A DNA stretch of 64,000 bases, taken from assembly GCA_045803545.1 (NCBI GenBank), contig JBJMOW010000002.1, positions 416,001 through 480,000 on the forward strand. The letters are read 5' to 3'. This DNA comes from Gemmatimonadaceae bacterium. GTDB taxonomy: Bacteria > Gemmatimonadota > Gemmatimonadetes > Gemmatimonadales > Gemmatimonadaceae. Of the stretch, positions 1-64,000 are shown in pieces. Positions within the stretch are counted from its first letter, which is position 1, and each line of letters opens with the position of its first letter. The translations under genes and the position numbers were made by a program. Below the pieces are notes generated by a model, which was not told the origin of the DNA, made no database searches, and saw only the letters and a list, made by a program, of their open reading frames with translations.

Positions 1-190
1 GTCGTCGGAGCTGATCGCGTCGGCTTTACACAACAATGGGCGTAGCACCGATTGGCAGGGCAGCCGAGCCGATCTGGCGCCGGCGCTTTGTGACTTCGTC
101 AGGGATGGCGATGTCGTTCTGACGATCGGTGCCGGTGACATCACGAAAACCGGCCCGGAGCTCAGGACCGCTCTCGAAGCCAAGCAATGA
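1..190 (+). CDS. murC: UDP-N-acetylmuramate--L-alanine ligase, C-terminal fragment (5' truncated by window edge)
   Basis: Frame starting at nt 2 reads ...[21 protein letters not shown]...KQ*. GDxVLTxGAGDI is the MurC C-terminal motif. Stop overlaps the ftsQ start (ATGA 187-190). Confidence 0.85.
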
Positions 191-942
191 TTCCTCGCGA
201 ACGTCTTCACAAGCCAGGTTGGAAGATCCTTGGGGTTCTTCTCCTCGTCGCCATTATCATGGCCGCGGGCTATGGGGTGAGGGCGGCCGGTCGGGAGATG
301 GCATTCTTCCGCATTCGCAAAGTCGAGATTCGCGGCGCGCGGTATTTGTCCAGCAGCGAAATCATCTCCCGTCTCAAGGTTGACACGCTCGCCTCGCTTT
401 GGGATGACCTGGAGCCGTACCGCGAAAGGGTACGGCATCATCCGCAGGTCTCCGATGTCAAAGTTTCGCGTCGTTTGCCGGGCACACTGGTGGTCAGTAT
501 CAGAGAGAATCCACCAGTCGCATTGATGCAGACATCGACGGGACTCCTGCCGTACGACTCACTCGGCAAGCAGCTTCCAATCGATCCGGCACGGACGAGC
601 CTCGATCTTCCAATTGTTGCGACTGGCGATCCCGTTCTTCTTAAGCTCGTCGGGGCAATCCGTGCGGCCGAGCCGCAAGTGTTCGCGCGCATCGAGGAAG
701 TGAGACGAACAGGGCGAGATGAGATACTGCTAACGCTCTCCCGTTCTCTCGATTCCGCCGGGCGCGTGAACGAATCTCCGACTGCGGCATCGCGAGCGTT
801 GCACGTTCGCGTACCCGTAGGACTGTCAGTGGACCGGCTTGCCGATATCTTTCCCGTGGAAAGCGATCTCGCTCGCAGGCAGGTACACGTCGATGAGCTC
901 GATTTACGTTATCGCGATCAAGTGATCGCAAGGCTGCAATGA
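187..942 (+). CDS. ftsQ: Cell division protein FtsQ/DivIB
   Basis: N-terminal TM segment, POTRA-like [14 protein letters not shown]...[16 protein letters not shown]-terminal DLRYRDQVI; lies between murC and ftsA. Confidence 0.9.
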
Positions 943-2198
943 CTTCGGAACGCATTATCATCGCTGGTCTCGACATTGGATCGGCCAAGACTACTGCCGT
1001 GATCGGGCAGGCTGTTTCCGCTGATGCCAGGAGCGGGGCCTATCTGAGAATCCTTGGTGTCGGCCAGGCGCGCACCACCGGCCTTCGCAAAGGAATCGTC
1101 TCGGACATCGAAGAGACGACGCGGTCGATCAAGAAAGCGATCGAAGACGCGGAGCGAATGGCGGGCGTGAAGGTCGATTCGATCTACGTCGGCATCGCCG
1201 GCGAGCACGTGCGAGCGATGATCAGCAAGGGTATAGTCGCGGTGAACGGCGACGAAATCTCAAAGGGTGATGTCGATCGCGCGAACGATGTGGCGCGTGC
1301 CCAGCCAGTTCCGCAGGACAGAGAGCTGTTGCACGCGATACCGCAGGAATACAGCGTCGACAAGAATCAGGGCATTCGCGATCCGATCGGCATGATCGGC
1401 ACGCGCCTCGAGACGGAGATGTATCTGGTCACGATCGGTGCATCGCCGGCGATGAATCTGCGCAAAGCAGTCGAGCGCGCCGGCTATCAGATTCGCGAAT
1501 TGGTGCTCGAGCCACTCGCCAGCGCGATGAGCGTACTCACCGAAGACGAAAAGGAGCTCGGTGTCGCGCTAGTCGAGATGGGAGCGGGGACGACCGACAT
1601 TGCCGTGTTCCACGAAGGGAAGATCCGATATCTCGGCACCGTCAACTACGGCGGCAACAATGTCACGAGCGACATCGTGCAGGGCATTGGCGTCACGCAG
1701 GCGGATGCGGAGCGATTGAAGGAAAGATTCGGCTGCGCCTACGAGCCGCTGGTCGATCCGAACGAAGTCATTCAGCTGCCGAGCACGGTTGCGCAGGGCG
1801 AGCGTCACGTTCCGCGCGAAGTCCTGGCGCACATCATCCATCAGCGGATGGACGAGATATTCAACCTCGCGCTCAGCGAGATTCAGCGCGCCGGTTTCGC
1901 GCAGCGTTTGAACGGCGGAGTGGTGATCACCGGCGGCGCTGGTGCGATGCAGGGTGTTGGCGAGCTTGCAGCGGACGTGTTCGGTACCGGCGTGCGCATT
2001 GGCTTACCCGAGGAGAACCTCGGCGGTTTGAGCGATGCCGTGCAGGCACCACGCTTTTCAACTGTCGTGGGGTTGGCTCTGTACGGTGCGCATCGGACGG
2101 CGGGTGACTTCGGTCAGAACGGCAAACGCGCGCTCGCCGGTGTTGGCGTCGATCGCTTTACGAAGCGAATCAAGACGTGGCTCGAGGATTTCTTCTAA
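939..2198 (+). CDS. ftsA: Cell division protein FtsA
   Basis: Actin-fold motifs GLDIGSAK, EMGAGTTD, VITGGAG; C-terminal amphipathic helix RIKTWLEDFF. Confidence 0.97.
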   Translation: MTSERIIIAGLDIGSAKTTAVIGQAVSADARSGAYLRILGVGQARTTGLRKGIVSDIEETTRSIKKAIEDAERMAGVKVDSIYVGIAGEHVRAMISKGIVAVNGDEISKGDVDRANDVARAQPVPQDRELLHAIPQEYSVDKNQGIRDPIGMIGTRLETEMYLVTIGASPAMNLRKAVERAGYQIRELVLEPLASAMSVLTEDEKELGVALVEMGAGTTDIAVFHEGKIRYLGTVNYGGNNVTSDIVQGIGVTQADAERLKERFGCAYEPLVDPNEVIQLPSTVAQGERHVPREVLAHIIHQRMDEIFNLALSEIQRAGFAQRLNGGVVITGGAGAMQGVGELAADVFGTGVRIGLPEENLGGLSDAVQAPRFSTVVGLALYGAHRTAGDFGQNGKRALAGVGVDRFTKRIKTWLEDFF

Positions 2199-2199
2199 G

Positions 2200-2398
2200 A
2201 ACTGCGAACTTAGAAGCGAACTACCGCGCTATTAGCTGATAGCAGCTAGCTGATAGCTATTCGCTGCCTGCGACGGGACAGACCTCGGTCCCATTCCACC
2301 ACACAACTGGTTGTCGTCAGCGCAGTCGCGATCTGTCCCGTTGCAGGCAGCCATCAGCTAACAGCCTGCTGCTATCAGCTATCAGCGGGGTCGTTCGC
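2200..2398. repeat. Long imperfect inverted repeat (67-nt arms) with internal TAGCTGA-type heptamers; member of a dispersed repeat family
   Basis: Arms 2216-2282 and 2332-2398 are reverse complements at about 56/67 positions (hand count) with a 49-nt spacer. 2200-2280 also matches 27993-28072 on the minus strand. Confidence 0.9.
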
Positions 2399-2449
2399 GT
2401 TTCTGCATTTTCGCCCGAAGAAATCATAAAGCTGAAGGCGCCAAGAGAA

Positions 2450-2458
2450 TGTGGATAA
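2450..2458 (-). promoter_or_regulatory. DnaA box (TTATCCACA)
   Basis: + strand TGTGGATAA is a perfect reverse-complement DnaA box, in the ftsA-ftsZ intergenic region. Confidence 0.6.
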
Positions 2459-2549
2459 CTCACTTGACACCCGTTGTACTTTTTTTCGCCCCTGCTCGTC
2501 TTTGCCTATGGTACGAATCGACTAACGGGCTTATGTTAGCCCGAGATTT

Positions 2550-2558
2550 TTTTCCACA
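2550..2558 (+). promoter_or_regulatory. DnaA box (TTTTCCACA, fits TTWTNCACA)
   Basis: Consensus match ending 30 nt before the ftsZ ATG, opposite in orientation to the box at 2450. Confidence 0.45.
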
Positions 2559-2588
2559 TACCCCGTTCGTCACGGAGTTTCCGACGCG

Positions 2589-3797
2589 ATGATTTTTGAA
2601 TTCGAGGAGAACACCTCGCAAGCCGCCAGAATGAAGGTGATTGGCGTTGGTGGGGGAGGTGGAAATGCCGTCAATCGGATGATCGAAGAGCACCTCGAAG
2701 GGGTCGAATTCATCTCCGTCAATACCGACGCACAGGCCCTCCTGAATTCGAAGTCAGATGTCAAAATTCAGATAGGTAAGAAGCTAACTCGCGGCTTGGG
2801 AGCTGGTGCGCGTCCCGAAATTGGCCGCCAGGCGATCGACGAAAGCAGGGAAGAAGTTGCTCGCGCGATGCACAACGCCGACCTCGTGTTTGTCACCTGC
2901 GGAATGGGCGGTGGAACAGGCACTGGTGCAGCACCTGTCCTCTGTGAGCTTGCCAGAGAGGCTGGGGCGCTGACCGTCGGCATCGTCACCAAGCCGTTCC
3001 TGTTTGAAGGCCGCAAGCGTATGCGCCAGGCCGAGCTCGGCATCGCTGAGATGCGGAAGAACGTCGACACGATGATCGTGGTACCGAACGAGAGACTGCT
3101 TGCCGTCGTCGGCAAAGGCATCCCGTTCCAGGACGCGCTCAAGAAAGCCGACGAAGTGCTGCTTCATGCCACTCAGGGAATCAGCTCGCTGATCAGCGTT
3201 ACGGGCCTTGTAAACGTCGACTTCGCCGACGTCCGCACCGTCATGCAGGAAGGTGGCTCGGCGCTGATGGGCACCGGCATTGGCCGCGGTGAGAACCGCG
3301 CCATTGAAGCCGCCCAGCAGGCGATTGCCAGCCCGCTGCTCGACAACGTGTCGATCTCCGGCGCTACCGGCGTTCTGGTCAACATCACCGGCGGGGCTGA
3401 CCTCACCCTGGGTGAAGTCCACCAGATCAACGAGATCATCCACGACGCAGTCGGGGAAGAAGCCGAGATCATCTTTGGCGCGGTCCACGAGCCTGCGATG
3501 CAGGGTGAGATCAGAGTCACCGTCATCGCGACGGGATTCGATCGGGCGCCCAGCCAGACGTCGGTTCCGGCCGCCCAGCCGGTTGCGACGCAGTCGCCGA
3601 TCTTGCGCGGCGCACCGGTGATTCCGCTCCGCCCGCCGCGTGCAAATGGGGTCACCAGACCACCCCTCGAACTGCCTCCAAGACGGAACACACCGACGAG
3701 TAATCCGCTGGTGACGCCAGAGCGAGATCGATCGTCTCCCGAGCAGGATCTCAGCGATATGGAGATACCGACATTTATTCGGAGACAGATGGATTGA
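2589..3797 (+). CDS. ftsZ: Cell division GTPase FtsZ
   Basis: [10 protein letters not shown], tubulin signature [16 protein letters not shown]-terminal peptide [13 protein letters not shown]. Confidence 0.99.
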
Positions 3798-4834
3798 AGC
3801 ACGCAACTGTACGACCGGTTAGTTACCTCGTCGTGGCGACCCTCGCAGCGGTCGCCATTTGGTTTACGCCCCAGCTGGAAAAGAAGCAGGTCTTCGCAAT
3901 GGAGCCGGTCGTTGTCTCCCGACCCGGCCTTGAACCCGCCGATTTCCTGTTGTCGCCTCTCGTCATCGAAGCCTCCAATCAGGAGCTCGTCGACACTCTC
4001 GCGATCGGTGGCGTCATCACCTCGAGTCTCTACAACGCTCTGAACGTCAGCGGTGCTGGCGTGCTTCCGCCGTCGGCTCGCCACCAGCTCGCCTGGTCGC
4101 TCGCCGACATCTTCGAATACAAAGTGGACATGAGCCGTGATCTCCACGACGGCGACAAGTTCCACCTGCTTGTCGAGCGTCTGCAGAAGCCAAACGGCGC
4201 GATCATCGTTAACAAAATCCTCGGGGCGAAGCTGGCTCTTTCAAACAGCCAGAATCCGATCGAGGCGATCAACTTCGACACCAAGGGTTCCAGCAGCGCC
4301 CAGTATTACGACGCGAGCGGCATGTCGCTTCGCGCCGCGTTCCTGCGTGCCCCAGTCGCTTTCCGCCGCATCAGCAGCGTGTTTGGCGCCCGCAAGCACC
4401 CGATCTTTGGTGAGTGGCGCAACCATACCGGTACCGACTACGCCGCGGCTGAAGGAACGCCGGTGCGCGCGATCGGTGACGGCGTCGTGATCTTTGCCGG
4501 CAGGAAGGGCGGCTATGGCAACATGATTGACATTCGGCACCGCAACGGCATGGTGAGCCGCTATGGCCATATGCGCGGCTTCGCGACCGGCATCAGGCCG
4601 GGCTCACACGTGGCAATGGGTTCGACGATCGGTTACGTCGGCATGACCGGTTGGGCGACTGGCCCGCATCTCCATTTCGAGATTCGCGTTGATGGTGTCG
4701 CAAAGAATCCGCGCCTGGCGCTGGAGAGCAGAAGCGGCGAGCCGATTCCAGCAGGTGAGCGCGCGCTGTTCCAGCGGATGCGGCAACAGACCTTGGCGAG
4801 CCTGAGTCAGGCGCATCTGGCCAACGCCGAGTAA
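3794..4834 (+). CDS. M23 family peptidoglycan DD-metalloendopeptidase (MepM-like)
   Basis: N-terminal TM; zinc motifs HTGTDY (HxxxD) and GPHLHFE (HxH); TTG start overlaps the ftsZ stop (TTGA). Confidence 0.9.
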
Positions 4835-4864
4835 CGCCGCGACAGTCGCGCAGGATTTATCTTC

Positions 4865-4895
4865 AACCCGGACCCCGAGTCCGGGTTTTTCTTTT
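4865..4895 (+). terminator. Intrinsic terminator after the ftsZ-M23 genes
   Basis: AACCCGGAC-cccga-GTCCGGGTT followed by TTTCTTTT. Confidence 0.8.
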
Positions 4896-4902
4896 ACGGC
4901 AT

Positions 4903-5027
4903 TGCGGACAACTGCAAAAGAAGGGATGCGGGTTGCCGGTTTTTGGTTACGGGTTGTCGGTAGCTGAACCCAAAACCCGCAACCATCAACAGGGAACCCG
5001 CATCGCGTTCAGTTGCATTTGTCCGCA
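4903..5027. repeat. ~125-nt imperfect palindrome with GGTT/AACC heptamer periodicity, upstream of ftsY
   Basis: Arms 4903-4955 and 4974-5027 pair at about 44/54 positions. Left arm contains CGGGTTG CCGGTTT TTGGTTA CGGGTTG TCGGTAG. Confidence 0.85.
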
Positions 5028-5043
5028 GTCCTTAACCGAAGCC

Positions 5044-5979
5044 ATGGCAAATCGAATCCTGCGCCGCGCAGGCGACGTACCGTCGCGGTCGTTGTGGAAG
5101 AAAATAAAAGACGTTGCCCTGATGGATGTCGCCGCGATCGCGCGTGCCGGCACAATTCAGGGTTCGTTGGAGAGGCTGGAGGAGCTGCTGCTCGAGGCTG
5201 ACTTCGGCGTTGCAACGACAATGCGACTCGTCGCCGAGATCGAAGGTCAGGCCAAACGCGGATTCATCAAGACCCAGGACCAGTTTCTCGAGTCGCTGCA
5301 GAAGGGAATCGAGAACTCGTTGCGCTCGGGCAACAGCGACCCGGCATTGTCGGTAGCTTCGAGCAATCCCACCGTGATCCTGGTCGTGGGCATCAACGGG
5401 GCGGGCAAGACAACCTTCATCGGCAAGCTATCCGACTTTCTGAGAACGAATAAGATGTCGGTGCTGGTCGGGGCAGCGGATACCTTCAGAGCCGGCGCAA
5501 TCGACCAGCTACGGGCGTGGGCGCAGCGCACCGGCGCAGACTTCGTCGGCGGCGCACCAGGGTCGGACCCGGCAGCAGTCGCCTTCGACGCTGTCGACGC
5601 TGGTATAACCCGAAACAAGAACGTCGTGATTGTCGACACTGCCGGCAGATTACATACGAGCGGCTCCCTGATGGAAGAGATGAAGAAAATCAATCGTGTG
5701 ATTGGGAAACGACTCGTCGGCGCGCCGCACGAAACCCTTCTCGTCCTCGACGGCACCATTGGACAGAACGCCGTCGCACAAGCGAAGACATTTGCCGAAG
5801 CGATCCCGATCACGGGACTCGTCGTCACCAAGATCGATGGCACCGCCAAAGGCGGTATCGTCCTCGCTGTCCACGATGCGCTGAACATTCCGGTAAAGTT
5901 CATCGGGATTGGCGAAAAGGCGACCGATCTCGAGTCGTTTGATGCAAAGGTCTTCGCCCAAGAGGTGCTCGAAGGATAG
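5044..5979 (+). CDS. ftsY: Signal recognition particle receptor FtsY
   Basis: GINGAGKTT, DTFRAGA, DTAGR, TKIDGTAKGG. ATG 5044 (MANRIL) preferred because the ORF-track extension runs through the palindrome. Confidence 0.96.
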   Translation: MANRILRRAGDVPSRSLWKKIKDVALMDVAAIARAGTIQGSLERLEELLLEADFGVATTMRLVAEIEGQAKRGFIKTQDQFLESLQKGIENSLRSGNSDPALSVASSNPTVILVVGINGAGKTTFIGKLSDFLRTNKMSVLVGAADTFRAGAIDQLRAWAQRTGADFVGGAPGSDPAAVAFDAVDAGITRNKNVVIVDTAGRLHTSGSLMEEMKKINRVIGKRLVGAPHETLLVLDGTIGQNAVAQAKTFAEAIPITGLVVTKIDGTAKGGIVLAVHDALNIPVKFIGIGEKATDLESFDAKVFAQEVLEG

Positions 5980-8073
5980 ATGACGGCCGGCACCGAGCCG
6001 CGCCGCGGCAAAGTGTACCTCGACATGCCCGTCAATTATCTGAAGGGCGTCGGGCCGGCGCGAGCTGAATCACTCCGCCGCCTCGGCATCATCACCGCGC
6101 GCGATCTGCTGTACCACATTCCGCACCGCTACGAGGATGCGAGCACCATCGCTCCTATCGCTTCGCTCGAACCAGGAATGGATGGAACGATCATCGGCAA
6201 GGTGATCTCAAAGGGAATCATCCCGACGCGCAAAGGTTTGAGGATCTTTCAGGCGGTCCTGCAGGACGACAGCGGGATGATCGAGGCGTCGTGGCCGGGC
6301 CAGCCGTTCCTCGATCGCAGCATCGAGAAGGGCGACATCATGCTTCTGACCGGATCCGTCCGTTTTTTTCACGGGCGCCAGTTGCAACCCCGTGAATTCA
6401 TCCAGCTCGGTCGGGATGAAGACGACATCAAAAGCGGTAAGGTCCTCGCGGTTTATCCAGCCACCGAGGGCCTCTCATTCAAGGTCATCCGCGGCATCAT
6501 CGACGCGCATCTAGCTTCGCTGCTGCCGCTGGTGACAGAGTATCTGCCCGCGGCACTGCTGCGTGACGTGGGCGTCCCGCCACTGCGTGAAGCGATTCGA
6601 ATGGTGCACCGCCCCGAAACGATTGCCGAAGGCACACTGGGCAGGGGCCGACTGTCTTTCGAAGAGCTTCTCTTCGTTCACATGCTGCATCGCCGAGCAA
6701 ATGCACTCAAGCGTCAGCGGCGCACGGGAATCTCATTCGAGAATCGACGTCAACTCACCACCGGACTGAAGAAGAATCTTCCTTTCGCGCTAACCAATGC
6801 GCAGACCAATGCGTTGCGCGAGATCGTTGTAGACATGGTGAGCGACCGGAAAATGCATCGCCTGCTTCAGGGCGACGTCGGAAGCGGCAAGACAATCGTC
6901 GCAGTCTTCGCCGCGCTGCTGGCGATGGAGAATGGTTACCAGGCGGCGATCATGGCTCCGACCGAGCTACTCGCCGAGCAACACATGCGCACGCTCACCA
7001 GACTGCTGCAGCCGCTCGAGATTGAGCCGATCCTGGTCACTGGCAGCATGAACAGTCGCGCTCGCAAGGAAGCCGCTGAGAAAATGGCACTCACCGAGCC
7101 TTTGCTGGTCGTCGGCACTCACGCCCTGATTCAGGGGGGAGCGACCTTCGGCCGGCTCGGCTTCGTCACCATCGACGAGCAGCATCGATTTGGTGTCGAG
7201 CAGCGCGCAGCGATCTCGGCCAAAGGGGAATCACCCGACGTTCTACTCATGAGCGCGACCCCGATTCCGCGATCGCTGGCGCTGACCATTTATGGCGACC
7301 TCGACGTCAGCACGCTCGATGAACGCCCTGCCGGTCGCCAACCGGTGACAACGGTGATGCGTCCCGAATCAGCGCGAGATCGAGTACTCGAATTCGTCGC
7401 CAGCGAGACCGAGAAGGGCAGGCAGGCCTACATCGTGTACCCGGTCATCGAGGAGTCAGAGAAAACGGATCTCAAGGCGGCGACCACGATGTACGAGCAG
7501 CTCTCCGCGGGTCCATTTGCCGGCCGTGTCGTGGCGCTCATTCACGGCCGCATCCCCGCCGACGAGCGCGAGACAATTATGCGCGCGTTTCGAGACGGCA
7601 AGATTGACATCCTCGTCTCAACGACTGTCATCGAGGTGGGTATCGACGTTGCGAATGCGACGGTGATGCTGGTCGAACATCCCGAACGGTTCGGTCTGTC
7701 GCAGCTGCATCAGCTGCGCGGGCGCGTCGGGCGAGGCGCCGAGGCGTCGTACTGCATACTGCTCGGGGACGTTGGTGAAGAGGCTTACCAGCGCTTGCGG
7801 ATCTTCGTCGACACCGACGACGGCTTTGAGATTGCGCGCGCCGATCTGAGACTTCGCGGCATGGGGAATCTCTTCGGGCAGGAGCAGAGTGGTGAAGCCA
7901 CTTTCAAGATCGCCGACCCAGTGCGCGACGAGGAGCTCAATATCAAAGCGCGCGCCGCCGCCGAGCAACTGCTGGACAAAGATCCGGAGCTGACGTCAAA
8001 GGAAAACGCCGGTATCCGGAAAGTGCTGAGCGCGCGGTATGCTCGCGCGCTCGATTTGTTCAGGGTGGGGTGA
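5980..8073 (+). CDS. recG: ATP-dependent DNA helicase RecG
   Basis: LKGVGP wedge start, QGDVGSGKT, DEQH, MSATPIPR, QLHQLRGRVGRG. Confidence 0.98.
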   Translation: MTAGTEPRRGKVYLDMPVNYLKGVGPARAESLRRLGIITARDLLYHIPHRYEDASTIAPIASLEPGMDGTIIGKVISKGIIPTRKGLRIFQAVLQDDSGMIEASWPGQPFLDRSIEKGDIMLLTGSVRFFHGRQLQPREFIQLGRDEDDIKSGKVLAVYPATEGLSFKVIRGIIDAHLASLLPLVTEYLPAALLRDVGVPPLREAIRMVHRPETIAEGTLGRGRLSFEELLFVHMLHRRANALKRQRRTGISFENRRQLTTGLKKNLPFALTNAQTNALREIVVDMVSDRKMHRLLQGDVGSGKTIVAVFAALLAMENGYQAAIMAPTELLAEQHMRTLTRLLQPLEIEPILVTGSMNSRARKEAAEKMALTEPLLVVGTHALIQGGATFGRLGFVTIDEQHRFGVEQRAAISAKGESPDVLLMSATPIPRSLALTIYGDLDVSTLDERPAGRQPVTTVMRPESARDRVLEFVASETEKGRQAYIVYPVIEESEKTDLKAATTMYEQLSAGPFAGRVVALIHGRIPADERETIMRAFRDGKIDILVSTTVIEVGIDVANATVMLVEHPERFGLSQLHQLRGRVGRGAEASYCILLGDVGEEAYQRLRIFVDTDDGFEIARADLRLRGMGNLFGQEQSGEATFKIADPVRDEELNIKARAAAEQLLDKDPELTSKENAGIRKVLSARYARALDLFRVG

Positions 8074-8075
8074 GA

Positions 8076-8103
8076 GCGGGAGGCGGGAGGCGGGAAGCGG
8101 GAA
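8076..8103 (+). repeat. Four tandem GCGGGAR heptamers
   Basis: GCGGGAG GCGGGAG GCGGGAA GCGGGAA directly after the recG stop, between convergent genes. Confidence 0.85.
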
Positions 8104-8108
8104 ACAGT

Positions 8109-8678
8109 TTAGCCGTTCGGGTTGGCTAGCCGTTTCTTGATTCGTTCCAGTTCCGCGCTCACCTTCGCCAGTTCGTCCTTGCTCTTCGCGAGCTGTTCCT
8201 TGAGGCTCGCTATTTCCTCGTCGCGGGATTTGCTGACGACGACCACGGTGTCTTTCGTTGCCGTGCCGGCGGGAACGCTGTCGACGGCAACACGCAGCGT
8301 ATTGTTCACGCTTTGAGCTACCGCTGCGGTGCGACGCAGCAAGGTCGCTTCGTCCCGGTACATCCCGTTCGGATTTGACGCCAGATAGGCGTCGAGTTGA
8401 GTGATTCCATCGCCAAGAGAGCCGCGCTCATTGGCGGGGTCTACGGTGTATGCCGCTTTCCAGAAAGCGGTCTCATTGGCCTCGGTCGTTCCCGGATGGG
8501 TGCGCACATACTCGTCAAGGAGCTTGTCGGCCGCGTAATAGTTATGACCGTCAACGTTTTGACGGGCGTTATACAACGTTTTGTCCCAGTCGCTTGGTTG
8601 CGGCTTGGTGACGTTCTGCAGAGTAGCGCAACCCGCGAACACCGTTGCGACGACCACGGTTGGCAGAAATCTGTTCAT
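8109..8678 (-). CDS. Hypothetical lipoprotein with helical-repeat region and C-terminal coiled coil
   Basis: Lipobox FAGC; C-terminal heptad-rich EIASLKEQLAKSKDELAKVSAELERIKKRL; start overlaps the kinase stop. Confidence 0.75.
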   Translation of the reverse strand: MNRFLPTVVVATVFAGCATLQNVTKPQPSDWDKTLYNARQNVDGHNYYAADKLLDEYVRTHPGTTEANETAFWKAAYTVDPANERGSLGDGITQLDAYLASNPNGMYRDEATLLRRTAAVAQSVNNTLRVAVDSVPAGTATKDTVVVVSKSRDEEIASLKEQLAKSKDELAKVSAELERIKKRLANPNG

Positions 8679-10171
8679 TTAGCTTCCTCAGTCGATGCTT
8701 GTAGCTCACGCTGTCGCTGCGGCCGCTTCGGATCGACGGGTAGGGTCACTGTAAAAGTCGTTCCCTCACCCACCGTGCTCTCCGTCGTGATGTCGCCGCC
8801 GTGAGCTTCGACGATTTCCTTCGCAATCGCCAGGCCTAATCCCGTGCCTTTGGTGGCGGCCTGAGCCTGATTGTCCGCCTGGAAGAACTTGTCGAAGATG
8901 TGCGGTAGTTGGTCAGGCGGAATTCCCGCGCCGGTATCCACCACCGTGATGGTGACCCTGTCCTGGTCGGCCGTGACTGTAAGTCCGACTTTGCCACCGC
9001 GCTCGGTGAATTTGAAGGCGTTCGAGAGCAGGTTGCCGAGCACTTCGTTGATGCGATCCTCATCCCAGAAGACATGTTCGGGAAGGCCGGGACGGTGGTC
9101 GATGCCGAATGATATCCCTCGCTGCATTGCCAAAACCGAGAACGAGCTTTCCAATGTGCTGAGGAAGCGCTGCAAGTTCGTCTCACGGATGTCGAGCTTG
9201 CCGCCGCTGGCCTCGAACCGGCTGACGTCGAGCAAACGCTTCACCAGTCGGGTGAGGGTATTTGCCTGTTTGCTGATGGTGTCGAGAATTTGTTTCTGCT
9301 GGTCAGTCATTTCGCCGTAGAGACCTTCCTTAAGCAGGTCCAGATAACCGATGATGACGTTGATCGGTGTCTTCAGCTCGTGTGATGCGACGCTCACGAA
9401 CTCCGCGCGCAGTCGCTCCAGCTCCGCCAGCTGACGCGCCATTGTTTGGTAGCTTTTCGCAAGACGACCGAATTCGGTTTGTTCGTTTGCCTGCAGCCTC
9501 AGCCGGTACGCGAGATCTCCATCCGCAATTGCGCGCATGCCGCGATCGAGCTCTTTGACAGGGCGTCCGATCGAGCGCACCAGCCAGAGCGCGATCACCG
9601 CGGCGATCAGTAACGCCACCAGCAAGGCGCCGGCGGCGAGGCGCTCAGCGTTCAGCGTAGCCGTTGTAGCGTCGTTGATGCGCTGGCGTGTGCGAGTGCG
9701 TAACAGCGCGGCGCTTGCCTCGATTGCGCTATCGACCATGGCCACTGACGGCCGCGTGCGCTGAGAGGAAATCATTTCGGCGACTGTACTACGGCCGGCC
9801 GCGGCTTGCTCATATTCGTCGCGAGCGGCACCGCGCAGCGCGTCGAGCGAGGCGCGAATCTGCGAAGCCGGCAGCTCCAGGCGATAACGCTGGAGCGAGT
9901 CGCTGAGAATGAACAGTGTGTCGATCTGGCGCTGCATGCGTGCCGCGCTCTTCTGATCGTGAATGAAGAGCAGCGCATCTTCGGCGCGACGGGTGTCGTC
10001 GGTGCGCTCGCGGAAAGTCCCAAGGAGCAGCGACGCTGCGAATTCACGGTCGCGCAGCAACCGCGTCGTTCCGTAAAGCTGCTCGAGCGACCTAATCGAT
10101 AGCAGCAACGGAATGATCAGCACCACGGCGATGGCGAGCAGGCCCCACCCGAGGCGGGCGCGCAGAGTCAT
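8675..10171 (-). CDS. HAMP-domain membrane sensor histidine kinase
   Basis: Two TMs, HAMP, H-box ASHELKTP, N-box NLLSNAFKFT, G1 DTGAGI, G2 GTGLGL. Confidence 0.93.
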   Translation of the reverse strand: MTLRARLGWGLLAIAVVLIIPLLLSIRSLEQLYGTTRLLRDREFAASLLLGTFRERTDDTRRAEDALLFIHDQKSAARMQRQIDTLFILSDSLQRYRLELPASQIRASLDALRGAARDEYEQAAAGRSTVAEMISSQRTRPSVAMVDSAIEASAALLRTRTRQRINDATTATLNAERLAAGALLVALLIAAVIALWLVRSIGRPVKELDRGMRAIADGDLAYRLRLQANEQTEFGRLAKSYQTMARQLAELERLRAEFVSVASHELKTPINVIIGYLDLLKEGLYGEMTDQQKQILDTISKQANTLTRLVKRLLDVSRFEASGGKLDIRETNLQRFLSTLESSFSVLAMQRGISFGIDHRPGLPEHVFWDEDRINEVLGNLLSNAFKFTERGGKVGLTVTADQDRVTITVVDTGAGIPPDQLPHIFDKFFQADNQAQAATKGTGLGLAIAKEIVEAHGGDITTESTVGEGTTFTVTLPVDPKRPQRQRELQASTEEAK

Positions 10172-10257
10172 ATCAGGCGAATTGGTTGGGGCGAGGTCCG
10201 AAAGTTATCGCAGCCAGCAAGTAGACGGAATTGAATCCGGCTGCTACTGTCGTTGCT

Positions 10258-11592
10258 ATGACATCCAAAATCTCACTGCCACTAATTTGCAGGCGGATCG
10301 CCTGCGCCGCGCTCGCGGTAACAGCGATTCTTTCGACCGCATCACGGCGGGCGAAGGCACAGGCCTCCCCCAGCGCACGCTTAACCCCCATCGAGCAGAA
10401 GATTCGCGACTATGTGCGCGCGCACGAAAGCGAGCAGATCACCTTCCTGGAAAAAGCCGTGAATATCAGTAGCGGCACGCTCAACCTCGCCGGAGTCCGT
10501 TCGGTGGGGCGACTGTTTGCTCCCGAGTTTGCGTCGATCGGTTTCGACACGACGTGGGTTGCCTTACCGGACGCCGTCGGGCGGGCCGGACATCTTTTCG
10601 CCGAGCGCAAGGGTGATCGAGGAAAGCGACTCATACTGTTAGGTCATCTCGACACGGTGTTCGAGGGCGAAGGCGAAAGGTTCGTGCGTCTCGACACTCT
10701 GGCTGCAGGGGCAGGCAGCTCGGATATGAAGGGTGGTGACGCTGTGATTCTTTACGCGCTCAAGGCGTTGCAAAGCGTCGGCGCTTTGAAGGGCACGCGG
10801 ATCGCGGTAGCGCTGATGGGCGACGAGGAAGATGCCGGACCGCTCGATAAGGTTTCCCGTCAGCCGCTGATCGACCTTGCGAAGCGCAGCGATGCTGCGC
10901 TGGGCTTCGAGGAGGACGCTGGGAAGGGAACAGTCGCCCGTCGCGGGTTCAGTGGTTGGCAGCTGACTGTGACCGCGCGACAGGCGCATTCCTCGGGGAT
11001 TTTTCAGCCGGGCTCGTCGGACGGCGCGATTTACGAAGCAGCGCGGATTCTAAACACGTTTCGAGAGCGATTGTCGAGCGAGCAGTATCTGACGTTCAAT
11101 CCGGCGATCATAGTCGGCGGCACTGACGTCACCTACGATTCGACCAAGATCTCCGGCACGACTGCGGGGAAGGACAACATCATCGCGCCAAAGGCATATG
11201 CGCGCGGTGATCTTCGCTTCATCTCCGACGAGCAGCTGCAGAAAGCGCGCGAAACGATGCGTGCGATCGTCGCCGACCATTTACCCGGCACGACAGCCAC
11301 GATCACCTTTGAGGACGGAAATCCGGCGATGCCGCCAACGAAGGGCAACATGGCTTTGCTGGCCGTCGAGGACGCGGTGAGCAGGGCTTTGGGTCAAGGC
11401 CCGGTCGAAGCGCTCGACCCCGGACGACGTGGCGGCGGCGATATCTCCTACATCTCCCAGTATCTCGATGCTCTGGATGGACTGGGTGTCATAGGAATGC
11501 GCTCTCACACGCCCGACGAGCGCGTCGATCTCCGGTCGATTGTCCCGGCGACCGAGAGAGCGGCGCTCCTTATTTACAGGCTGACGAGATAG
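10258..11592 (+). CDS. Secreted M20 family metallopeptidase (carboxypeptidase G2/ArgE-like)
   Basis: Signal peptide ending AKA-Q; metal ligands GHLDTV, DMKGG, GDEE, GFE, HTPDE. Confidence 0.88.
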   Translation: MTSKISLPLICRRIACAALAVTAILSTASRRAKAQASPSARLTPIEQKIRDYVRAHESEQITFLEKAVNISSGTLNLAGVRSVGRLFAPEFASIGFDTTWVALPDAVGRAGHLFAERKGDRGKRLILLGHLDTVFEGEGERFVRLDTLAAGAGSSDMKGGDAVILYALKALQSVGALKGTRIAVALMGDEEDAGPLDKVSRQPLIDLAKRSDAALGFEEDAGKGTVARRGFSGWQLTVTARQAHSSGIFQPGSSDGAIYEAARILNTFRERLSSEQYLTFNPAIIVGGTDVTYDSTKISGTTAGKDNIIAPKAYARGDLRFISDEQLQKARETMRAIVADHLPGTTATITFEDGNPAMPPTKGNMALLAVEDAVSRALGQGPVEALDPGRRGGGDISYISQYLDALDGLGVIGMRSHTPDERVDLRSIVPATERAALLIYRLTR

Positions 11593-11632
11593 AAAAAAAC
11601 GGCACGCCAGGATCGGCGTGCCGTTTCTCTTT
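11593..11632. terminator. Bidirectional intrinsic terminator
   Basis: A7 run, stem AAACGGCACGCC-aggatc-GGCGTGCCGTTT, then CTCTTT; lies between the convergent M20 and SusD genes. Confidence 0.85.
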
Positions 11633-11647
11633 CAAGCGCGGCAAGAA

Positions 11648-13036
11648 TCAGTACCCGGGATTCTGTACCATGTTTGGTGAAACGTCGAGCTCAGACTGAG
11701 GAATCGGCAACAGATCCTGTGCTGCTGGGATGTTCGCCAGTCCAGTGTTCGTGCGGATCATGTCCGGCCAGCGATCACCCTCGAATGCCAGCTCCAGCCG
11801 GCGTTCGTTGGCAATTGCTGCCAGCGCCTGCGCCTGGGTTAGCGTGGTCGGGTCGGGTGCAACACCCGCTCTCACACGCAGCCGGTTGTATTCGGCGACT
11901 GCTTCCGGAACACGATTGAGGCGCGCCAATGCTTCGGCGCGAATCAGGATTACCTCGGCAAGTCTGATCACGTGCAGATCTTCGTCGCCCGCCGGATTTC
12001 TGAACTTCGCGGCGTAGGTACGCGTTCCCGCGCGAGCAATTGAATACTTGCCGCGCAGATCGGTTGGATTGTAGGTGGCAATGTTGCCGCCCGACGCAGG
12101 ATCGAATGCGGCAATAATGCCGGTGGTGCCCAAGGTGTTATCGATGCTGGTGGTCGGAGCGACCTCGTACCTGCCACCCAGTGCCTTTGGCAAATAGTAA
12201 ATACTTGCGGCGTGCGCCTGGGTTGGAGTGAAGGTCACTCTGAAGATGTCTTCCGGCGTATTGCTGCCTGTGGCATCGAAGAGATCCGAGAAGGTGGGTG
12301 CGAGTGAATACCCCATCCCCTCGGTTACGGCAGCAGCCGCTTCGGCGCCGGCATAGTCACCGTTGTACAGCCTCACGCGCGCCTCGATTGCGGAAACGGC
12401 ACCGAGTGAGGCCTGGCGTGTCTGGCTGCGCCCGGCCGTAATCAACTGCTTGGCCTGCGCGAGATCAGCAAGGACCTGCGTGTAAACCGCCGAGCCGGCT
12501 GCCCGTGTTGCCTCGTTTGCCGCACTCGCACTTGTCACCGGCGCCAGAATCAAGGGCACACCTAAAGCCCCGGTGTTGCCATAGAGCTTCACGAGATCAT
12601 GGTAAGTCAGCGCGCGCAGGAAATACGCCTCGCCGAGCGTCTCGTTCTTCTCGGCGTCGTCCATGTCGGTGAGAGCAGGAACCTTATCCAGGATCTGATT
12701 CACTCGATTGATTTCGTTGTACGCAGCATCCCAGATCGCCGTCGCTCGAAAGTTATCGGAGCGAAGGAGGTGTTGGTCGGCGTCCGCATAATCGTCGAAC
12801 GTACCGACCCAACGCGCGTTGTCGGACAGGACTTCGGTCCAGTCGACGAGGTCGTGACCGTACAGCCCAGCCGCCTGCAGCCCTGCGTACGCGCCCTGAA
12901 GAGCGGCGCGCGCCCCGACAGCGTCGGAGATCGCAGTCCCGGAGGCGATCGAGCTGGTTGGCGGAACATCGAGCGTATTGCTGCACGCGCTCAGTCCCAC
13001 CGCCGCAAGCACCAGCAAAAGTTTATTGATTCGCAT
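11648..13036 (-). CDS. RagB/SusD family outer-membrane lipoprotein
   Basis: Lipobox LSAC; GEAYFLRALTYHDLV, IRLAEVILIRAEA, ERRLELAFEGDRW, C-terminal QNPGY. Alternative start at 13069. Confidence 0.95.
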   Translation of the reverse strand: MRINKLLLVLAAVGLSACSNTLDVPPTSSIASGTAISDAVGARAALQGAYAGLQAAGLYGHDLVDWTEVLSDNARWVGTFDDYADADQHLLRSDNFRATAIWDAAYNEINRVNQILDKVPALTDMDDAEKNETLGEAYFLRALTYHDLVKLYGNTGALGVPLILAPVTSASAANEATRAAGSAVYTQVLADLAQAKQLITAGRSQTRQASLGAVSAIEARVRLYNGDYAGAEAAAAVTEGMGYSLAPTFSDLFDATGSNTPEDIFRVTFTPTQAHAASIYYLPKALGGRYEVAPTTSIDNTLGTTGIIAAFDPASGGNIATYNPTDLRGKYSIARAGTRTYAAKFRNPAGDEDLHVIRLAEVILIRAEALARLNRVPEAVAEYNRLRVRAGVAPDPTTLTQAQALAAIANERRLELAFEGDRWPDMIRTNTGLANIPAAQDLLPIPQSELDVSPNMVQNPGY

Positions 13037-13079
13037 GATTTGATTGGTTCGAGAGTTTAGACGTGTCATGATATGCGGC

Positions 13080-16000
13080 CTACCAGTCCGTGCTCAGGCC
13101 AACCATCCACGTGCGGGCCAACGGATAGGAGTAGAACTCCTGACCGAGCGAAATGTTCGACCCCGAGCCGTTGCTGTTTACATCAGGGTTGTAGCCCTTG
13201 AAGTTGGTCCACGTCTTCAGGTTCCGACCACTCACGTACAAGCGGGTGTTGTCCAGGCCAGCGAAGCGTGCGACCCTGGCCGGCACCTTCATTCCGAGCG
13301 TGACTTCCTGCAGTCGAGTGTAGTTACCCGGCTCGACGAACCTCGAAGAGTTGATGTAGCCCTGCGAAGTCCCGTCCCAGCTCGGACGCGGCTCGTCGGT
13401 GATATCACCTGGCTGCTGCCAGCGACGTAACGCGTACGCGAACTTGTTGTCGCGATTGAAGCCCGCGTCATCAGAGAACTCTCTGACGCCGTTCCAGATC
13501 TGGTTTCCGCCGCTGAATTGAACGGCGGCGCGCAGATCGAAGGGTCCCGCGGTAAAGGTATTCGTTACGCCACCCCAGACTGTTGGCTGCGGGCTACCGA
13601 CAACGACGCGGTCGTCGGCGTTGATCGCGCCATCGCCGTTCGTGTCCTGGTACATGGCGTCGCCCGTTTGGGGATCCACCCCGAGGAACTTGATCAGATA
13701 GAACGCTCCCAGCGGCTCGCCAACACGGACCGAGTTCACACCGTCGACGCCGCTATAGATCGGCTGATTCTGGTATAGCGCGGTCACGCGATTCCTGTTG
13801 TGCGAGTAGTTGTAGCTCGTCTGCCACGAGAAACTCCCCGGTCCGCTGCCGCGAATAAGGTCTGTGGTTAGCTCGAGCTCGACACCCTGATTCTCAATGT
13901 TGCCGATATTGTCCGTAAACGACGTGAACCCACTGGTCGCACTAATCGGTCGAGTGACCAACAGGTTGGATGTTTTCTTCCTGTACCAGTCGCCGACAAT
14001 CCCAATGCGGCCGTCGAACATCGTCCAGTCAAAACCTAAGTCGGTCTCTCTGGTCTGCTCCCACTTCAGGTCGCGATTACCGAAATTGTTCGGTGCGATT
14101 CCGCCGGCCTTGCCATAGTTCGCGGAGCTATCCGTAGCGCGGAATGCCTGGTTACCGATGCCCTGGTTGCCGGTCGTGCCGACGCTACCCCGAAGCTTGA
14201 TCGAACCGACCCTGGAAAGACCACTCAACATCGGTTCTTGAGTGATTACCCACCCAAGAGAGAAGGCAGGGAATACGCCCCAGCGGCTGTCAGGGCCGAA
14301 TCTCGAGGAGCCGTCCGCGCGCACGCTGGCGCTAGCCAGATAGCGCTCTGCGAGATTGAGGTTTGCACGCGCAAAGTAGGAAAGAAGATTGTTCGCGCTG
14401 CGGCTTCCGTCGTAGACCACCGGGGTAGTCGCGCTGCCGACGTCGTGGAGCGCCGGACTGCTGAAGCCTTGACCCTCAATCCGGTTGAGTTCTTGTGTAT
14501 TGCGTTCGGTGCTCGCACCAAGCGTGGTGGTAAGCGTTCCTCTGCTGCTCCCGGAGAACGGAGTCAGTGTGAAGAAGCCTTCGCCTACAAAGCGACTCCC
14601 GGTGTTGTATGCCGAGGTGGCATCACCGCCCACGCCTCCGTTCTCATCGACTACGAGCGGCGAACCCCAAAGGCGTTCGTGCAGCACGAGGTTGTCGCCA
14701 GAGAGGCGCGTCGTAAACTGCGCCCAATTCGCCAAATTGTAATTGCCTTCAACGTTCGCCAGGACTCGGTTCGTCGTCGTAGGGTTATAGTCGTAGGTCG
14801 CGATGGCCAGCGGGTTGGTGTACTGAATGCCGGTGACGTCGTTTGTGCTGAACGTCCCATCGGGATTGTAGACCGGCATGTTCGGCTGGTCAGCAATCGC
14901 ATTTGGACCGGTTCCGCTAATTGTGTTATCGCTCACCTGGCGATAGTTGACCTCGCGGGAAAGGCCCACTGAAGCCTTGATGGACAGTCTGTCAGTCGGG
15001 TCGAAGTCGATATTGGCGCGGCCGCTCGACCGATTGTACGAGGTGGCGAGCTGAATGCCCTCCTGACCGAAGTACGAGCCCGAGACGTAGTACTTCACTC
15101 TGCCGCTGCCACCGGTCAAGCCGATATTCGCATCACGAACTGGGGCCGTCCTATAAACGAGGGACTGCCAATTGGTGTTGAATTGGTCGTCAATCCCAAC
15201 TCCAAAGCCGGTGTCGATAATGTCCTGCGGTGTATAACCGTCATTCGTCATGCCCTCGGCCATGTAGGCGACGTACTCAGTACCGGTGAGCATGTGCAGG
15301 AGCTTCTCCGGCTTCTGCCATCCCGTGTATCCGTTGAATGTGATACGGTTGTTGCCGGCGATACCACGCTTGGTCGTGATCATGACAACGCCGTTGGATG
15401 CGCGCGAGCCATAGATGCCGGCCGACGCAGCGTCCTTCAGGATGGTGATCGACTCGATTTCGTCCGGATTCAGGTTTGTAACTGCCGTCAAATCCTGGCC
15501 ACCGAATCCGACCTGCGTGAAATCCTCCGTCTGTACTGGCACGCCGTCCACCACGAACAGCGGCTGGTTACTGGCGGTCAGCGATGAGGCTCCGCGCACG
15601 CGAATGGAAATGCCGTTGCCCGGATTACCAGCGTTCTGCGTCACCTGAACGCCAGCGGCTTTGCCCTGTAGTGCGGCATCGATGCCCGCGATCGGAATGT
15701 TACGGATGTCAGATGCGGCGACGGTTGTCAGTGCGCCGGTTACTTCGGAGCGATTGCTCGATCCATAACCGACAACAACCACCTGCGACAGCGTTGGGAT
15801 GACCGAACGCAACATCACGTCCGCTCCCGCAGTCGCACCATCCGCAACGCTCACAGTCGCTGTCTGCTGCGCGAATCCGATCTTCTGAATCCGCACCGTC
15901 GCAGTGCCAGCCGTTACGCCGGTGAAGCGATAAACGCCGGACGCATCGGTGAAGGTTGTGCGATTCGTGCCGACGAGCTGCACCTGCGCTCCGCCAACCG

Positions 16001-16130
16001 GCTGCTGCGTCGTTGAATCGACTACTGTCCCGCGAATAGTCCCGGTGCCCTGGGCGTGCGCGGTTCGCAGAGGCAGCAACGCCACTGCGGCTACAACGAG
16101 AAATTTCCAACCAATCTTCAAGCTTTTCAT
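13080..16130 (-). CDS. SusC/RagA family TonB-dependent outer-membrane transporter
   Basis: Signal peptide, carboxypeptidase-regulatory-like N-domain, VVVVGYG, SusC signature IESITILKDAASAGIYGSRASNGVVMITTKRG, LKWEQT. AGGAGG SD before ATG 16130. Confidence 0.96.
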   Translation of the reverse strand: MKSLKIGWKFLVVAAVALLPLRTAHAQGTGTIRGTVVDSTTQQPVGGAQVQLVGTNRTTFTDASGVYRFTGVTAGTATVRIQKIGFAQQTATVSVADGATAGADVMLRSVIPTLSQVVVVGYGSSNRSEVTGALTTVAASDIRNIPIAGIDAALQGKAAGVQVTQNAGNPGNGISIRVRGASSLTASNQPLFVVDGVPVQTEDFTQVGFGGQDLTAVTNLNPDEIESITILKDAASAGIYGSRASNGVVMITTKRGIAGNNRITFNGYTGWQKPEKLLHMLTGTEYVAYMAEGMTNDGYTPQDIIDTGFGVGIDDQFNTNWQSLVYRTAPVRDANIGLTGGSGRVKYYVSGSYFGQEGIQLATSYNRSSGRANIDFDPTDRLSIKASVGLSREVNYRQVSDNTISGTGPNAIADQPNMPVYNPDGTFSTNDVTGIQYTNPLAIATYDYNPTTTNRVLANVEGNYNLANWAQFTTRLSGDNLVLHERLWGSPLVVDENGGVGGDATSAYNTGSRFVGEGFFTLTPFSGSSRGTLTTTLGASTERNTQELNRIEGQGFSSPALHDVGSATTPVVYDGSRSANNLLSYFARANLNLAERYLASASVRADGSSRFGPDSRWGVFPAFSLGWVITQEPMLSGLSRVGSIKLRGSVGTTGNQGIGNQAFRATDSSANYGKAGGIAPNNFGNRDLKWEQTRETDLGFDWTMFDGRIGIVGDWYRKKTSNLLVTRPISATSGFTSFTDNIGNIENQGVELELTTDLIRGSGPGSFSWQTSYNYSHNRNRVTALYQNQPIYSGVDGVNSVRVGEPLGAFYLIKFLGVDPQTGDAMYQDTNGDGAINADDRVVVGSPQPTVWGGVTNTFTAGPFDLRAAVQFSGGNQIWNGVREFSDDAGFNRDNKFAYALRRWQQPGDITDEPRPSWDGTSQGYINSSRFVEPGNYTRLQEVTLGMKVPARVARFAGLDNTRLYVSGRNLKTWTNFKGYNPDVNSNGSGSNISLGQEFYSYPLARTWMVGLSTDW

Positions 16131-16205
16131 TCCCCCTCCTCCGTTGGAACGGTCTACTGCATTGGCGGCCACGTGCCGCCGACGATCAAGGTGCTTGGTG
16201 CATCA

Positions 16206-17132
16206 TTACCGCGAACCCGGAAGTAACGCCTCCCCGGTCCGCGGATCGTACGCGCTCCCCGCTGGAAGGAGCGACAGCTTCACGCCGGTTGATCCCAAAA
16301 CGCCGGCGGTTGCGGATGTGGTTCGCGAACCACGCGCGTCCAATATCATCACCACGCTTCTTCCCAGTACCAGCCATTTCCCGTCCGGCGTTACCTCCAG
16401 CGCGGTGCCTTCATCGATTCCCACGCCCAACAGCGACGGCCTCTCCAGCACGACACTGATCAAGCGGTTCGCCCGCTGCCGCCTTATGAAGTGCTGGTCG
16501 ACAATTGCGTTGTGGACGAAGCCCAGTCCCGGCACAATCTCGATCACGTGACGGCCAACTCGGGTGAAATTCGACGAGTCGAGCGCTGCTGCCGAACCCG
16601 GATAAAACTGATTGCCGGTAATCATCGAGTCGCTCATCACCGCCGCGCCGGCCGACGTGCCTCCGACGACTGCGCCGGCGTTGTAGCGGTCGTGAATCGC
16701 CCGCAATACCGCAGACCCGCCGAGAGCTCCCGTCAGCAGCGATTGATCGCCACCGGGGAACCAGATTCCACTCGCTGTTTGAACTTTCCTGACAAGAGAA
16801 TCGTCGTCAGCGCGCGAGCGAGGAAAATTCAGAACAAATGAATCGGCACCGAGGCTATCGAGCTGCGCCTCCTTTTCCGCGCCGGCTTCAGCTGCTTCCG
16901 ATGTCGCCATCGGCAGAATTGCGATTCGTGCCTTACCACGCCCGCCGGCCAGATCGACGAAATGCTTGACCAGCTCATCGGGCTGCGAGCCACCCCCGAC
17001 GATCAATAGGGTACCGCGTGGAGCGGCCGGGGTAGATCGCTCAGAAAACATTGCGGTGCGCGATGCTGCCGTGGATGCACATCCAGCGACGACGAGGCAC
17101 GTCAGTACGCGACCCGCATGACGCGCGATCAT
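16206..17132 (-). CDS. cphB: Cyanophycinase (peptidase S51), predicted lipoprotein
   Basis: LLIVGGG, FPGGDQ, nucleophile GTSAG, DQHFIRRQRANRL, GIDEGTAL. Start 17132 overlaps the IclR stop (ATGA) and gives lipobox VAGC. Confidence 0.85.
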   Translation of the reverse strand: MIARHAGRVLTCLVVAGCASTAASRTAMFSERSTPAAPRGTLLIVGGGSQPDELVKHFVDLAGGRGKARIAILPMATSEAAEAGAEKEAQLDSLGADSFVLNFPRSRADDDSLVRKVQTASGIWFPGGDQSLLTGALGGSAVLRAIHDRYNAGAVVGGTSAGAAVMSDSMITGNQFYPGSAAALDSSNFTRVGRHVIEIVPGLGFVHNAIVDQHFIRRQRANRLISVVLERPSLLGVGIDEGTALEVTPDGKWLVLGRSVVMILDARGSRTTSATAGVLGSTGVKLSLLPAGSAYDPRTGEALLPGSR

Positions 17133-17941
17133 GACGCTACCTTCGGCCGATGGCCGTTTGTCAATCTCACTGATGGCGCCGCGCCAAGCCGACGCGAGAC
17201 CCGAGTCGCGGCTTCGCAAAGGCCGGAAAGAAGCTCACGCCGCCGCTTCGGTGTGAGACGGGAACCCGGTCCGTTGATACTGATTGCAGCCGCTACGTAC
17301 CCGAGATGATTGCGAATCGGTGCCGCCATCGCGACCAGGCCGGGCTCGAGCTCATCGACCGCGAACGCGTATCCGTGCTGCTTCACCCGCGCGAGCTCCC
17401 GCTCCAGCTCCGTCCTCGTGACGATCGTACGCTTCGAGAAGCGGGTGAGGCGTGGCAGTGGACGTCGCGGCTCCGAGAACGCCAGCAGGATCTTTCCGGT
17501 CGACGTTGCGTGAATGGGCCACCGACGGCCGATTTCGGGAGTGGCGCTAAAGAGAAATTTGCCCTGTACCTCATCGACCACCAGCACATCGCCGCCGGTC
17601 AGGATTTCGAGTGTCGATGTCTCCCCGGAGTCATCGGTAAGTCGGAGCAGCTCCTGATGAGCAACCTCCCGCAGATCGGTCGTCGAGAGCGCTGACGCTC
17701 CGAGGGTGATGATCTCCGGACCGAGCCGATAGGCGCCGTTGACACCATCGCGGGCAACCATTCCCTCGTTTTCCAGCGCACCAAGCAGCCGGAAGACGGT
17801 CGCCTTGCTGAGGCCCGTCGCCGTGCCCAGCTCGGTGATGCCATACGCGCTGGACGAGCGTCCAAGCGCCTTCAGGACGGTCACAGCACGTACTACTGCC
17901 CGCGTGCCTGTGAGAGGACGCAAATTGGAACGGCGTTTCAT
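17129..17941 (-). CDS. IclR family transcriptional regulator
   Basis: HTH GITELGTATGLSKATVFRLL; effector domain HATSTGKILLA, GYAFAVDE, AAPIRN...AAISINGP. Confidence 0.93.
   Translation of the reverse strand: MKRRSNLRPLTGTRAVVRAVTVLKALGRSSSAYGITELGTATGLSKATVFRLLGALENEGMVARDGVNGAYRLGPEIITLGASALSTTDLREVAHQELLRLTDDSGETSTLEILTGGDVLVVDEVQGKFLFSATPEIGRRWPIHATSTGKILLAFSEPRRPLPRLTRFSKRTIVTRTELERELARVKQHGYAFAVDELEPGLVAMAAPIRNHLGYVAAAISINGPGSRLTPKRRRELLSGLCEAATRVSRRLGAAPSVRLTNGHRPKVAS
17926..17940. promoter_or_regulatory. Candidate IclR operator TGGAACGGCGTTTCA
   Basis: 15-bp pseudo-palindrome overlapping the iclR start codon; same format as the E. coli IclR box TGGAAATNATTTCCA. Confidence 0.35.
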
Positions 17942-18060
17942 AAAGAGCGGCTACATTGTTTCGCCGCTCAATAGTTGTCAAGAATTCTTTTGTTAACGGC
18001 GTGTGAATTTTAGCGAACGGCGACGCGCGCTTTTCGGGAGCAGCGGAGCGTTGGCGGCGG

Positions 18061-18090
18061 TTGACACTGCCCGGCGGAACTGCCTACCTT
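18061..18090 (+). promoter_or_regulatory. Putative sigma70 promoter of asnS
   Basis: TTGACA-N18-TACCTT ending 30 nt before the asnS ATG. Confidence 0.4.
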
Positions 18091-18120
18091 GCCGCGCGAG
18101 ACGCGCCCCATCACCACTAC

Positions 18121-19422
18121 ATGCCAGCTAAGTACTCACGTATCTCGGAGTTACCGTCCAGCTCCGGTCAGACCGTTCGCATCCGCGGATGGGTAACTCA
18201 CGTACGCTCGTCCGGAAAAGTCGCCTTCGCTGTCATACGGGACGGAACAGGTATAGCGCAGGCTGTTTTTGTAAAAAGTGTGGTCAGTCCCGAAACGTGG
18301 GATGCTTTTGCCCGACTGACGCAGGAGACGTCTGTCGACATCGAAGGCGACGTCAGGGCTGACGCCCGCTCGCCGGGCGGGTATGAGATTTCGGTGAAGG
18401 CCATGTCTGTGGTTGGCGAGAGTCCAATCGACTATCCGATCCAGCCAAAGGAGCACGGGATCGATTTTCTGCTCGATAACCGACACCTCTGGCTGCGCTC
18501 TCCGCGTCAGCGTGCGATCGCAAAAATTCGCGCCGAAGTTGAGCAGGCGATTCACGATTTCTTCTACGAGCGCGATTTCACTCGCGTTGATACTCCGATT
18601 CTGACGGGTGCGATCGGCGAGCGTAGCGGGTTGTTCGAAACGGAATATTTCGACGAAGGCAGCGCCTACCTGGCGCAGACGGGACAGCTCTATGGCGAGG
18701 CCGCCGCTGCCGCGCTCGGCAAGATCTACTGCTTCGGTCCAACGTTCCGCGCAGAGAAGTCAAAAACCCGGCGCCATCTCACAGAATTCTGGATGATAGA
18801 ACCCGAGGTCGCATTCAACGACTCGGATGACAACATGCGGCTCCAGGAGGATTTCGTCTCCTACATCGTCGCGCGCGTGCTGGAGCGCCGACAGCCGGAG
18901 TTGAAAGAGCTCGAACGCGACACATCCAAGCTGGAAAGCATCAAGCCACCCTTTCCGCGCATCAATTACACCGAGGCAGTGAAGATTCTTCAGCAGAAGG
19001 GGAGCTCTGTAAAATGGGGAGATGACCTCGGTGCCGAGGATGAGTCACTGCTTGTAGAAGGTCACGACCGACCGGTATTCATCTTCAACTATCCCAAGCA
19101 AGCGAAGGCGTTCTACATGAAGGAAAATCCAGAGGATCCGCGCACAGTGTTGTGTGATGATCTACTGGCTCCCGAGGGGTACGGCGAGATCATTGGCGGA
19201 TCGCAGCGCGAGGATGACTACGACAAGCTGGTGGCGCGTATCAAGGAAGAAGGCCTGCCCATGGATTCGTACGGCTGGTACCTGGATTTGAGGAAGTACG
19301 GCACCTTCGTGCACGCCGGCTTTGGTCTGGGCCTGGAGCGAACAGTCGGCTGGATTTGCGGAATTCATCACATCCGCGAAGCGATTGCGTTTCCGAGGAC
19401 GATGAACCGCTTGCGCCCCTGA
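18121..19422 (+). CDS. asnS: Asparagine--tRNA ligase
   Basis: OB-fold N-terminus, YLAQTGQLY, motif 2 FRAEKSKTRRHLTEFWMIEPE, GEIIGGSQRE, motif 3 GLGLER. Confidence 0.95.
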   Translation: MPAKYSRISELPSSSGQTVRIRGWVTHVRSSGKVAFAVIRDGTGIAQAVFVKSVVSPETWDAFARLTQETSVDIEGDVRADARSPGGYEISVKAMSVVGESPIDYPIQPKEHGIDFLLDNRHLWLRSPRQRAIAKIRAEVEQAIHDFFYERDFTRVDTPILTGAIGERSGLFETEYFDEGSAYLAQTGQLYGEAAAAALGKIYCFGPTFRAEKSKTRRHLTEFWMIEPEVAFNDSDDNMRLQEDFVSYIVARVLERRQPELKELERDTSKLESIKPPFPRINYTEAVKILQQKGSSVKWGDDLGAEDESLLVEGHDRPVFIFNYPKQAKAFYMKENPEDPRTVLCDDLLAPEGYGEIIGGSQREDDYDKLVARIKEEGLPMDSYGWYLDLRKYGTFVHAGFGLGLERTVGWICGIHHIREAIAFPRTMNRLRP

Positions 19423-19454
19423 TTTTGCAACGATGGTCTCTGTAGGAGAGTCGA

Positions 19455-19772
19455 ATGGGTTTTGATCAATATCACGAGCCGCCGGATGAACTCTCTCCAA
19501 AGACGCGGACTTTTGCGCGCATGATCGCCTCGCTGATCGAGGAGGCGGAAGCGATCGGCTGGTACGAGCAGCGTTTGGCGGTCGAACAGGACAAGGAGGC
19601 GCGGGCGATCATGCGCAACGCTCAGCACGAGGAATTCAAGCACTTCGGAATGGACCTCGAGTTTCTACTGCGGCGGACTCCTAAATGGCGCGAGACGCTC
19701 AAGGGGATTCTGTTCAAGTCGGGCGACATCGTCGAGCACGCCGAGGAGGCGGAGGAAGAATCGGACGACTAG
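19455..19772 (+). CDS. Encapsulated-ferritin-like (EncFtn/Flp-type) small ferritin-like protein
   Basis: HEP..L, SLIEEAEAIGWYEQR, EEFKH..MDLEFL.R, KW...L...LF..GDI match the EncFtn pattern; AGGAG SD. Confidence 0.8.
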   Translation: MGFDQYHEPPDELSPKTRTFARMIASLIEEAEAIGWYEQRLAVEQDKEARAIMRNAQHEEFKHFGMDLEFLLRRTPKWRETLKGILFKSGDIVEHAEEAEEESDD

Positions 19773-19814
19773 CGACACTGGCGCTTTTCATCTCGGGAAC
19801 AGACTTTAACTGAC

Positions 19815-20183
19815 ATGATGGTACTCTCTTCACTGCGCCCCGACGCGAGTATTGTCGAGTATCTCGAGCACCGCGCACGCGCGGAATCGCTGCGCGGGCT
19901 CGTCGCGCGGAGTCTGCTGGCGCTTGCATTCGTGATTGGTGGACTTGGCCCGATTCCGGTAGGCAAGCCAATCGTCGTTAGCCTCGCCTTCACCTACTTC
20001 TGTTATGCAGTCTGGGGTTTGCTGGACCGCGCCCGCTCCCGTTCTCAGAACGGTCGCTCGAGCTTCAGCGTCAGCGTGTTGAGCTTTCTGTGCACATTTT
20101 TCGTATGGCTCGGCGTGCTCTCCGGGATTGGTTTCCTGATGTCCCTCGGCTTTATGCTGCTGGGCGCACCCTGGATCCTTTGA
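19815..20183 (+). CDS. Hypothetical membrane protein (about 3 TM segments)
   Basis: Fills the gap between two + strand genes; three hydrophobic stretches. Confidence 0.55.
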   Translation: MMVLSSLRPDASIVEYLEHRARAESLRGLVARSLLALAFVIGGLGPIPVGKPIVVSLAFTYFCYAVWGLLDRARSRSQNGRSSFSVSVLSFLCTFFVWLGVLSGIGFLMSLGFMLLGAPWIL

Positions 20184-20190
20184 GGCGTTA

Positions 20191-20778
20191 GTGGGACAGC
20201 GTGATCCCCGAGTCGATGCCTATATCGCAAAGTCCGCCGAGTTTGCGCGCCCCATCCTCGATCATGTCCGCGAGATCATTCACGACGCGATCCCCGAGGT
20301 CGAAGAAGACATCAAATGGGGCGCGCCGTTCTTCAATCATCAGGGCGTGATTTGCGGAATTGCGGCGTTCAAACAGCACTGCGCGATCAACATGTGGAAG
20401 GCGTCGCTGATTCTGGGCGAGAAGCAGAGAGATTCTGCGGGGCACTTTGGACGAATTACGAGACTCTCGGATTTGCCAGCCGACGCGAAGTTGAAGGCTT
20501 ATTTCGAGGAGGCTGCACGGCTGAACGAGAGCGGCGTCAAGCAGCCACGCGCGAAGAAGCCCGCCGCGACACTGAAAGTTCCTCGCGAGCTACAACAGGC
20601 GTTGAAGTCGAATAAGAAGGCCGCCAGCGCGTTCGAGAGATTTCCGCCGAGCCACAAACGCGAGTACGCGCAATGGATTGCCGAGGCAAAGGGCGAAGAC
20701 ACTCGCGCACGCAGGGTGAAGACGGCGATCGAGTGGATTGCGGAAGGAAAGGGGCGCAACTGGAAATACGAGAGGTAG
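20191..20778 (+). CDS. YdeI/OmpD-associated family protein (DUF1801 N-domain)
   Basis: DPRVDAYI, EEDIKWGAPFF, FKQH, PPSHKREYAQWIAEAK...TRARR. Confidence 0.85.
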   Translation: MGQRDPRVDAYIAKSAEFARPILDHVREIIHDAIPEVEEDIKWGAPFFNHQGVICGIAAFKQHCAINMWKASLILGEKQRDSAGHFGRITRLSDLPADAKLKAYFEEAARLNESGVKQPRAKKPAATLKVPRELQQALKSNKKAASAFERFPPSHKREYAQWIAEAKGEDTRARRVKTAIEWIAEGKGRNWKYER

Positions 20779-20790
20779 GCTTAATCGGCG

Positions 20791-21591
20791 TTAGTCCCCG
20801 CCAGTCGTACGGACCTCAGAGCCTTTCGCTTCCTCCCACATTTCGTCCAGCTTCTCGAGTCCTGCGTGGGTAACATCTATCCCGCGCTCTTTCGCCATGC
20901 GTTCCACACTCTGAAATCGCTTTTCAAATTTCGCGTTAGCCTTGTCGAGCGCGATGGACGCATGCACCCCTGCTTTGCGACAGAGATTCACCACCGCGAA
21001 CAGCAGGTCGCCTAACTCCTCCTCCAGCGCATAATGTTTTTCATCGAGAACCGGCGGACCCCCTCGCTTCGCTTTCGGCATTCTCTCCAGCTCCGCACGG
21101 ACCTCGGTCAGCTCTTCCTCGACTTTTTGCGCGGGGCCGTCGACGTCGGGCCAATCAAAGCCAACACCCGCGGCGCGATCCTGCAGGCGATGCGCGCGGT
21201 GCAGCGCCGGCAGGCCGGACGCCAAACCGTCGGAGATGCTCTTCCGATTCTTTGATTTCATTCGCTCCCACGGCTCGCGCGCCGAGTCGCCGTAGAGGTG
21301 AGGATGGCGGCCCTTCATCTTGGCAATCAGTCCAGTCGCCACATCACCGAAGTTGAATGCGCCGCGCTCTTCCGCGAGCACCGAATGAAAGAGCACCTGC
21401 AGCAGAAGATCGCCGAGCTCCTCCCGCATCAACTTGTCATCCTGCGCGAGGATCGCGTCATCGAGCTCGTGGGACTCCTCGATCAGATAAGGCCGAAGAG
21501 TCTCGTGATTCTGCGCGGCGTCCCATTCGCAGCGCGCGCGCAAATCGCGCATCAACGCCAGTGTATCGTCGAGGAAATGCGTTTCAGTCAT
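20791..21591 (-). CDS. mazG: Nucleoside triphosphate pyrophosphohydrolase MazG
   Basis: CEWD, EESHEL...EELGDLLLQV, RHPH, GFDW, second EELGDLLF domain. Confidence 0.93.
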   Translation of the reverse strand: MTETHFLDDTLALMRDLRARCEWDAAQNHETLRPYLIEESHELDDAILAQDDKLMREELGDLLLQVLFHSVLAEERGAFNFGDVATGLIAKMKGRHPHLYGDSAREPWERMKSKNRKSISDGLASGLPALHRAHRLQDRAAGVGFDWPDVDGPAQKVEEELTEVRAELERMPKAKRGGPPVLDEKHYALEEELGDLLFAVVNLCRKAGVHASIALDKANAKFEKRFQSVERMAKERGIDVTHAGLEKLDEMWEEAKGSEVRTTGGD

Positions 21592-21666
21592 AGCGTGCCG
21601 AGGCAGTGGTACGTTTTCTTTATGTCGAGTCTCGGAGCAGACACGAGCAACATAACCTAGCAGATA

Positions 21667-22749
21667 ATGAGCCCTCCCTTGTTACGCGGACGCGTTGAGA
21701 TCGATCTCGGCGCAATCCAGCGAAACGCAGCGACTGTTGCGCGTCGTGCTGGCGTGCCGCTGCTGCCGATGGTCAAGGCCGACGCGTACGGACTCGGTGT
21801 CAAAGAGGTCGTGGCTGCACTCGAATCGATTGACCCGTGGGGCTATGGCATCGCGAGCGTCGAAGAGGGAGTGGAGCTCCGCGATGTTGGGGTGACCAGG
21901 CCGATCCTCGTGTTCACGCCGTTGCTCGAGCCCGACTTGAAACGCGCGCGGGTCGCGAAGCTGACTCCAACGTTGGGCTTTGCCGACGAGATCGAAGCCT
22001 GGCGACGCGCCGGAGGCGGGGCCTGGCACTTCGCGATCGATACCGGCATGAGCAGAGCAGGAATTCCGTGGCGCGAAGTTCAACGGGTGCGACAGTTACT
22101 CGAGGTGATGCCACCCGAAGGCGCCTTCAGCCATTTTCACTCGTCAGAGCTGGACAATGGTACGATGGCCGCTCAGGAGAAGCTGTTTCGCGAAGCAATC
22201 GCATCGCTGCCCTCACGGCCTCCGCTTCTTCACACCGCCAACAGCGGCGCGATCGCGCGGCAAGGTCGGAGTCCGTGGGATCTGGTGCGTCCCGGCATTT
22301 TTCTCTACGGCGTCGGTAGTGGGCGCAGCGCGGCGATTCAGCCTGAGCCCGTTGTCCATTTGCGGGCACCGATCGTCGAGATCAGAGATCTGCAACCGGG
22401 AGATACCGTCAGCTACGACGCGACGTTTCGGGTGGACCGCCCGGCACGAATTGCGACGACCGCGGTCGGTTACGCCGATGGGTACCCCCGCGCTCTCAGC
22501 GAAGCCGGATCGGTTCTCGTAAATGGTGCATTGGCCCCGGTCGCCGGCAAAGTGACGATGGACATGACGATGGTGGACGTGACTACGATCAAGTGCGCCA
22601 TCGGCGACACCGTGACCTTGATCGGACGCGCTGGCGATACGGTGTTGACAGTGGAACGGGTCGCAGATGACGCGGGAATGTCGCCGTACGAACTGCTAAC
22701 AGGACTTCGGTCGCGGGCCCAGCGACTGTACACAGGAAGACGAAACTGA
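21667..22749 (+). CDS. alr: Alanine racemase
   Basis: PLP-lysine motif MVKADAYG, DTGMSR, RPGIFLYG, GYADGYPR, GKVTMD. Confidence 0.96.
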   Translation: MSPPLLRGRVEIDLGAIQRNAATVARRAGVPLLPMVKADAYGLGVKEVVAALESIDPWGYGIASVEEGVELRDVGVTRPILVFTPLLEPDLKRARVAKLTPTLGFADEIEAWRRAGGGAWHFAIDTGMSRAGIPWREVQRVRQLLEVMPPEGAFSHFHSSELDNGTMAAQEKLFREAIASLPSRPPLLHTANSGAIARQGRSPWDLVRPGIFLYGVGSGRSAAIQPEPVVHLRAPIVEIRDLQPGDTVSYDATFRVDRPARIATTAVGYADGYPRALSEAGSVLVNGALAPVAGKVTMDMTMVDVTTIKCAIGDTVTLIGRAGDTVLTVERVADDAGMSPYELLTGLRSRAQRLYTGRRN

Positions 22750-23912
22750 AGCGAGCGGCAATCATAGTTCTGGACGGCGTCGGAATTGGCGAAGCACCAG
22801 ACGCCGGCGAGTACGACGACCTCGGCAGCGATACACTCGGCAACGTCGCGCGCGACGTTGGCGGCCTCAAGCTGCCCCGGCTTGAGCGGTTTGGCCTGGG
22901 CAACATCAAACCACTGATGGGAATGGCCGCCCGCGGGGACGCCGCGGGCGCGTGGGGAAGCATGCGCCCAGCGTCCGCGGGAAAGGATAGTACGAGCGGG
23001 CATTGGGAGATCGCCGGCGTTCACCTCGAGCGCCCGTTTCCAACCTATCCGAACGGATTTCCTGAGAAGCTGCTCGAGCATTTTTCGCGGAAAACTGGCC
23101 GAACCATCATCGGCAACGTCGTCGGCAGCGGGACGGATGTGATCGACCGTTACGCGGAAGATCAGCGTCGCACCGGGGGCTGGATCGTTTACACCTCCGC
23201 GGATTCCGTCTTTCAGATTGCAGCAAACGAAGATGTAATCCCGCTGGCCGAGCTCTACGCAGCGTGCGAACAGGCGCGGGCGATGCTGGTTCCACCGAAC
23301 GACGTGTCGCGCGTCATTGCGCGGCCGTTCGTCGGTGAGCCGGGCGCTTACCAGCGGACATCAAATCGTCGCGATTATTCGATCGCCCCACCGTCCGAGA
23401 CGTTGCTCGACGCGCTCGCAAGCGCGGGAATTCCTCGATCGGGAGTCGGCAAAGTCGACGATTTATTCGCTGGCCGCTCGATCACCTCGGCACACACTGC
23501 GTCCAATGCTGATGGAATAGCCCTCATCAAACAGTGGCTGGGGAGCGCGGAAAGTGGGTTCCTGTTGGCCAACCTAGTAGATTTCGACCAGCAGTTTGGG
23601 CACCGCAACGACGTTGCGGGGTTTTATGGTGCGCTACGCGAATTCGACGCGGCCATACCCTCCCTTACATCGCGACTCCGAGAGGATGATCTGATTTTCA
23701 TTACTGCCGACCACGGCAACGATCCAACTACGCCTTCGACGGATCACGCCCGTGAGTGTGTGCCGCTATTGGCCGGCGGGATGCGTGTAGTGCCTCGCGA
23801 TCTCGGGGAGCGCCCGACCTTTTCGGATCTCGGCGCGACCGTTGCGGAATGGTTTGGCCTTTCTTTTCGGGGGCGCGGCAACTCGTTCCTCGCCGAGCTG
23901 ATCGTTCGATGA
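22746..23912 (+). CDS. deoB: Phosphopentomutase (probable CTG start)
   Basis: In-frame extension upstream of the ORF-track start reads (M)KRAAIIVLDGVGIGEAPDA, the DeoB N-terminus. Also GKDSTSGHWE, NLVDFDQQFGHRND, TADHGNDP, DHARE. Confidence 0.93.
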   Translation: MKRAAIIVLDGVGIGEAPDAGEYDDLGSDTLGNVARDVGGLKLPRLERFGLGNIKPLMGMAARGDAAGAWGSMRPASAGKDSTSGHWEIAGVHLERPFPTYPNGFPEKLLEHFSRKTGRTIIGNVVGSGTDVIDRYAEDQRRTGGWIVYTSADSVFQIAANEDVIPLAELYAACEQARAMLVPPNDVSRVIARPFVGEPGAYQRTSNRRDYSIAPPSETLLDALASAGIPRSGVGKVDDLFAGRSITSAHTASNADGIALIKQWLGSAESGFLLANLVDFDQQFGHRNDVAGFYGALREFDAAIPSLTSRLREDDLIFITADHGNDPTTPSTDHARECVPLLAGGMRVVPRDLGERPTFSDLGATVAEWFGLSFRGRGNSFLAELIVR

Positions 23913-24331
23913 AGCGCACATCTGAAAACCAAGCCACCTCCCCGTTGAAGGAGGCGGCTCTTCGCGCGCTGGACAACGCGTATGCGCCGTACTCGAACTT
24001 CCGGGTTGGTGCGGCATTGCGCACCCGCCGCGGGGAGATCGTCGTCGGCAGCAATATCGAGAATTCTGCCTACGGCCAGGCAATTTGTGCGGAAACCCTT
24101 GCCGTTGCCTCTGCTGTCTCACAAGGACTCAAGGACTTCGAGGAGATTGCAATCGCGACCGATGATCGGGAGCCGACTCCGCCCTGCGGAGCTTGCCGGC
24201 AGGTGCTAAGCGAATTCGCGCCGAACATCAGGGTGTCGAGTTACACTCGCAACGGCAAGGAAGCGGTGTGGTCACTGGGTGAGTTACTGCCGCACGCGTT
24301 CGTGCTCAACCATTCACGTGGAAGATCGTAG
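23909..24331 (+). CDS. cdd: Cytidine deaminase
   Basis: AYAPYSNFRVGAAL, NIEN, CAE, PCGACRQ; ATGA overlap with deoB. Confidence 0.93.
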   Translation: MKRTSENQATSPLKEAALRALDNAYAPYSNFRVGAALRTRRGEIVVGSNIENSAYGQAICAETLAVASAVSQGLKDFEEIAIATDDREPTPPCGACRQVLSEFAPNIRVSSYTRNGKEAVWSLGELLPHAFVLNHSRGRS

Positions 24332-25590
24332 TGAAGCTTTCGTCAATACTGTCACAAGTCGCTATCAGCGCGGCTTTGTTCGTTTCGATATCGTCTTGCT
24401 CCGAAAATCTGGACAGCTCCGGCGTCTGCGACGTCCTGTGTCCGCCGATCGGCGGCAGCGTCAAGACGGTGACCATCGACGCCGTGTTGGTAGACACCAC
24501 CGTGCAGGCGCTGTCAGGGCTCGGGACCGAGCCGGCGCTCTTGCTCGCCAATCGCGGCGACACCCTCGATACCCGCGTCGTCATTCGCTTCGACTCGCTG
24601 CCGCAGAAGTTCATTCCGAAGAGCGACACATCGCAGGATATCCTGAGCGTCGACAGCGCGTACATCCTGCTGCGCCTCGATACGCTGGATATCAAGGGCA
24701 GCGATGTCATAACGATCGAGGCCTACGACGTCGACACCACTGCGAACGACACATCGACCGCCGACGTGCTCGCGCTGTTCCGGCCTGACCGTTTTATCTC
24801 GTCGCAGACCTACGCCCGGTCCCAACTGACTGACTCGCTCAAGTACTACATCGACAACGCCACAGTTTTGTCGAAGCTGCAGAATGGCAAACCGCTCAGA
24901 ATTGGGTTGAGGGCTACAGGAAACTCGTCATCACAGCTGGTGTTCTTCTCAGCCGAGGGCGGGTCATCGCCGGTAATGTTTTTCCGCGCGACGCCGGACA
25001 CGGCGACGGCACCGCTGGCCGTCGTGCCGTTCTCGAGGACACCGACAAGCGAATCTCTCGTTGCCCAGCATCTGAGCGATTACACCATCATCGCAAAGGG
25101 ACCGCCCGAGGCACCACCAAGCGTCCTCTCAGTCGGTGGACTGCCGCCGCGCCGCGTGTACGTTCGCTTCGACATTCCCTCGATGATCATCGATTCGTCG
25201 ACTGTAGTGCGCGCGACGTTGCTACTCAATCAGATCCAGAATAATTCACTCGATCCAGGCGACACCATCCGTGTCGTACCGCAGGTCGTGCTTGCCGGAA
25301 CTGCAGTGACTGATCCGTCGAAGGCGGCGCAGATCATCGGCAACATTTCCGCGGACACGCTCAAGATCACCGCCGGGCACGCCGGCAACGTCGACGTTGA
25401 ATTGGCGAACGCGTTCACTCTATGGCGGACACAACAGCCGGACACGCTTCCGCGCGCAATTGTCCTCAAGTCAGCGGTCGAAGGCACGTCGGCGATCGAG
25501 ATGCGCTTCTCCTCGAGCGAAGACATCGCGGCACTGCGTCCTCGTTTGCGAATCAGTTACACTACGCGGGTTCCACTCGGACTTCCATGA
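24331..25590 (+). CDS. Hypothetical beta-rich lipoprotein
   Basis: GTG start overlapping the cdd stop; lipobox ISSC; long ORF in operon context. Confidence 0.7.
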   Translation: MKLSSILSQVAISAALFVSISSCSENLDSSGVCDVLCPPIGGSVKTVTIDAVLVDTTVQALSGLGTEPALLLANRGDTLDTRVVIRFDSLPQKFIPKSDTSQDILSVDSAYILLRLDTLDIKGSDVITIEAYDVDTTANDTSTADVLALFRPDRFISSQTYARSQLTDSLKYYIDNATVLSKLQNGKPLRIGLRATGNSSSQLVFFSAEGGSSPVMFFRATPDTATAPLAVVPFSRTPTSESLVAQHLSDYTIIAKGPPEAPPSVLSVGGLPPRRVYVRFDIPSMIIDSSTVVRATLLLNQIQNNSLDPGDTIRVVPQVVLAGTAVTDPSKAAQIIGNISADTLKITAGHAGNVDVELANAFTLWRTQQPDTLPRAIVLKSAVEGTSAIEMRFSSSEDIAALRPRLRISYTTRVPLGLP

Positions 25591-26783
25591 CGCGCTTCTC
25601 ACTAGTCGCCGCTCTGGCTTTCATATCGGCTTCCTCTGCTTACGCGCAGGGAGCGTTGAGCACACAAGGCCTGGGCTATCCGGCGGGCGAGATGAGCGCC
25701 CGCGCCGAGGGCACCGGCACTGGCGTCGCGGACTTCGACGCGCTGAGTCTCACTTCGCCGGCAGCCATCGCCGGCGTCGGGTCGGCCGCGGTCTACTTCC
25801 AGTATTCGCCGGAATTCCGTCGCGTCACTACGGTGGGTGGTCATGCAAGCACGACGACTGCGCGCTTCCCGGTCGTGCTCGGCGTACTGCCGATGGGTCA
25901 GTCGTGGACGCTCGGGCTGAGCTCCTCGACTTTTCTCGATCGCTCACTCGAGACAAGCCTGAATCGGAAAGAGGTGATTGGCGCCGACACCGACACCGTG
26001 GTCGTGACGGAGCGAAATAACGTGCTTGGCGCAATCAACGATATTCGATTGGCGCTGGCGTGGTCGGCCGGACCGGCGTTCCGCATTGGATTCGGTGGGC
26101 ACGTTTTCGCGGGCAGCAACCGGATCACGCTTTCGCAGCTCTATCCCGACAGCTCCAAGTACATCAGCAATGCGCAAGTCAACCGAATCAGTTATGCGGG
26201 CTTGGCGGCTTCAGTGGGACTCGAGTACCATCCTTCGCGAACGTTCGGGTTCGCGCTGGCAGCGCGCAAAGGCGGTGATCTGCGCGCGCAGTCGAACGAC
26301 ACGACCATTGGCAGCGGACGCCTACCGGATCACTATTCCGGATCGATTACGTACGAGGGACTTCCCGGCACGATTATCTCAGCCCGGCTGGCGCACGACT
26401 CCTGGAGCTCGCTGAGCACGTTGTCATCGACCGGTATTCAGGCTTTCGATGGTTGGGACGGTGGGTTCGGTATCGAGGCGAGCGGTCCGCGATTGCTGCA
26501 ACGCATTATCACCGTGCGCGCTGGTGCACGGTTCCGCACCCTGCCGTTCGGCGCGCCAGTCGTAACGCAGACCTGCGACGTCTCAGGCTTTTGTACGGTT
26601 GTGGTGTCTAGCACAACGGCCAGCAAGGTATCCGAGCGCTCCTTTGCGGCCGGACTTGGGATTCCGTTGACGCGGGATCGCGCAGCCCTCGATGTTTCCT
26701 TGCAGCGCGCAACTCGGGATGCTGGTACTAACGTGAAGGAGCGCGGTCTCATTTTGAGCTTCGGCCTCAGAGTATCGCCCTGA
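25587..26783 (+). CDS. Putative outer-membrane beta-barrel protein (FadL/OmpP1-like)
   Basis: Signal peptide ending AYA-Q, N-terminal SARAEGTG plug-like motif, alternating amphipathic strands; ATGA overlap. Confidence 0.6.
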   Translation: MTRFSLVAALAFISASSAYAQGALSTQGLGYPAGEMSARAEGTGTGVADFDALSLTSPAAIAGVGSAAVYFQYSPEFRRVTTVGGHASTTTARFPVVLGVLPMGQSWTLGLSSSTFLDRSLETSLNRKEVIGADTDTVVVTERNNVLGAINDIRLALAWSAGPAFRIGFGGHVFAGSNRITLSQLYPDSSKYISNAQVNRISYAGLAASVGLEYHPSRTFGFALAARKGGDLRAQSNDTTIGSGRLPDHYSGSITYEGLPGTIISARLAHDSWSSLSTLSSTGIQAFDGWDGGFGIEASGPRLLQRIITVRAGARFRTLPFGAPVVTQTCDVSGFCTVVVSSTTASKVSERSFAAGLGIPLTRDRAALDVSLQRATRDAGTNVKERGLILSFGLRVSP

Positions 26784-26784
26784 T

Positions 26785-27984
26785 ATGGCGGAATCGGCCA
26801 CGGCAAAGTCCGAGCTGATTCTCGTCGCCGACGACATTCCGGCAAACGTCGAGCTGCTACTCGATCAGCTCAATAGTCTCGGATACGAAACTACTACGGC
26901 GGTGGATGGTCCTTCCGCCGTTGCGGCCGCATTCGAAAGGCACCCCGACCTCTGCATCCTCGACGTTGCGATGCCGGCGGGCAATCTCGGTGTCGATGAC
27001 CGATCGACCGGCTTCGAGGTGTGTCGCCGAATCAAACGCGATCCGCGCACGTCGCGCATCCCGGTTATTTTCGTCACCGCGCTAAACGACACCAGCGACC
27101 GTGTCCGCGCCATCGAAGCGGGCGGCGATGATTTTCTGACCAAGCCGCACAATCGGCTCGTGCTTGGCGCGCGCGTCCGGAGTCTGCTCAAACTGAAGGC
27201 TGCGACGGACGCACTCGAGGACAGCCTGCGCAAGCTCCGCGAGCTCGAGAAGGTTCGCGACGATTTGATGAAGATGATCGTGCACGACCTCAAGACACCT
27301 TTGACGTCGGTGCTTGCCACCCTGGAGATGCTCTCGGACGGCGATTTCGGCGACGTGTCTATCAAACAGAAGGCGGCGATCGGCGACGCGGAGACTAAAG
27401 CCGAAGATTTGCTGGCGCTCATCGAGGACATACTGGAGGTTGCGCGGATCGAGGAAGCCACGATCTCGCTATCCCTCGGGCCCATCGCACCGGGCGCGTT
27501 GCTGGCGGAGTTGATTCACGAATGGGGGCACCGCTTCCAGCAGGAGCGGACGACAACCGAAGTCAACGTCGCCGATGATGCACCGGTGTTCAGTGGCGAC
27601 AAGAATCTGATCAAGCGCGTTTTTTCGAATCTCATTCAGAACGCCGTCGCGCACTCGTCACACCCGGTGCGCCTCGACCTCTCGGCACGGAAAGCTGGAC
27701 ATGGAGTCTTGTTCACCGTCAGTGACAACGGGCCGGGCATCCCGCCTGAGTACCACGAAGTGATTTTCAGAAAATTTGGTCAGGTCGAGATGCTGCGAAC
27801 GCCTCGCACTCGCAGCTCGGGCCTGGGCCTTACGTTCTGCAAGCTCGTGGTCGAGCGACACGGCGGTCGGATCTGGGTGAACAGCGCTGAGGGGAAGGGA
27901 AGCTCGTTCTACATCGAGTTGCCTGCTGATCCAGCTTACTTCGAGTCGACGGTGGGTGCAGGCGCGGGCGCAGCGCGAAGCTGA
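26785..27984 (+). CDS. Cytoplasmic hybrid response regulator/sensor histidine kinase
   Basis: REC domain (VADD, LDVAMP, KP) followed by HDLKTP, NLIQNA, DNGPGI, GLGL; no TM. Confidence 0.92.
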   Translation: MAESATAKSELILVADDIPANVELLLDQLNSLGYETTTAVDGPSAVAAAFERHPDLCILDVAMPAGNLGVDDRSTGFEVCRRIKRDPRTSRIPVIFVTALNDTSDRVRAIEAGGDDFLTKPHNRLVLGARVRSLLKLKAATDALEDSLRKLRELEKVRDDLMKMIVHDLKTPLTSVLATLEMLSDGDFGDVSIKQKAAIGDAETKAEDLLALIEDILEVARIEEATISLSLGPIAPGALLAELIHEWGHRFQQERTTTEVNVADDAPVFSGDKNLIKRVFSNLIQNAVAHSSHPVRLDLSARKAGHGVLFTVSDNGPGIPPEYHEVIFRKFGQVEMLRTPRTRSSGLGLTFCKLVVERHGGRIWVNSAEGKGSSFYIELPADPAYFESTVGAGAGAARS

Positions 27985-27992
27985 CCGATAAT

Positions 27993-28072
27993 TGTCCCGT
28001 CGCCTGAAGCGAATAGCTATTAGCTAGCTGCTATCGCTACCAGCGCGGTAGTTCGCTTCTAAGTTCGCAGTT
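27993..28072 (-). repeat. Second copy of the ftsA-ftsZ repeat arm (solo arm)
   Basis: Reverse complement matches 2200-2280 at about 74/81 positions, with the first 31 nt identical (AACTGCGAACTTAGAAGCGAACTACCGCGCT). Confidence 0.92.
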
Positions 28073-28084
28073 AGCTTTCTAAGA

Positions 28085-29425
28085 ATGTCCGACCACTCCC
28101 GACCGACCGTCTACATCGAAACCTACGGGTGCCAGATGAACGTCAGCGATACCGAGCTGATGCTCGGCAAGCTCGCGGACTCCGGCTACCAGTCGGTAGA
28201 TAAGCCTGATGGTGCGGACGTGATTTTGATCAACACCTGCGCGATACGCGATCACGCGGAGCAGCGGGTGATTGGGCGACTCGGCGAGATCAAGAGCAAG
28301 ATGAAGCGTGACGCCGTGCTCGGGGTTACGGGATGCATGGCGCAGCGCCTTGGAACGCAATTGCTCGATCGCGTCAAACATGTGAGTCTGGTGATTGGTC
28401 CCGACGGATACCGCGAGCTCCCCTCACTGATCGAAAACGCGCGCAACGGCGAGCGCTCGACCGCCGTCGAGTTTGATCTGGAGGAGCACTACGAAGACTT
28501 CAGTCCTCGCCGATTTGACGGGGTAAAAGCCTGGATTCCGGTGCAGCGCGGCTGCGACTACAAGTGCACCTACTGCATCGTGCCGACGACGCGCGGTCCC
28601 GAGCGCAGCCGTCAGCTCGCAGATGTCGTGCGGGAAGTTGAGTCGGTCGTCGAGTCCGGGATTTCGGAAGTCGTGCTGCTCGGCCAGACCGTGAACTCCT
28701 ACTTCGATGGTGAGTACGATTTCGCTGCGCTGTTGCGCGCAGTAGGCAGCGTGCGTGGGATTCGCCGGCTTCGCTTTACAAGTCCACACCCGAATGATTT
28801 CACCGACGCTGTGATCGGAGCGATGGCGGAAACGGAAGCGTTTTGCGAGCACGTTCACTTGCCGATGCAGTCGGGCTCGACTCGTACCCTCAAGCGCATG
28901 CTGCGCCGTTACACGCGCGATGATTACTTCGAGTGTGCCGAGCGGCTGCGAAAAGCGATTCCAGGGCTGGCGCTGACGACGGACATCATCGTCGGGTTCC
29001 CCGGTGAGACGGAAGAAGACTTCGAGGAGACGCTGAGCGCGGTGCAGGCGCTGGAGTTCGAGGACGCGTACACCTTCAAGTTCTCGCCACGCGCTGGCAC
29101 ACCCGCGACCCGCTTCCCGCCGACCGACACGATCCCGGACGAGGTCGCGAGCGCGCGACTCGATCGACTGATCAAAGCCGTTCGTTCCGGCAGTCGTGAG
29201 CGCAATATCACGCTGCTCGGCCAGCGGCGGGAAGTGCTCGTCGAGAAAGCGGCGAAACGCGGTGGCCTGCTGCAGTCTCGCACGCGCGACTTCAAGACTG
29301 TGATGATCCCTGGCGATGCATCGTTGATCGGCAGGTATTTTCAGGTCGAGCTCACTGGCACCACCGGATCCACTTTCCTCGGACAGATCGTCGCCCAGCG
29401 GGCGGCGCTACCGCTAGCCGGCTAG
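28085..29425 (+). CDS. miaB: tRNA (N6-isopentenyl adenosine(37)-C2)-methylthiotransferase MiaB
   Basis: TYGCQMN, NTCAIR, GCMAQ, radical-SAM CDYKCTYC, FTSPHP, C-terminal TRAM-like region. Confidence 0.93.
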   Translation: MSDHSRPTVYIETYGCQMNVSDTELMLGKLADSGYQSVDKPDGADVILINTCAIRDHAEQRVIGRLGEIKSKMKRDAVLGVTGCMAQRLGTQLLDRVKHVSLVIGPDGYRELPSLIENARNGERSTAVEFDLEEHYEDFSPRRFDGVKAWIPVQRGCDYKCTYCIVPTTRGPERSRQLADVVREVESVVESGISEVVLLGQTVNSYFDGEYDFAALLRAVGSVRGIRRLRFTSPHPNDFTDAVIGAMAETEAFCEHVHLPMQSGSTRTLKRMLRRYTRDDYFECAERLRKAIPGLALTTDIIVGFPGETEEDFEETLSAVQALEFEDAYTFKFSPRAGTPATRFPPTDTIPDEVASARLDRLIKAVRSGSRERNITLLGQRREVLVEKAAKRGGLLQSRTRDFKTVMIPGDASLIGRYFQVELTGTTGSTFLGQIVAQRAALPLAG

Positions 29426-29512
29426 AGCGCATATCGTCTCTGCGCGCGCGAGATCGGTGTCGCGCGCGTCCATGCCACAAGCGAATGTCGGGCAGCACAA
29501 TTCGGAGCTCGG

Positions 29513-31525
29513 CTGCCGCTCATCACTGGCGCATATCTCGCCTACCTCGCCGGTTCGCTGGCGGGTTTTACGGATTTTGCCTGGGCCGCAGTCCTCGGCG
29601 CGGCAGTAGTTGTCGTAGGTGCAATTATCCGTCGACGAGCTGATTGGGCGAGCTACGCGGCGCTGGTCGCCGCAGCCGCCGTCGTCGCGCTTGCCACGCC
29701 AGATCCGTCCAGACCGGCGGCTGGCGAAAAAAAGGCTAGTCCGGACTTCCTGACGCGCGTGCGCTTGCGCGCCGGGCGAGCGATCGACCGGACCTTCGTC
29801 GATGACGCGCCGCTCGCGAGAGCGCTGCTCATCGCCGATCAGCATGAAATCCCGACGGAAATGCGCGATCGCTATGCGGCAGCGGGCATCATCCACATGC
29901 TGTCGATCTCCGGTTTGCATGTAGCTGTAATTGCCGCAGCGATCGAGCTTTTGTTTCAAGTCGCGCGATTATCGAGAAGGACTTCGTTAATCGGCGCTTT
30001 CGCCGTGACCGTCGCCTATGTCGCGGTGATAGGCGCGCCCGCCCCCGCCGTGCGCTCGGCTACAATGCTGGGGGTGGCGATTCTCTCTCGCCTCGCGCAA
30101 CGACCCACCTCCGTGTGGGCCTCGTGGGCACTAGGTGCCTTTGTACCGCTCGTCAACCCTCGTACTGCGCTCGATGTCGGCTACCAACTGAGCGTGATCG
30201 GGATGTGCGCGCTCGTCGCGGCAGGTCGTTTGTGGAACCGTCGCTTCTCCGGCAAGATCGACGGGCTGAAGGGAAAGATTGCTCGCGAGCTCATGACGTC
30301 TCTCGTTGCCTGCGCAATCACGGCGCCTCTCGTGGCGTGGGTATTCGGCAGGGTAAGCCTGATTGCGCCGCTGGCGAACCTCGTTGCCGCGCCGGTGATC
30401 ACGTTGGCGCAACCAATCCTCTTTCTCGCGCTCGTCGCAGCCCCCGTGGGCGCGGTCGGACAATTCTTTGCGCAAGCAGTGCATCCGCTGCTCTTTGCGT
30501 TCGACTGGATCTCATGGACGGCTGCGTCTATTCCGTATGCTTCTATTACGGTTGGAGCTACGCCGGTGACCGCATTGCTCGGTGCAGCGGCAGCTGTGGC
30601 GCTGATCATTGCCTGCACCACGAGACATCCTGCGCGTCCCGCGATTATCGCGCTCGCGGCGGTGTCGTTGATGGCGTCGGCGCCGTTTCTGCCTCAACCA
30701 GACGACCATCGTGTCGAGCTAGATGTGCTTGACGTAGGTCAGGGTGATGCGATTCTCCTGCGCACCGATGCTGGACGCTGGGTAGTGTTCGATGCAGGAC
30801 CCGCGTGGCGCGGTGGTGACGCTGGCCGATCGAACATCATGCCGTTCATTCTCCGCCGCGGCGGTGAGGTTGATGCATTCGTTCTGTCGCACCCTCACAC
30901 CGATCACGTCGGCGGCGCGGCGAGCGTGATCAACGCACTACACCCGCGGGTATATTGGGATGCTGCTTTTGCGGGCGGCTCGGAAGCCTACAGTTCGTCG
31001 CTACTCGCTGCGGAACGCAGTCACGTCGAGTGGAGAAGAGTGCATCCCGGAGATTCCATTCAGCTCGATGGAGTCACTGTCTCTTTCCTCGCCCCCGATT
31101 CCACCTGGACGGTCGGCCTGAAGGATCCGAACCTGTCGAGCACCATTGCCCTGATACAGTATGGAACGGTCCGGTTTCTCCTTGTCGGCGATGCCGAGGT
31201 GGAAGAAGAGAACTGGCTGCTCGAGCACTACGGTGACGGGCTCCGCGCGGACGTGCTCAAGGTGGGACATCACGGCAGCTCCACCAGCAGCAGCGACGCT
31301 TTCCTGCGCGCGGTTCGGCCGTCGCTCGCACTGATTTCGGTTGGCGCAGGCAACATGTATGGTCATCCAAGCGAAGACGTCCTATACGCTCTGCGTCGGA
31401 GTGGCAGCGAGATACTTCGCACTGACCAAGCGGGAACGATTAGCATTCGGACTGACGGACAACACATCGAAGTAGCGACGAGAGCGAGTAAATGGGAATT
31501 GGTGCGCGGGTCATTGGGGCACTGA
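29513..31525 (+). CDS. comEC: DNA internalization competence protein ComEC/Rec2 (probable CTG start)
   Basis: Competence domain HMLSISGLH, VRSATM, GYQLS; beta-lactamase domain DVGQGDA, SHPHTDHVGG, GHHGS, YGHP. Frame is open from CTG 29513 (GGAG upstream); first canonical start is GTG 29759. Confidence 0.9.
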   Translation: MPLITGAYLAYLAGSLAGFTDFAWAAVLGAAVVVVGAIIRRRADWASYAALVAAAAVVALATPDPSRPAAGEKKASPDFLTRVRLRAGRAIDRTFVDDAPLARALLIADQHEIPTEMRDRYAAAGIIHMLSISGLHVAVIAAAIELLFQVARLSRRTSLIGAFAVTVAYVAVIGAPAPAVRSATMLGVAILSRLAQRPTSVWASWALGAFVPLVNPRTALDVGYQLSVIGMCALVAAGRLWNRRFSGKIDGLKGKIARELMTSLVACAITAPLVAWVFGRVSLIAPLANLVAAPVITLAQPILFLALVAAPVGAVGQFFAQAVHPLLFAFDWISWTAASIPYASITVGATPVTALLGAAAAVALIIACTTRHPARPAIIALAAVSLMASAPFLPQPDDHRVELDVLDVGQGDAILLRTDAGRWVVFDAGPAWRGGDAGRSNIMPFILRRGGEVDAFVLSHPHTDHVGGAASVINALHPRVYWDAAFAGGSEAYSSSLLAAERSHVEWRRVHPGDSIQLDGVTVSFLAPDSTWTVGLKDPNLSSTIALIQYGTVRFLLVGDAEVEEENWLLEHYGDGLRADVLKVGHHGSSTSSSDAFLRAVRPSLALISVGAGNMYGHPSEDVLYALRRSGSEILRTDQAGTISIRTDGQHIEVATRASKWELVRGSLGH

Positions 31526-31878
31526 TTGGTGAGCCGGTCCAGCTTCCTGTCGAGTTGGTGCAACGCTTTCCCGAGTTGCGGAAGGCCAGGTACAGGCGAG
31601 GCGGGCTCCCTGTCCGAATAGGTGGCTGGTCACTTGGGACCAGCAGTGCTGCGGCAATTACGCTCTGGCGCACTGTGTTCATCTCACCCCGCACGGCTCT
31701 TACAGCGGAACTGCTCTTGCACGAGTTGAGACACGTTCATCAATTTTCGGAGAGCTGGGCCTTTCCTTTCAGCTACCTCTGGCAATCCATTCGTTACGGT
31801 TACAGCCGTAACGCTTACGAGGTTGATGCGCGTCGCTACTCGGCGGTCCGCCTCAATACGGCCAAAAAGGAATCATGA
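31492..31878 (+). CDS. Small HExxH protein (DUF4157-like)
   Basis: AITLWRTVFI...LLHELRHVHQF...NAYEVDA; abuts fbp. Confidence 0.65.
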   Translation: MGIGARVIGALIGEPVQLPVELVQRFPELRKARYRRGGLPVRIGGWSLGTSSAAAITLWRTVFISPRTALTAELLLHELRHVHQFSESWAFPFSYLWQSIRYGYSRNAYEVDARRYSAVRLNTAKKES

Positions 31879-32931
31879 GTGGTTAAGCACACTGCGACTT
31901 CCGTCGTAACAATCGACCGTTTCATCATCGAGCAGGAAAAGCTTCACCCGGAAGCCACGGGCGAGCTCTCCGGTGTGCTCTATGACCTGGCCCTTGCCGC
32001 GAAGATGATCGCCAACAAGGTCCGCAGCGCCGGTCTGGCGGACATACTTGGCGCGACAGCGCGAGAAAACGTTCAGGGAGAGACCCAGCAGAAGCTCGAC
32101 GTCCTCGCCAACGAGATCATCATCAAGGCCGTCGATCACGGTGGTCGCCTCTGTGCGATGGCGTCGGAAGAGGAGCCGGGGATCATCGACATTCCCACCG
32201 GATTCCGGTGCGGCAAATACTGCCTCCTCTTCGATCCGTTGGACGGTTCGTCCAACATCGATGTGAACGTGCCCGTCGGTACCATTTTCTCCGTGCTGAA
32301 GAAGATCACGCGCGGCAGTCGCGGCGAGCTGGAAGACATGCTCCAGCCGGGCCGCCGCCAGGTCGCCGCAGGCTACGTGATCTACGGGTCAAGCACGATG
32401 CTGGTCTACACGACTGGCCAGGGTGCGCACGGCTTTACGCTCGATCCGTCGCTGGGTGAGTTCCTGCTTTCGCATCCCAACATTCGCACGCCCGACGCGG
32501 GTCGATACCTGTCCGTGAACGATTCTTACTACAGCCAGTGGGAGCCTGAAGTGCAGGGCTTGATGAATTACTACCGCGGCCAGGATGGTAATCGGCAACC
32601 GATGAATACGCGGTACGTGGGCTCACTGGTCGCCGATTTCCATCGCAACCTGCTCGGAGGCGGATTGTTTGCCTATCCCGCAAATCGAAAGAACAAGCGG
32701 GGCAAACTGAGACTGCTCTATGAAGCCAGCCCGTTGGCGTTCATCGTCGAACAAGCCGGTGGCGCGGCCTCAGACGGCCAGCAACGTGTTCTCGACATCC
32801 ACCCAACCGAACTGCATCAGCGCACACCTCTGTTCATCGGCAGCACCAACGACGTCGACGCCGCCACGTCCATGCTGGGCGGTCACAAGCCATCCGAATC
32901 ACTTTCGCCGGTCGGATCGGTAGGAGCGTGA
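31879..32931 (+). CDS. fbp: Class 1 fructose-1,6-bisphosphatase
   Basis: [47 protein letters not shown]. Confidence 0.96.
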
Positions 32932-32959
32932 CGGGTCGCCGGCAGGGCGGCCGGCGCTC

Positions 32960-34555
32960 GTGAAGAAACGAGATTCCGGCGGGAAACTCTCGCCGTCCGG
33001 CATTCCGATCGAGAACGTCTATCGCCCTGAGAACGCTGCAGTCGAGTACGCGTCGGACCTGGGCGATCCCGGAAAGTGGCCGTACACCCGCGGCGTTCAG
33101 CCAACCATGTATCGCGGACGCTTGTGGACGATGCGCCAGTACGCGGGCTTCGGAAGCGCCAGAACCACCAACGAGCGATTCAAGCTTCTGCTGGATGCCG
33201 GTCAAAGCGGCCTTTCCGTTGCCTTTGATCTCCCGACGCAGATGGGGCTCGATTCCGATTCGCCTCGTTCGCTCGGCGAAGTTGGCAGAGCGGGAGTCGC
33301 GATCGACAGCGTCGAGGACATGCACGTTCTCCTCGACGGAATTCCGCTCGACAAGGTGTCGACTTCGATGACGATCAACGCTACAGCTGCGACCTTGCTG
33401 GCGATGTACATCGTTGTCGCCGAAGAACGCGGGCTTTGGCGCAACAAGATCAGCGGGACGATCCAGAATGATATTCTGAAAGAGTACATCGCGCGGGGGA
33501 CTTACATCTATCCGCCCGAGCCGAGCCTCGCGCTGATTGCGGAAGTATTCCGCTTTTGCGCCGACGAGGTGCCGAACTGGAATCCAATCTCCATTTCGGG
33601 ATATCACATTCGCGAAGCTGGTGCGACGGCCGTCCAGGAGCTCGCGTTCACGCTCGCCAATACCATTGAATACGTATCACGCGCGATTGGGGCGGGTTTG
33701 GCGGTCGACACGTTTGCACCGCGACTGTCGTTTTTCTTCGCCGCTCACAGTGACCTGCTGGAAGAGGTGGCCAAGTTCCGAGCGGCGCGCCGACTGTACG
33801 CGCGCATCATGCGCGATCGATTTCACGCTTCCGATGCGAGCGCTCGGCTCCGCTTTCACACCCAGACGGGGGGCGTCACTCTAACGGCGCAGCAGCCGCT
33901 GAACAATGTCGTGCGCGTTACCGTGCAATCGCTTGCGGCGACGCTTGGCGGGACTCAGTCCCTGCACACGAACGGATACGACGAAGCCCTGGCGCTACCG
34001 ACCGCTGAAGCGGCGACTCTGGCGCTCCGCACCCAACAGATCGTCGCACACGAGTCAGGTGTGGCGAATACCGCCGATCCACTGGCAGGCAGCTACTACG
34101 TCGAGAGCCTGACGAACGAGCTGGAGCTACGCGCCACGGAGCTCATTCGCAAAGTCGATGAGATTGGCGGCTCCGAGCAGGCGATCGCGACTGGATTTTT
34201 CCAGGAGGAGATCGCGCGCAGCGCCTATGAGCATCAGATGCGTGTCGAAGCGGGCGAAACCGTCATCGTCGGCGTCAATAGGTTTGTCGACGAGGCAGGA
34301 TCGCCGTCTGTACACGCACCCGACTACTCAAAACTCGAGAAAGCGCAGATCAAGGCGGTAAAAGCGGTCCGCAAGAAGCGAGATGCTGCGGCTGTAAAGA
34401 AAGGTCTCGCCGCTCTAAAGGAGGCGTCGCGAGATCCCGCGCAACCGTTGCACCTGATGCCGCTCATCATCGACGCGGTGCGCGCGCGCTCGACGGTTGG
34501 TGAAATCGCGGAGACTCTTGCCTCCAACTGGGGTTATTACCGGCCGACTGCATAG
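32960..34555 (+). CDS. Methylmalonyl-CoA mutase, substrate-binding large subunit (no B12-binding domain)
   Basis: [47 protein letters not shown]; lacks the DxHxxG cobalamin domain. Confidence 0.9.
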
Positions 34556-34567
34556 TGCACGCGAAGC

Positions 34568-34596
34568 TTGAGACGCACTTTGGTGCAAACTAGCTT
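34568..34596 (+). promoter_or_regulatory. Putative sigma70 promoter for the FmdB-argS genes
   Basis: TTGAGA-N17-TAGCTT, ending 20 nt before the ATG at 34617. Confidence 0.45.
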
Positions 34597-34616
34597 TCGT
34601 AAGCGATAACGACGAA

Positions 34617-34973
34617 ATGCCTACCTACGAGTTCCGTTGTCCCGACGGACACGACTTCGAAAAATTCTACCGATCCATAAGCGGCGCACCGACCGAGGTT
34701 GCGTGCCCCGTTTGCGGTAAGGTTGCCGAGCGCCAAATGTCGGGCGGAGGCGGGCTCGTCTTCAAAGGTTCGGGTTTCTACATCACCGACTACGGCAAGG
34801 ACGGCAAGAAGCCGCAGACTCCGCCCCCGGGTAGTGGTGATAAATCCAAAGGCAGCAGCGAAGCCTCAGCACCTAAGTCCGACAGCGCGGAGTCGCCGAA
34901 GAGCGACACCAAACCTGCCGAAGCCAAACCGGCTACCGGCGACAAATCCAAGGGATCGAAAGCCAGCGAATGA
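34617..34973 (+). CDS. FmdB family zinc-ribbon protein
   Basis: MPTYEFRCPDGHDFE...CPVCG...FKGSGFYITDY plus a low-complexity K/S/P tail. Confidence 0.88.
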   Translation: MPTYEFRCPDGHDFEKFYRSISGAPTEVACPVCGKVAERQMSGGGGLVFKGSGFYITDYGKDGKKPQTPPPGSGDKSKGSSEASAPKSDSAESPKSDTKPAEAKPATGDKSKGSKASE

Positions 34974-36592
34974 CCGCAGCTGAGCAAATTCGCGCCGAGC
35001 TGATTCGCGCGGCGCGTGAAATGGGCGCGCCTGCGGACGTCGAGCCGGTGCTCGAGCGGCCGCGTGAGTCATCACACGGCGATTGGGCGACCAACCTCGC
35101 AATGGTGCTCGCCAAGCCGTTGCACTTGAAGCCGCGAGACATCGCAGAGCGTTTGCGCGGCGCTCTGAATCTCGGCGCCGCCGGTGTCGCTCGCATCGAC
35201 ATCGCGGGCCCGGGCTTCATGAATTTCTGGATCGATGCCGGCCGCACTGCTTCTGGTCTCCGCGATATCGTGCGCGCAAACGAAGCGTACGGTCACAACA
35301 ACAGTGGCGGTGGACACGTCGTCAACGTCGAGTTCGTCTCGGCGAATCCGACGGGACCATTGCACGTTGGCCACGGACGTCAGGCCGCGCTCGGCGATGC
35401 GATCGCAACTCTGCTCGAAGTCACCGGCTGGAAGGTTACGCGAGAGTACTACTACAACGATGCCGGAGTGCAAATCGACAACCTGGCGGCCAGTGTGCAG
35501 GCGCGGGTCGATGAGCTACACGGCAAGCCGCTGGAAATCCCCGAAGGTGGGTATCACGGTGAGTACATCCGCGAAATCGCCGAGCGTTATCTGAGTGAAG
35601 GAACGGGCATGTCGGTGCGCGAGTTCGCGATTCGAGAGCTGCGCAAGGAGCAGGATCTCGACTTGCAGGCCTTTGGCGTACGGTTCGATCATTACTTCCT
35701 GGAGTCGTCGCTGTACACCGACGGCATGGTGGAGAACACCGTGCGCCAGCTCGTGAGCTCAGGGAAGACATACGAGAATGAAGGCGCGCTCTGGCTGCGT
35801 ACGACCGAGTTCGGCGACGATAAGGATCGCGTCATGCGCAAGCGTGACGGGACCTACACCTACTTCCTTCCCGATGTCGCTTATCATGTCACGAAATGGC
35901 GTCGCGGCTTCCATCGCGCCATCGACGTCCAGGGAGCCGACCATCACAGCACTGTCACTCGCGTTCGCGCTGGATTGCAGGCGCTGAACATGGGCGTGAC
36001 CGAGGATTATCCGGAGTACGTGCTCCATCAGATGGTGACGGTCATGAAGCACGGCGAGGAAATAAAGATCTCGAAGCGCGCCGGAAGCTACGTCACCGTG
36101 CGCGATCTGATCAACGAAGTTGGTCGCGATGCCGTGCGCTACTTCTTTCTGATGCGGAAAAGTGATTCGCAGCTGATCTTCAACGTCGATCTGGCGGCGT
36201 CGCAGTCGGAGGAGAACCCGGTTTATTACATCCAGATGGGCCACGCACGGATGTGCGGCATCTTCCGCGTCGGCGGCATCGAACCGGAATCCATTTCGGT
36301 CGACGACGTCGATTTTGGCGTACTGGCGGAACCGGAGGAGAAGGAGCTGGTCAAGGCGCTGCTCGATTTTCCCGCTCTCGTTGCCGGCGCGGCCGAAGCG
36401 CTGGAGCCACATCGCATCGCCAATTATTTGCTCGAGACCGCCCGGCTCGCGCACCTGTGGTACCACAAGCATCACGTGCTCGAGCAACCGGAGGAGATCA
36501 CGCGGGCCCGCCTGGTGCTCGCGCGCAGCGCTCAGATAGTCCTCCGCAACGGTCTGACTATCCTCGGTGTGACCGCGCCGGAGCGGATGTAG
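34970..36592 (+). CDS. argS: Arginine--tRNA ligase
   Basis: AGPGFMNF, EFVSANPTGPLHVGHGR (HIGH), KISKRAG, NPVYYIQ, C-terminal APERM. Confidence 0.97.
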   Translation: MTAAEQIRAELIRAAREMGAPADVEPVLERPRESSHGDWATNLAMVLAKPLHLKPRDIAERLRGALNLGAAGVARIDIAGPGFMNFWIDAGRTASGLRDIVRANEAYGHNNSGGGHVVNVEFVSANPTGPLHVGHGRQAALGDAIATLLEVTGWKVTREYYYNDAGVQIDNLAASVQARVDELHGKPLEIPEGGYHGEYIREIAERYLSEGTGMSVREFAIRELRKEQDLDLQAFGVRFDHYFLESSLYTDGMVENTVRQLVSSGKTYENEGALWLRTTEFGDDKDRVMRKRDGTYTYFLPDVAYHVTKWRRGFHRAIDVQGADHHSTVTRVRAGLQALNMGVTEDYPEYVLHQMVTVMKHGEEIKISKRAGSYVTVRDLINEVGRDAVRYFFLMRKSDSQLIFNVDLAASQSEENPVYYIQMGHARMCGIFRVGGIEPESISVDDVDFGVLAEPEEKELVKALLDFPALVAGAAEALEPHRIANYLLETARLAHLWYHKHHVLEQPEEITRARLVLARSAQIVLRNGLTILGVTAPERM

Positions 36593-36650
36593 TTGCCCAC
36601 GTCTCTGGGGCGGTTACCATTACTTCGACTCAACCCACAACTCTGATCAG

Positions 36651-37568
36651 ATGTCCGTACTGGTTGTCGGCTCTGTTGCGCTCGATTCAGTAGAGACGCC
36701 GTTCGGCAAAGCCGACGACGTGCTCGGCGGTTCAGCCAACTTCTTTTCAGCTTCGGCTAGTCTTCTCACCAAGGTGAGCGTCGTCGGAGTCATCGGCTCT
36801 GATTACCCGGTGGAGAAGTTGGAGCCGCTCAGAAAGCGTGGCGTCGACTACAGCGGTCTGGAGAAAGCGGAGGGACAATCATTCCGGTGGCGTGGGCGTT
36901 ATCGCCACGATCTGAATTCGGCGGAGACCCTTGAGACCCACCTCGGTGTATTCTCGCACTTCAGTCCGAAAATCCCGGACAAGCTCCGCGATTCGCCGTT
37001 CGTGTTCCTCGCCAACATCGATCCGCGCCTCCAGCTGGATGTGCTGGAACAGGTCAAGAAACCGAAGCTCGTGGCCTGCGATACGATGAATTTCTGGATC
37101 CAGAGCAGGCGTCCCGATTTGCTCAAGCTGCTCTCTCGAGTGGATCTCGTCACGCTCAACGATGCCGAGGCGCGGCAGCTGACCGAGAAATTCAATCTCG
37201 TGCAGGCGGCGCAGTGGATCATGGCGATGGGCCCGCGTCACGTCATCATCAAGAAGGGTGAACACGGCGCGTTCATGTTCACTCAGAACTCGATCTTTTT
37301 CGCGCCGGCCTTTCCGCTGGAGAGCGTATTCGATCCGACCGGCGCCGGTGATTCATTCGCAGGTGGATTCATCGGTTACCTGTCAGAGACCGGTGATCTG
37401 AGCGAAGCCAACATGCGCCGCGCGGTCATCTATGGCTCCGTGATGGGATCGTTTGCAGTCGAGAAATTCTCCATTGAGCGTCTACTCACTCTGACCCGCG
37501 CTGAAATCGATCAACGGGTGCGCGACATGCGCCGGCTCGTGACGTTCGAGGAGGAGCTTCCCGCGTGA
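36651..37568 (+). CDS. PfkB family carbohydrate/nucleoside kinase
   Basis: VVGSVALD, LGGSA, NDAEA, DPTGAGDSFAGG. Confidence 0.9.
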   Translation: MSVLVVGSVALDSVETPFGKADDVLGGSANFFSASASLLTKVSVVGVIGSDYPVEKLEPLRKRGVDYSGLEKAEGQSFRWRGRYRHDLNSAETLETHLGVFSHFSPKIPDKLRDSPFVFLANIDPRLQLDVLEQVKKPKLVACDTMNFWIQSRRPDLLKLLSRVDLVTLNDAEARQLTEKFNLVQAAQWIMAMGPRHVIIKKGEHGAFMFTQNSIFFAPAFPLESVFDPTGAGDSFAGGFIGYLSETGDLSEANMRRAVIYGSVMGSFAVEKFSIERLLTLTRAEIDQRVRDMRRLVTFEEELPA

Positions 37569-38593
37569 GCGACGACGCGCTTCGTTACGGAAGCGCCGGG
37601 GTCGACATCGACGTCTCGAATGCGGCCAAGCGAGGCATTCGACAACTGGTCGAATCGACGTTTACGACTGGAGTCGTGGGAGGCTTTGGCGGATTCGGAG
37701 GCATGTTCAGACTCCCCTCCGGGCTCGACAAACCCGTGCTCGTATCGAGCGCTGATGGCGTCGGCACTAAAATCAAAGTTGCGATCGATGCGAATCGACA
37801 CGGCACCATCGGACGCGATCTCGTCAACCATTGCGTCAACGACATTCTCGTCCAGGGTGCGCTGCCGGCGTTCTTTTTGGACTATGTAGCATTCGGTAAG
37901 CTGGTTCCCGCAGTCGCCGAAGCGGTCGTGGCCGGCATTGCAGCCGGCTGTCGCGAGAATGGTTGTGCCCTCGTAGGCGGGGAAACGGCTGAAATGCCCG
38001 GCTTGTACACGCCTCCGGATTACGACCTCGCCGGCTTCATCGTCGGATATGTGGAAGAGGATGCGATTCTAGGTGCAAGTCGAGTAAGAGCCGATGACGT
38101 GCTGATCGGACTTCCGAGCTCGGGATTGCACACCAACGGTTACTCGCTGGCGCGGAAAATCGTAGCTGATCGACTGAAGCTGCGAGTCACCGATGCTTTT
38201 CCGGGCGGTGGTGGTACGGTCGCCGATGTGTTGCTCGCAGAGCATAAGTCGTATCTGCCCGCGTTGAAGCCGGTCCTCGACCGGATTCACGCAATGGCCC
38301 ATATCACGGGCGGTGGCTTGGTCGAGAACCTCGATCGCGCTCTGCCGCCTGATCTGGACGCAGTGATCGACACGGGAAGCTGGAGGGTTCCGGGCGTATT
38401 CGGGGTCCTAATGGAAGCAGGAAAGGTTGAACGATCCGAGATGTATCGGACGTTCAACATGGGTGTAGGAATGGTGGTCATGTGCGCGCCGACTGATGTC
38501 AAATCTGTGTTGTCGGCGGCGGAGCAAGCGGGTGTCAAAGGTTGGCGCGTCGGATCACTCCAACCGGGCTCGGGCTCCGTAATACTCAATTGA
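37565..38593 (+). CDS. purM: Phosphoribosylformylglycinamidine cyclo-ligase
   Basis: YGSAGVDI, DGVGTK, GGETAEMPG, SSGLHTNGYSL, HITGGG, TFNMGVGM. Confidence 0.97.
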   Translation: MSDDALRYGSAGVDIDVSNAAKRGIRQLVESTFTTGVVGGFGGFGGMFRLPSGLDKPVLVSSADGVGTKIKVAIDANRHGTIGRDLVNHCVNDILVQGALPAFFLDYVAFGKLVPAVAEAVVAGIAAGCRENGCALVGGETAEMPGLYTPPDYDLAGFIVGYVEEDAILGASRVRADDVLIGLPSSGLHTNGYSLARKIVADRLKLRVTDAFPGGGGTVADVLLAEHKSYLPALKPVLDRIHAMAHITGGGLVENLDRALPPDLDAVIDTGSWRVPGVFGVLMEAGKVERSEMYRTFNMGVGMVVMCAPTDVKSVLSAAEQAGVKGWRVGSLQPGSGSVILN

Positions 38594-38605
38594 GGAACCA
38601 AATCG

Positions 38606-39631
38606 ATGCTGAATCGCTTGTTCGTTTCGTTTGCCGCAGTAACGCTTGCCGCGACTTCGGTCAGCGCGCAGGCAGTTGACGCTCAGCGCTGCCCGCCGGG
38701 CACGGTGAATGGTTTCGGTGTGGCCGATCAACAGCGTGCGTCGCAGGACGCATGTCAAAAGGCGATCGACTTGTTTCAATACATGGCTCCGCAGCTCGGC
38801 ACCATGATCGCCGGCGGTAACCCCACTCTCGGTCAAGGCAGCACGCTGGGCGGACTGGGCCATTTCTCCGCTGGCATCCGTGTGAATGTCTTGCAGGGAA
38901 GCCTGCCGCAAGTGCAGAACGTCACGCCAGCGGTTACCGGCGCGACCAGCACGCGCTTTGATACCAAAGACCAGTACCTGCCCATGCCCACTGCTGATCT
39001 CGCGATCGGCGTGTTCAAAGGGATTCCGCTGCCGTTGACGAATGTTGGCGGTGTCGATCTACTCGTCAGCGCGTCGTACGTGCCGGAGTTCGACAACAGC
39101 GGTGTGAGCGTGAAAGTTCCGAACGGATCGCTCAAGCTTGGCTACGGCGCCCGTGTTGGAATCATTCAGGAGTCGTTGCTGACGCCCGGCGTAGCGGTGA
39201 GCTATCTCGTGCGTGATTTGCCAACACTCAACATTGCGGGCAGCAACGGCGGCGACTCGTTGTACGTCAACAATCTCAGCCTCAAGACCAAGGCGTGGCG
39301 TCTAACGGCCAGCAAGAGCCTCGTGTTCTTCAGCCTTGCCGCCGGTGTTGGTCAGGACAAGTACGACGCGTCGACCGATGTAGGAGCACACGTTGCGGCA
39401 CGCGCAGTGCCCCCAACCTCCGCCGTGAACGCCACTCCGGTCTCGATTTCGCAGAACCTCACACGGACCAACATTTTCGGCGACCTGTCGATGAACCTTT
39501 TGCTTTTCAAGCTCAACGCCGAAATTGGACAGGTCTCCGGCGGTACGATCAACACTTACAACACCTTTAGTGGCAAACAACCAGCCGATTCAAGACTCTA
39601 CGGATCGGTCGGAGTTCGATTCGGATTCTAA
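38606..39631 (+). CDS. Hypothetical exported, probable outer-membrane beta-barrel protein
   Basis: Signal peptide ending VSA-Q; C-terminal YGSVGVRFGF with terminal Phe (beta-signal-like). Confidence 0.65.
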   Translation: MLNRLFVSFAAVTLAATSVSAQAVDAQRCPPGTVNGFGVADQQRASQDACQKAIDLFQYMAPQLGTMIAGGNPTLGQGSTLGGLGHFSAGIRVNVLQGSLPQVQNVTPAVTGATSTRFDTKDQYLPMPTADLAIGVFKGIPLPLTNVGGVDLLVSASYVPEFDNSGVSVKVPNGSLKLGYGARVGIIQESLLTPGVAVSYLVRDLPTLNIAGSNGGDSLYVNNLSLKTKAWRLTASKSLVFFSLAAGVGQDKYDASTDVGAHVAARAVPPTSAVNATPVSISQNLTRTNIFGDLSMNLLLFKLNAEIGQVSGGTINTYNTFSGKQPADSRLYGSVGVRFGF

Positions 39632-39653
39632 CGACGCCCGCGACGCGGAGTTC

Positions 39654-40712
39654 ATGCGTCGCGCGCTCGCCCTCGCCCTGCAAGGCTGGGGTCAAACAGC
39701 GCCGAACCCTATGGTCGGCGCTGTTGTCGTTCGCGACGGTGCGATTGTCGGCGAAGGACAACACGCGCGCTACGGCGATGCGCATGCCGAGGCGATTGCA
39801 CTAAGGGCTGCCGGCGACAAGGCGCGCGGCGCGACGATGTACGTGACGCTCGAGCCGTGCAATCATTACGGCAAACAGCCACCGTGCACTGAAGCGATTC
39901 TGGAGTCGCGAATCAAGCGCGTGGTCATCGCGAGTGCGGATCCGACTGCGCTCGCGGGCGGCGGTGCGCGCCATCTTTCCGACTATGGCGTCGAGATCAG
40001 GTTCGGCGTCGAAGAGGCGGCCGCCCTGGAATTGAACGCTCCATTCTTCTTTGCGGCAAAAGAGACGGGACGCCCGTGGGTTACACTCAAGCTCGCCCTT
40101 TCCCGCAACGGGAAGATGAACGATCCATCCGGAGAGCGCCGCTGGATTTCAAATGAACAATCGCGTGTGGAAGTGCACCGCCTTCGCGCCAACGTCGACG
40201 CGATCGCAGTCGGCATCGGTACCGTGCGCGCCGACAATCCAGAACTGACAGTCCGCGGCGCGGCGAAACCGCGAGTGGCTCCGATGCGCGTCATCTTCGA
40301 TCGCAACGCCGACACACCGCTACAGTCAAAGGTCGTTGCCACCGCGCGCGAGACTCCCACCATCGTCTTCGCCCATCGCCCTCCGGTTACTCGATTGGCC
40401 GCGCTCCATAACGCAGGCGTCGAGGTCTTCGAAGCCGAAGGTCTTCGACAGGCGCTCGAGGCCCTGCGCGGGTTTGACGTGCAGCACCTGTTCGTCGAGG
40501 GTGGTCCCACGCTCGCAGCAGCATTTCTGGAGCAAAAGCTGGTGGACCGACTGATTATCTTTCAGTCACCCACCGATCTCGACGACAGCGCAAGGAGCCC
40601 ATTTGCAAGCCTCAACGGTGACTACCGCGACTGGCTTTCACGTCTACCGGCTGTGCGACGAGTCGAGTTCGGCGAAGACGTAATGTCCACGTATGCGCTG
40701 AACGAGGCCTGA
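39654..40712 (+). CDS. ribD: Bifunctional riboflavin biosynthesis deaminase/reductase RibD
   Basis: PNPMVG, HAE, TLEPCNHYGKQPPC, DNPELTVR, VEGG; exact start uncertain. Confidence 0.93.
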   Translation: MRRALALALQGWGQTAPNPMVGAVVVRDGAIVGEGQHARYGDAHAEAIALRAAGDKARGATMYVTLEPCNHYGKQPPCTEAILESRIKRVVIASADPTALAGGGARHLSDYGVEIRFGVEEAAALELNAPFFFAAKETGRPWVTLKLALSRNGKMNDPSGERRWISNEQSRVEVHRLRANVDAIAVGIGTVRADNPELTVRGAAKPRVAPMRVIFDRNADTPLQSKVVATARETPTIVFAHRPPVTRLAALHNAGVEVFEAEGLRQALEALRGFDVQHLFVEGGPTLAAAFLEQKLVDRLIIFQSPTDLDDSARSPFASLNGDYRDWLSRLPAVRRVEFGEDVMSTYALNEA

Positions 40713-41348
40713 TTGTTCACCGGACTGATCGAGCAGGTTGGAGAAGTAGTTAGCGTTCGGCAGACTGATGCCGGTCGCGAGCTGCGCATCCGCTCGCCGT
40801 ATTCCGATCTGGCTGAGGGGGAGAGCATTGCCGTCAACGGCGCCTGCCTCACTGTGCGCGAGCATGGCGACGATTGGTTCATAACTGCGGCCGTGACAAC
40901 GACCCTCGAGCGCACCACTATCGGAGACTGGAAGCAAGGCACACGAGTCAATCTCGAGCGTTCTCTGCGCGCATCCGATCGGCTCGGCGGCCACATCGTC
41001 CAGGGGCACGTCGATTTCGTCGCGCGTGTAACCGCGGTGGATCGCGCGGGCGATGCGCTGCTGATCGATCTCGATATTCCGCGCGGCTTCGAACCCTTGT
41101 TCGTGCTGCACGGGTCGGTCGCCGTCGATGGTGTCAGTCTTACGGTCAACGAGCTAGTGCCGCACGGATTACAACTGTCTTTGATCGAATACACCCTGCG
41201 GCGCACAACGCTGGGTGACCTTGCACCGGGTGCCCGGGTCCACGTAGAGGCAGACATTGTCGCGAAACACGTGCGCAGATTGCTCGAACCCTTTCTGGCC
41301 GAGCGGTCGCCGCTAGATTCACTGAACAACTTCTCGCTGGAGCACTGA
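40713..41348 (+). CDS. ribE: Riboflavin synthase
   Basis: N-terminal MFTGLIE (TTG start), SIAVNGACLTV, VNLER, GGHIVQGHVD. Confidence 0.95.
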   Translation: MFTGLIEQVGEVVSVRQTDAGRELRIRSPYSDLAEGESIAVNGACLTVREHGDDWFITAAVTTTLERTTIGDWKQGTRVNLERSLRASDRLGGHIVQGHVDFVARVTAVDRAGDALLIDLDIPRGFEPLFVLHGSVAVDGVSLTVNELVPHGLQLSLIEYTLRRTTLGDLAPGARVHVEADIVAKHVRRLLEPFLAERSPLDSLNNFSLEH

Positions 41349-41355
41349 AGCAGTT

Positions 41356-42561
41356 ATGAAGTTTGGCACCGTTGAACAGGCGATCGCCGACATGAAAGCC
41401 GGCAAGATGATCATCGTCGCAGATGACGAGGACCGCGAAAACGAGGGCGACCTCATTTGCGCTGCGGAGCTCGTCACGCCGGAGTTGATCAACTTCATGA
41501 TCCGGAAGGCAGGTGGTTGGATCTGCCTCGCTTTGACAAATGGGCGCGCCGACCATCTGCAGCTCGATCCGCAGAGCGAGGTCAGCACCGACGAATACCG
41601 CACCGCGTTCACGATCAGCATCGATGCCGACGAGCGTTTCGGCGTCACGACCGGTGTCAGTGCGCAGGATCGTGCAAAGACGATTCGCGTAGCAGTCGAT
41701 CCCAAAGCTGTGCCTTCGGATCTACGTCGCCCCGGACACGTTCCTCCACTGCGCGCGCGGGATGGGGGCGTGTTGCAGCGGGTGGGCCATACTGAAACGG
41801 CCGTCGATCTCGCCCGGCTCGCCGGGCTTACTCCAGCCGGCGTCATCTGTGAGATCCTCAACGAGGACGGTACCAGCGCTCGTCGTCCTCAGCTCGAAAA
41901 ATTCGCAGAGGAATACGGTCTCACCTTCATAACCGTCGCCCAGGTGGTCGCGCATCGACTTCAGACCGAGCGCCTGGTTCATCGAGTTGCGGAGGCGAGG
42001 CTGCCGACCGAGCTCGGCGCCTGGAAAGTCGTCGGGTATAGCAACGACGTCGACAAGCACGAGCACATCGCCCTCGTCTTTGGCGACGTCGGACCCGACG
42101 AGAGCATTCTCGTGCGCATGCACTCGAAGTGCCTTACCGGCGATGTGTTTCACTCGCTGCGCTGCGATTGTGGCTGGCAGCTCGATACCGCGATGAAGTT
42201 GATCGCCAAGGAAGGAAAGGGTGTGGTCGTCTATCTCGACCAGGAAGGACGCGGCATCGGCCTGCTCAACAAGCTCAAAGCCTACGAGCTGCAGGACGAC
42301 GGAATCGACACCGTTGAAGCCAACGAGCGACTTGGCTTCAAACCGGATCTCCGCAACTACGGTATCGGTGCGCAAATCCTCCTCGATCTTGGTCTGAAGA
42401 AGATTCGGCCCATCACCAACAACCCGCGCAAGCTGGTTGGACTCGAGGGTTACGGCCTCACGATCGACGAGCGTGTGCCGATCATTTCGATTGCGCACGA
42501 CGAAAACTCAAGCTACCTGGAAGCCAAGCGCGCAAAGCTCGGACACCTGTTCGCTTCCTAA
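41356..42561 (+). CDS. ribBA: Bifunctional DHBP synthase/GTP cyclohydrolase II
   Basis: DDEDRENEGDL, GHTE; RMHSKCLTGD...RCDC, QEGRGIGL, TNNPRK. Confidence 0.96.
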   Translation: MKFGTVEQAIADMKAGKMIIVADDEDRENEGDLICAAELVTPELINFMIRKAGGWICLALTNGRADHLQLDPQSEVSTDEYRTAFTISIDADERFGVTTGVSAQDRAKTIRVAVDPKAVPSDLRRPGHVPPLRARDGGVLQRVGHTETAVDLARLAGLTPAGVICEILNEDGTSARRPQLEKFAEEYGLTFITVAQVVAHRLQTERLVHRVAEARLPTELGAWKVVGYSNDVDKHEHIALVFGDVGPDESILVRMHSKCLTGDVFHSLRCDCGWQLDTAMKLIAKEGKGVVVYLDQEGRGIGLLNKLKAYELQDDGIDTVEANERLGFKPDLRNYGIGAQILLDLGLKKIRPITNNPRKLVGLEGYGLTIDERVPIISIAHDENSSYLEAKRAKLGHLFAS

Positions 42562-42589
42562 ACCCGCTTCTCTCCTCCCGCCTCCCCGC
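42562..42589 (-). repeat. Degenerate GCGGGAG heptamer tract
   Basis: Minus strand reads GCGGGGAG GCGGGAG GAGAGAA GCGGGT, the same unit as 8076-8103. Confidence 0.55.
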
Positions 42590-42591
42590 AG

Positions 42592-43071
42592 ATGGCTGAG
42601 TTTCATGGTTCGCCTAGCGGCGTCGGACGACGGATGGTCGTACTCGCCAGCCGCTTCAACGAGCCCATCGTAAAGAAGCTCGTCGATGGCGCCCTCGAAG
42701 CGCTCGTCAAGCACGGAGTCGCGTTCGATGACATCGATGTCGTTTGGGTCCCGGGCGCGTGGGAGCTTCCCATTGCCGCGCGATGGCTGCTCGGCAGCGA
42801 GCGATATGACGGGCTGGTCGCCTGCGGCGCCGTCATTCGCGGAGAGACTGCACACTTCGATTACATCGCGGGAGAGGCGTCGCGTGGGCTCGCCGACGCC
42901 AGCGCGGATCTCGAAACTCCGATCGGCTTCGGCGTTTTGACCTGCGAAACCGATGAACAGGCTGAAGCTCGCGCCGGCGGTGAGCACGGCAACAAGGGAT
43001 TCGATGCGGCGGTTGCAACACTGGAAATGATGGATCTTCTGAACCGGTTGGACCCGGACGATGCGGATTGA
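42592..43071 (+). CDS. ribH: 6,7-dimethyl-8-ribityllumazine synthase
   Basis: SRFN, VPGAWELP, GAVIRGETAHFDYI, FGVLT, GNKG. Confidence 0.96.
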   Translation: MAEFHGSPSGVGRRMVVLASRFNEPIVKKLVDGALEALVKHGVAFDDIDVVWVPGAWELPIAARWLLGSERYDGLVACGAVIRGETAHFDYIAGEASRGLADASADLETPIGFGVLTCETDEQAEARAGGEHGNKGFDAAVATLEMMDLLNRLDPDDAD

Positions 43072-43471
43072 GTCGCGCGCCCGCGCGCGCGCACTGCAGG
43101 CGCTTTACGCGTGGGAGATGCGAGGCGAGCAAAATCTGGATCGTGTCGCCACGCAGGTTTGGGATGATCTGGCAGTAACTCCCGAAGAGCGTCGTATCGC
43201 GGGACTCCTCGTCCGGGAAGTGGTCAAGGCCGGCAGCGAGCTCGATTCGCGTCTTGCTGACGTCACCACCAATTGGCGACTCGAGCGCCTCGGCGCGATC
43301 GAGCGTTCGGTCCTCCGACTCGGCGCGGCAGAATTGCTCAAAGGCGAAACTCCGCCTCGCGTAGCCATCCAGGAGGCGGTGAGGCTCGCCGAGCGATTCG
43401 GCACATCGGCGAGCGCCAAGTTCGTCAACGGAGTCCTCGATGCCTTCGCCAGACAGGCCGGCATGATCTAG
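43061..43471 (+). CDS. nusB: Transcription antitermination factor NusB
   Basis: ARARALQALY, NWRLERL, EAVRLAERF, FVNGVLD. Confidence 0.95.
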   Translation: MRIESRARARALQALYAWEMRGEQNLDRVATQVWDDLAVTPEERRIAGLLVREVVKAGSELDSRLADVTTNWRLERLGAIERSVLRLGAAELLKGETPPRVAIQEAVRLAERFGTSASAKFVNGVLDAFARQAGMI

Positions 43472-44571
43472 TGCGGATACTCGTTCTGAACTGGCAGGAT
43501 TCGGGGAACCCCCAGGCCGGTGGCGCCGAACTTCACCTACAACAGATCTTCAGTCGAATAGTCGCCCGTGGACATAGCGTCGATCTGCTGTGCAGTGGCT
43601 GGGCGAAGGTCCCGGCCAGAACTGAGCTCGAAGGAATCGATGTTTATCGAGTGGGGACGCGACACACCTATCCCTTTCTGGCCAAGCGCTTTTACAGCCG
43701 CCATCTAGCCCAAAAAGGCTACGACGTCGTGATCGAGGATCTGAACAAGGTCCCGCTATATACCCCACTGTGGGACGCAAAAAAGCTCGTGGCTCTGGTG
43801 CACCATCTTTTCGGCAGCACCGTTTTTCGCGAGGCATCGGCGCCATTGGCGGCCGCGGTCTGGCTGTCGGAACGCCCGCTCGGACTTCTCTACCGCAAAA
43901 TCCCCTTCCAAGCGGTGAGTAAGAGCACGGCAGACGATCTTGTGCGCCGAGGCATCCCACGGACTTCCATCCGCGTCATCTATAACGGGGTCGACTCTCA
44001 GACACTGACGCCCGATTCGTCGGAGCGCGCCGAGAAGCCGGTGTTCGTCTATCTGGGGCGACTAAAGAGATACAAGCGGGTCGATACCGTGATTCGCGCA
44101 TTCGCGAGCCTGAATCTCGACGACGCGACTTTGGAGATCGCCGGCACCGGCGACTATCGAGCACCCCTCGAAGGGCTGGCGCAATCGCTCCATCTGGGCG
44201 ACAGAGTGAAGTTTCTCGGTTTTGTACCCGAGACTCAGAAGGCGCACCTGCTCCGCCGCGCCTGGGCATCGGTCCTGGCTTCACCCAAAGAAGGGTGGGG
44301 GATCAGCAACCTCGAGGCTGCGGCATGCGGAACGCCCGTCATTGCGGCAAATTCTCCTGGTATCCGCGAGTCCGTGATAGATGGCGAGACAGGATTCCTC
44401 GTTCCGCAGGATGATCCCGAGGCCATGGCTGCCGCGATGAGAGGTTTGGTGCAGTCTCCCGATCTGGTAAACGTGCTCGGAGCGGCAGGCAGAAGGTTCG
44501 CGCAAACATTCACATGGGATCGCTCTGCCAATGAAACACTCGCGCATTTGGAGGAAGTGGTTTCAAAATGA
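43471..44571 (+). CDS. GT4 family glycosyltransferase
   Basis: GTG start MRILVLNWQD..PQAGGAE, YLGRLKRYK, EGWGISNLEA. Confidence 0.9.
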   Translation: MRILVLNWQDSGNPQAGGAELHLQQIFSRIVARGHSVDLLCSGWAKVPARTELEGIDVYRVGTRHTYPFLAKRFYSRHLAQKGYDVVIEDLNKVPLYTPLWDAKKLVALVHHLFGSTVFREASAPLAAAVWLSERPLGLLYRKIPFQAVSKSTADDLVRRGIPRTSIRVIYNGVDSQTLTPDSSERAEKPVFVYLGRLKRYKRVDTVIRAFASLNLDDATLEIAGTGDYRAPLEGLAQSLHLGDRVKFLGFVPETQKAHLLRRAWASVLASPKEGWGISNLEAAACGTPVIAANSPGIRESVIDGETGFLVPQDDPEAMAAAMRGLVQSPDLVNVLGAAGRRFAQTFTWDRSANETLAHLEEVVSK

Positions 44572-44590
44572 TTGACACACGCGCACGCTG

Positions 44591-45571
44591 ATGCCGCCAG
44601 CCAAAGTCACTGTCGGGCAGCTACTCGACCGGCTGCGCGGCTCACTTCAGTTGGAGGAGCTCGAGCCCGGAACCGGCCACGATCGCTCGGTTGGTAACGC
44701 CGAAGTATCCAGTCCCGGACTCGTACTCGCCGGATACGTGAAGCGCTTTTCGGCCCAGCGACTGCAGGTGCTCGGAGAAACAGAGATCACCTACCTCGCG
44801 TCACTCAGCCCCTCTGCCCGGCGCGAGATTCTCGACCTGTTTTTCTCCTTCCCCATTCCCGCCGTTTTCATAACGAAGGGTCAGCGCCTCCCGCTCGGAC
44901 TGAAAGAGTTCGCCGCCAATGCGGGCGTTCCGCTCATTCGCACCAAGCTCAAGACCGCGGAGTTTTACCGGCGCATCAAGCCCGTGCTGGAAATGGAGTT
45001 TGCGCCGACTGTCTCTCTCCATGGATCCCTCGCCGACGTTTTTGGCGTCGGACTTTTCTTTACGGGGAAAAGCGGGATCGGAAAGTCGGAGTGCGTTCTC
45101 GATCTGGTCGAGCGCGGCCACCGCCTGGTGGCGGACGATCTTGTCGTCACCAGCAAGCGCGGCAACGACGTTTTGATCGGGCGCGGTCACGAGATGCAGC
45201 GTCACTACATGGAGATCCGTGGCGTCGGACTCATCGATATTCCAGCCATTTTCGGGATTCGGGCTGTGCGTCAGCAGAAGCGGCTCGAAGTAGTCGTACA
45301 GCTCGAGGAATGGGATCAACATGCAGTCGTTGATCGAACGGGCCTCGATGTCGAGACTGCCAGCATTCTGGATGTAGACCTGCCGAAAATCACGGTGTTC
45401 CTGAATCCGGGTAAGAACATCACGGTGATCGCCGAGGTAATCGCGCTGAATCACCTCCTCCGCTATTCAGGCATTAACGCTGCGGAGCAATTCAACGAGC
45501 GCCTCATGCGGCGGATGGAGCGGGCAGCGGCGTCCAACATTAAGGAATACCTACAGGAAGATCATGAGTGA
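44591..45571 (+). CDS. hprK: HPr(Ser) kinase/phosphorylase
   Basis: HG, Walker A GKSGIGKSE, LVADD, MEIRGVGLIDI, PGKN. Confidence 0.96.
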   Translation: MPPAKVTVGQLLDRLRGSLQLEELEPGTGHDRSVGNAEVSSPGLVLAGYVKRFSAQRLQVLGETEITYLASLSPSARREILDLFFSFPIPAVFITKGQRLPLGLKEFAANAGVPLIRTKLKTAEFYRRIKPVLEMEFAPTVSLHGSLADVFGVGLFFTGKSGIGKSECVLDLVERGHRLVADDLVVTSKRGNDVLIGRGHEMQRHYMEIRGVGLIDIPAIFGIRAVRQQKRLEVVVQLEEWDQHAVVDRTGLDVETASILDVDLPKITVFLNPGKNITVIAEVIALNHLLRYSGINAAEQFNERLMRRMERAAASNIKEYLQEDHE

Positions 45572-45968
45572 GATGAAGGAAGGCGAGGCAGAGCAACCGC
45601 GCGCGGTCGTAATCGGACACGGCGAATTCGCCGCCGGGCTTGTGTCGGCCGTCGGGCAGATCTGCGGAATGGGCGACAAGCTGGTTGTGCTATCGATGAT
45701 GGGCATGACGCCGGAGGAAATTGAGTCGACCATCCGCGAGCAGCTCGATCGCACCGGAGCGCGCGTGATATTCACCGATTTGCCAGCCGGGAGCGCAACT
45801 ATCGCAGCCCGTCGCATCGTGAAAGATGAGCCGGGAATCGTTCTCGTCAGCGGCGTAAACCTGGCGACACTTCTCGATTTCGTATTCAACAATACGGTCT
45901 CACCGACAGAAGCGGCGCGGACGGCCGCCGAGCGAGGGAAAGCTTCCCTGATCGTGGTCGGTCGCTGA
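45564..45968 (+). CDS. PTS mannose-family EIIA component
   Basis: IGHGEFAAGL (phospho-His), TDLPAGS, SGVNL. Confidence 0.85.
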   Translation: MSEMKEGEAEQPRAVVIGHGEFAAGLVSAVGQICGMGDKLVVLSMMGMTPEEIESTIREQLDRTGARVIFTDLPAGSATIAARRIVKDEPGIVLVSGVNLATLLDFVFNNTVSPTEAARTAAERGKASLIVVGR

Positions 45969-46456
45969 TGGCGATCCAGCTCTACCGAATCGATGACCGT
46001 CTGATTCACGGACAGGTCGTCGTCGGTTGGGGCCAGCCGCTTAACATCCGTTTTCTCGTGCTCGTCGACGATCTGGTGGCGTCGAGCGACTGGGAACAGG
46101 ATCTCTACCGGATGGCAGTGCCGCCGGAGATGGAGATCATTTTCAATGATGTCGGAACCGCCATCCGCGAACACTCACGATACGCAACCGATCCACGCCC
46201 CGGGCTGCTCATCACAGGCGACATCGCCGGCATGTACCGGCTGGCAAAAGGGGTAAAGGCAATCGGCAACGTCAATCTCGGCGGCATCCATCATCGTGCT
46301 GGCCGCAATGAGAAGCTCCGCTACGTGTATCTCACTCCGGACGAGGAAACGCAGCTGCGGGATCTCGAGGCGGCAGGCGTCGAGGTCACAGCCCAGGATG
46401 TGCCCTCATCGCGACCGGTGCCGCTGGTTGAAGTTCTGGAGGGGGCGACGCGATGA
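45968..46456 (+). CDS. PTS mannose/sorbose-family EIIB component
   Basis: RIDDRLIHGQV, VNLGG, QDVP. Confidence 0.92.
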   Translation: MAIQLYRIDDRLIHGQVVVGWGQPLNIRFLVLVDDLVASSDWEQDLYRMAVPPEMEIIFNDVGTAIREHSRYATDPRPGLLITGDIAGMYRLAKGVKAIGNVNLGGIHHRAGRNEKLRYVYLTPDEETQLRDLEAAGVEVTAQDVPSSRPVPLVEVLEGATR

Positions 46457-47136
46457 CATTGCTCGAAACGCTCCCACTTGCGCTGCTCGGCGGACTGTTC
46501 GGACTCGACGTCGTCAGTTTCCCGCAGATAATGATCTCGCGACCGATCGTCGCGGCCACAGCGGCGGGCGCGTTCATCGGCAATCCACCAGCGGGACTAC
46601 TCATTGGAGTTGTCCTCGAGATGATCGCGCTGGACACGTTGCCGTTCGGTGCCGCCCGATATCCGGAGTGGGGATCAGCAGGCGTCGTTGGAGGCGCGCT
46701 GTTCGCCTCTCAGCCCGCTGGCATGCCGGGCGCGCTCCCCGCGTCCGTTCTCGCAGCCTTGCTCACCGCCAGCATCAGTGGTTGGAGCATGGTGGTGCTG
46801 CGGCGGTTGATCGCTTGGCGTCTTGAGCACCTCCGAGATCAGCTGGAGGAAGGATCACGCTACGCGCTGATGTCATTCCACCTGTCCGGCATGACCATGG
46901 ATTTGTTGCGCGCTGCGTTGGTTACGACGCTCGCGATGGTGATATTCGCGCCGATCGTGAAAGCAATCGTGGCTGTCTGGGGCAGTGAATCGGCAACTTC
47001 ACGCGCGGTGGTGGTGGTTGTGGTCGCAATCGTTGCCGGCGCCGCGCTTTGGAAGGTGTTCCACTCGGTGCGCTACGTACTGTGGTTTCTCCTGGCCGGC
47101 CTCATAGCGTGGACCTTTATCCTGGTGACGCGATGA
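46453..47136 (+). CDS. PTS mannose-family EIIC component
   Basis: Hydrophobic; SRPIV...GLLIGVVLEMIAL...PFGAA. Confidence 0.85.
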   Translation: MTLLETLPLALLGGLFGLDVVSFPQIMISRPIVAATAAGAFIGNPPAGLLIGVVLEMIALDTLPFGAARYPEWGSAGVVGGALFASQPAGMPGALPASVLAALLTASISGWSMVVLRRLIAWRLEHLRDQLEEGSRYALMSFHLSGMTMDLLRAALVTTLAMVIFAPIVKAIVAVWGSESATSRAVVVVVVAIVAGAALWKVFHSVRYVLWFLLAGLIAWTFILVTR

Positions 47137-47903
47137 CCGCGCAGGTCGAGTCGACTTTCGCGCTACCGCTGCGCATCAAGGCGGCGATGTTCTTTCGCCT
47201 GCTCGCGCTACAGGGCTCGTGGAATTATGAGACACTCAACGGGACCGGGCTTGGCTTCGCGATGGAGCCGGCATTGACCAGACTTCCCGGTGGCCGCGAC
47301 GGACCGGCGTATCGCGCCGCTCTGGCGCGCCAGTCGCGCTACTTCAACACGCACCCATACCTGGCTGGCGTGGCGGTTGGGGCACTCTCCCGCGCCGAGC
47401 TCGAGGGAGTGGACCCGACTCGCATTGAGCGCTTCCGAACCGCGCTGCCCGGGCCGCTTGGAAGTGTGGGTGACCGCCTGGTCTGGGCCAGCTGGCTGCC
47501 ATTGTGCTCGCTGGTGGCGTTAGGGGTGTACGGCGTGGGCGGGTCGCCTTTGGCAGTCGTTGGTACATTTCTGTTGCTGTACAACGCCGGCCATTTCGCG
47601 CTCAGGGCATGGGCACTTCACGTCGGACTTTCTCGGGGTCTCAACGTCGCAACAGCGCTGGGGAATCCGGTGCTGCGCCGCGGGCCCCAGTACATCGCGT
47701 GCGCAGCTGCGCTGGTTGCCGGCATTGCGTTGCCGTTGGCGCTCCAGCGCATAACTGGTCCGGGACGGGCGCTGGCGGGCGGTATTGTCGCGGCATCGCT
47801 CATTGGAATTCTGATTCTGGCCGGATTGCGAGAGCGCGCCGAGGGTTGGCGCATTGCACTCGGCGTATTGGCGGTTTTCGTTCTCTACTCGGTGCTGACC
47901 TAA
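47133..47903 (+). CDS. PTS mannose-family EIID component
   Basis: QGSWNYE, YFNTHPY, GPLGSVGD; ATGA overlap with EIIC. Confidence 0.88.
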   Translation: MTAQVESTFALPLRIKAAMFFRLLALQGSWNYETLNGTGLGFAMEPALTRLPGGRDGPAYRAALARQSRYFNTHPYLAGVAVGALSRAELEGVDPTRIERFRTALPGPLGSVGDRLVWASWLPLCSLVALGVYGVGGSPLAVVGTFLLLYNAGHFALRAWALHVGLSRGLNVATALGNPVLRRGPQYIACAAALVAGIALPLALQRITGPGRALAGGIVAASLIGILILAGLRERAEGWRIALGVLAVFVLYSVLT

Positions 47904-48169
47904 TGCCAGAGCGCGAAGTAAAGATCGTCAACAAGCTGGGGATTCACGCGCGGCCCGCCGCGGAAATCGTGAAAACCGCCGGGAAGTTCCGCAGCAACAT
48001 CACCATCGTGCGCGACGATCTCGAAGTCAACGCAAAAAGCATTATGGGGGTGATGATGCTTGCCGCCGAGTTTGGCGCGACGATAGTGCTGCGCGCCGTC
48101 GGTGAAGATGCCGAAGCTGCGCTCGATGCGCTGTCGACTGTGATCGCCAACAAGTTCGGGGAGAGCTAG
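47903..48169 (+). CDS. ptsH: Phosphocarrier protein HPr
   Basis: GIHARPAA (His15) and NAKSIMGV (Ser46); ATG overlaps the EIID stop. Confidence 0.95.
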   Translation: MPEREVKIVNKLGIHARPAAEIVKTAGKFRSNITIVRDDLEVNAKSIMGVMMLAAEFGATIVLRAVGEDAEAALDALSTVIANKFGES

Positions 48170-49995
48170 TGGCCAAAGGGATCGCCGGAATGCCGGCGTC
48201 GCCGGGAATCGTGGACGGCCAGGTGCACCTGCTGCGCTGGGAAGTTCCCGATGTCCGGCATCGCATCATCAGCGACGAGGCGATCCCTGGTGAGCTAAAG
48301 CGCTTTCACGCTGCGCTGGAAAAGGCTCGCGAGAGATTGCGGCAGATCCGCGCACGGGCCGAGAAGCATGCCGGTCCAGACGAGGCGGCGATTTTCGACG
48401 TCCAGATCTCCATCCTCGAGGACGGCGAGCTCGTTCGGCAGGTCGAGGAGCTCATTCATCAGAACCTTGGCGCTGAAAAAGCTTTCGACCTGGTGATGTT
48501 CGAATGGCGCCAGCAGTTCGCGCACCACGCGCGCCCGCTGGTGCGCGAAAGAGTCGGGGATTTGATCGACGTCCACATTCGCGTCCTGTCGATACTCCTC
48601 GGGCTGCCGGATCACGATCCGGTCGATTTGCCAAAGGGGTCGAACAAGATTCTCGTTACACACGATCTGACCCCGAGCCTGACGGTGCAGCTCGATCGCG
48701 AGGCGATCGTCGGCATCGCCACCGATGCAGGCACTCGCACGTCTCACGTGGCAATTCTCGCGCGGTCACTTGGTCTGCCGGCGGTGGTTGGATTGCGCAA
48801 TGCGACCGAGCAATTGACAGGCAGTGAGCACGTGATTCTCGACGGCACTTCGGGTGTTCTCGTCGTCAATCCAACGCCCAGTCAGATCAAGAAATACCGT
48901 GAGCGTCGTGCCGTCGAAGCGCTGGAGGACAAAGAGCTGCAGGCGCTGGCCGCAGCCGAGTCGGTCACCCTCGATGGTCACTGGGTGACGCTGCGCGCAA
49001 ATGTCGATTTGCCCGAGGAAGCAGAGTTTGCAGCACACAGCGGCGCCGAGGGAGTCGGACTCATGCGGACCGAATTCCTCGTTGTCGGCAGGGCAACGAT
49101 GCCCGACGAGGAAGAGCAGTACCGCGCCTATCGCCACGTGGTCGAGGCGTTCGGAGGGCGCCCAGTGGTCATTCGAACCTTCGACGTGGGCGGCGACAAG
49201 CTGCCGGTCGGAGGCTATCCGACTGATCCAAATCCATTCCTCGGCTGGCGCGCAATCAGGATGTGCCTCGACGAGCCCGAGCTGTTCAAAACCCAGCTGC
49301 GCGCGTTGCTGCGCGCGGCGATGCACGGCGACGTCAGAATCATGTTCCCGCTCGTGATCACGCTGGATGAGGTAAAGCAGGCGAAGCATCTGCTCAACGA
49401 AGCCGCGCGTGAGCTCGACGCCAGGGGCGTCCAATATCGCCATGACCTGCCGCTCGGCGTGATGGTTGAAACGCCGGCCGCGGCGATTTCCGTGCACACC
49501 CTCGTCGATGATGTTTCCTTCTTCAGCATCGGCACCAACGATCTGGTGCAATACACGCTGGCAGTCGATCGCGGGAGCGCCAACCTCGCCTCGCGCTTCA
49601 CGCCGTTGCACCCTGCAGTGCTGACGCTGATCAAGCGCATCGTCGACGTCGGCGTTGCTCACCGCCTCGAAGTCGCGGTGTGCGGCGAGATGGCTTCCCA
49701 GCCGTTGATGGCCTTCGCGCTGATCGGACTTGGCGTTCGCTCGCTTAGTGTCGCCGGGCGCGCCGTCCCGCTCGTTAAGCGAATCGTCCGCGGCGTCAGC
49801 GTCGGCGTCGCGGCCGAGGCGGCCAGCGCCGCGCTCGAGTCCCGTACCGCTCGCGAGGCGGAGGGCGAGCTCCGTCGCCGGCTAATGAGCGCATTCGGAG
49901 ACGCCTCATTCCTGCGTGCCGGGTTGCCCGACGTCGTCGACGGGAATATCTTCGAAAGCTCCGGTGGAATGAAAACATCCTCGGCGCGGGAATAG
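48169..49995 (+). CDS. ptsI: PEP--protein phosphotransferase (PTS enzyme I)
   Basis: TSHVAILAR (phospho-His), GLMRTEF, NPFLGWRAIR, SIGTNDL, CGEMA. Confidence 0.95.
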   Translation: MAKGIAGMPASPGIVDGQVHLLRWEVPDVRHRIISDEAIPGELKRFHAALEKARERLRQIRARAEKHAGPDEAAIFDVQISILEDGELVRQVEELIHQNLGAEKAFDLVMFEWRQQFAHHARPLVRERVGDLIDVHIRVLSILLGLPDHDPVDLPKGSNKILVTHDLTPSLTVQLDREAIVGIATDAGTRTSHVAILARSLGLPAVVGLRNATEQLTGSEHVILDGTSGVLVVNPTPSQIKKYRERRAVEALEDKELQALAAAESVTLDGHWVTLRANVDLPEEAEFAAHSGAEGVGLMRTEFLVVGRATMPDEEEQYRAYRHVVEAFGGRPVVIRTFDVGGDKLPVGGYPTDPNPFLGWRAIRMCLDEPELFKTQLRALLRAAMHGDVRIMFPLVITLDEVKQAKHLLNEAARELDARGVQYRHDLPLGVMVETPAAAISVHTLVDDVSFFSIGTNDLVQYTLAVDRGSANLASRFTPLHPAVLTLIKRIVDVGVAHRLEVAVCGEMASQPLMAFALIGLGVRSLSVAGRAVPLVKRIVRGVSVGVAAEAASAALESRTAREAEGELRRRLMSAFGDASFLRAGLPDVVDGNIFESSGGMKTSSARE

Positions 49996-50049
49996 TACGG
50001 CCCGACGACCGTTGCCACCGATCATCCTCAGTTCGCTAAAAGGAACTTC

Positions 50050-51216
50050 GTGCTCGATCGACATCTATTCACCTCGGAGTCCGTTACCGAGGGCCATCCG
50101 GACAAGGTCGCTGACGCGATCTCCGATGCCATCCTCGATGCCATCCTCAGAGACGATCCCGCTGCTCGCGTAGCCTGCGAAACGCTTGTCACTACAGGCC
50201 TCGCCTGCGTTGCCGGTGAGATCACTACCAAAACGTACGTCAACGTGCCGGAGATCGTCCGCTCGACGATCCATCGCATCGGCTACAACGATGCCGGTTA
50301 CGGATTCGACTCTAAGACGTGCGCAGTAATCAGCACCATCGACAAGCAGTCGCCCGACATCGCGCAGGGAGTGGACACCGGTGGCGCCGGCGACCAGGGC
50401 ATGATGTTCGGTTACGCGACCGATGAGACGCCCGAGCTGATGCCAATGCCAATTCAGATCGCACATCGCCTCACCGAGCGTCTCGCGGAGTTTCGACGCT
50501 CAAAGGACGGGGGCTGGGTGCGGCCCGATGGGAAGGCACAGGTCACTGTTCTTTACGAAGATGCATTGCCCGTTGGTGTCGAAACGGTCGTTGTCTCGAC
50601 CCAGCACGCTGAAGACATCTCGACCAAGAAGATCCGCGAGGCGGTAATTGCGGAAGTCATCGAGCCGGTGATCCCGAAAGAACTGCGCGACAAGAACGTC
50701 AAATACCACATCAATCCGACGGGGCGCTTCGTAATCGGCGGGCCTCAGGGCGACGCGGGTTTGACTGGCCGCAAGATCATCGTCGACACTTACGGCGGTA
50801 TGGCCCGTCACGGCGGTGGCGCGTTCAGCGGCAAAGATCCATCGAAGGTCGATCGCTCGGCGTGCTACGCTGCGCGGTGGGTGGCGAAGAACATCGTCGG
50901 CGCCAAGCTCGCCCGACGGTGCGAGGTTCAGGTCGCGTACGCTATCGGCGTCGCCGAGCCTGTTTCTGTGAACGTCGACACTTTCGGCACTAATACAGTG
51001 CCGGAGACTGCAATCATGAAGGCGATCAAGAAGGTTTTCAATCTGACGCCTAAGGGGATCATCGAAGCGCTCGATCTCCGCAAACCGATCTACAGCCCGA
51101 CGTCGGCATATGGGCATTTCGGCAGAGAACCGAAGAAGAACGGCAAGGGAACGCTGTTCACCTGGGAACGCCTCGATCGCGTGTCGGACCTCAAGAAAGC
51201 CGTCGAAACACGGTAA
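50050..51216 (+). CDS. metK: S-adenosylmethionine synthetase
   Basis: [28 protein letters not shown]. Confidence 0.98.
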
Positions 51217-51239
51217 CGAGGCGTAGCCGAGAGTGTATT

Positions 51240-51271
51240 AAAGCTGACCGCCGAAACCGCGGTCAGCTTTT
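51240..51271 (+). terminator. Probable intrinsic terminator after metK
   Basis: AAAGCTGACCGC-cgaaacc-GCGGTCAGCTTT-T. Confidence 0.65.
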
Positions 51272-51303
51272 CTACTTTCGGGGCACAACGTTATCTTGTC
51301 TTC

Positions 51304-51819
51304 ATGCAGCTAGTCGAAGTCGAAGTGATGCGGCTCGGCCTTGACCGGTCGACCAACTCCTACGTTGTCATCCTGCAGGAGAAGGGTGGCGCGAGACTGC
51401 TGCCAATCTGGATCGGCCAGCCCGAGGCAGAGTCGATCGTCATCGAGATGAACAAGCTCAAACGAGAGCGACCCCTCACCCACGATCTTTGCAAGAACCT
51501 CATCATCGGCATGGGCGGGAAGCTGCGCCGCGTGAACATCACCAAAGTCGAGAATCGGACTTTCTACGCAGAGCTTCACATCGCGCGTGACTCTGGGGCG
51601 GTTCACATCGACGCCCGCCCGTCTGACAGCATCGCGATTGCTCTCAGATTCGAGGCGCCGATCTTTGCGCAGGAAAGTCTTCTCACTGCGCTCCTCCTCG
51701 AAGACGGCCAGACCACACCCGAAACTCTCGCGGAGCCGTCGGACGAGATGTCAGCGGAGCAGCTGAAGGAATACCTCGAGAACCTGCGTCCGGAAGACTT
51801 TGGGAAGTTCAACATGTAG
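51304..51819 (+). CDS. Bifunctional nuclease family protein (DUF151)
   Basis: LPIWIGQPEA, RPLTHDL, DARPSDSIAIAL. Confidence 0.9.
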   Translation: MQLVEVEVMRLGLDRSTNSYVVILQEKGGARLLPIWIGQPEAESIVIEMNKLKRERPLTHDLCKNLIIGMGGKLRRVNITKVENRTFYAELHIARDSGAVHIDARPSDSIAIALRFEAPIFAQESLLTALLLEDGQTTPETLAEPSDEMSAEQLKEYLENLRPEDFGKFNM

Positions 51820-52762
51820 TCTCGCGGGCCTGCTGTTGTTGTTGCAGGTCGCGCTCCCTTCAGCTCCGCAACAAGTCTCCGGGCGAATCGTTCGTCCCGG
51901 ATCGAAGCACATGGATCCAGTCAGCGGGGCGTGGGTCGTCCTGCACCGGGTCGGTCCCGATCGCGCCGGCCCGCTCGACTCCGTTCAATCAGATGCGCGT
52001 GGACGGTACTCGTTCAACTACACGCGTACCGGCAGCGAGGACGCTGTGTATTTCGTGTCGGCGTTTTACGACGGCATCGCTTACTTCACACCACCATTGA
52101 CCGAAGGCAAAGTCAGCGGCGACGATGGAGAGATCTCCGTGTTCGATACCACGTCAGGTCACGTACCACTGAGTCTTCGCGGGCATCACGTTGTCGTCTC
52201 CGCCGCTGATGCCAATGCGCACCGATCGATCGTCGAAGTCTACGATCTTTCGAATGATTCTTCGGTGACGAGAGTGGCGGCGGGCGACAGTCCAGCAGCT
52301 GCAACGTGGTCAACGCACATCGCTCCCGCGGCGACTGACTTCAAAGTCGGGCAGGGAGACATCTCCGGACAGGCTGTGTCGTTCAAGGACGGAGTTGTTA
52401 GCGTCTTCGCGCCACTCGCCCCCGGTATCAAACAGCTTTCTTTCTCTTACTCACTTCCCGCGAGCTCATTTCCGTTGAAGCTCCCGCTCGAGAAAGAGAC
52501 CGGCGTTTACGAGATAATGATCGAAGACAAAACCGGAGAGGTCAGCGGGCCACACCTACGCGAAGTGGATCCAGTTACTGTCGATGAGCGGAATTACAGA
52601 CGATTCCTAGCCAGCGACATGCCTGAGAACTCTGTTGCAGTGATCGATCTTCCTGCTCCGCCGTCGACCCGCACGGTCGATCCGCGTTATCTGCTGGCAA
52701 TAACTCTTGTCATCGGCGCGTCGATGGTCGTCGCGCTTGCGCAGGCGTTGCGACGTAGATAG
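51800..52762 (+). CDS. Hypothetical exported protein with carboxypeptidase-regulatory-like domain and C-terminal TM anchor
   Basis: Signal-like N-terminus, VSGRIV...SDARGRYSF, C-terminal hydrophobic segment followed by RRR. Confidence 0.6.
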   Translation: MGSSTCSLAGLLLLLQVALPSAPQQVSGRIVRPGSKHMDPVSGAWVVLHRVGPDRAGPLDSVQSDARGRYSFNYTRTGSEDAVYFVSAFYDGIAYFTPPLTEGKVSGDDGEISVFDTTSGHVPLSLRGHHVVVSAADANAHRSIVEVYDLSNDSSVTRVAAGDSPAAATWSTHIAPAATDFKVGQGDISGQAVSFKDGVVSVFAPLAPGIKQLSFSYSLPASSFPLKLPLEKETGVYEIMIEDKTGEVSGPHLREVDPVTVDERNYRRFLASDMPENSVAVIDLPAPPSTRTVDPRYLLAITLVIGASMVVALAQALRRR

Positions 52763-52781
52763 CTTCGCCATCACAATCGAT

Positions 52782-52960
52782 CGCGGACGGAAGCCACGGA
52801 AACCGGTTTGATGCCGGTGCGGCCCCGCCACTGTATCGGGCAGTTGAACGCCTACTCGTTGACACCACTGGCTGATTCGCAGCTGGGAAGGTGAGTGAGG
52901 CGGCCCGGAGCCAGGAGACGACTTTCGTCCGCGCCACGTTGCAGAACCTCGGGGGAGGTC
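52782..52960 (+). ncRNA. Cobalamin riboswitch
   Basis: GGAAACCGGT...ACCGG-type P4, GCCCCGCCACTGTA, CCACTG...GGGAAGG, B12 box GAGCCAGGAGAC; closing stem 52782-52793/52922-52933; directly upstream of a Btu-type operon. Confidence 0.9.
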
Positions 52961-52998
52961 CTGGTGGCGGTCAGGCGTCTTATGGCGCGTGCTCGTTG

Positions 52999-53036
52999 CG
53001 GGCATTCCTCTGGGAGGAGTGTCCGTTTTGTTTTTT
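52999..53036 (+). terminator. Riboswitch expression-platform hairpin (terminator overlapping SD)
   Basis: CGGGCATTCCT-ctggg-AGGAGTGTCCG followed by TTTTGTTTTTT. Confidence 0.65.
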
Positions 53037-53915
53037 CGCGCTCGCTACATCTCGATCCTGATCGCAGTTGCCACGCTCGCGGCTTGCCAGCGCAGTGAAA
53101 CGCGCTCGTCACTGCTTCGCGATGATTTCGGCAACGCGATTCATATCCCTGCTGCCTCTCCATCGCGCATCGTCTCGCTCAATCCAGCGACCACCGAGAC
53201 GTTCTTTGCGCTCGGTGCAGGGAATCGCCTGATCGGCCGAACGCAATTCGATTTGTGGCCTGACTCGGCCCGGTTCGTCCCCGACCTCGGCAACGGCATC
53301 AACCCGAACGTCGAAGCAATTCTCGGTGCGCGTCCTGATCTCGTCGTTCTTTACGCCAGCGAAGACAATCGAGCTGCGGCCACTCGGCTCATTGCGAGTG
53401 GTGTCAATACGGTTTCTCTCAAGAACGACCACATCTCCGACTTCGCGCGAACGACCATGCTGCTCGGCGCGATTCTGCACGACACTGCGCGTGCGGTCAC
53501 TGTGCGTGATTCTGTGGAGCGTACGCTGCGCGGTGTCGAGGCAAAGACCCGCGCTGTCACCAGACCGACGGTTTTCTGGCACATCTGGGACGCGCCGCTG
53601 ATCACTGTTGGGAGCGGCAGTTTCATGGACGAGCTAGTGAACATCGCCGGCGCAACCAACGCCTACCGCGACATCCATGGCCCCTCGGGTGAAATCACGC
53701 TCGAGGATGTCGCGAAAAGAAATCCGGACTTCATTCTCGCCGGGCCGATTGGAGCGCACGCCATCGAGTCGGATCCGCGCTGGAAAATCGTTCGAGCCGC
53801 GCGCAATGGGAAAATCCTGGTCGTGGATACGACGCTCGTCGCGCGGCCTGCCGTGCGGTTGGGAGAGGCAGCTGTGTCGCTCGCCAGACTCATTCATCCG
53901 GACGTGATGAAGTGA
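53028..53915 (+). CDS. btuF: Cobalamin ABC transporter substrate-binding lipoprotein (BtuF-like)
   Basis: Lipobox LAAC; RIVSLNPATTE, PNVEAIL..RPDLV; TTG 53028 follows GGAGGA; riboswitch context. Confidence 0.8.
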   Translation: MFFRARYISILIAVATLAACQRSETRSSLLRDDFGNAIHIPAASPSRIVSLNPATTETFFALGAGNRLIGRTQFDLWPDSARFVPDLGNGINPNVEAILGARPDLVVLYASEDNRAAATRLIASGVNTVSLKNDHISDFARTTMLLGAILHDTARAVTVRDSVERTLRGVEAKTRAVTRPTVFWHIWDAPLITVGSGSFMDELVNIAGATNAYRDIHGPSGEITLEDVAKRNPDFILAGPIGAHAIESDPRWKIVRAARNGKILVVDTTLVARPAVRLGEAAVSLARLIHPDVMK

Positions 53916-54901
53916 GGACTTTCCGCTCCTCGTACTGGGTTGTGCTCGCGATCGTGCTGATCGCGGTGGCGATGATTGCGATCGCCAACGGACCGGTGTC
54001 GGTCCCTATCCTCTCCGTATTGGATGCGCTGCGCAGCCAGGGGGACCCGACGGCGATCGCTATTGTGCGCGACCTTCGGTTACCGCGCGTCATCCTCGGC
54101 GCACTTGTGGGAGCGGGTCTCGGAGCGAGTGGCGCGATGTTGCAGGGCACGCTGCGCAATCCGTTGGCCGAGCCGTACCTGCTTGGTGTCTCCGGCGGGG
54201 CAGCCGTCGGCGCAGTGATGGCATTTGCACTCGGCGCTACGGGCGAAGCCGTGATCACTCTCGCTGCATTTGCGGGAAGCGTCGTCGCTGTCTTTGTCAC
54301 GCTGGCCGTAGGTCGCACGGGAGGACGCGCCACTCGCAGTGATTTGCGCACGCTGTTGATCGCGGGCGTGATCGTCGGCGCGTTCGCGAATGCAGTCATC
54401 ATGGTGGCGCTGGCCAGCGCTGAACCCAATCGAATTCGAGGCGCGTTGTGGTGGATGATGGGGTCTGCTACCGACGCGACGTGGTCGCGCGTCGCGTGGC
54501 TCGCCGCGAGCGTGTTGATCGTCGGCGGTGCAGTCGTGTACTGGGCTCGGGAAATCGACGTGCTCGCGCTTGGCGAAGACACCGCTGTTTCACTTGGCGT
54601 CGACGGCGAGCGCGCCGGACGGCGGGCGTTCATTCTGGCCGCAATTCTCGCTGCTGCAACGGTTGCGGCGGCGGGCCTGGTGGGATTTGTCGGGCTCGTG
54701 GTTCCTCACATTGCGCGAGCGATGGGCTTGAGAGCACACCGGCCGCTGATCGTCGCAGCGGGTTTGATTGGCGGCACGCTCGTGGTCGCCGCTGATCTGG
54801 CGGCGCGGACCCTTGCGTCGCCGATTGAATTGCCTCTCGGCGCAATAACAGCGCTTCTCGGCGTTCCGTTCTTCCTCGTCCAGCTACGAAGGGCTGCATG
54901 A
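53912..54901 (+). CDS. btuC: Cobalamin ABC transporter permease (FecCD/BtuC family)
   Basis: LRLPRV, RNPLAEPYLLGVSGGA, GFVGLVVPHIAR. Confidence 0.82.
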   Translation: MRTFRSSYWVVLAIVLIAVAMIAIANGPVSVPILSVLDALRSQGDPTAIAIVRDLRLPRVILGALVGAGLGASGAMLQGTLRNPLAEPYLLGVSGGAAVGAVMAFALGATGEAVITLAAFAGSVVAVFVTLAVGRTGGRATRSDLRTLLIAGVIVGAFANAVIMVALASAEPNRIRGALWWMMGSATDATWSRVAWLAASVLIVGGAVVYWAREIDVLALGEDTAVSLGVDGERAGRRAFILAAILAAATVAAAGLVGFVGLVVPHIARAMGLRAHRPLIVAAGLIGGTLVVAADLAARTLASPIELPLGAITALLGVPFFLVQLRRAA

Positions 54902-55686
54902 TAGCGGTCGAGGATCTGGTGGTGGCGTATCCGAACGCTCGAGCGAACGCGGTCGACGGCGTCAGCTTCCAGGGTCCGGACGGACAGATAACAGCACTTG
55001 CCGGCCCCAACGGGTCAGGAAAGAGCACCATCGTCCGCGCACTGCTCGGCCGAGTCGATGTCAAAAACGGACATGCGAGCATTGACGGTAACAACGCGCG
55101 AGCGCTGACGCCAAATGCGCTCGCGCTGAAGATGGCAGTCGTTCCACAGCGTGAAGAAACGACGTTTCCGATGCGCGTGCGCGACTACGTCGCACTCGGC
55201 CGTTACCCACACCTCGGGCTCTGGCGGTCACCTGACTCGGCGGATAACGAAGCCGTCGATGATGCCCTCGATCAGTCGGGTGTTTCCGATCTCGCCGACA
55301 GAACTACGGATGCGCTCTCTGGCGGAGAGTGGCAACGCGTCAGGATCGCTCGAGCGCTCGCTCAGCGAGCGCCCGCGCTTGTGCTGGATGAGCCAACGAC
55401 ATTTCTCGATGTCGCGCACGAGATGGCCATTTTCGAGCTGCTGTCATCGCAGGCGCGGGCCGGCCTCACCGTCCTGCTGGTCAGTCACCAGCTCAATCTT
55501 CTCGCGCGCTTTGCCGACACAATCGTACTGCTCGATCACGGAAAGGTCGCCGTCAGCGGGCGTCCGAACGACGTGATGAAAGCTGACCGGCTTGAATCGA
55601 TCTACGGCTGGCCGGTTGTGATTACCCGTGACCCGGCGATTGGCGCGCCGGCGCTAGTTCCACTTCGCCGCCCCTTACGGACATGA
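54898..55686 (+). CDS. btuD: Cobalamin ABC transporter ATP-binding protein
   Basis: GPNGSGKS, LSGGEWQR, LDEPT. Confidence 0.82.
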   Translation: MIAVEDLVVAYPNARANAVDGVSFQGPDGQITALAGPNGSGKSTIVRALLGRVDVKNGHASIDGNNARALTPNALALKMAVVPQREETTFPMRVRDYVALGRYPHLGLWRSPDSADNEAVDDALDQSGVSDLADRTTDALSGGEWQRVRIARALAQRAPALVLDEPTTFLDVAHEMAIFELLSSQARAGLTVLLVSHQLNLLARFADTIVLLDHGKVAVSGRPNDVMKADRLESIYGWPVVITRDPAIGAPALVPLRRPLRT

Positions 55687-55708
55687 ACAGTTCATCAGAG
55701 AGAGACAA

Positions 55709-57664
55709 ATGATGAAGGCCACAATCGCGTTACTCGGGACTGCGCTCTCAGTAGCCACCCGCAACCTTCGCGCGCAGAGCCCCGATACCACCACCCTCGA
55801 GCCTGTGATCGTCTCGGCGTCGACCCAACCGCGGAAAGCCGACGCCCTGTCCCAGGCGGTGACGGTTTTGTCAGGTGATGATCTCCGTGCGCGCGGAGTT
55901 ACCCGGGTCACCGACGCTTTGCGCGAGGTGCCTGGCGCCCAACTCGTGCAGAGCGGCTCGTTCGGCTCGCTTACATCGTTATTCCTCCGTGGCGGAGAAA
56001 GCAGGTACACCAAAGTTCTCATCGATGGTGTACCGGTGAATTCCGCAGGTGGTGCGTTTGACTTCGGTCATCTCACCACGGACAACATCGACCGCATCGA
56101 GATCGTGCGCGGGCCGGCAAGCGTTCTATATGGCGCGGACGCCGTCACGGGCGTCGTCCAGATCTTCACGCGGCGCGGAACCACCAGTCCGTCCGCATCG
56201 CTGTCCGCACGCGGTGGGACATATGGAACCGTCGACGTCGACGGTAACACGGCGGGGTCCATCGGAGTGGCGAGCTACTCGCTGGGCGCCGGCCACCATT
56301 CGAGTGATGGCATTCTGCAGTTCAATAACGAGTATCGGAATGGGACGTTGAGCAGCTCTGTTGGCATCGGTAACGGCGAACTTGGAGAAGCGCGCGTGTC
56401 GGCGCGCTACACGACGGCGGAGTTTCACTACCCCACCGATTTCACCGGGCAGCCGGTCGACACGAACTCGTATCGCGTTCAACACCGCCTGACGATCGGT
56501 TTGGACGCGAACCGCAATCTTGGCGCGCGCGCGCAGGCGCGACTGCTCGCCGGTACTAACGACGTCTACGACCTCAGCGAAGACATCTCCGTCCCATTTG
56601 GCTCGCCTGCGCCTGAGCACTCCGCTTTCCGGTCGCGAGGCTACCGTCGAAACGTCGAGGGGCGTCTCGCGTTTTTCCTTCCCAGGAACAACGCGTTGAC
56701 GATCGGCGCGGTGCTGGAGCAGGAACATGAGAACAGCGCAACCGGTTCCGGAGCAGTTGGATCACCGACGACGCAGACAGATGCCTTCGATGCCAGCCGT
56801 CACAACGTCGCGTACTACACGGAGCTGCTGGGAAATCCGGTCGATCGATTGTCCTTCACAGTGAGCGGGCGAGTCGACGACAACTCCGACTATGCGCGTT
56901 ACCCGACATACCGGTTGGGAGGTAACCTGGGAATCATTAGCGGTCTGCGTCTAAGAGCCTCGCTCAGTAGCGCCTTCAATGCGCCCGCGTTCAACGAGCT
57001 GCGTCCAACGCTGTACACTATCGGCAGCCCCGATCTCCGGCCGGAGAAAATTCGTTCAGCTGAACTCGGTGTCGTCGGATCGCTCCTTGGAGATGCCGTG
57101 CGCCTCACCGCCAGCTATTTCACTCAGCGCTTCGCTGACTTGATCCAGTACATCAACGGCGGGCCACCAGATTTCAAGGGAAGCTATGCGAATCTCAATG
57201 CCGCGGTGTCGAACGGATACGAAGCGGAGGTCCAGGCGTTGCTGGGCGCCGGCTGGCGTGGGAATGCCAGCTTCACAGTCGTGAATCCGCGGGTAGAGGC
57301 GGTGGACGTGGGCTATCAGGGTGGGGACCGCGCCGGCGACGCGCTTCTGCGGCGTCCCAGCCATTCAGGAACGTTGGGGCTGTCGTATTTCGATAAGCGC
57401 GGATTCAACGCAAGTACCACCGCGGTATATGTGGGACAGCGACCAGATCTCGACTTCTCGCAGTTCCCGTCGCCGAGAGTCTCCCTGCCGGCATACACAC
57501 GAGTCGACATTTCGGGAGAGCTCCCGCTACTGAAACAGGTTACAAGGCTGACGCTCACAGCGCGCGTCGAGAATCTCTTTGACCGACGCTACGAGGAGGT
57601 TCTGCACTTTGCAGCGCCAGGGCGAACGATTCTGATCGGCGGCAGAGCAGCGGCGATATTCTGA
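55709..57664 (+). CDS. btuB: TonB-dependent cobalamin receptor (BtuB-like)
   Basis: TonB box EPVIVSA, plug LRGG...VLIDG...IDRIEIVRGPASVLYG, C-terminal ENLFD..Y...PGR. Confidence 0.82.
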   Translation: MMKATIALLGTALSVATRNLRAQSPDTTTLEPVIVSASTQPRKADALSQAVTVLSGDDLRARGVTRVTDALREVPGAQLVQSGSFGSLTSLFLRGGESRYTKVLIDGVPVNSAGGAFDFGHLTTDNIDRIEIVRGPASVLYGADAVTGVVQIFTRRGTTSPSASLSARGGTYGTVDVDGNTAGSIGVASYSLGAGHHSSDGILQFNNEYRNGTLSSSVGIGNGELGEARVSARYTTAEFHYPTDFTGQPVDTNSYRVQHRLTIGLDANRNLGARAQARLLAGTNDVYDLSEDISVPFGSPAPEHSAFRSRGYRRNVEGRLAFFLPRNNALTIGAVLEQEHENSATGSGAVGSPTTQTDAFDASRHNVAYYTELLGNPVDRLSFTVSGRVDDNSDYARYPTYRLGGNLGIISGLRLRASLSSAFNAPAFNELRPTLYTIGSPDLRPEKIRSAELGVVGSLLGDAVRLTASYFTQRFADLIQYINGGPPDFKGSYANLNAAVSNGYEAEVQALLGAGWRGNASFTVVNPRVEAVDVGYQGGDRAGDALLRRPSHSGTLGLSYFDKRGFNASTTAVYVGQRPDLDFSQFPSPRVSLPAYTRVDISGELPLLKQVTRLTLTARVENLFDRRYEEVLHFAAPGRTILIGGRAAAIF

Positions 57665-57700
57665 CGTGCGAGCGGTTTGTCCCACGTTTACATTCTTTGA

Positions 57701-58492
57701 ATGTCGCTGCTGGTTACCGACGCGATCGTCCTTCACGCGTTCGATTATCTCGAAAGCTCACGTATCATCCGGCTACTGACGCGCGACGCCGGTGTGCAGT
57801 CCGTGCTCGCCCGCGGCGCGCGTAAATCCCGGGGTCGTTACGGCTCGGCGCTGGATCTATTCGCAGAAGGCGCCGCCCAGCTGTACATCAAGCCGAATCG
57901 CGAGCTGCATAACCTGTCGTCGTTCGAGGTATCGCGCGCGCGCAGCGAGCTCGCGTTCGACATCGGTCGTTTCACGGCCGCATCAGCGATCGCTGAGCTG
58001 GCGCTCCGCTTTGGTGGGGAGGAAGCAAACCCTCTACTGTTTGAGACCGTAGCAGACACTCTCGACACGCTCACCAACGCCACGCCTGGAGCCACCGTCG
58101 AGGACGGCCTGGCGGGCTGCTGGCGAATCATCTCGGTGCTGGGATTCACACCAGAGTTGTCGAGCTGCGCGCTCTGTCACGCGCCGTTACGGGACGTAGA
58201 TGATGCGACATTTTCGCACACGGCGGGCGGGATCGTATGTCCTTCGTGCAGCAGGCTCGCACCAATCGGGCGGCGCATTCCATCGAGTGCGCGAAATACG
58301 ATCCGCAGCTGGCTCGAAGAGGAGATGCCGATGCATGACGGAGTTCGTGCAGATGCACCGCCTCCGCTCGGCGAGAACGAAGGTCGGTCGCATCAGCGCT
58401 TGCTTCGCGAGTTCATCGGCGCACACGTCGGTGACGATCGACCGTTGCGGGCATTCGCGGTGTGGGAGCACGAGCGCTGGAGCGCCGCGTGA
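57701..58492 (+). CDS. recO: DNA repair protein RecO
   Basis: AIVLH..DYLESSRI..LLT...G...ARGAR; zinc finger CALC...CPSC. Confidence 0.92.
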   Translation: MSLLVTDAIVLHAFDYLESSRIIRLLTRDAGVQSVLARGARKSRGRYGSALDLFAEGAAQLYIKPNRELHNLSSFEVSRARSELAFDIGRFTAASAIAELALRFGGEEANPLLFETVADTLDTLTNATPGATVEDGLAGCWRIISVLGFTPELSSCALCHAPLRDVDDATFSHTAGGIVCPSCSRLAPIGRRIPSSARNTIRSWLEEEMPMHDGVRADAPPPLGENEGRSHQRLLREFIGAHVGDDRPLRAFAVWEHERWSAA

Positions 58493-60375
58493 TCATCGGT
58501 ACTGCGGGTCATATCGATCACGGCAAAACTGCACTCGTCAAAGCCCTGACGGGCGTAGATACAGACCGGCTCCCGGAAGAAAAGCGGCGCGGGATTACGA
58601 TCGATCTCGGGTTCGCGTCCCTGGCGCTCGACGGTGTTGGAACCGTCGGTGTCATCGATGTGCCGGGTCACGAGGATTTCGTGCGCAGCATGGTGGTCGG
58701 TGCCAGCGGGATCGACCTCGGTCTGCTCGTCATCGCTGCTGACGAGGGCGTGATGCCGCAGACTGTCGAACACCTCTCCATCCTCCAGCTCCTGGACATT
58801 CCTCTGATTGCAGTTGCAATCACGAAGTCTGATCTCGTCGATTCCGACTGGGTCGCAATGGTGCAGCAGGATGTGCTCAGACTTTTCACGCAGAAGCAGC
58901 TGCGCGAACCAGCCATCATGGTGTGCTCGGCGCGCACGGGTGCTGGCATCGATGCCCTTCGTGCCACTCTGTCGCGCCTTCTCGCGAACGTCGTCAGTCG
59001 TCGTGCCGGCGATGTGTTTCGGCTTCCGGTCGACCGGTGTTTCACGATAAAGGGCACGGGAACAGTGGTTACGGGAACGGTCTGGAGCGGAGAGCTGGAC
59101 GTAGACGCGAATGTCTTCATCTTGCCGACGCAGCGCGCTGCTCGGGTGCGTCGATTGGAGCAGCACGGCAAAATGTCGTCGCAGATCGAAGCCGGCTCGC
59201 GAGCCGCTATCGCGCTAGCGGGCGTCGAGGTGAACGAAGCACCGCGCGGGTCCGTCGTCGTGCGCGATGAGAGCTGGAAAGCAACATCGTTGTTCGAAGC
59301 AGTAGTGCGTATTGACCGCGGCTCGGTGCAGGCGTTGACACCGAGAACGCGCTTGCGGCTGCATGCTGGCGCGACAGAAGTCGGCGCGCAGCTGACGCGC
59401 GGTGGTGTCCAGCGAACCACGGGAGATGCGCTTGCGCGGCTCGTCACCGATGCTCCGATCGTCCTGCGTGGTGGTGACCGTTTCGTGCTGCGGCTTCCGG
59501 CGCCATTGCGCACCATCGGAGGCGGAGTTGTCATCGACCCATACGCGCGTCGGCGACGACTTCCTGCATGGGGCGACCGGCTCGCGCTTCTATCCCGCGA
59601 TGCGACCACGCGTCTCCGGTACATTCTCGAAACGCAGGCAACACACGGCTTGCACAAGCGAGACGTTCCGATACGCGTCGGCTGTACACCGGCGGAGGTT
59701 GGGGCGATAGCAGGCGCCAGCGGAGCCTACGTCGCCACGCACAACCTTTTCCTGCCCGCAGCTGTCGAACAAGTAATGGCAAGCGTTAGAAGAATCGTCG
59801 CGGAATTCGAGATCAAATCTCCATTGGCGGTCGGCATTCCCACGCGGACCGTGCGCGAGAGCCTGCGCGTCAACGAGGAGCTCGCTGACGTGGCGATCTC
59901 AGGCCTGCAGCAGTTGGGCGAGGTCGAAGCTGCGGGCCCGCTCCTGCGTCGTGTCGGCTGGACGCCATCGCCGACCGCGCGTGATCTCGAAGCGACAAAC
60001 CGCGTGGCGCATGATATTTGCGCTGCGGAGCAGGAGCCGCCAAGCGTGAGCGAGTTGGTCACGCGTTATGGCAGCTCGGTGCCTGCTTTGCTTCGCATGT
60101 TGGAGCGGCAGGGGCGAGTCGTTCAGGTGGAGCGAGATCGCTACTACGACCGGATTGCTCTTGATGCGATGATCGCGCAGCTCAAGGAGACGTTGAAACC
60201 TGGCGAGGTTTACGCCCCCGCCCAGCTTCGGGACGTCTTGGGATCGTCACGAAAGTTTCTGATCCCGTTCCTCGAGTTTTGCGATCGGCGCGGGGTTACT
60301 GAACGGCGTGGCGATGGGAGGGTATTAAAGGAAACCCCCGAGGTTTTGCTTGACACCTCAACCACGCGTTCATAA
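58489..60375 (+). CDS. selB: Selenocysteine-specific elongation factor SelB
   Basis: [35 protein letters not shown]-terminal winged helix [22 protein letters not shown] overlap with recO. Confidence 0.94.
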
Positions 60376-60378
60376 GTT
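60350..60378 (+). promoter_or_regulatory. Putative sigma70 promoter
   Basis: TTGACA-N17-TAAGTT spanning the selB 3' end, upstream of the ORF at 60452. Confidence 0.5.
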
Positions 60379-60451
60379 CGCGCCAGAGAACACATGTCCA
60401 CCTTGGTAGGAGTTAGCGTCTAAAGACCCTTTTTCGTCAGTTGGAGACAAC

Positions 60452-60916
60452 ATGAAGCAGCTGTGTCGGGCGCTGTTCCTGGTGCTCGTAATCGGCGCGT
60501 TCATGCCAAGTCGTTCGGCGGCTCAGGGTATTCAGACCCAAAACCCCGGAGGACAAGGCGCCGGGTTGCAGTTGAAGCAGAATTACCCAAACCCGGTCAC
60601 CCAAGACACCCATATCGAGTTTGTAGTAGGCGATGCGCAGGGATGCTCGGATCCGGGTCGTCAACACCGCGTCACACTGAAAGTGTACAACCTGCTGGCT
60701 CAGCAGATCGCTGTGCCGGTTTTGCAAGGCGGTGTGGGGAATGCGGCTGGTGGTGAGGCGTTGGAGAACCAGCTTTTGACTTGCGGTTCTTACCTCGCAT
60801 ACTGGGACGGGAAGTACTCACAGACTGGAGATGACGTTGCTTCCGGGATCTACCTTTTTCGGCTCGAAGTCGACGGAAAGGTCCTCGTGAAGAAGATGAT
60901 CGTAAGGAAGCAGTAG
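60452..60916 (+). CDS. Small exported protein consisting of a T9SS type-A CTD/FlgD Ig-like domain
   Basis: Signal peptide then LKQNYPNP...TLKVYNLL...WDG...VASGIYLFRLEV...KKMIV; GGAG SD. Confidence 0.75.
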   Translation: MKQLCRALFLVLVIGAFMPSRSAAQGIQTQNPGGQGAGLQLKQNYPNPVTQDTHIEFVVGDAQGCSDPGRQHRVTLKVYNLLAQQIAVPVLQGGVGNAAGGEALENQLLTCGSYLAYWDGKYSQTGDDVASGIYLFRLEVDGKVLVKKMIVRKQ

Positions 60917-60932
60917 TCCGCCATTTTCTCAT

Positions 60933-60970
60933 GCGCGCTCTGGCAGAAATGCCAGAGCGCGCTTCTTTTT
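60933..60970 (+). terminator. Intrinsic terminator
   Basis: GCGCGCTCTGGCA-GAAA-TGCCAGAGCGCGC followed by TTCTTTTT. Confidence 0.85.
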
Positions 60971-61005
60971 GGGACATGATCTACGCCAACTTGGCGGGTT
61001 TTATG

Positions 61006-61021
61006 CGGCATCCGCGTTGCA
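61006..61021 (+). promoter_or_regulatory. Putative sigma54 (-24/-12) promoter of clpB
   Basis: CGGCATCCGCGTTGCA fits GG-N10-GC (YGGCAY-N5-TTGCA), ending about 40 nt before the ATG. Confidence 0.55.
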
Positions 61022-61060
61022 CTTTTCCCAAGCTCTGCGCCGAACTGCCTCTGACAAACG

Positions 61061-63673
61061 ATGATCAGTCCTGACCGACTTACCGTAAAAGCAACCGAAG
61101 CGCTGAATGAAGCCGTAGATCTCGCGCGGCGCACGGGCAACCCGCTCGTCTACGATCTGCATCTCCTGACGGCGCTGCTGGATCAGGATGAGGGAATCGT
61201 CGTTCCCGTCCTTCAGAAGCTCGGTGTCAGTGTCGCGCAGCTCCGCGAAGCAGTGGGTCGAGAGATGGCGCGTTATCCCAAGCAGTCCAAAGCGCAGCCA
61301 ACGCTTTCGCGCGAGATCAACCAGGTATTTGACAAGGCTGAAGCCGATGCGCGTAAGCTGGGCGACGACTTCGTCTCGACCGAGCATTTCCTGCTCGCCC
61401 TCTCGGACGTAAAAGGCACTGAAAGCCGAACGCTCCTCAGCGAAGTCGGCGCCGGGCACGACGAGCTGCTCGAGGCCCTGGAGCAGGTTCGTGGTTCACA
61501 TCGCGTCACTGACCAAACTCCGGAGAACCAATACCAGGCGCTGCAGCGCTACACGCGCGATCTCACTGAAGTCGCTCGCAAGGGAAAGCTCGATCCCGTC
61601 ATCGGACGCGATGAGGAGATTCGTCGCGTCGTACAGGTTCTCTCACGCCGTACCAAGAACAATCCGGTTCTGATCGGCGAGCCGGGTGTGGGCAAAACCG
61701 CCATCGCTGAGGGCCTCGCTCAGCGCATCGCCAACGGCGACGTCCCGGAAGGTCTCCGCAACAAGCGCCTTGTCTCGCTCGACCTTGGCGCACTGATCGC
61801 AGGGGCGAAATTCCGCGGCGAGTTCGAGGAGCGGTTGAAGGCTGTTCTCAAAGAAATCACCGAGGGCGAAGGCAGGTTCATCGTCTTCATCGACGAGTTG
61901 CACACCATTGTCGGCGCCGGCAAGGCGGAAGGCTCGATGGATGCCGGCAACATGCTGAAGCCGATGCTCGCGCGCGGCGAGCTACGAGTTGTCGGCGCCA
62001 CCACCCTCGACGAGTATCGGAAGAACATCGAGAAAGACGCTGCACTAGAGCGGCGATTCCAGCCTGTTTACGTCGGCGAACCGACCGTCGAGAATACGAT
62101 CGCGATCCTGCGCGGTCTCAAGGAGCGCTACGAGTCTCATCACGGCGTGCGCATCACCGACGGCGCGATCGTAGCCGCTGCCACGCTCTCCAACAGGTAC
62201 ATCGGCGATCGCTTTCTGCCCGACAAGGCAATCGATTTGATCGACGAGGCGGCGTCTCGCCTGCGCATCGAGATAGATTCGATGCCGCAGGAGATCGACG
62301 AAGTCGAGCGCCGCATCACTCAGCTCGAGATCGAGCGTCAGGCGCTGCAAAAAGAAAAAGACAAAGCTTCACGGGAGCGACTGAGCGCCCTCGAACGCGA
62401 TCTCGCCGAACTGCGCGAGAAATCCGCAGGGATGAAGGCGCAGTGGCAGCAGGAGAAAGAGACACTGGGCGCAGTCGGCAAGATCACCCAACAAATCGAG
62501 CAGGCGCGCATGGAAGCCGAGCGCGTTACTCGCGCAGGTGATCTCCAAAAGGCCGCAGAGATCACCTATGGTCAGATTCCCCAGCTCGAGCGCCAGATGC
62601 GGGAAGCGGAGCAGAAGCTGGCCAGCAGGCAGGGCGGGGGAGCTCGCTTCCTCAAAGAGGAAGTTACCGCTGAGGACGTGGCCGAGATCGTCTCGAAATG
62701 GACTGGCATTCCCGTCGCGAAGATGATGGAAGGGGAGCGCGAGCGCCTAACCAAGCTGGAGAATGAGCTGGCACAGCGAGTGATCGGTCAGGAAGAAGCC
62801 GTCGCGGCTGTAGCAAACGCGGTCCGCCGGTCGAGGGCTGGTCTGCAGGATCCCAACCGCCCTATCGGCTCGTTCATCTTCCTCGGTCCCACGGGTGTCG
62901 GGAAAACCGAGACTGCTCGCGCGCTGGCCGAATTCCTGTTCGACAACGAGCACGCGATGGTGCGCATCGACATGTCCGAGTACATGGAGAAGCATGCCGT
63001 TGCGCGATTGATCGGCGCGCCGCCCGGTTACGTCGGATTCGAGGAGGGTGGCCAACTTACCGAAGCGATTCGTCGCCGCCCGTATTCGGTAGTGCTGTTC
63101 GATGAAATAGAGAAAGCGCATCCAGACGTGTTCAACATCCTGCTGCAAATCCTGGATGACGGGCGCCTCACCGACTCACAGGGTCGAACCGTCGATTTCA
63201 GGAATACCGTCATAATCATGACGTCGAACATCGGCAGCACCTACATCCTCGAGCACACCGGTGACGATCGTGCCGTGGTCGAAGCACAGGTGTTGAGCGC
63301 GTTGCGTCAACACTTCCGTCCCGAGTTTCTCAACCGCGTTGATGACATCATCATCTTCCGTCCGCTCGGCAAGGAGCAGATCGAGCACATCATCGACCTG
63401 CAGCTCAAGCGGCTCGAGCAGCTGCTCGCAGAGCGAAAGCTCACGTTCGAGCTGACACCGGGAGCGAGGGAGGTGCTCGCAACCGAGGGTTACGATCCTG
63501 CGTTCGGTGCTCGGCCGCTCAAGCGCGCGATCCAGCGCTTGTTGCAGAACCCCCTGGCGCTGGCGGTGCTCGAGGGTCGTTTTTCGGAAGGTGATCACAT
63601 CATCGTCGATCGTGATTCCCGGGGAGAGCTGACGTTCCGCAAGACAAACGAGCCTGCGCTTGCAGGCAGATAG
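61061..63673 (+). CDS. clpB: ATP-dependent chaperone ClpB
   Basis: Two AAA modules ([16 protein letters not shown]), long coiled-coil M domain, [15 protein letters not shown]. Confidence 0.98.
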
Positions 63674-64000
63674 CGCTCGCGAACAGTCATTCGGTGCCTC
63701 GTCGCTTACGAACGACGAGCAATACATTCGTAACGCGCTCGATGTTGCCCGCGAGGCTGCGCGCAGAAATGAAGTCCCCGTTGGGGCGGTGATCGTTCGC
63801 GAGGGATCGATCATCGCCGCCGCCTCGAACCGCACGCTTCGCGATCAGGATCCGACCGCACACGCGGAAGTGCTGGCGATTCGCGAAGCGTCAGCGAAGC
63901 TGGAACGCTGGCGCCTCGAGGACTGCACGCTGTTCGTGACCGTAGAGCCTTGCGCGATGTGCGCCGGAGCAATCGTGCTCTCCCGACTCAAGCGCGTCGT
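63660..64000 (+). CDS. tadA: tRNA adenosine(34) deaminase, 3' truncated by window edge
   Basis: Hand translation: ...EVPVGAVIV...NRT...DPTAHAE...[15 protein letters not shown]. First in-frame start is TTG 63660 (uncertain). Confidence 0.88.

Follow-up and report, generated by a model that had tools for sequence, protein, structure and literature searches.

Cyanophycin is a nitrogen-storage polymer of bacteria. The closest described relative of the locus studied here is the 'cyanophycin utilization locus' of L21-Spi-D4 (Salinivirga cyanobacteriivorans; Ben Hania et al., 2017), which, as summarized in parts of PMC10206079 and PMC6243061, is like ours a genome-predicted cluster without synthetase that combines one or more cyanophycinase genes with a transporter in a host of the FCB group, and for which environmental scavenging has been proposed. 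That locus includes iadA, whereas the operon described here contains neither a dipeptidase nor an inner-membrane transporter, and such loci are typical of cphA-less genomes (PMC10206079, in part), whereas the present genome has cphA, as Gemmatimonadota hosts of the operon often do; moreover, our operon is headed by iclR and has its own candidate operator. In the alphaproteobacterium Citromicrobium sp. JLT1363, a TonB transporter adjoins a cyanophycinase, and cyanophycin was proposed from gene context, as it is here; the available text mentions no SusD or IclR (PMC3400609). A sequence-only reading of our locus had known of no description of its arrangement, but the idea has been described: the utilization locus (Ben Hania et al., 2017, per PMC10206079, in part) and the transporter/cyanophycinase pair (2012, PMC3400609, in part) are both in print. 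The concept of such loci has been predicted before and is not new, and we found no experimental test of it in the literature. Where the accessible parts of that literature treat the entry of environmental cyanophycin into Gram-negative bacteria, they describe the secreted enzyme CphE and, at the inner membrane, the uptake of dipeptides by AotJQMP, and no outer-membrane step.

Like PULs, including those predicted by PULDB in Gemmatimonadetes (PMC5753385, in part), the operon has susC and susD in tandem, together with a local regulator and an exported hydrolase transcribed along with them, but it lacks a CAZyme, its hydrolase is an S51 peptidase without a conserved lipid anchor, and its regulator is of the IclR type. 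The idea of a PUL-type system outside the Bacteroidota holds with respect to the host, a Gemmatimonadaceae relative, but susCD genes were already known in Gemmatimonadetes (PMC5753385, in part). A SusCD-type pair that imports peptides rather than glycans, as proposed here, is RagAB of Porphyromonas gingivalis, which takes protease-made oligopeptides (bioRxiv 10.1101/755678, in part); its similarity to our SusC/SusD is low (RagA E 5.5e-70 versus E 8.9e-121 for 8aa4; RagB E about 0.004). On the enzyme side, CphB of Synechocystis (3en0, 7uqw) shares fold, triad, and the Gln/Asp/Gln/Arg/Arg/Arg pocket with our S51 protein at ~31% identity, but the latter, in a tree that does not include CphE, falls into a clade of its own, whose members bear signal peptides and which is distinct from the cphA-linked CphBs. 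The extracellular CphE of Pseudomonas has an export signal like that of our enzyme, but is ~400 aa long, compared with ~290 aa for the mature S51 protein (PMC3235067, in part).

Results

Organization of the locus

The window, by which we mean the whole analysed stretch of 64,000 nucleotides, comes from a Gemmatimonadaceae relative (soil Gemmatimonadota). The co-directional order iclR-S51-susC-susD, the ATGA overlap of the first two genes (17129-17132), and the single terminator were all re-found (Table 1), and a Pfam domain search detected no CAZyme among the four operon genes, which bears out what the sequence-only reading had stated. The probable ATG start of susC is preceded by GGAGG (GGAGGAGG), and the top NCBIfam match of the IclR protein is BhcR, with a score of 156.8 that lies under the cut-off of 350. 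The terminator hairpin (11597-11626) was missed by a consensus scan and picked up by folding against shuffles; it has U-tails on each strand (z -4.3 / -5.5), and 0/200 shuffles were equally stable. The GC content of the locus is the same as that of the window (0.59-0.62), and a horizontal island was rejected on the basis of this flat profile.

Table 1. Features of the iclR-S51-susC-susD locus, with positions in the window.
Feature	Position	Strand	Product	Details
predicted sigma-70 promoter	17953..17981	(-)		TTGACA (17976-17981), 17 nt, CAATGT (17953-17958)
candidate IclR operator	17926..17940	(-)		palindrome TGAAAC-N3-GTTCCA; spans iclR start codon
iclR	17129-17941	(-)	270 aa	PF01614 + PF09339
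S51 peptidase	16206-17132	(-)	308 aa	predicted exported, cyanophycinase-type
susC (SusC/RagA TonB-dependent transporter)	13080-16130	(-)	about 1016 aa	TIGR04056 716 bits vs cut-off 368; TIGR04057
susD (SusD/RagB lipoprotein)	11648-13036	(-)	462 aa, LSAC lipobox	PF07980 + PF14322
SusD lineage motifs				W76-x-G-T-F and G287-G-R
bidirectional intrinsic terminator	11593..11633	both strands		common to operon and convergent M20 peptidase gene

To the suggested IclR control, our analysis adds a predicted, conserved promoter and a conserved palindromic candidate operator over the iclR start. The predicted promoter, which a consensus scan did not detect, leaves a very short leader ahead of iclR, and TTGAC-type -35 elements with similar spacing were seen by eye upstream of other iclR loci. 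The palindrome is present in 25/25 evaluable iclR loci, in 5 of which a second one precedes the ATG, and it is missing ahead of S51 in 12 linked loci that have no iclR (best score at most 7.8). The copy at iclR is the top PWM match in the whole genome (26.2). A wider IclR regulon was considered and rejected: the other genomic matches of at least 20 number three, two of them within coding sequences and the third where an unrelated ORF begins, and the genome-wide scan gave no match of at least 20 near cphA or the IadA-like gene.

The S51 enzyme

HMM analysis supports the assignment of the operon S51 protein to the cyanophycinase type and not to PepE: it scores 174.5 bits with TIGR02069 (cut-off 126.6), also matches PF03575, and fails the PepE model (28.4, cut-off 156). 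The predicted Ser-His-Glu triad (S160/H214/E241 by alignment to 3en0/7uqw), the motifs GGDQ, GTSAG, DQHFIRRQRANRL, and GIDE, the Arg-rich segment, and a lipobox that ends at Cys18 were all confirmed, and the third triad residue is Glu241, not Asp as in MccG (PMC9239234, in part). Six residues have been reported as critical in CphB, namely Gln101, Asp172, Gln173, Arg178, Arg180, and Arg183 (PMC3235067, in part), and all six align with identical residues of the S51 pocket (Q130, D212, Q213, R218, R220, R223), while the GGAEDK acidic loop of Synechocystis CphB corresponds to GGGSQP. The structure model has a pLDDT of 93.5, and its best fold match is 7uqw (E 1.4e-24, TM 0.88 by target length), a CphB with bound cyanophycin dimer. 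The same motifs and pocket residues are found in 7uqv, titled 'pseudo-CphB', which we take to be inactive on cyanophycin, and the motifs are therefore no proof of activity. Our literature search found no assay for any member of the exported S51 clade.

A lipobox pattern occurs in 14/37 linked S51 orthologues, and there are others whose signals end with AQ or AA; in many linked orthologues, the signal is of the cleavable SPI type and a lipid anchor is lacking. As the lipobox is not conserved, the enzyme is probably periplasmic. The lipoprotein cyanophycinase that had been proposed would fit this copy, while a surface lipoprotein is not the general state.

Linkage in Gemmatimonadota

The S51-anchored survey, which covers 70 of 72 loci, found susC-susD directly downstream in 20/20 loci with at least 55% S51 identity and in 0/8 evaluable loci of paralogues at 45-53%. 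When SusD was the anchor, S51 was adjacent in 14 of the 32 complete loci and no S51 in the remaining 18; in four further, incomplete loci, an S51 lies beside susC or runs to a contig end. The same SusCD lineage keeps iclR without S51 in two loci (L100, L105), and in L103 it is combined, in reversed order, with an S51 that does not belong to the linked clade (excluded with a support of 100), which on phylogenetic grounds is a second, independent S51-SusCD coupling. Among 301 genomes of the phylum, 26 have both orthologues, 10 only SusD, 8 only S51, and 257 neither, with related genomes not being independent. The cultured Gemmatirosa kalamazoonensis KBS708 carries S51-susC-susD on plasmid 2 (NZ_CP007130.1, 653808-659139). 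The recurrence of the linkage, both throughout the Gemmatimonadota and among Bacteroidota-like contigs, removes the objection that it might not be found in other genomes.

Peptidases of the M20 and S9 families are frequent neighbours of related loci, while no CAZyme family recurs near the lineage in 88 related loci, and an isoaspartyl dipeptidase or inner-membrane transporter is absent from every Gemmatimonadota locus examined. The convergent M20 peptidase gene (10231-11592) was rejected as a source of the second-step enzyme and regarded as a mere neighbour: it adjoins 12/20 close loci, yet 0/36 SusD-picked loci, and its orthologues occur in 70/301 genomes, among them one that is of the same genus and does not have the locus. 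FAD amine oxidases that lie divergently to iclR were, like a Rieske oxygenase, rejected as signs of an amine substrate and attributed to an insertion-site effect; the amine oxidase occurs in 33/301 genomes, most of which do not have the locus, and the present genome yielded no match to it.

Bacteroidota-like loci and SusC/SusD phylogeny

The same exported-S51 clade is present in Bacteroidota-like contigs (support 86), where it is co-directional with susCD in 6/80 loci, beside beta-aspartyl peptidase-like genes in 6/80, and beside YfcC in 2; in 8 more, near-identical Flavobacterium-like loci, rocD and lrp lie between S51 and susCD. SusC trees were calculated with FastTree (23 near-duplicate rows dropped) and with IQ-TREE on 25 rows. 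In the latter tree, 4/6 rows of S51-linked Bacteroidota SusCs join our SusC lineage (support 89/97), apart from 10 SusCs from plasmids that had been selected as the most similar ones. CAZyme-PUL SusDs form a separate group (support 99/96), and in an AU test, a grouping of our SusC with those of glycan PULs was not rejected (p 0.127). A SusD motif, [WHF]xG[TS][FY], which was defined after the alignment had been viewed, occurs in 40/52 members of the lineage, in 0/12 background SusDs, and in 9/14 S51-linked Bacteroidota SusDs, with 7 of these 9 being close Flavobacterium-like kin. Related SusCDs without S51 are found in Hymenobacter plasmids and in family f8. The nearest solved SusC/SusD structures are 8aa4/9sje, presumably dextran-binding.

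Cyanophycin genes elsewhere in the genome

The sequence-only reading had noted no cyanophycin synthetase in the window, and this holds: the sole match over the cut-off in the genome is cphA on another contig (C2:235467-238052; TIGR02068, 1123 bits). Among 16 genomes with the linked locus, cphA was found in 10, and the other 6 gave no match. The present genome encodes two further cyanophycinases besides the operon S51. The genome search also yielded an unlinked IadA-like gene (C4:1296219), which at 306 bits remains below the family cut-off of 331, an Ntn match that has a Tat-like signal and resembles glycosylasparaginase, and an unlinked POT symporter (C5:228354); YfcC and an AstE/AspA-type domain were not found in this genome, which is 93% complete. 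Contigs from four soil metatranscriptome runs match parts of iclR, susC, and susD as well as the 3' end of the S51 gene; these runs were picked for containing this stretch and may include DNA carry-over, and we do not count them as evidence of expression.

Discussion

Our analyses make it fairly probable that the conserved four-gene unit scavenges cyanophycin. What is directly observed is the order of the genes, the families of their proteins, the conservation of the catalytic residues and of the pocket, the presence of signal peptides, the repeated linkage, and the conserved palindrome tied to iclR. In the scavenging reading, soluble chains of cyanophycin would be captured by SusD, taken in through SusC, and then clipped by the predicted exported cyanophycinase, probably in the periplasm, to beta-Asp-Arg dipeptides. 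A peptide transporter encoded elsewhere, such as the POT symporter, may then carry the dipeptides across the inner membrane, and the unlinked IadA-like enzyme may split them. Bound to the palindrome, IclR would repress its own promoter, and an effector, likely Asp, Arg, or beta-Asp-Arg, would release the regulator. As the organism can also make cyanophycin, with a distinct cytoplasmic set, the unit would be an outward-facing salvage arm. Points against this reading are the poor solubility of cyanophycin (PMC10206079), the altered acidic loop of the enzyme, the complete SusCD loci that lack an adjacent S51, the absence of isoaspartyl dipeptidase and inner-membrane transporter genes from the examined Gemmatimonadota loci, and the presumed dextran-binding of the nearest solved SusC/SusD.

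The main competing explanation, which we regard as rather unlikely, is that SusCD is a broader, RagAB-like importer of peptides, such as Asp/isoAsp-containing or other non-ribosomal peptides, of which S51 trims some, with cyanophycin as at most one substrate. The 18 complete S51-free loci of the lineage, the S51-free relatives in Hymenobacter plasmids and family f8, the frequently adjoining M20 and S9 peptidases, and the varied substrates of S51 enzymes (PepE, MccG; PMC9239234, in part) are in agreement with such an importer, but a cyanophycinase-type S51 has been coupled to SusCD twice independently in Gemmatimonadota, the Bacteroidota-like coupling comes with beta-aspartyl peptidase, YfcC, and rocD, and every pocket arginine of CphB is kept. 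It is improbable that the enzyme acts outside or on the cell surface, with SusCD importing only released beta-Asp-Arg or short oligomers. The many orthologues with SPI-type signals argue against this, although the lipobox of this copy and of 14/37 linked orthologues would fit; granular cyanophycin would be too insoluble for the pore unless cut, but cyanophycinases act as exo-enzymes (PMC10206079), and a SusD lid would hardly be required for dipeptides. The genome has a secretin match of 209 bits, but this lies below the GspD cut-off of 351, and the genome yielded no clear type II secretion system.

It is very improbable that S51 is a pseudo-enzyme or has an unrelated substrate, or that its linkage to a glycan-importing SusCD is just inherited gene order. 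A pseudo-CphB with identical motifs does exist, the AU test leaves room for a glycan-PUL grouping, and the nearest solved relatives are presumably glycan-type SusCDs; however, no CAZyme family recurs beside the lineage, the CAZyme-PUL SusDs stand apart, L103 was re-coupled independently, and the genes share a candidate operator and translational coupling.

Cyanophycin scavenging can be extended to a more specific proposal that we put forward only tentatively and consider doubtful: the SusC/SusD lineage may be old, common to Bacteroidota and Gemmatimonadota, and a dedicated importer of a non-ribosomal polyamide, in which the SusD lid grips cyanophycin via the W-x-G-T-F loop and the GGR arginine, the chains are drawn into the periplasm, where an uncharacterised exported cyanophycinase clade cuts them, and a beta-Asp-Arg-sensing IclR is in control. 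If true, abundant soil bacteria that store cyanophycin themselves would in this way selfishly capture nitrogen from their lysed neighbours.

With a minimal cassette that has a candidate operator, and with the cultured KBS708 carrying S51-susC-susD, a predicted 'cyanophycin utilization locus' becomes directly testable. If cyanophycin scavenging is the right reading, the substrates of SusCD systems would widen to a non-ribosomal polyamide, and soil Gemmatimonadota would gain a role in the recycling of organic nitrogen.

Results

Re-reading the open reading frames placed iclR, the S51 gene, susC and susD as the sequence-only reading had them, including the ATGA by which iclR overlaps the S51 gene, and the unit is indeed closed by a terminator, a strong hairpin that has a U-tail on either strand and is common to the unit and the convergent M20 peptidase gene. 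Family scans assigned all four products (IclR, S51, SusC and SusD; SusC by TIGR04056 with 716 bits, cut-off 368), and S51 scored as a cyanophycinase (TIGR02069, 174.5 bits, cut-off 126.6) rather than as PepE (28.4 bits, cut-off 156). The closest relatives are titled Gemmatimonadaceae, and the best DNA matches are soil metagenomes. The four-gene unit is real and conserved. Nearby, the M20 peptidase also stands upstream of the unit in L023, L025 and L034, with a 51% relative near the Bacteroidota-like locus L249, and the ferritin-like protein resembles encapsulin cargo by motif. In L119 (genome G216), S51, susC and susD are all apparently frameshifted, by decay or assembly error.

Coordinates of the unit and of other features in the window, the source genome (G000) and comparison loci (L)
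Feature	Location	Strand	Remarks
iclR	window 17129-17941	minus	
S51 gene	window 16206-17132	minus	
susC	window 13080-16130	minus	
susD	window 11648-13036	minus	
M20 peptidase	window 10231-11592		signal peptide; glutamate carboxypeptidase-like; convergent on susD
Asn/Asp-type tRNA synthetase	window 18061-19422		
Ferritin-like protein	window 19455-19772		short; adjoins tRNA synthetase gene
cphA	G000 C2:235467		
cphA, 370-aa ORF, divergent cyanophycinase	G000 C2:235422-240084		L001, L002, L011
Third cyanophycinase	G000 C4:1227663		GGHEDK-type
BhcA-like aspartate-glyoxylate aminotransferase	L100:9486-10643		genome G270; 556 bits, cut-off 650
Extra lipoproteins between susD and cyanophycinase	L243:5717-6823; L244:4746-7239; L246:9033-9917		

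Aligned with Synechocystis CphB, S51 matches in the triad and in all six pocket residues, as these are given in the available text of PMC3235067. The best fold match of its AlphaFold model (84 sequences, pLDDT 93.5) is CphB with a bound cyanophycin dimer (E 1.4e-24); PepE structures match far less well, at E 4e-10 at best. The acidic GGAEDK loop of CphB is GGGSQP in S51, and this loop is also variable in cphA-linked CphBs of Gemmatimonadota. In a 64-row tree, S51 belongs to a clade (support 86) apart from cphA-linked CphBs, with members from Gemmatimonadota, Planctomycetota, Acidobacteriota, Verrucomicrobiota and Bacteroidota-like contigs, most of which have N-terminal signal peptides as judged by eye. 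A lipobox pattern occurs in 14 of 37 orthologues linked to susC-susD and in 12 of 25 unlinked ones, while AQ/AA-type cleavage sites occur in others. Of the proposed lipoprotein cyanophycinase, the export signal is thus conserved but the lipid anchor is not, which points to a periplasmic localisation. A further long-branched S51 group with GGAM/GSSAG motifs (L152-L156, L158-L163), from other Gemmatimonadota families, has no link to cphA or susCD and is possibly CphE-like.

The linkage with susCD recurs: in the S51-side survey (70 of 72 loci covered), susC-susD lies directly downstream in 20/20 loci at S51 identities of at least 55%, and iclR upstream in 13 of these, as against 0/8 evaluable Gemmatimonadota paralogues at 45-53% with susC-susD downstream (four more were too short to judge). 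The 301 genomes hold both orthologues in 26 cases, SusD only in 10, S51 only in 8 and neither in 257, kin not being independent. Cultured Gemmatirosa kalamazoonensis KBS708 carries S51-susC-susD on plasmid 2. L103, ordered susC-susD-S51, is a second coupling, as its S51 comes from outside the linked clade. In L100, the BhcA-like gene is convergent on an iclR-susC-susD unit without S51, whose IclR also has BhcR as best model, below cut-off.

A Bacteroidota scan, for which four Bacteroidota-type members served as seeds (one is named Adhaeribacter aquaticus), yielded 80 metagenome loci, many short, with taxonomy inferred from the seeds and a GC content of 32-53%. Six (L216, L235, L243, L244, L246, L249) have co-directional susC-susD and S51, accompanied by a beta-aspartyl-peptidase-like gene in three and YfcC in two, each below the curated cut-off. 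In eight Flavobacterium-like loci, susCD or susD lies upstream of S51; those inspected have genes for ornithine aminotransferase and Lrp between the two. These neighbours are downstream steps of cyanophycin use. Of the extra lipoproteins of L243, L244 and L246, one is weakly S51-like, another has a cleaved-adhesin domain, and the rest are PKD/DUF5050 proteins. SusCs were compared in a tree of 25 rows, in which L244, L246, L235 and L173 join the Gemmatimonadota lineage (89/97), outside which fall L243, L249 and ten plasmid SusCs chosen for highest similarity; the AU test does not reject the other grouping (p-AU 0.127). In the SusD tree, most plasmid background SusDs, CAZyme-linked ones included, form a separate group (99/96). 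A [WHF]xG[TS][FY] motif, defined after viewing, is found in 40/52 SusDs of the lineage, 9/14 S51-linked Bacteroidota and 0/12 background SusDs; we take it to be the ligand loop of starch SusD. These sequence comparisons are suggestive of a common origin of Gemmatimonadota and Bacteroidota SusCD.

The palindrome TG(A/G)AAC-N3-(G/A)TT(C/T)CA covers the iclR start in 25/25 evaluable loci (27 iclR loci, two incomplete ones omitted), downstream of a TTGACA-17-CAATGT-type promoter; both are new in this analysis. Upstream of S51 in 12 linked loci without iclR, it scores at most 7.8, compared with 18.7-26.5 for the training sites, a circular comparison. The iclR-start copy is the top genome match, and the other strong matches in the genome suggest no regulon. 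This fits a putative, locally autoregulated repressor with the palindrome as candidate operator. Divergent from iclR, L022-L025, L034 and a subset of L092-L127 carry FAD-dependent (DAO-family) oxidase genes of two unrelated kinds in two host groups. Since all five loci with a second, non-coding palindrome copy have such a gene, IclR may co-regulate it there.

In G000 (93% complete), cphA is present, and a cyanophycinase follows at a distance of 1.2 kb. The ORF following cphA matches the cphA model at its N-terminal 155 positions only, and the cyanophycinase there has a DTHF motif and a long branch; other phylum members instead have cphB-cphA and a C-terminal cphA-like ORF. The check for an isoaspartyl dipeptidase found an IadA-like gene, but its score (306 bits) is below cut-off (331). 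G000 further has a POT peptide symporter and an Ntn hydrolase whose signal is Tat-like; YfcC and an AstE/AspA domain were not found at this completeness. Besides the pair in the unit, it carries several susCD pairs, one inside a LacI-led sugar-type cluster. Among the Gemmatimonadota, cphA is over cut-off in 80/301 genomes and present in 10/16 with a linked locus; a literature search (Gemmatimonad* and cyanophycin) found no paper centred on it.

Discussion

In the reading that we favour as the most likely, with moderate confidence, soluble cyanophycin chains would enter through SusD/SusC and be cut to beta-Asp-Arg by S51, an exported exo-enzyme, with the periplasm as the probable site. Unlinked genes would complete the use of beta-Asp-Arg, and IclR would gate expression. 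That SusCD is a broader peptide importer is rather unlikely. The SusD-side survey (301 genomes, 40 regions) is to be set beside it: among 36 loci with SusD of at least 38%, S51 is adjacent in 14, not adjacent in 18, and the locus is incomplete in 4, where S51 lies beside susC or reaches a contig end of the same genome; four more distant SusD loci have no S51.

Surface cleavage, with SusCD importing dipeptides, is improbable; it is to be read alongside the lipobox counts. A pseudo-enzyme, or a chance linkage of S51 with susCD, is very improbable. Structure 7uqv, titled pseudo-CphB and presumably inactive, has the same motifs as S51, and the recurrence of the linkage is to be set beside the second of these possibilities.

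The idea of such a locus is not new: under the name 'cyanophycin utilization locus', a cluster that holds cyanophycinases and iadA along with a transporter was already predicted (Ben Hania 2017, as cited in the available text of PMC10206079); the present unit lacks that locus's dipeptidase. In the portions available, PMC3400609 proposes cyanophycin as a TonB-transporter substrate from gene context, PMC5753385 notes susCD in Gemmatimonadetes, and PMC9974463 covers CphZ and AotJQMP, with no 'TonB' or 'outer membrane' in that portion. The literature searched (main texts, mostly open-access) yielded no iclR-cyanophycinase-susCD unit, and no experiment on a locus of this kind. The unit would work like a PUL, as proposed, but is not one, because it has no CAZyme. 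It is a variant of a predicted kind of cyanophycin-scavenging locus, and the variant itself is new. As G000 has cphA and further cyanophycinases, the host probably makes cyanophycin itself and has one more, exported enzyme besides, rather than being solely a scavenger.
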